The position numbers were made by a program, and so were the translations under genes. A stretch of 63,698 nucleotides of DNA, the filler included, from Octopus bimaculoides (Eukaryota), in NCBI RefSeq assembly GCF_001194135.2. It is 6 parts of 5 records of this genome, joined end to end, with 100 filler letters (N's around TTAATTAATTAA, not from the genome) between each part and the next. Parts side by side here need not be neighbours in the genome. Positions count along the whole stretch, not along the records: positions 21,552 to 38,491 come from NC_068993.1; 5 more parts are not named here. One strand, written 5' to 3'. The notes below the pieces were generated by a model. It did not search any database. It was given only the letters and a program-made list of their open reading frames with translations, and was not told the DNA's origin. Below are positions 1 through 63,698 of this stretch, one piece after another. Position 1 is the stretch's first letter, and every line of letters starts with the position of its first letter.

Positions 1-24846: not shown

Positions 24847-25996
24847 GTGGTTATGTATTTTCCGAAGTATAGTACAGATGTATAGCCGGAATATGTGCTG
24901 TTTNNNNNNNNNNNNNNNNNNNNNNNNNNNNNNNNNNNNNNNNNNNNNNNNNNNNNNNNNNNNNNNNNNNNNNNNNNNNNNNNNNNNNNNNNNNNNNNNN
25001 NNNNNNNNNNNNNNNNNNNNNNNNNNNNNNNNNNNNNNNNNNNNNNNNNNNNNNNNNNNNNNNNNNNNNNNNNNNNNNNNNNNNNNNNNNNNNNNNNNNN
25101 NNNNNNNNNNNNNNNNNNNNNNNNNNNNNNNNNNNNNNNNNNNNNNNNNNNNNNNNNNNNNNNNNNNNNNNNNNNNNNNNNNNNNNNNNNNNNNNNNNNN
25201 NNNNNNNNNNNNNNNNNNNNNNNNNNNNNNNNNNNNNNNNNNNNNNNNNNNNNNNNNNNNNNNNNNNNNNNNNNNNNNNNNNNNNNNNNNNNNNNNNNNN
25301 NNNNNNNNNNNNNNNNNNNNNNNNNNNNNNNNNNNNNNNNNNNNNNNNNNNNNNNNNNNNNNNNNNNNNNNNNNNNNNNNNNNNNNNNNNNNNNNNNNNN
25401 NNNNNNNNNNNNNNNNNNNNNNNNNNNNNNNNNNNNNNNNNNNNNNNNNNNNNNNNNNNNNNNNNNNNNNNNNNNNNNNNNNNNNNNNNNNNNNNNNNNN
25501 NNNNNNNNNNNNNNNNNNNNNNNNNNNNNNNNNNNNNNNNNNNNNNNNNNNNNNNNNNNNNNNNNNNNNNNNNNNNNNNNNNNNNNNNNNNNNNNNNNNN
25601 NNNNNNNNNNNNNNNNNNNNNNNNNNNNNNNNNNNNNNNNNNNNNNNNNNNNNNNNNNNNNNNNNNNNNNNNNNNNNNNNNNNNNNNNNNNNNNNNNNNN
25701 NNNNNNNNNNNNNNNNNNNNNNNNNNNNNNNNNNNNNNNNNNNNNNNNNNNNNNNNNNNNNNNNNNNNNNNNNNNNNNNNNNNNNNNNNNNNNNNNNNNN
25801 NNNNNNNNNNNNNNNNNNNNNNNNTATATATATATATATATATATATATTATCCAATTCCATCAGTAAAGAAACAATGTCTGAATCTCGCATTACATTTA
25901 TTGGGATATTTCCCTTACTGCATAGAACAGAAACTAAATTGTTGAATGAAATGAAAATCAAATATACAACACGAGAAAACATAAAGTAATGAAATA

Positions 25997-26002
25997 TTTA
26001 TT
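25997..26002 (-). terminator. Candidate polyadenylation signal of the four-exon gene
   Basis: AATAAA on the minus strand about 150 nt after the stop, followed by GT/T-rich sequence. It is conserved in the homologous segment at 38289-38458. Alternative AATAAA sites lie at 26058-26063 and 26083-26088. Confidence 0.45.
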
Positions 26003-26153
26003 AAAGACAAATTGGTTTCCAAAACCTCTCATGCATTATTCCCAAAATTTATATCGTTTTATTTTTTTATATATTTCTATATTTTATTATTATTCTATTA
26101 TCTGTATAAAACCGTATACAGACTAACAAAACTACTATCTTTCAATTCGCTCA

Positions 26154-26494
26154 TTACTTCTCGGCGTCTTTGGACCAAGTGAGAGAATCTGCGTTTTCGT
26201 TTCTTTCGCCAATGTATTCCAGTCTCTTAGCCGTGTCAGCTTGAAATACTTGTGCCCCAAAAGAAACTTTATCATTTATATTCCAATCTTCTATACTGTC
26301 CGGAGGGCTAATTTCGTTGGAATGAAAATATTTGTGGATACAACCGAGATTAGTTGAGAGATGAAAAAACAAAACCTTGTAGGTTATACGGAAGCACGCT
26401 TTAAATTCCTGGGTACTTAAAGTCTCCACATTCAATGTAAATGAAATTGAAGCAACTCCCAAATGGAATTCAAAAGTTTTAGTAAATGTTCCTC
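26154..26494 (-). CDS. Exon 4 (terminal) of secreted Cys-containing protein, paralog 2: (R)GTFTKTFEFHLGVASISFTLNVETLSTQEFKACFRITYKVLFFHLSTNLGCIHKYF...SKDAEK*
   Basis: Strong acceptor CTCTTTTCATATTTCCAG, phase 1, and open for 112 codons to TAA. Joins exon 3 in frame. Confidence 0.78.
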
Positions 26495-26631
26495 CTGGAA
26501 ATATGAAAAGAGTAATAACAGACAAATTATTATATATAATGCATGTGTGTGTGTGTGTGTGTGTATTTATATATATGTATATATATATGTATATATATGT
26601 GTGTATGTGTGTATTTTTATCTATGTATATA

Positions 26632-26667
<36 letters not shown>

Positions 26668-26729
26668 AAAGTAAAAGGAAAACAAAACCAGGGCAGGACA
26701 GCCTTAGATCATTCTAAATATATATATAT

Positions 26730-26764
<35 letters not shown>

Positions 26765-26767
<3 letters not shown>

Positions 26768-27179
26768 TCTTTACACTTTACTCTTTTGTTTCAGTCTTTT
26801 GACTGTGGCCATGCTGGAGCACCACCTTTAGTCGAGCAAATCGACCCCGGGACTTATTCTTTGTAAGCCTAGTACTTATTCTATCGGTCTCTTTTGCTGA
26901 ACCGCTAAGTTACAGGGACATAAACACACCAGCATCGGTTGTCAAGCGATGTTGGGGCGGACAAACACAGACATACAAACACATACACACATACATATAT
27001 AATATATACATATATACGACAGGCTTCTTTCAGTTTCCGTCTACCAAATCCACTCACAAGGCTTTGGTCGGCCCGAGGCTATAATAGAAGACACTTGCCC
27101 AAGGTGCCACGCAGTGGGACTGAACCCGGGACCATGTAGTTGGTAAGCAAGCTACTTACCACACAGCCACTCCTACGCC
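26765..27179 (-). mobile_element. Full-length SINE family B in intron 3
   Basis: Complete tRNA-like head, internal microsatellite and AAGAGTA tail. Confidence 0.92.
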
Positions 27180-27206
27180 TATATATATATATATATATAT
27201 ATTTGA

Positions 27207-27251
<45 letters not shown>

Positions 27252-27866
27252 CAGATAGATAGATAGATAGATACACATACATACCAGGTAGCTTACTGGG
27301 TAAAACACGGTCACTTTCGTAGTGATCATTAGGTATATGGCAAATGAAATACAGAATATGGAATATACGAGAATTTATTATTAAGCATGGTAATTGTTTC
27401 GATGCGTCTACCATCGATTCCTCATTGGTGGGACACTCAACAACTGGTTCGGGAGCATCCGGTGGTGCAGATGTATCTCGTCGGGTGATTAATAAATATA
27501 ACTCGTTAAAATGACTATTTCGCAATGTAACTTTCCTTTTTTTTACAAAGAAAAGCACCCAGACGGAGGAAATATTTTCATTTATATAGAAAATCAAAAC
27601 TAAAATCATAGATGGCAATCCCGAATCCATTTATAAAGCAGTCTAGAATTCATTTACCAACGTTGTTACCGTGTCCGCTGTATCATAAGCATTTCTACAA
27701 TACAGTTCAGTTGTAGTCGTACTCATACAGTGATTCATCAAAGGACATTTTGATTTTTCTCTGCATGAACATCTATCGTATTTATTTGTATATAAGGCAG
27801 TCCCGACTCCATTTACCGGCGTTGTTGCCGTGTTAGCTGTATCATAAGTATTTCTAGTATTACAGT

Positions 27867-28248
27867 GGAGGCGCAATGGCCCAGTGGTTAAGGCAGCGGA
27901 CTCGCGGTCATAGGAATCGCGGTTTCGATTCCCAGACCGGGCGTTGTGAGTGTTTATTGAGCGAAAAACACCTAAATTCCACGAGGCTCCGGCAGGGGAT
28001 GGTGGTGAACCCTGCTGTACTCTTTCACCACAACTTTCTCTCACTCTTACTTCCTCTTTCTGTTGTGCCTGTAATTCAAAGGGTCAGCCTTGTCACACAG
28101 TGTCACGCTGAATATCCCCGAGGACAACGTTAAGGGTACACGTGTCTGTGGAGTGCTCAGCCACTTGCACGTTAATTTCACGAGCAGGCTGTTCCGGTGA
28201 TTGGATCAACTGGAACCCTCGACGTCGTAAGCGACGGAGTGCCAACAA
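27867..28248 (+). mobile_element. Full-length tRNA-derived SINE family D (head resembles tRNA-Arg) in intron 3
   Basis: A-box TGGCCCAGTGGTTAAGG, B-box GGTTTCGATTCCC, and tail GTAAGCGACGGAGTGCCAACAA. Confidence 0.9.
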
Positions 28249-28444
28249 TGCAACTAGTGCTACATATTGATCGTAATTGATGTTTATCATTGCAGTTGGT
28301 GGTGGTGGTGGTGGTGGTGCCGTCGAGAAGAATGCCTCGAAACGGCGCAATTTCTCTCCTGATAATGCCATAAACTTGCTAGCATCTTGTATAAGGAGCA
28401 TTCAACTAGTAGCACTTGCATCTCGCAGAAAAATTCGCAAAAAA

Positions 28445-28755
28445 TTTACGACGACAGGGGTTCCAGATTGTCCGATAAACAGAACATCCTGGTCGTGAAA
28501 TTAACGTGCATATGTCTGAGCACTCCACAAACATGCATAGCCTTGACGTAGTTCTCAGGGAGGTTTAGTGAGACACAGAATGTGACAAGGCTGGCCCCTT
28601 GAATTACAGGTACTACTCATTTTTGCCAGCTGAGTGGACTGGAACAACACTGAAATAAAGTGACTTGCTCAAGAATACAACGTGCCACCAGAAATTGAAC
28701 TTATGACTTTATGATCGTGAGTCGAATACTCTAACCATTAAGCCACGCATCTTCA
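28445..28755 (-). mobile_element. Chimeric SINE: family-A head with family-D tail (older copy)
   Basis: Same architecture as 8578-8860. Confidence 0.7.
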
Positions 28756-28775
28756 CATGCAAAATAAAAGATCTA

Positions 28776-28833
<58 letters not shown>

Positions 28834-28867
28834 TATATTATATGTGTTAATAATACAAGATACTCAC

Positions 28868-28951
28868 GGAAAGTTTTACGCAGAATCACATGACCACCAA
28901 TTGTTAATGAGAACTGCAACTCTCTGTTTGAAATTTCCATTCGAATGCATA
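28868..28951 (-). CDS. Exon 3 of secreted protein, paralog 2: (L)CIRMEISNRELQFSLTIGGHVILRKTF(R)
   Basis: Acceptor TATTTTACTTTTTCAG and donor GTGAGT. 84 nt, phase 1-1, open frame, compatible with exons 2 and 4. Confidence 0.75.
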
Positions 28952-29449
28952 CTGAAAAAGTAAAATAATTATTCTCTTTATATCTTTTTTCCTTTATCGA
29001 GATAAATATTATTAATATCGTTTCACTTCTCAGAGACATTGATTTCAGCTGCTGCGGCTAATTTTTTAAAGAGCAGACGACAACCTTTTGTCAGTATTTC
29101 TTTTTACGATACCTATCATTCAAGTACAAATCTAAAGATCCACGCTGTCCCCAATAATGCAGTTTTCTGAACATGTTCTACATTCCTCTTGTCAATCCTC
29201 TTTCTGCAACAAATTGCTCAAATTGATAATACTCCCGATGCTTCTGCAACAACTGGGATGACAGTTACTCTGTTCATGGCCCACATTCGTGCAATTTCAT
29301 ATTTTAGTGCTGTTACCGTACAGTACTTATTAGTATATGATGAAATCTCTCAGTTTATTTTACTTGCTATGATGAAATGTGTCAGCTGTTCACAGCCAGA
29401 AGATTAAGGTGACACTTACTTGCTGGTCATTCTTCAGGAACCCTAAGCA

Positions 29450-30680
29450 ATGCAAATTTTTGTAGGTATTCTGTCCTTACATTTATACTAATCTTTTTGA
29501 GTCATGTTGGTTTTTGAGTGCTGATGCATCCAAGTGCGCCATTTACTATTAGTATCTCGTCTCCTCTCCTCATTGACCACAACCGTCGTATTTTCCACTT
29601 TAAATCGTAATAGTTGCTCAGTTTTTCTTCTTTAACTTTGATTTTGTTTTCACCAGGACATGCATATCCTTTCTTTTTTATTCACCACAACAATGTCCGG
29701 TTTCCGATGTCCGGCCAAGTGATCACACAGAAGAATTGCATCCCACAGGGTTTTGCATCTTCATTCTCATTGACTTCTGCTGAGGGTTTTCTTTGTTGTT
29801 TGTAGGCCGCGATTTCCACAGAGCTCCCAATGGAGTGTCATTGCCACATTGTCATGTTGTCTTTTGTATTAGCCTTGTACCAATTTCAGGCATTCGTTAA
29901 TGATGTGCCATACCGTTTCTCCCCACTCGCCACACATTCTGAATTTTCTGTTGTCGGTAGTGTGGTTGATTATGCACTTCACATAGTTAGTCCTTAACGC
30001 TTGTTCTTGTGCTGCGCACGTAACTGATCTTGCATCTATCATCCGTAGATCACCTCATCCATAGACGCAGAACTTCTGTATCTGTCTTGGCGTTCGTATC
30101 TCTTGCAAACTGACAGTACATTTTTCTCCTTCCATACTGTTACTTTTTTAATGCTCTTATCTTTAAATCTTTTTTTCTCTACACAATTATCAGTTTCAAT
30201 GACGCCGGCTTTCTTCACATGTTTCAACAATGGTTCCACAATATATTTTACATACTACCCTAAGCTGTTTTCCTCTTCTTCAACGTTATCCTCGCAACTG
30301 ATTAAACCTTCTCCACCCTTTCTTCTGGACAACTACAGCCTATCGGTGCCACTCTTAGGGTGGAAGGCTCTGTGCACTGCCAACATTTTTCTAGTCTTCG
30401 TATCCATTTTCATCAGGAATCATCATATGATTTCAGTTCCATACCGAAGTGATGTTATCGCCCATGTATTAATGCTTGAATGTTATTCCATCCGATCAAT
30501 TTTGAGCGCAACACTAATCTAAGTCTTCGGAAATATTCCATCCTTAGTTGCCGTCTCCTTTCTTTCTCCATTGTCACATTGAAGTCTGGTATTCCAAGAT
30601 ATTCGTAGCCTTCTGTTTCAGTTTCTTTAATCCGTTCTCTATTAGGGGATTCTATCCCTGCTAGGGACTGTAGCTGCCTC
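29450..30680 (-). pseudogene. R4/Dong-like retrotransposon fragment (RT C-terminus, zinc knuckle, RLE) in intron 2
   Basis: YEYLGI, AFHPKSGTDRL..SRKKGGEGLISCED, AAQEQALRTNY, CGEWGETVWHIINEC, HDNVA..LHW.LC, LWD and RKPDIVVV, with frameshifts. Confidence 0.85.
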
Positions 30681-30749
30681 TTTCAAAGTACATTATTCCA
30701 CACTTCTTGAGTTTTGCTATTATCATTGTTTTTGTTGTTGTTGTTGTTT

Positions 30750-30985
30750 AGGCGGCGAACTGGCAAAGACGGCGAGCTGGCAGAATCGTCAGGGCGCCGG
30801 GCGAAATGCTTAGCAGTATTTCCTCTGCCGCTGCGTTCAGAGTTCAAATTCCGCCGAGGTTGACTTTGCATTTCATCGCTTCTGGATCGATAAATTGACT
30901 ACCAGTGAAATACTGGGGTCAATGTAATCCACTCATCCCCTCCCCAAAAAAGCTGTCCTTGTGGCAAAATTTGAAACCATTATTA
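30750..30985 (+). mobile_element. SINE local family C
   Basis: GGCGAGCTGGCAGAATCG..GAGTTCAAATTCCGCCGAGG..GGCAAAATTTGAAACCATT. Confidence 0.82.
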
Positions 30986-32356
30986 TTATAGATGTTGCTG
31001 TTGTTGTTATTATCATCATTACTCTTGATCGCATTCTGATAATTGTTCGAAGCGGGCGAAAGCTTCCACGAAAGGCGCCGGATCCGTCGCGAAAGCGAAA
31101 AAATCTAGTTTTCGTTCGTACTTTCGTTTTTATGACTCGTCTGTAGCTTTACGTCATATGGTCGGAGTAATGACAAATAAAATACCAGGGGACGTAAGTT
31201 ACAGATTATGTTCTAGAGTTACCAAACTTGAATACAAAAAACGAAAAGATAAAATAAAAAGAATAATGTTTTTTCTTAACAGCATGCAGAGGCTTATTTT
31301 CTCTTTCAGCATTTATAACAACTACTTCAGCAAACCTCTATCTTCAGATTGGTCCAGCTCTGAACTGACCCACTAAAATATCGGTNNNNNNNNNNNNNNN
31401 NNNNNNNNNNNNNNNNNNNNNNNNNNNNNNNNNNNNNNNNNNNNNNNNNNNNNNNNNNNNNNNNNNNNNNNNNNNNNNNNNNNNNNNNNNNNNNNNNNNN
31501 NNNNNNNNNNNNNNNNNNNNNNNNNNTATATACGCCTGTGCCGCGTAGCCAACTAGAAACGTCACTTCTTCGGGTTAAATATCAGTAACATTCTACCCTT
31601 TCCTGGGTAATTGATCAATAACCACAACATAATGAATTCAAAACTTCGTATTGAACTTCCACTCTGTACGATAACACTATATAAACATCTCACTCTACTT
31701 GACTTCCAGCAATTAACAATTTTAATTTGAAGTTGAATGGTTAGCAGTAAGAAAGATGTCCAGATTTCTCATAAAATTACTATGCAAAATCTTTTCAGAA
31801 AAAGTTGTTTTTTTTCACAACAAAATACACACACACACACAGAGGTGTGTTTATGATGACTTCAGCTACTACAAATCGCAGCCAAATCACTCTTAAATCA
31901 CACTCTTTCATCAAAAGAAAGACACAAATTTACAGTATTTCAGGTAGAAAGAAATAACTATGCGATGCGTCTGCTACAGCAGAGGTAACTCTGGTCTAAA
32001 CAAAACACAGACAAACATACTTCACATTAAAAGATTATCCACTAAATAATACTAATAAAGTTGACAGTATATCTTCGAAGTTTCATTCCCTGGTAAAACT
32101 TTTTAAACATGTATTTTAAGCATTTATTTTAAACTTGTATTCTGAGCATTTTCTCATTATGGTCTGTCTAATGCATAAATATCGTTCAGCCTCTCTTAGC
32201 TAAAGACCTTAAAATAGTGGGACCCGAGCTTGTTTTTTGTAGTAAAAAAGTGTTTGGCAAAAAACGTACTTTATTTGGTAGCCGAAAGATTACTGAATCT
32301 TTTGATACCTTATACGTCAAAATCGGCAACTCTGTCTTCGAATCCATAAGGAACAT

Positions 32357-32414
<58 letters not shown>

Positions 32415-33104
32415 ACGCACGCACGCACGCACGCACATGCACACATCCAAACTCTGTTTTATATATTAATATATATATATATGTGTGTGTGTATATATAA
32501 AGAGAGAGACAGTGAGAGAGTGAGACAGACAGACAGACAGACAGACAGGCAGACGGATAGACACAAAGAAAGAGAGAGAGATCTATATATATTTTGAATG
32601 ATTACAAAAATTAACGTGAGCTACTTGAACCTGAAACTGAAAAAAGTGGCGTATCACTGCACGCTTTGCCATACAGTCCATCCTATTATTGCACTATCTG
32701 CACATGAAGCTCACGTTTGACTCCACTATTAATTACGCAGGCTACAATTAAATCAAGGTCGGAGTTGAACTCAGAACGCAAAAGGATGGAACATATAACA
32801 TTAAGTATCTGCTGTGACATATACTTTCTGTTCCTTCAATAGACCGCCGTGGATGGCTTATACTTTATCAACCACGAAAGGTTCGAAAGGCAAATTTGAA
32901 CTCAGAACTCAGACTTGGAAAACAAATATCACGAGGCATTACATCCCGACGCAATTTGCCGTGAAATTTTAATCATTCTGTCTTTTAAGTCTTACGTTAC
33001 CAAACAGTCATACTTTATCGTTCGAACTGACGATCTTTTCCACACACTAAACTTAGTTATTTCAAATAAATTGAAAGAAGGGCAAATGAACAAACAATAC
33101 TTAC

Positions 33105-33317
33105 ATTTAGGGAGTCTAAACAGACCGGCACAGCAATTCCCTATATTCTGATTCCAAGAACACCTCAGATGTTCAAGATTTCGCAACTCACTATTTTCAG
33201 CAACTTCAGTGACCAGTATTTCATTCTGAGGTTCGATATCATTATTCTTCAGCATTCGTTCAAACTGAAACTTTTCTATAAGTTTCTCTAAAAGAACTCT
33301 TTCATAAGTACTAGTAT
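33105..33317 (-). CDS. Exon 2 of secreted protein, paralog 2: (D)TSTYERVLLEKLIEKFQFERMLKNNDIEPQNEILVTEVAENSELRNLEHLRCSWNQNIGNCCAGLFRLPK(L)
   Basis: Acceptor TTTGTATTACATTTACAG and donor GTAAGT. 213 nt, phase 1-1, no stops. Encodes an acidic pro-region and the first three Cys. Confidence 0.78.
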
Positions 33318-33435
33318 CTGTAAATGTAATACAAAAAAGAGAATAACTATTCAAATATGGCGATATATCATGCAACGGAGGCATGGGTATTGTGATAGTC
33401 ACATACATTTGTATATGTTTGGCATTAGTGACGTG

Positions 33436-33488
<53 letters not shown>

Positions 33489-33785
33489 CTGTATATATAT
33501 ATATATACAATCGTATATATGTATATATATATACATATATATACATATACATATAAATATATNNNNNNNNNNNNNNNNNNNNNNNNNNNNNNNNNNNNNN
33601 NNNNNNNNNNNNNNNNNNNNNNNNNNNNNNNNNNNNNNNNNNNNNNNNNNNNNNNNNATATATATATATATATATATATATATAAGTATATATTATACAT
33701 ATGTGTGTGTGTGTACAGATGGATGGATGGATGGATGGATGGACGGACGGACGTGTATACTGTATAGAAATGGATTACCACTTAC

Positions 33786-33876
33786 CTTTACTTATCTTTG
33801 GATCCAACTTTATGACAGCACCATTAGCCAGACATACCATTACAGCTAAACAGAAGATTACCTTAATCGCAACCAT
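33786..33876 (-). CDS. Exon 1 (signal peptide) of secreted protein, paralog 2: MVAIKVIFCLAVMVCLANGAVIKLDPKISK(D)
   Basis: AAAACAATG start, hydrophobic core, A-N-G-A cleavage-like motif and phase-1 GTAAGT donor. Paralogous to 21797-21887. Confidence 0.82.
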
Positions 33877-33993
33877 TGTTTTTCTTTTCGCTTCGTCTTC
33901 TCAAAATTCGACACACAATTGCTCGCTAATGAGACAGAAGTTCGACAGTTACAGATGATAGACGACTGTGTAACAAGAATACGATCGGTTCTA

Positions 33994-34001
33994 TATTTAT
34001 A
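33994..34001 (-). promoter_or_regulatory. TATA box (TATAAATA) of paralog 2
   Basis: Consensus TATA about 120 nt upstream of the ATG, inside the region conserved with paralog 1. Confidence 0.55.
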
Positions 34002-34535
34002 GCGATTAATGTGATCCGTGTACAGTTTAGATTAAGGATACGATATTGAAAACAAATATAAGATCAAAAGAGCAGGATGAACGCTTATTTTAAGTTGGCT
34101 GATATAGACTACTTAAGCAATTACATCATTAAATCACACTTCAGCCGCTTAGAACAAAAAAGTCATTTGTCTAAGAGCTCACTTTTCTTAGAAATCACTT
34201 AATATGTTGTTTATTTTCAAACATTATTTCATGCTATTTTTTGCATGAATATTAGTTATCTCTAAATGTATCATGTTTGTAACAATGAATCCATTGTTCT
34301 TTGAAGCCTCAAGTTTAATAAGCCTCTTAATTAACAATTAGCCAGAGACTATAAAATTCTAAAGAAATTCGAAGTATGAAGTGCTTTGAGCGGTAATCAA
34401 TCATTGCTATTGAAATACACTAACATTCGCACGCACACACAGACACACACACTGACACATATACACACACATACACATACGCATACACACATACATACGT
34501 GCACACGCACATACACGCAGGCATGTATACATTTA

Positions 34536-34722
34536 TACGAGGGTTTTTGATGAAATGCTTGGATGGAGGCGTAACCTTCCGAGTTTTTTAAATGGCATAG
34601 AAAAACTGAAGGACCACCGAGATAAGAGTGTGAATTTGAAAGAGGAATATGTAGAATAAAATCATAATTTACTGATCCACCTGTATTTTGTTTTACTTAA
34701 ATCCAGGTACACCCTACTCGTG
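34536..34722 (+). mobile_element. Short mariner-derived non-autonomous element (MITE-like)
   Basis: Starts TA-CGAGGG and carries the mariner C-terminus GIEKLKDHRDKSVNLKEEYVE*. The right end is degenerate (..CCCTACTCG). Confidence 0.65.
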
Positions 34723-34728
34723 TATATA

Positions 34729-34986
34729 TTAGGTTGGTGCATAATTATAACGGCTTATTTTTGTTTCAATAAATTTTATTCAACAACAACAATAACAAAA
34801 TGTAAACAAAACCAGCTTTAAATAATTATTCCGGAGCATATTCACCATCTACTTCAATTACTGCTTCCCATTTGCTTGGCAGACGGTCAGACTGTCATTT
34901 AAAGATGTTTTTTGTTAAATATCGTTATTGTTTTCCTTGAATAAAATTTATTGAATAAAAGCCGCAATAATTATGCAACAACCTCA
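34729..34986 (-). mobile_element. Mariner (Mos1/Hsmar-like TIR) MITE, about 258 bp
   Basis: TIRs TTAGGTTGGTGCATAATTAT..CGGCTT and AAGCCGCAATAATTATGCAACAACCTCA. Antisense DRLPSKWEAVIEVDGEYAPE* is a transposase C-terminus. Confidence 0.8.
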
Positions 34987-36079
34987 TNNNNNNNNNNNNN
35001 NNNNNNNNNNNNNNNNNNNNNNNNNNNNNNNNNNNNNNNNNNNNNNNNNNNNNNNNNNNNNNNNNNNNNNNNNNNNNNNNNNNNNNNNNNNNNNNNNNNN
35101 NNNNNNNNNNNNNNNNNNNNNNNNNNNNNNNNNNNNNNNNNNNNNNNNNNNNNNNNNNNNNNNNNNNNNNNNNNNNNNNNNNNNNNNNNNNNNNNNNNNN
35201 NNNNNNNNNNNNNNNNNNNNNNNNNNNNNNNNNNNNNNNNNNNNNNNNNNNNNNNNNNNNNNNNNNNNNNNNNNNNNNNNNNNNNNNNNNNNNNNNNNNN
35301 NNNNNNNNNNNNNNNNNNNNNNNNNNNNNNNNNNNNNNNNNNNNNNNNNNNNNNNNNNNNNNNNNNNNNNNNNNNNNNNNNNNNNNNNNNNNNNNNNNNN
35401 NNNNNNNNNNNNNNNNNNNNNNNNNNNNNNNNNNNNNNNNNNNNNNNNNNNNNNNNNNNNNNNNNNNNNNNNNNNNNNNNNNNNNNNNNNNNNNNNNNNN
35501 NNNNNNNNNNNNNNNNNNNNNNNNNNNNNNNNNNNNNNNNNNNNNNNNNNNNNNNNNNNNNNNNNNNNNNNNNNNNNNNNNNNNNNNNNNNNNNNNNNNN
35601 NNNNNNNNNNNNNNNNNNNNNNNNNNNNNNNNNNNNNNNNNNNNNNNNNNNNNNNNNNNNNNNNNNNNNNNNNNNNNNNNNNNNNNNNNNNNNNNNNNNN
35701 NNNNNNNNNNNNNNNNNNNNNNNNNNNNNNNNNNNNNNNNNNNNNNNNNNNNNNNNNNNNNNNNNNNNNNNNNNNNNNNNNNNNNNNNNNNNNNNNNNNN
35801 NNNNNNNNNNNNNNNNNNNNNNNNNNNNNNNNNNNNNNNNNNNNNNNNNNNNNNNNNNNNNNNNNNNNNNNNNNNNNNNNNNNNNNNNNNNNNNNNNNNN
35901 NNNNNNNNNNNNNNNNNNNNNNNNNNNNNNNNNNNNNNNNNNNNNNNNNNNNNNNNNNNNNNNNATATATATATATATATATATATATATACACTAGTGT
36001 GAACACGCTATCTTTAAGATACCGTATTTTACATTGTATCATATATTTGGGCAGTTTATATACACAAGTATACATATAG

Positions 36080-36300
36080 AATGCAGTAATTAAGAATGGA
36101 ACAGAAAAGTCTTCGCATCTAATATGGAGTAGCTGAAATATCTGCAACTTCCATTGTCCAATCGCATTCACGGTCATCATGTGCTAAATCCAGTTTCATT
36201 GCAGCCTCTTTGTAACTATGTCAAACTACACCATTAATAGTCCTCATATCTTCAAATGATGTAGCTCCGGGAATATGATATAGTAAAGCTCTCAGAATTG
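36080..36300 (-). pseudogene. Helitron Rep/helicase fragment
   Basis: ILRALLYHIPGATSFEDMRTINGVV*HSYKEAAMKLDLAHDDRECDWTMEVADISATPY*MRRLFCSILNYC matches the conserved L..V.GATSFEDLRTVNG....F.EAC..LGLL.DD.EW...L.EA....P.QLR.LF..IL..C segment of Helitron RepHel. Confidence 0.85.
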
Positions 36301-36420
36301 TGATGTATGCACGTGCTAAGATCCCTCATAACCTTTTCATTTTTACGAATCATTACAACATTTTTCTATTCTGTCTTCTACATAATCGAATTGATACGAT
36401 TATACAAAAAAAAATGTTAA

Positions 36421-36562
36421 TCCCCGTAACTTAACGGTTCGACAAAAGAGTCCGATAGAATAGGCACTAGGCTTACAAAGAATAAGTCCTGGGGTTGCTT
36501 TGCTCGACTAAAGGTGGTGCTCCAGCATGGCTGCACTCAAATAACTAAAACAAGTAAAAGAA
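36421..36562 (+). mobile_element. 3' half of SINE family B
   Basis: CCCCGTAACTTAACGGTTCG..CTCCAGCATGGCTGCA..CAAGTAAAAGAAT. Confidence 0.82.
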
Positions 36563-36774
36563 TATGCTTGTAAATGTATATAAGGCTATATATAGAGAGA
36601 AACAAACACTGTAAATATTCGGAAGTTCAATATTCGTGTATAAGTATAAATATATTTGTATATTTGCTGAACAGATTTACATGGAGTACACAAGATATAG
36701 AAGACTAAGGGGAGAGAGCGTGGTATTTTATGACCGGCAGCTGTTTCTAGGGGCTCGGAATTACGTAATAGATC

Positions 36775-37630
36775 CAGGATATGATTGACAACGATCCCTC
36801 CAAGTCAATCAGGTGCCTTGCCAGGTTCATGGGAGTATCTAAATTTTTTTATCCGGCAGGTAGTGTATCACGGTATTCGGCATTTCTCATAGAAGATGAG
36901 AAAAGGCCACTTTTTATTCCACGCCTTCAAAGACAAGAGGAAATACCGCGCTACGAAACTGTTGAACAAACTCAAGGATTCCCACCAACCGAACATGCTT
37001 GGGTTTTTCTCAGACAAGGAAAATTTCTGCCAGGATCAGATGGTGAACACACAGAACCACCGTTGACTTACCGTGTCCCCAAAACATGTACCGAGAGTGA
37101 TAAAAATCAAACATCCAGTCAACATCATGGTGTTTGGAGTGATCACTTGTGATGGCGACGTTATGTCTCTCATTCATCTTCCCACACGGTCTCACCATCA
37201 ACACGGATACTTACATCAACACGGATACTTACATCAAGTGCTTGGAGGAGGTTGTACTGCCCTGGGTCAAGTGGATGGCTGCTGGGAGACTTTATGTCTG
37301 GCAACAGGACTCTGCACCGTGCCACACAAGCAGAAGAATCCAGTCACAGTTTCTGTGACCACATCACCCCTAACATCTGACCACGTAACTACCCAGACTG
37401 TAACCCACTTGATTATTATGTGTGGGGCGCAGAAGACCAACAAAACTCTTTGTAGCACCAAAGATGAACTGAAGGCAAGGATTATGGCAGCATTCACCAA
37501 CTTAAACAAGGAGACCGTCCAGAAGAGTTGCAGGAGATTCCGGAGTCATCTGGAGACCGTGGATGAAGCCTATGGTGACTTCACTGAGCAAGTTTACTCT
37601 TTAGTGCTTCAAGATATTTTTATGTAACTT
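36775..37630 (+). pseudogene. Tc1/mariner transposase, DD37D (maT)-like, frameshifted
   Basis: FFSDKENFCQDQ..N.QNHR, KHPVNIMVFGVIT.DG, YIKCLEEVVLPW, WQQDSAPCHTS, W.P...DCNPLDYY.W and KDELKARIMAAF. Confidence 0.85.
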
Positions 37631-37737
37631 TGGTAAATATATCTGTTAAAATGCATAAACATGCAGAAACTAAGAATATGCAAAAGAAACTAATAAACTA
37701 TAGTAACTAATGAATTTATATACAAATATAAATATAT

Positions 37738-38185
37738 AGGGGTGAAAAACGTATTCGTACAGAACATAAATAACTGATAATTCTGATTCAATACTTCGTA
37801 GCATAACCATTATCTAGTTCCACTTCAACCAATCTCTTCTTGTAGCTCTTAATCAATGACTCGCATGTTTCTTTAGGAATTTTTTCCCATTCTTCTTGAC
37901 AAATTTTTTTCAAATCTGGAATGCACATTGGGGCTCTTGAATGAATTTTAACTTTCAAATAACGCCACAAATTCTCAATGGGGTTCAAGTCAGGTGACTG
38001 GCTTGGCCATTCTAATAATTTTATATTGTGATTGACAATCCATTTTTGGTAGACTTCGCCGTGTGCTTAGGGTCATTATCCTGTTATAAAACCATCTTTC
38101 CTCCAAACATGGCTACGCGAATTTCGTCCAAACAATTCAATTTTCGACTCGTCTGCCCAAAGAACATTAGGCATTTGATTACATT
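37738..38185 (-). pseudogene. Internally deleted Tc1 (DD34E) element
   Basis: VLWADESKIELFG..HVWRKDG is joined directly to QDNDPKHTAK..WPSQSPDLNPIENLW..RLVEV...GYATKY*. A TIR-like end lies near 37738. Confidence 0.85.
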
Positions 38186-38288
38186 AAACAACTCTATAAA
38201 CTTTTTAATAATTATATATTCCAGTTAATATACAAGAAATGTGAGTTTGTACTGACTCAAATAAAATTTTATTGTATTAAATATATTT

Positions 38289-38458
38289 TATCCAATTCCA
38301 TCAGAAAAGGAATAATGTCTTATGTCATAATAGTTGAGATATTTCCCTTGTATTACGGTACCCAAAATAAATTGTAAAATGAAATGAAAAGAAAATCAAA
38401 CGTACAACAAAACAAAACATACATCAATAAAATATTTATTGAGCAAAAAATGGTTTCT
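38289..38458 (-). repeat. Diverged duplicate of the 3' flank (25850-26020) of the four-exon gene
   Basis: Shared blocks TATCCAATTCCATCAG, AATGTCT, GATATTTCCCTT, TAAATTGT..AATGAAATGAAAA, AAATATTTATT and TGGTTTC, all in the same order. Confidence 0.75.
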
Positions 38459-38688
38459 CATATTCTTGTGATTTTATGGTCGATTTGTTACNNNNNNNNN
38501 NNNNNNNNNNNNNNNNNNNNNNNNNNNNNNNNNNNTTAATTAATTAANNNNNNNNNNNNNNNNNNNNNNNNNNNNNNNNNNNNNNNNNNNNACAGACAGA
38601 AAGAGCGAAACGGAAGACGACAGAAAGAATAAGGTACATAAACTATATATGAAGGGGGTTTCTTTTTAAGAATTTTGGCCTTAAATTA

Positions 38689-38722
<34 letters not shown>

Positions 38723-40439
38723 GTCTATGTATGTGAATGTTAAGTGATATAATATATATGTGTGTAAGTTATTGTTTATAGAGGATGGAAACGGAATGAA
38801 TAGAATCCATTGTAGATCATTAATTTTTATCCAACATTTCCTTGGAGAAAGAAAAGAAAAACAAAAAGAAAGAAAGAAAAAAGAATAAACGAAAAGGGCT
38901 GAAAGAAAGAGAGAAAGAAAAACGAAATTTAAAGATAAACGAATCCCTAATCTTGATTCCAACTCGGTGAAGAACACCTACACAACCCTATCCCCTCCCA
39001 TCGCAACCCCAGTTTTCAATCCTGTAACATCAACAGAAACTAATGAAACTGGAGCAGGCGTGGCTGTGTGGTAAGAAGTTTGCTTCCCAACCGCATGGTT
39101 CCGGTTTCAATCCCACTGCGCGGCACCTGGGCCAAATGTCTTAACAAATTCACTTATGGCTGCCACGTAATGCGATCGTTCGTTTATTGTTGGTCTCTCA
39201 TAATTATCGATGAGTCTGAAGTAATAAAAATAGTTTGATACTCAAGATATTCAAAGCCGTTGGACATCTTTGTGTGGCCGTTCGGTTGGTCAGCTGATTG
39301 GTTCACGTGGTTGGCCGTGTAAACTGATCATCGGCCACGTAGCAGCCGATCGTATCGAAGTCCTTTTCGTCGGGAAACACGTGTAGGTATGCTATGAAGC
39401 TGTCAGCAGCGAATCTGATATAGTGGCAGATGATGGACAGATTTTCTCTTTGATATCAACTCTGTTTCTGTTTCTATCCCTGACTGCTTGTTATTTTTCT
39501 GCTGATTGATACTCACCTTCATTTCCAAAGTTTACCTTTATTAGATTAGCCTGGGTCAGAGTTCCTCATCCGTTATTTTTTTCCATCTATAGACCTATTT
39601 AGTTCTTGTTTGATTCGGATGGTTCCTCATAACTATTTAATGTTTTAAAAATCCTATTATATTTTTCATAATCAAATATTATTAAGAATCGTACAGAAAA
39701 TTGTTGGAATATTTTGTGTGTTGTAGAAGTATAACCAAGGGCCTCATGTTTGATATGTCATCACTTGCTTATTCAAAGAGAAATTCACTAAAAGAGTGAA
39801 TAACAACACCATGTTGAAGCGTATTTTATCTGTCTTCACCTCCATCAAAATGTCGGTAATACCTTATCAACCGACACAATTACAGATCGTGGGTTCGATT
39901 CCCAGACCGGGCGATGTGCTGTGTTTTTGAGCTAGACACTTCATTTGCCATTATTCTGTGATCACTTCGACATCTGCGTGTACCACACCTTGCACCTGTA
40001 CAAGCAATATTTGACAGAGACATGGAGCTAATGTGCAGCACAAGAATTTGATCACAAGAAGCAAATCATCTGCGCATGTTGTACATGCAAGGTATTGCAG
40101 AGCCTTCGTCTGAGACCTACCACGGGAAAGTCCGCGATATAATATATATCGTTATAGCTAAGTATTAGAACAAGTATTACGAATGTGTTAATTGCATCTA
40201 TTTGGTTCTTTATATTAAGTTAACATCTAATCACCCGAATGCCACGTCTAATCTATTTATAATCAATTCTCTCTTCATTTGCTTTATTTTGGCTATCATC
40301 TGTCTTCCACATTGTCACAGAAAAGAAGAATTCCTGGGTTTGGAGTTCTCTGAATGCTTCACTCATTTCTTCTAAGTTCAACTTTCTCTTATTCTCTTGT
40401 AATTTTTTTCATACGTAGCTCAGACGAAAATCACTGTTC

Positions 40440-40502
40440 TGGATGCTGCAGTTGTTGTTGTTGTTGTTGTTGTTCTTCTTCTTCTTCTTCTTCTTCTTCA
40501 AG

Positions 40503-40545
<43 letters not shown>

Positions 40546-41233
40546 GTTATTGTGATTAATATTCTCTTTCAATGATTATTGGCCACTGTTATTTATATGA
40601 TTGCTGTTGTTCTCGACGGCGATACTATTATTATTANNNNNNNNNNATTATTATTATCATTATTATTATAATTATTGTTATTATTACTATTATTATTATC
40701 ATTATTATTACTATTACACGACGCTAGATGCCATTGTTATGATTGAATGGTGTGTAAGGTCGATTTTTTTTTCTTTTTTAAAGAGAGTGAGATGGGGAAA
40801 AGAGCTTCCGCTCTACACAGGACCAAAATGGGTGCTATATCAATAGTGAGAGGAGGAGAGCGGAAGAGAAAGAGAAGGCGAGGGGGGAAGAAGGAGAAGG
40901 TGGGGAAGAAGGAGAAGGTGGGCAGTGGGGGGTATGGGGTGGAATAAATAGGTTTGTAAATACATATCTAGAAATTATTTTTCATTTCATTTTCTCTTCT
41001 ATTGTTGTTGGGGTTTTTTTTGCAATAAATGGAATAAATGGTTATGTTGGAACATCAAGATTATGTGAATACGTGTATGTGCGCGCGTGTGTGTATGCGT
41101 ATGGGTTTACACACATATGCACAAGNNNNNNNNNNNNNNNNNNNNNNNNNNNNNNNNNNNNNNNNNNNNTTAATTAATTAANNNNNNNNNNNNNNNNNNN
41201 NNNNNNNNNNNNNNNNNNNNNNNNNACCACCAC

Positions 41234-41265
<32 letters not shown>

Positions 41266-41272
41266 CCACCAC

Positions 41273-41316
<44 letters not shown>

Positions 41317-42180
41317 ATCATCATCGTCGTCGTCATCGTCATCGTCATCGTCATCATCATCACTATCATCAAAATCGTCATCAGCATCATCCCCGTCTTA
41401 ATTACCATCGTCTTCATCATCCTCGCTTTCTTCTTCTTCTTCTTCTTCTTCTTCTTCTTCTTCTTCTTCTTCTTCTTCTTCTTCTTCTTCTTCTTCTTCT
41501 TCTCCTCCTTCAGTTTCGTTGTTCGTACTGCTATTCTTTTATTGTTGTTGCTGTTCTTATCGTTGCATCTTGTTGGTCAGCCACTGATACCATCTTTTAT
41601 TATTATTATTATTTTTGTTGCTTGCTGGTTTCGTTCAATATCATAACCATTATTGTTGTAGATGTTGTTGATGATAATGCTGTTGAATTTACTGTTCTTG
41701 CTGCTGCTAAATAATAATGTTTGTAATTGTTGTGATTGTTATTGGTCTTCTGTAGCTGATATTACATGTCATTGTTGTTGTTATTGTGCTTGTTGTTACT
41801 ATAGATGTCGCTATTGTAGTCCTTGTTATGTCATTTTTGTTTAATACTTTATTTCTTTATTTATTTGGGTTTTTGTTTGATTAATTAACTCCAACTGGTG
41901 GTGGAGGTGGTGGTGGTAGTGGTGGTGGTGGAGGTGGTGGTAGTGGTGGTGGTGATAGTGTGGTGTTAGTGTTGGTAGTCGTGTGAGTAGTGGTGGTGGT
42001 GGCGGTGATGGTTGTGGTTGTTATGATGGTGATTGGTGTGGTCGTGTTAGTGGTGGTGGTGGTGGTAGTAGCGATAGTGGTGTTAGCGATTATGGTAACG
42101 CTAGTGACGATGATGGCAGTGGCATCGTTGGTGGTGGTGGTGGTGGCGGTGGTGGAGGAGGACGAAGAAAATACTCAAGT
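40440..42180. repeat. Compound trinucleotide microsatellite field (TGT, TCT, TTA, CAT, CGT, GGT) with gaps
   Basis: Successive pure and degenerate triplet runs over about 1.7 kb. Confidence 0.9.
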
Positions 42181-42574
42181 NNNNNNNNNNNNNNNNNNNN
42201 NNNNNNNNNNNNNNNNNNNNNNNNNNNNNNNNNNNNNNNNNNNNNNNNNNNNNNNNNNNNNNNNNNNNNNNNNNNNNNNNNNNNNNNNNNNNNNNNNNNN
42301 NNNNNNNNNNNNNNNNNNNNNNNNNNNNNNNNNNNNNNNNNNNNNNNNNNNNNNNNNNNNNNNNNNNNNNNNNNNNNNNNNNNNNNNNNNNNNNNNNNNN
42401 NNNNNNNNNNNNNNNNNNNNNNNNNNNNNNNNNNNNNNNNNNNNNNNNNNNNNNNNNNNNNNNNNNNNNNNNNNNNNNNNNNNNNNNNNNNNNNNNNNNN
42501 NNNNNNNNNNNNNNNNNNNNNNNNNNNNNNNNNNNNNNNNNNNNNNNNNNNNNNNNNNNNNNNNNNNNNNNNNN

Positions 42575-42975
42575 GCCGGGCGAAATGCTTAGCGGCATTT
42601 CGTCTGCCGCTACGTTCTGAGATCAAATTCCGCCGAGGTCAACTTTGCCTTTCATCCTTTCGGGGTCGATTAAATAAGTACCAGTTACGCACTGGGGTCG
42701 ATATAATCGACTTAATCCGTTTGTCTGTCCTTGTTTGTTCCCTCTGTGTGTAGCCCCCTTGTGGGCAGTAAAGAAATAAGGATCGTTAACGCGCTGGACG
42801 AAATGCTTAGCGGTATTTCGTACGTCGCTACGTTCAAATTCCGTCGAGGTCGACTTTGCCTTTCATTCTTTCGGGGTCGATAAATTAAGTACCAGTTACG
42901 TACTGGGGTCGATCTAATCGACTAGCCCCGTCCCCCCAAAATCTCAGGCCTTGTGCCTTTAGTAGAAAGGATTAT
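42575..42975 (+). mobile_element. Second dimeric family-C SINE (5' end in gap)
   Basis: Same monomer order, tails and junction (AAAGAAATAAG|.A.CGTTA.C.CGC) as 17951-18385. Confidence 0.85.
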
Positions 42976-43034
42976 TTCTTATCTTCATCGCATGCCTCTC
43001 TTTCGATATTTTAGCGGCCGCTTTCGTTTATCAT

Positions 43035-43597
43035 TTATTTGTTTCAGTCACGTGACTGAGGTCATGCTGGAGGCAACGTCGTGAAGGGCATTTGATTGTA
43101 CGAATCGTACCCAGTAAAAGAAATTTCTTCCCCTTTAGATAAATACTTATTCTATCTGTTTCTTCTGAGGAAACGCTAAGTTACAGAGCCGTAAACAAAC
43201 CTAGACCGGTTGCCAAGTATTGGCTGGCGACAAAAACAAGCATGAAGGCGCGTGCGCACACTCACACAATATACACACACATACACATACAATGCACACA
43301 CATATAGACACAATACACACACACACACACAATAGACATACATACACATCAACACATACACTACACACACACAACATACATACACATACACACGCACAGT
43401 AGACACGCATACATATCAGCACACACATACACACACAATACAAACACATACACATATACAATACACACACACAATACACGCATACAATACACACAATACA
43501 CATACACTCACACACACAGACACACACACAGACACACAGACACACACACACACACACACTCACACACACAGACACACACACAGACACACACACAGAG

Positions 43598-43629
<32 letters not shown>

Positions 43630-43690
43630 ACACGCACACGTATATATTCTATGGGTTTCCTTCAGTTTCTGCTTTCCAAATTTACTCGAA
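43035..43690 (-). mobile_element. Older family-B SINE with an internal CA-rich microsatellite expanded to about 400 bp
   Basis: The B-type 3' half (TTTCAGTC..GTCATGCTGGAG..CGCTAAGTTAC) and 5' half (TTCAGTTTC..CCAAATTTACTC) flank the 43240-43650 repeat. Confidence 0.6.
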
Positions 43691-44830
43691 AGTCTTTCAT
43701 TTGTATTCATATGTTTGCTTCGTCAGACCTGGGAGTTAAACNNNNNNNNNNNNNNNNNNNNNNNNNNNNNNNNNNNNNNNNNNNNNNNNNNNNNNNNNNN
43801 NNNNNNNNNNNNNNNNNNNNNNNNNNNNNNNNNNNNNNNNNNNNNNNNNNNNNNNNNNNNNNNNNNNNNNNNNNNNNNNNNNNNNNNNNNNNNNNNNNNN
43901 NNNNNNNNNNNNNNNNNNNNNNNNNNNNNNNNNNNNNNNNNNNNNNNNNNNNNNNNNNNNNNNNNNNNNNNNNNNNNNNNNNNNNNNNNNNNNNNNNNNN
44001 NNNNNNNNNNNNNNNNNNNNNNNNNNNNNNNNNNNNNNNNNNNNNNNNNNNNNNNNNNNNNNNNNNNNNNNNNNNNNNNNNNNNNNNNNNNNNNNNNNNN
44101 NNNNNNNNNNNNNNNNNNNNNNNNNNNNNNNNNNNNNNNNNNNNNNNNNNNNNNNNNNNNNNNNNNNNNNNNNNNNNNNNNNNNNNNNNNNNNNNNNNNN
44201 NNNNNNNNNNNNNNNNNNNNNNNNNNNNNNNNNNNNNNNNNNNNNNNNNNNNNNNNNNNNNNNNNNNNNNNNNNNNNNNNNNNNNNNNNNNNNNNNNNNN
44301 NNNNNNNNNNNNNNNNNNNNNNNNNNNNNNNNNNNNNNNNNNNNNNNNNNNNNNNNNNNNNNNNNNNNNNNNNNNNNNNNNNNNNNNNNNNNNNNNNNNN
44401 NNNNNNNNNNNNNNNNNNNNNNNNNNNNNNNNNNNNNNNNNNNNNNNNNNNNNNNNNNNNNNNNNNNNNNNNNNNNNNNNNNNNNNNNNNNNNNNNNNCC
44501 ACCACTACCACCACCACTACCACCACCACCACCACCACCACCACCACCACAACCACAACAACAACAACAACAACAACAATAACAGCAACAATAACAACCA
44601 ATATTACGACTACTACCGTTACTGCCACCACCGCCACAACCACCATTACCGCAACAGTTGATGAAGCCACGCCTAACCTTAAACAAGACAGTAGTAAAGT
44701 GTTTGTGAAAGTAACGAGATTACCAAAATCATGACCCTAAAGAATCCTCTATATCTGTCTGTCTGTATCTATCTGTTTAACTATGTCAGTCTGTCTTTGT
44801 CTATAAGTTTATACGATTGCCTGTCTATCT

Positions 44831-45187
44831 CAGGAGTTTTCAACAAATTGTTTCTTTTTTATCTCTGGACCCCTTTGATTTCTATTTTATTCTGGTGGAC
44901 CCCCATAGCCATTCGATGTTTAAAAAGCTAGTTTTATAGAAACTTCTTTCAAAATTCCTGCTTTGTTTTTCACATATTAACTTGTGTAGGTTAAACTAAG
45001 TAAAATGTCTGAAAAGGAAACACACCTAACTGTTTCTTGCTATACATACCAATACATACATCTAAATCAAAATCTTTTCATGGGCCCTTAAAATACAATT
45101 GTGGATCTCCAATACGTTGTTGCGTAGACCCTCAAAAATCTTATATAGACCTTCAGGGTCCATATGGACCCCATTTAAGAACCACTG
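44831..45187. mobile_element. Non-autonomous hAT element (357 bp) with 8-bp TSD
   Basis: TIRs CAGGAGTTTTCAAC and TTTAAGAACCACTG, flanks GTCTATCT and ATCTATCT (7/8 match), and repeated subterminal GGACCC motifs. Confidence 0.75.
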
Positions 45188-45524
45188 ATCTATCTGCTCT
45201 TCTGTGACATTCTCCTTGATTGTTTATATGCCAATTTCTAATTTCCAAATACAAGTGTTGTAGTTTTTATCAGGACGAATGACGTAATTCGAAGATTTAA
45301 CTGAAATTTCTTAGCAGATGGAGAGATCGCTCATTGTTCGTGCGTGTGTATGATAACGTAACATTCTTAAATAGGGTGTTGCGGACAGATGACGAGCAGT
45401 TTTATCTGGGTGGTGCGGTCAACAATTGAAATTGTAACATTGAGTCCAATACCATTCCTCGTGAATTTCATAAACAAACATTCTAGTCACCAAAAAGACA
45501 AAACAAATCATCGTTTGGAAAGAT

Positions 45525-46325
45525 TCAACGTGAGCAGCTAATTTCCACAGCTGTGCACAGTTCCTCTTCTCTATCCCAAATCATTATATCAGGTCTGTTT
45601 TGCTTATATTTTATCGAGGTCTTCACTGGGACGTTCCACCAGTATTCCTTTTCAATATGAGTGGCTATGGCTTCTACTATATTGTGGGTTCTTAATTCTT
45701 TGTCATCGGGATTATCCTTCTGAAGGATTTCATTATAAAGTGTCCTAGCTACAACATCATGTCTCATCGGTAGATAATACCATGATGACAGTTCCGGACA
45801 ACTGCTTATGATGTGAGTGATATCTTCAGTGTGAACTCCACAATGTCTGCATCGGTTGTCACATTTTACGGCTTTTCCTGCATCTCTATCCTTTTTGTGC
45901 ACCTGGTACTCAGTTGATAATACCTGTTCCTGGATTGCAAACGCATACCCTTCAAAGTGGGAGGTAGTAATCCGGCTATTCGTCCATGATAAACTGCTTT
46001 GATGATCGATGTTACTACCATCACGGAGCTTTCTCCTAACATATCCGTGCATAGTCTTCTGCTCATACAAGCTCATCCTTTCATCTGATGATACGTTGCG
46101 GTAGAGTCGTGCGAATTCTTTGGGCATGTATTCTAAATTATCAGACAAAGAGTGTTGCTCAAGGAGCTGCCTTCCAAGTTTTATGATGTTATCAGCCTCA
46201 TGTATGCAAACTTGGTCAAGAGATTCACTTCGACACCTGGTCGTTAAAAGATGTTGCCGAAGGGATATGATGCGACATTCAAAGGCATTTGGGATCGATT
46301 TTAAGCCTCTGTCGCCTTGTTTTCC
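45525..46325 (-). pseudogene. R4/Dong-like (RLE) retrotransposon fragment: RT thumb, CCHC knuckle, endonuclease start
   Basis: KQGDRGL, MHGY, FEGYAFAIQEQ, CRHCGVHTEDITHIISSC, RHDVVAR, YWWNVP and NRPDIMIWD. Confidence 0.9.
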
Positions 46326-46805
46326 TTTGTATGTATGTATGTATGTATGTATATATGTATGTACATACGTATGTTTGTATGTATGTAGATGGCAGCGTTT
46401 ACGTTTATACATGCATGCATATACGTTCGTATATTTGTGTAAGCGTGTGCGCGCGCATCGGTAGTATTAACGTAGGACATTCTAGTTCCAATTTTGTTTT
46501 AAGGCTATATTTTCATTTTATCGTATGATTTCTCTCGCAGAATATTTCAACCAGTAAAATCCCCTTATCAATCATCTAGACCTTCAAATCCATCATCGAG
46601 ACCTTTTAGGGTCGGAGGTCTAAAATGTTGATGATGGATATGAAAAATTTGCTGTTCCAAATAGACTGCAGGGAAGGCATGAATAAAAAAAAAAAATCTT
46701 TAAAAATAGATTAAAGTGATAAAAATATGCACACACTCAAGTTTTCAGAAGATACCTACATCAAAAGCTGTTCACCATATATACACATTGAAACAGACAG
46801 ACAAA

Positions 46806-46850
<45 letters not shown>

Positions 46851-47087
46851 GGCCAGTCAGCCAGCCAGCCGGCCAGCCAGCCAGCTAGCCCGCTAGCCGG
46901 CTAGCCAGACAGACAGAGAGACAGACAAACAGTTACATAATATATATATATATATATATAATAATAATAATACAAATGATATATGAGCATATGCATATAT
47001 ACATACATATATGTACATACCTACATCTACATGTCTATATAGATGCATATCCGGGTACAGGACGTCAAAAAACGTGAACAAAAAACG

Positions 47088-47123
<36 letters not shown>

Positions 47124-47361
47124 NNNNNNNNNNGCCAGCCAGCCGGCCAGCCAGCCAGCTAGCCCGCTAGCCGGCTAGCCAGACAGACAGAGAGACAGAC
47201 AAACAGTTACATAATATATATATATATATATATAATAATAATAATACAAATGATATATGAGCATATGCATATATACATACATATATGTACATACCTACAT
47301 CTACATGTCTATATAGATGCATATCCGGGTACAGGACGTCAAAAAACGTGAACAAAAAACG

Positions 47362-47398
<37 letters not shown>

Positions 47399-47606
47399 TA
47401 TGTATATATATGTATGTATATATATATATATGTATGTATATATATATACATACATACATACATACATAATAGACGTATGTTTATTACATATATTACATAC
47501 GGCTTTTTCTAATGATGTAATGTTTCCATTAATCAATTAAGAATTCGTTGGAAGCAGCTGTAATGAATTGACACATTATCCATCTGTTGTTACTTATTTA
47601 TGTGCA

Positions 47607-48160
47607 TTAGGTCATCCCATAAATAATGCGTTTGTTTCAATTACATTAACTAAAAGTCGGAGGGGGACAGCATAAACTACCTGCATCAACTTGCTACAAA
47701 AGCAGATAGCATTTTACCTTGTACTAATTCTTAGTGCAAGTATTGAGGAATGCAGTTCGATTTTAACAGTCATTTATTCAAAGATATAATGGAAGTGACA
47801 CAGGAGAATATCCGACATATGTTGCTTTATGAGTTCAATGAAGGCAACAACTCAACGGAAAGTGCGAGGAATATTAATGCAGGATATGGGGGATCGGTAA
47901 ATAAGCGTTAGTCAGTGTCAACGGTGGTTCCAGAAATCCCGAGCCGGAAAATACAGCCTAGAAGACGAACCTCGTCCCGGAAGATCTGTAGAGCTCAACG
48001 AGGACGTCCTACAATCGACACCTGCAGGTCATCGAAAAAGTCAGGAAATTGGGTCAATGGGTTCCTCACAAACTTTCCGAGTCTAATCACGTGCAGAGAG
48101 TGAATGTGTGCACTTCTTCGCTGTCACGTCTCACGAACGAACCTTTCAGGTTTCCCCACA
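47607..48160 (+). pseudogene. Mariner element 5' portion with internal deletions
   Basis: TIR TTAGGTCATCCCATAAATAATGCG. Peptides IRHMLLYEF, QRWFQKSRAG..SLEDEPRPGRS and KLGQWVPHKLS. Confidence 0.85.
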
Positions 48161-48294
48161 ATAAAAAATCTGGGTTATTCAAGTCTGGGGAACGTGAAGG
48201 TCATTCAAAGTAGACCTCACANNNNNNNNNNCACAATAAAAAATCTGGGCTATTCAAGTCTGGGGAACGTGAAGGTCATTCAAAGTAGACCTCA

Positions 48295-48385
48295 CACATG
48301 GTTCTAGCAAGATGGGGCAACTGCTCATACCGCAAGAGAAACTGAAGTTGCTACGGCAGTGCTTTGGAGAGAGAATAATCTCCTG
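48295..48385 (+). pseudogene. Small Tc1/mariner-family catalytic-domain fragment
   Basis: TWF*QDGATAHTARET, then (shifted) LLRQCFGERIIS. Confidence 0.6.
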
Positions 48386-48416
48386 CTATTGTCTCTCCCT
48401 GTTTATTTCTGTTTTC

Positions 48417-48452
48417 CTTTCTGTCGAAGAGCGTAGGCTCGAAACGTAAAAG
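48417..48452 (+). ncRNA. Minimal type-I hammerhead-like motif with non-canonical core (CUGUCGA) in a Penelope-type repeat end
   Basis: Stem I CTTT/AAAG, box CTGTCGA, stem II GAGC-GTAG-GCTC, GAAA, palindromic ACGT stem III, and GUA cleavage triplet. Confidence 0.5.
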
Positions 48453-62394: not shown

Positions 62395-62662
62395 TTGACC
62401 CCAGTACGTTTTTTTTCTAAAGTCTAGTACATATTCTGTTGGTCTCTTCTGCTGAACCACTAAGTTATGAGAATGTAAGCACAGCAATACAACTACAAAA
62501 ATACCCACACATATGATGGCTTCCTCAGCTTCCATTCACAAGGCCCTGGTTGGCCTGAGACCATAGTAGAAAACACCTACCCAAGGTGCTGCACAGTGGG
62601 ACTGAACCTGAAACCATATGATTGGGAAGCAACCGTCCTACCACACGATCACGACTGCACCC
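62395..62662 (-). mobile_element. SINE family B (diverged)
   Basis: CCCAAGGTGCTGCACAGTGGGACTGAACC head and GCTGAACCACTAAGTTA body. Confidence 0.78.
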
Positions 62663-63353
62663 ATATAAATATGCACACACACACATGTATATATGTATTT
62701 AAAATTGGAATTGTAATGATTTCCTACTTAGTGTCAAAAGTTATTTCGTACACTTGAGTTTATTCTTGATGTTTTGTATGGAGTTCCCCTCTTTTTAATT
62801 TCCTCATATATACTGGTCAATGATGTCCTTCAGAAGAATGTATGTCTTGTCTAAAAGTACTTGAAACACTGTGTGTTCGTGTGTCTGTATGTGTTTTGGT
62901 CGATGATACGTCTGGACTGTGTGTCTTCGTGATCAGTAAACACTTGGAAACAATACATGCTTGTATGTCTGTCTCCGTACATACAGGAATCTGTGCATGC
63001 GTGTGCGTGTGTGTGTGTGTGTATATGCGGATGAATATTTCCCTGTGTACATGTGAGTGTGTGTGCGAGCAGGTTTGTAAGACAGAGGAAATGGACAACA
63101 GCTTTTCCATTTTTCCAGGAATTCACATGCCAGTGCATCAAAGTGAAGTGGTTGTTATGCGATCTAAGAGATTCATGAGTGCGTGTAAATATAATTCTCT
63201 TAAAATGTTGAGGCAACACGCTGGCCATTCATCGCTAGAAATTAAAATAACACCCACATGTATACATACATATATGTGTATATGTACACACATACACACA
63301 TATATATGCATATATGTATGTATATATACATATACACACATGCGTATGTGTGA

Positions 63354-63409
<56 letters not shown>

Positions 63410-63411
<2 letters not shown>

Positions 63412-63698
63412 TTTACTCTTTTACTTGTTTCGGTCAGTTGACTGTGGCCATGCTGGAGCACCACCTTTAGTCGAGCAAATCAACCCCAGGACTTCTTCTT
63501 TGTAAGCCTAGTACTTATTCTATCAGTCTCTTTTTGCCGAACCGCTAAGTTACGGGGACGTAAACACACCAGCATCGGTTGTCAAATGATGGTGGGGGGG
63601 GGGCAAACACAGACACACAAACACATACATATATATATATATACATATACATATATACGACGGGCTACTTTCAGTTTCCGCCTACCAAATCCACTCAC
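63410..63698 (-). mobile_element. SINE family B, young copy, truncated by the window end
   Basis: Very similar to 26765-27060, including the internal microsatellite. Confidence 0.92.

Follow-up and report, generated by a model that had tools for sequence, protein, structure and literature searches.

The Octopus bimaculoides gene LOC106876301 codes for a probable secreted protein of the DUF4773 family

The canonical DUF4773 domain (Pfam PF15998) carries ten cysteines, as exemplified by the six repeats of a protein from Patiria miniata (XP_038073404.1). In locust pleuropodia, which are highly secreting, the transcript of a DUF4773 protein ranks with the most abundant ones (PMC6966819). In octopuses, the protein A0A0L8GLC6 (OCBIM_22032142mg) was quantified in the skin mucus proteome of O. 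vulgaris, where its level was lower in senescent animals (PMC11431876). The gene described here was read from a 63,698-nt stretch of Octopus bimaculoides DNA (the window), and all positions refer to this whole stretch. The window is 100% identical to CM046613.1 of GCA_001194135.2, in which the gene lies at ~8.258-8.266 Mb on the minus strand. The four-exon model proposed in the initial annotation was translated, and the product equalled the 242-aa string given there exactly. This protein is 100% identical over 242 aa to XP_014780285.1 / UniProt A0A0L8GKD9. As the sequence and the chromosomal locus are the same and no difference was found, it is the same gene, which is therefore already known: the locus is LOC106876301, with the name "DUF4773 domain-containing protein". 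No paper was found in the literature searched under the name of the locus, its UniProt or OCBIM identifiers, or PF15998, and three papers mention DUF4773. We consider it very probable that this annotated protein-coding gene specifies a divergent secreted DUF4773 protein, likely of an epithelial or mucous secretion and non-catalytic.

The gene consists of four exons on the minus strand (33876-33786, 33317-33105, 28951-28868, and 26494-26154) with coding lengths of 91, 213, 84, and 341 nt, the last including the stop. The joined ORF is 729 nt long with the stop codon. Reading of the sequence bore out the consensus splice sites and phase-1 introns that had been claimed: the donors are GTAAGT, GTAAGT, and GTGAGT, each acceptor has CAG after a pyrimidine tract, and the three introns are of the GT..AG type. 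The 5′ UTR (33877..33959) is at least 83 nt long, positions 1-83 of the Logan RNA contig L002 being mapped there. The coding part of exon 1 (33786..33876) begins at Met1, ends on base 1 of codon 31, and covers the putative signal peptide (hydrophobic residues 6-17) and a conserved (E/D)PKIS stretch. It is followed by intron 1 (33318..33785; GTAAGT..CAG). Exon 2 (33105..33317), which is symmetric (1-1), codes for aa 31-82, an acidic N-terminal region, and then enters the DUF4773 core, to which it contributes C83, C92, and C93. Intron 2 (28952..33104) contains an N gap and degenerate repeats. Exon 3 (28868..28951), also symmetric (1-1), codes for core strands including C103. Intron 3 (26495..28867; GTGAGT..CAG) carries a copy of an interspersed repeat (~310 bp) and microsatellites. 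The coding part of exon 4 (26154..26494) holds the rest of the core (C163 and LGC181), an acidic tail with an RLEY strand and, at the C-terminus, a motif of the NSLxW type, and the stop codon TAA. The 3′ UTR (25989..26153) is at least 165 nt long, as L002 maps down to 25989. The gene had been described as hidden from the ORF track. This is half true, as mechanical ORFs (186, 68, and 123 aa) enclose exons 2, 3, and 4. Flanking ORFs that look like transposons had no match in Pfam, and no tRNA-like heads were detected in the repeats by ARAGORN.

Spliced RNA of the gene is present in many runs. The 977-nt contig L002 contains the complete uninterrupted coding sequence and maps to 33959-33786, 33317-33105, 28951-28868, and 26494-25989. 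All three junctions that had been named for an RNA check (33786/33317, 33105/28951, and 28868/26494) were thus seen, and L002 covers them all. Exons 2 and 3 are both found in the RNA contigs, from which introns 1 and 2 are absent; intron 3 is absent from L002. Two N runs fall within introns and leave the coding sequence untouched: 33563-33657 in intron 1, with a TA/CA microsatellite on its flanks, and 31386-31526 in intron 2. Contigs from RNA runs (X1, X3, and X4) cover 28867/8-28951, 33105-33317, and 33786-339xx at adjoining contig positions, and the X1 contig joins the exons at 558/559 and 771/772 without extra letters across the gaps. It allowed us to conclude that the flanks of both gaps are correctly ordered and oriented, and that the gaps conceal no exon of this isoform. 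The TATA box and AATAAA signal claimed earlier were both located, and both lie near the ends of RNA contigs. The TATAAATA box (33992..33999, minus strand) is situated 33-40 nt upstream of most RNA contig 5′ ends (33946-33959), which fall at 33959 (L002), 33955, and 33946. One X4 contig extends further upstream, so the transcription start is probable and not proven. The AATAAA at 26002-25997 is placed 8 nt ahead of the L002 end, and an earlier one at 26088-26083 is read through. The gene is transcribed, probably from a TATA-type promoter, and spliced from four exons, and its transcript ends shortly past the later AATAAA.

When the protein was compared alone with Pfam PF15998, aa 83-183 matched profile positions 2-113 of 118 with 18.7 bits (E 0.0025), which is under the 27-bit gathering cut-off, and any DUF4773 match was obtained for just two of the five closest relatives. 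No Pfam family other than DUF4773 was matched by the protein. Next to this sub-threshold match, the DUF4773 affinity suggested in the initial annotation is supported by a profile of five octopus sequences, with which 1.8 billion proteins were searched, and by hhalign. The profile found P0015, a six-domain DUF4773 protein of Patiria, at E 3.1e-17; P0015 itself matches Pfam DUF4773 at E 5.8e-157. It also found P0019, P0020, and P0024 at 2e-11 to 1e-4, and these score 33-37 bits for DUF4773, over the Pfam cut-off. The hhalign comparison with Pfam-positive domains gave a probability of 98.5% and E 3.3e-15 over 108 columns, i.e., the whole domain. A second homologue search with a 19-sequence alignment yielded six proteins, none adding information.

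The cysteines had been placed correctly at 83, 92, 93, 103, 163, and 181. They represent six of the ten canonical ones, which makes the protein a reduced-cysteine variant of the DUF4773 domain. The octopus protein aligns with the canonical domain over its whole ~115 residues. The two have in common C1, the CC pair, C6, C9, and the terminal LGC, together with the '(F/V)xAC(F/x)R' strand and an alternating hydrophobic pattern of beta strands. The octopus protein differs in having W85 for C2 and KTFEF for NPxPxC (C7), with C3 and C8 also replaced; the alignment confirmed the loss of the NPxPxC cysteine, and of four cysteines in total, that had been noted before. Unlike the Patiria repeats, it is a single domain with acidic flanks, which scores below the Pfam cut-off alone. 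Among 19 aligned relatives, cysteines 83, 92, 163, and 181 do not vary, nor does G180-C181 of the LGC motif (19/19). The octopus family is bridged to Pfam-positive DUF4773 by P0019, P0020, and P0024, which are eight-cysteine prepro-like proteins from transcript contigs. Like the octopus protein, they show a putative signal peptide, an acidic region, a 'CSW(R/N)...CC' start, an aromatic motif at the C-terminus, and LGC at the end of the domain, whereas they retain the C7-C8 pair, their acidic low-complexity region is longer, and their core is Arg-rich. The central domain of ~105 residues (aa 83-186) is thus best regarded as a divergent DUF4773 domain.

The structure prediction proposed in the initial annotation gave a confident core. 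With the 19-sequence alignment, AlphaFold2 modelled residues 81-190 as nine beta strands at pLDDT 79-91, and the DUF4773 core is predicted to be a nine-strand antiparallel beta-meander. With five close sequences only, the model was poor (pLDDT 46.5). The six remaining cysteines would probably form three disulfides holding the core. An N-terminal helix (2-17) and a tail strand (221-228, pLDDT ~72) were also modelled. Acidic sequence would lie on either side of the core, as a partly helical region on the N-terminal side and as a tail on the other; the two flanks are conserved in the cephalopod family. No informative structural relative emerged: Foldseek returned nothing significant from the PDB (best E 0.13, TM ≤0.43), its best match in BFVD (viral models) reached E 3.5e-3 with TM ≤0.19, and a profile search of PDB sequences gave nothing significant (best E 1.2). 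The FAIM N-terminal domain, avidins, and fatty-acid-binding proteins were generic up-and-down beta-sheet look-alikes with non-significant scores. In the absence of a significant match, the fold is uninformative on function.

The four-exon gene belongs to a tandem cluster of paralogs that is found in Octopus and Argonauta, and all named relatives come from these two genera, in agreement with the derived lineage-specific subfamily that had been supposed. Paralogs lie at 8.252, 8.280, and 8.309 Mb on the same chromosome, and their exon boundaries coincide (aa 31, 101, and 130). O. sinensis has the same cluster arrangement, and a full-length orthologue is present in O. vulgaris (P0007). Exon 1 of the next downstream paralog was located at 21797..21887 on the minus strand (MYGVNIIFYSAVMVCLGSGAVMKMEPKMAE, GTAAGT donor). 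It matches the N-terminus of P0011, of which the gene start (8254091) corresponds to window position 21887; the rest of this paralog is past the edge of the piece. The P0011 model (120 aa) reads into its own intron, and exon 1 of the O. sinensis orthologue contains one additional base and has GC as its donor. In O. sinensis, the model of isoform X1 suggests splicing between neighbouring copies. Comparison of LOC106876301 with its O. sinensis orthologue over 212 codons revealed 72 substitutions, zero stops, and zero indels, with a dN of 0.118, a dS of 0.142, and a dN/dS of 0.83 (1.07 in the N-terminal region), a ratio near 1 being also expected from relaxed constraint. The gene evolves fast while its frame and cysteines are kept.

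Residues 1-20 are strongly hydrophobic (GRAVY 2.2), and small residues follow the hydrophobic stretch at CLA/NGA. This stretch would be an N-terminal signal peptide that directs the product to the secretory pathway. Most likely, the protein works outside the cell in an epithelial or mucous secretion, where it may bind a ligand or a surface and not act as a catalyst. A mucous role is suggested because a paralog occurs in skin mucus and DUF4773 proteins elsewhere were reported in secretory or immune-cell settings. This paralog, A0A0L8GLC6, belongs to the same family and bears the same UniProt name, and its N-terminus MMTSAVFYLALMFSLGTCAVVNIVPEISEGK matches the family signal peptide and the EPKIS-type stretch; it is a different gene, and the mucus quantification concerns A0A0L8GLC6 only. 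In the supplementary data searched (PMC11431876), the LOC106876301 protein itself was not one of the proteins from skin mucus. Instead of a soluble mucosal factor, the gene might specify a structural or matrix-associated secreted protein of the sucker lining, the egg coat, or another extracellular matrix. Such a role would suit the abundant transcript of the secreting locust pleuropodia (PMC6966819) and the multi-domain DUF4773 proteins with 6 to ~20 repeats (P0015 and P0018). The octopus protein, however, has a single domain and is without a repeat, chitin-binding, or other matrix domain in Pfam. As its paralog occurs in soluble mucus, we regard the matrix role as unlikely.

A signal peptide, acidic flanks, a cysteine core, tandem duplication, and fast evolution are common in venom gene families. 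All of these are seen or predicted here, including a dN/dS of 0.83, and the initial annotation had considered a toxin-type product. According to such a reading, a prepro-protein of the posterior salivary gland would be cut at R82 and K219-R220 to release a small disulfide-rich core. Neither site withstood comparison with the relatives. The residue ahead of C83, at which a pro-region was said to end in R, varies (R, K, K, G, E, E, S, H, or Y), which leaves the pro-region without a conserved cleavage site; the claimed KR site (219-220) is conserved only in the closest relatives and becomes NR or SS in close paralogs. Both flanks contain conserved motifs (EPKIS, NDIEPQNEILV, RLEY, and NSLxW), which together with the modelled tail strand suggests that they belong to the mature protein. 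No toxin family was matched in Pfam, the PDB sequence search, or Foldseek, and there was no sign of a toxin or of expression in a venom gland; the family's sole tissue evidence and only proteomic sighting is the paralog in skin mucus. We therefore find a venom product very improbable. Least probable of all is a decaying duplicate that is transcribed without protein-level constraint on its way to a pseudogene, since the dN/dS values and the damaged look of the cluster neighbours, which would agree with it, are set against an intact 242-codon frame with all splice sites consensus, no stop or indel despite the 72 substitutions, core residues invariant across deep paralogs, spliced RNA in many runs, and the full-length O. 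vulgaris orthologue.

The preferred reading thus remains a divergent DUF4773 protein of epithelial or mucous secretions. Overall, LOC106876301 is an ordinary gene that holds no surprise. Its value for the scan is small, as NCBI and UniProt already list the gene and label its family; the first-stage reader was able to rebuild the spliced gene exactly from raw sequence. Every internal exon is of phase 1-1, so splicing between exons of adjacent copies would keep the frame. Tentatively, octopods may have tandemly expanded a reduced-cysteine DUF4773 branch into a fast-evolving mucus-borne or exocrine family for surface defence or recognition, to which exon splicing across copies would add combinatorial diversity; we hold this to be possible but doubtful. 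An octopod-specific, tandemly duplicated, and fast-evolving secreted branch is a modest lead for the study of DUF4773 and of cephalopod surface secretions.

The four exons of LOC106876301, all on the minus strand, were located from the translated frame and RNA contigs at 33876-33786 (coding part of exon 1), 33317-33105 (exon 2), 28951-28868 (exon 3), and 26494-26154 (coding part of exon 4, where the RNA support is L002, a 977-nt Logan RNA contig). When joined, they form a 729-nt open frame, and its translation is identical, letter for letter, to the 242-aa protein proposed in the initial annotation. The donors are GTAAGT, GTAAGT, and GTGAGT, in this order, and each of the three acceptors consists of a pyrimidine tract followed by CAG. 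Read from the sequence, 3/3 introns have the consensus splice sites and phase 1 previously assigned to them. L002, which comes from an RNA run and was found by an exact-protein look-up, contains the entire uninterrupted CDS and maps to 33959-33786, 33317-33105, 28951-28868, and 26494-25989. Thus all three junctions are joined in this contig; the first two are also joined in contigs of the RNA runs X1, X3, and X4, in which 28867/8-28951, 33105-33317, and 33786-339xx adjoin within one record.

The predicted TATA box and AATAAA are both present, at positions that fit the ends of the RNA contigs. The TATA box (TATAAATA, 33999-33992) lies 33-40 nt upstream of most contig 5' ends, and AATAAA (26002-25997) is located 8 nt short of the 3' end of L002. 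The transcription start is probably near the contig ends proximal to TATAAATA; it is only probable because one X4 contig (33786-34050 and beyond) runs on past 34050 in the upstream direction for 111 nt or more, beyond the TATA box. This extension suggests an upstream start, read-through from a neighbouring copy, or unspliced/genomic carry-over. All sampled words of exon 4 (26154-26494) were also present in the metatranscriptomic run X6, labelled 'termite gut metagenome', which is likely due to cross-sample contamination or index hopping.

Two runs of N lie within introns 1 and 2 (33563-33657, in a TA/CA microsatellite, and 31386-31526, respectively) and touch no coding sequence. As the contigs of exons 1-3 adjoin across these introns, the flanks of both gaps are correctly ordered and oriented, and neither gap conceals an exon of the transcript. 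The gene is flanked by two further N gaps, 24904-25824 (921 letters) and 34988-35964 (977 letters), both edged by a (TA)n microsatellite. Only ~165 nt separate the start of the first from the 3' end mapped for the transcript; the DNA alone thus leaves room for a longer 3' UTR, and the true one may exceed that mapped. An interspersed repeat, about 310-335 bp long, occurs in three copies (22581-22920, 24517-24849, and 27933-28249) that are 94-96% identical; one copy lies in intron 3, and one has the opposite orientation. No tRNA was found in the three copies by ARAGORN. Stop-riddled or short ORFs were observed at 29000-30700 (intron 2), 23525-24118, and 36781-37988. By eye, they resemble what we take to be retrotransposon and Tc1/mariner-type transposase relics (e.g., ...NPIENLW... 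at 37788-37988); a Pfam scan of five such ORFs (30039-30239, 23525-24118, and three in 36781-37988) gave no match.

Over its 242 aa, the protein matches XP_014780285.1 ('uncharacterized protein LOC106876301 [Octopus bimaculoides]') at 100% identity; its UniProt entry is A0A0L8GKD9, 'DUF4773 domain-containing protein'. At the DNA level, the locus, with its N gaps, matches about 8.255-8.269 Mb of chromosome CM046613.1 in GCA_001194135.2 at 100% identity. The gene and its DUF4773 label are thus public already: LOC106876301 is an ordinary, previously annotated gene, and the main interpretation of the initial annotation is supported.

Searched alone against Pfam DUF4773, the protein scored 18.7 bits (E 0.0025), below the cut-off of 27 bits, with profile positions 2-113 of 118 covered. 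A profile built from the five closest octopus sequences found 17 relatives among 1.8 billion representative proteins. It matched, at E 3.1e-17, a Patiria miniata protein that contains six DUF4773 domains and whose own Pfam DUF4773 E-value is 5.8e-157, as well as three transcript-derived proteins scoring 33-37 bits, over Pfam's cut-off. When the octopus alignment was compared, profile to profile, with these Pfam-positive DUF4773 domains, the probability was 98.5% (E 3.3e-15, 108 columns). On these two kinds of match, the homology to DUF4773, at first noted as a resemblance, can be considered secure. C83, C92, C93, C103, C163, and C181 align to canonical Cys 1, 4, 5, 6, 9, and 10. In agreement with the lack of NPPxxC and two Cys pairs noted in the initial annotation, Cys 2 (W85 in LOC106876301), 3, 7 (the NPxPxC motif; KTFEF in LOC106876301), and 8 are lost. 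The three transcript-derived proteins retain Cys 7 and 8, whereas the octopus proteins do not; judged by alignment, the former are an eight-Cys intermediate form.

Residues 1-20 are hydrophobic (GRAVY 2.2) with small residues (CLA/NGA) at the end. They are followed by an acidic segment (21-82, pI 5.1), a basic one containing all six mature Cys (83-186, pI 9.4), and an acidic tail (187-242, pI 4.4). In the AlphaFold2 model, obtained from a 19-sequence alignment, residues 81-190 (pLDDT 79-91) are predicted to form a meander of nine antiparallel strands; the flanks are mostly below 50, except for a tail strand at 221-228 (about 72). Fold searches gave no significant match in the PDB (best E 0.13, TM <= 0.43) or among viral models, and a PDB sequence search with the family found no match.

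Three paralogs lie on the same O. bimaculoides chromosome: the gene of P0011, the 120-aa model of the next tandem paralog downstream (8.252-8.254 Mb, minus), LOC106876293 (8.280-8.285 Mb, minus), and LOC106876288 (8.309-8.314 Mb, plus). The paralogs share one gene structure, in which four exons meet at residues 31, 101, and 130. Exon 1 of the P0011 gene (21887-21797, minus) encodes MYGVNIIFYSAVMVCLGSGAVMKMEPKMAE and ends at a GTAAGT donor; together with its 5' region (promoter-like to about 21970), it shares 77% DNA identity with the 5' UTR and exon 1 of LOC106876301. The public P0011 model runs into its intron past exon 2 and looks truncated, or else that gene copy looks damaged. The same kind of cluster is found in O. 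sinensis. The relatives that have names belong to O. bimaculoides, O. sinensis, O. vulgaris, and Argonauta hians, which, with the clustering in the first two, agrees with the proposed lineage-specific subfamily.

Exon 1 of the O. sinensis orthologue (47955-48047 of its CM016871.1 locus) has one extra C, GAACCCAAAG vs GATCCAAAG, resulting in an in-frame stop, and its donor is GC, not GT. NCBI isoform X1 of LOC115218502 combines exons 1-2 of the upstream paralog with exons 3-4 of the LOC106876301 orthologue, about 40 kb apart; it keeps the frame because all exons are phase 1. This isoform could be a real chimeric transcript, a C-run assembly error, or a gene-model artefact. In the O. vulgaris orthologue (CAI9731751.1), its own exon 1 is intact.

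Comparison of exons 2-4 (212 codons) with the O. sinensis orthologue gave dN 0.118, dS 0.142, and dN/dS 0.83, with no stops or indels in these codons although there are 72 substitutions. Given that LOC106876301 keeps its frame, splice sites, and Cys, and that the O. vulgaris orthologue is full-length and intact, we read it as a functional, fast-evolving gene rather than a pseudogene.

A toxin-type product, with a pro-region cut after R and a KR site in the tail, had also been proposed. The residue preceding the first Cys is R in LOC106876301 and K, G, E, S, H, or Y among relatives, and KR219-220 is replaced by NR or SS in close paralogs, so neither site is conserved. The flanks carry conserved motifs, namely (E/D)PKIS following the putative signal peptide, NDIEPQNEILV, RLEY, and an NSLxW-type C-terminal aromatic motif present even in distant family members, which argues that both would be part of the mature protein. 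No link of LOC106876301 to venom was found, and a toxin-type product is considered unlikely.

The skin mucus proteome of O. vulgaris includes quantification of a DUF4773 paralog, A0A0L8GLC6 (not LOC106876301), whose level was lower in senescent animals (PMC11431876). In oyster, a DUF4773 protein marks one cluster of hemocytes (PMC12064177), and in the highly secreting pleuropodia of locusts, another ranks with the most abundant transcripts (PMC6966819). By analogy with these reports, we infer that the LOC106876301 product may be an extracellular component of epithelial or mucous secretions, which would act by binding.
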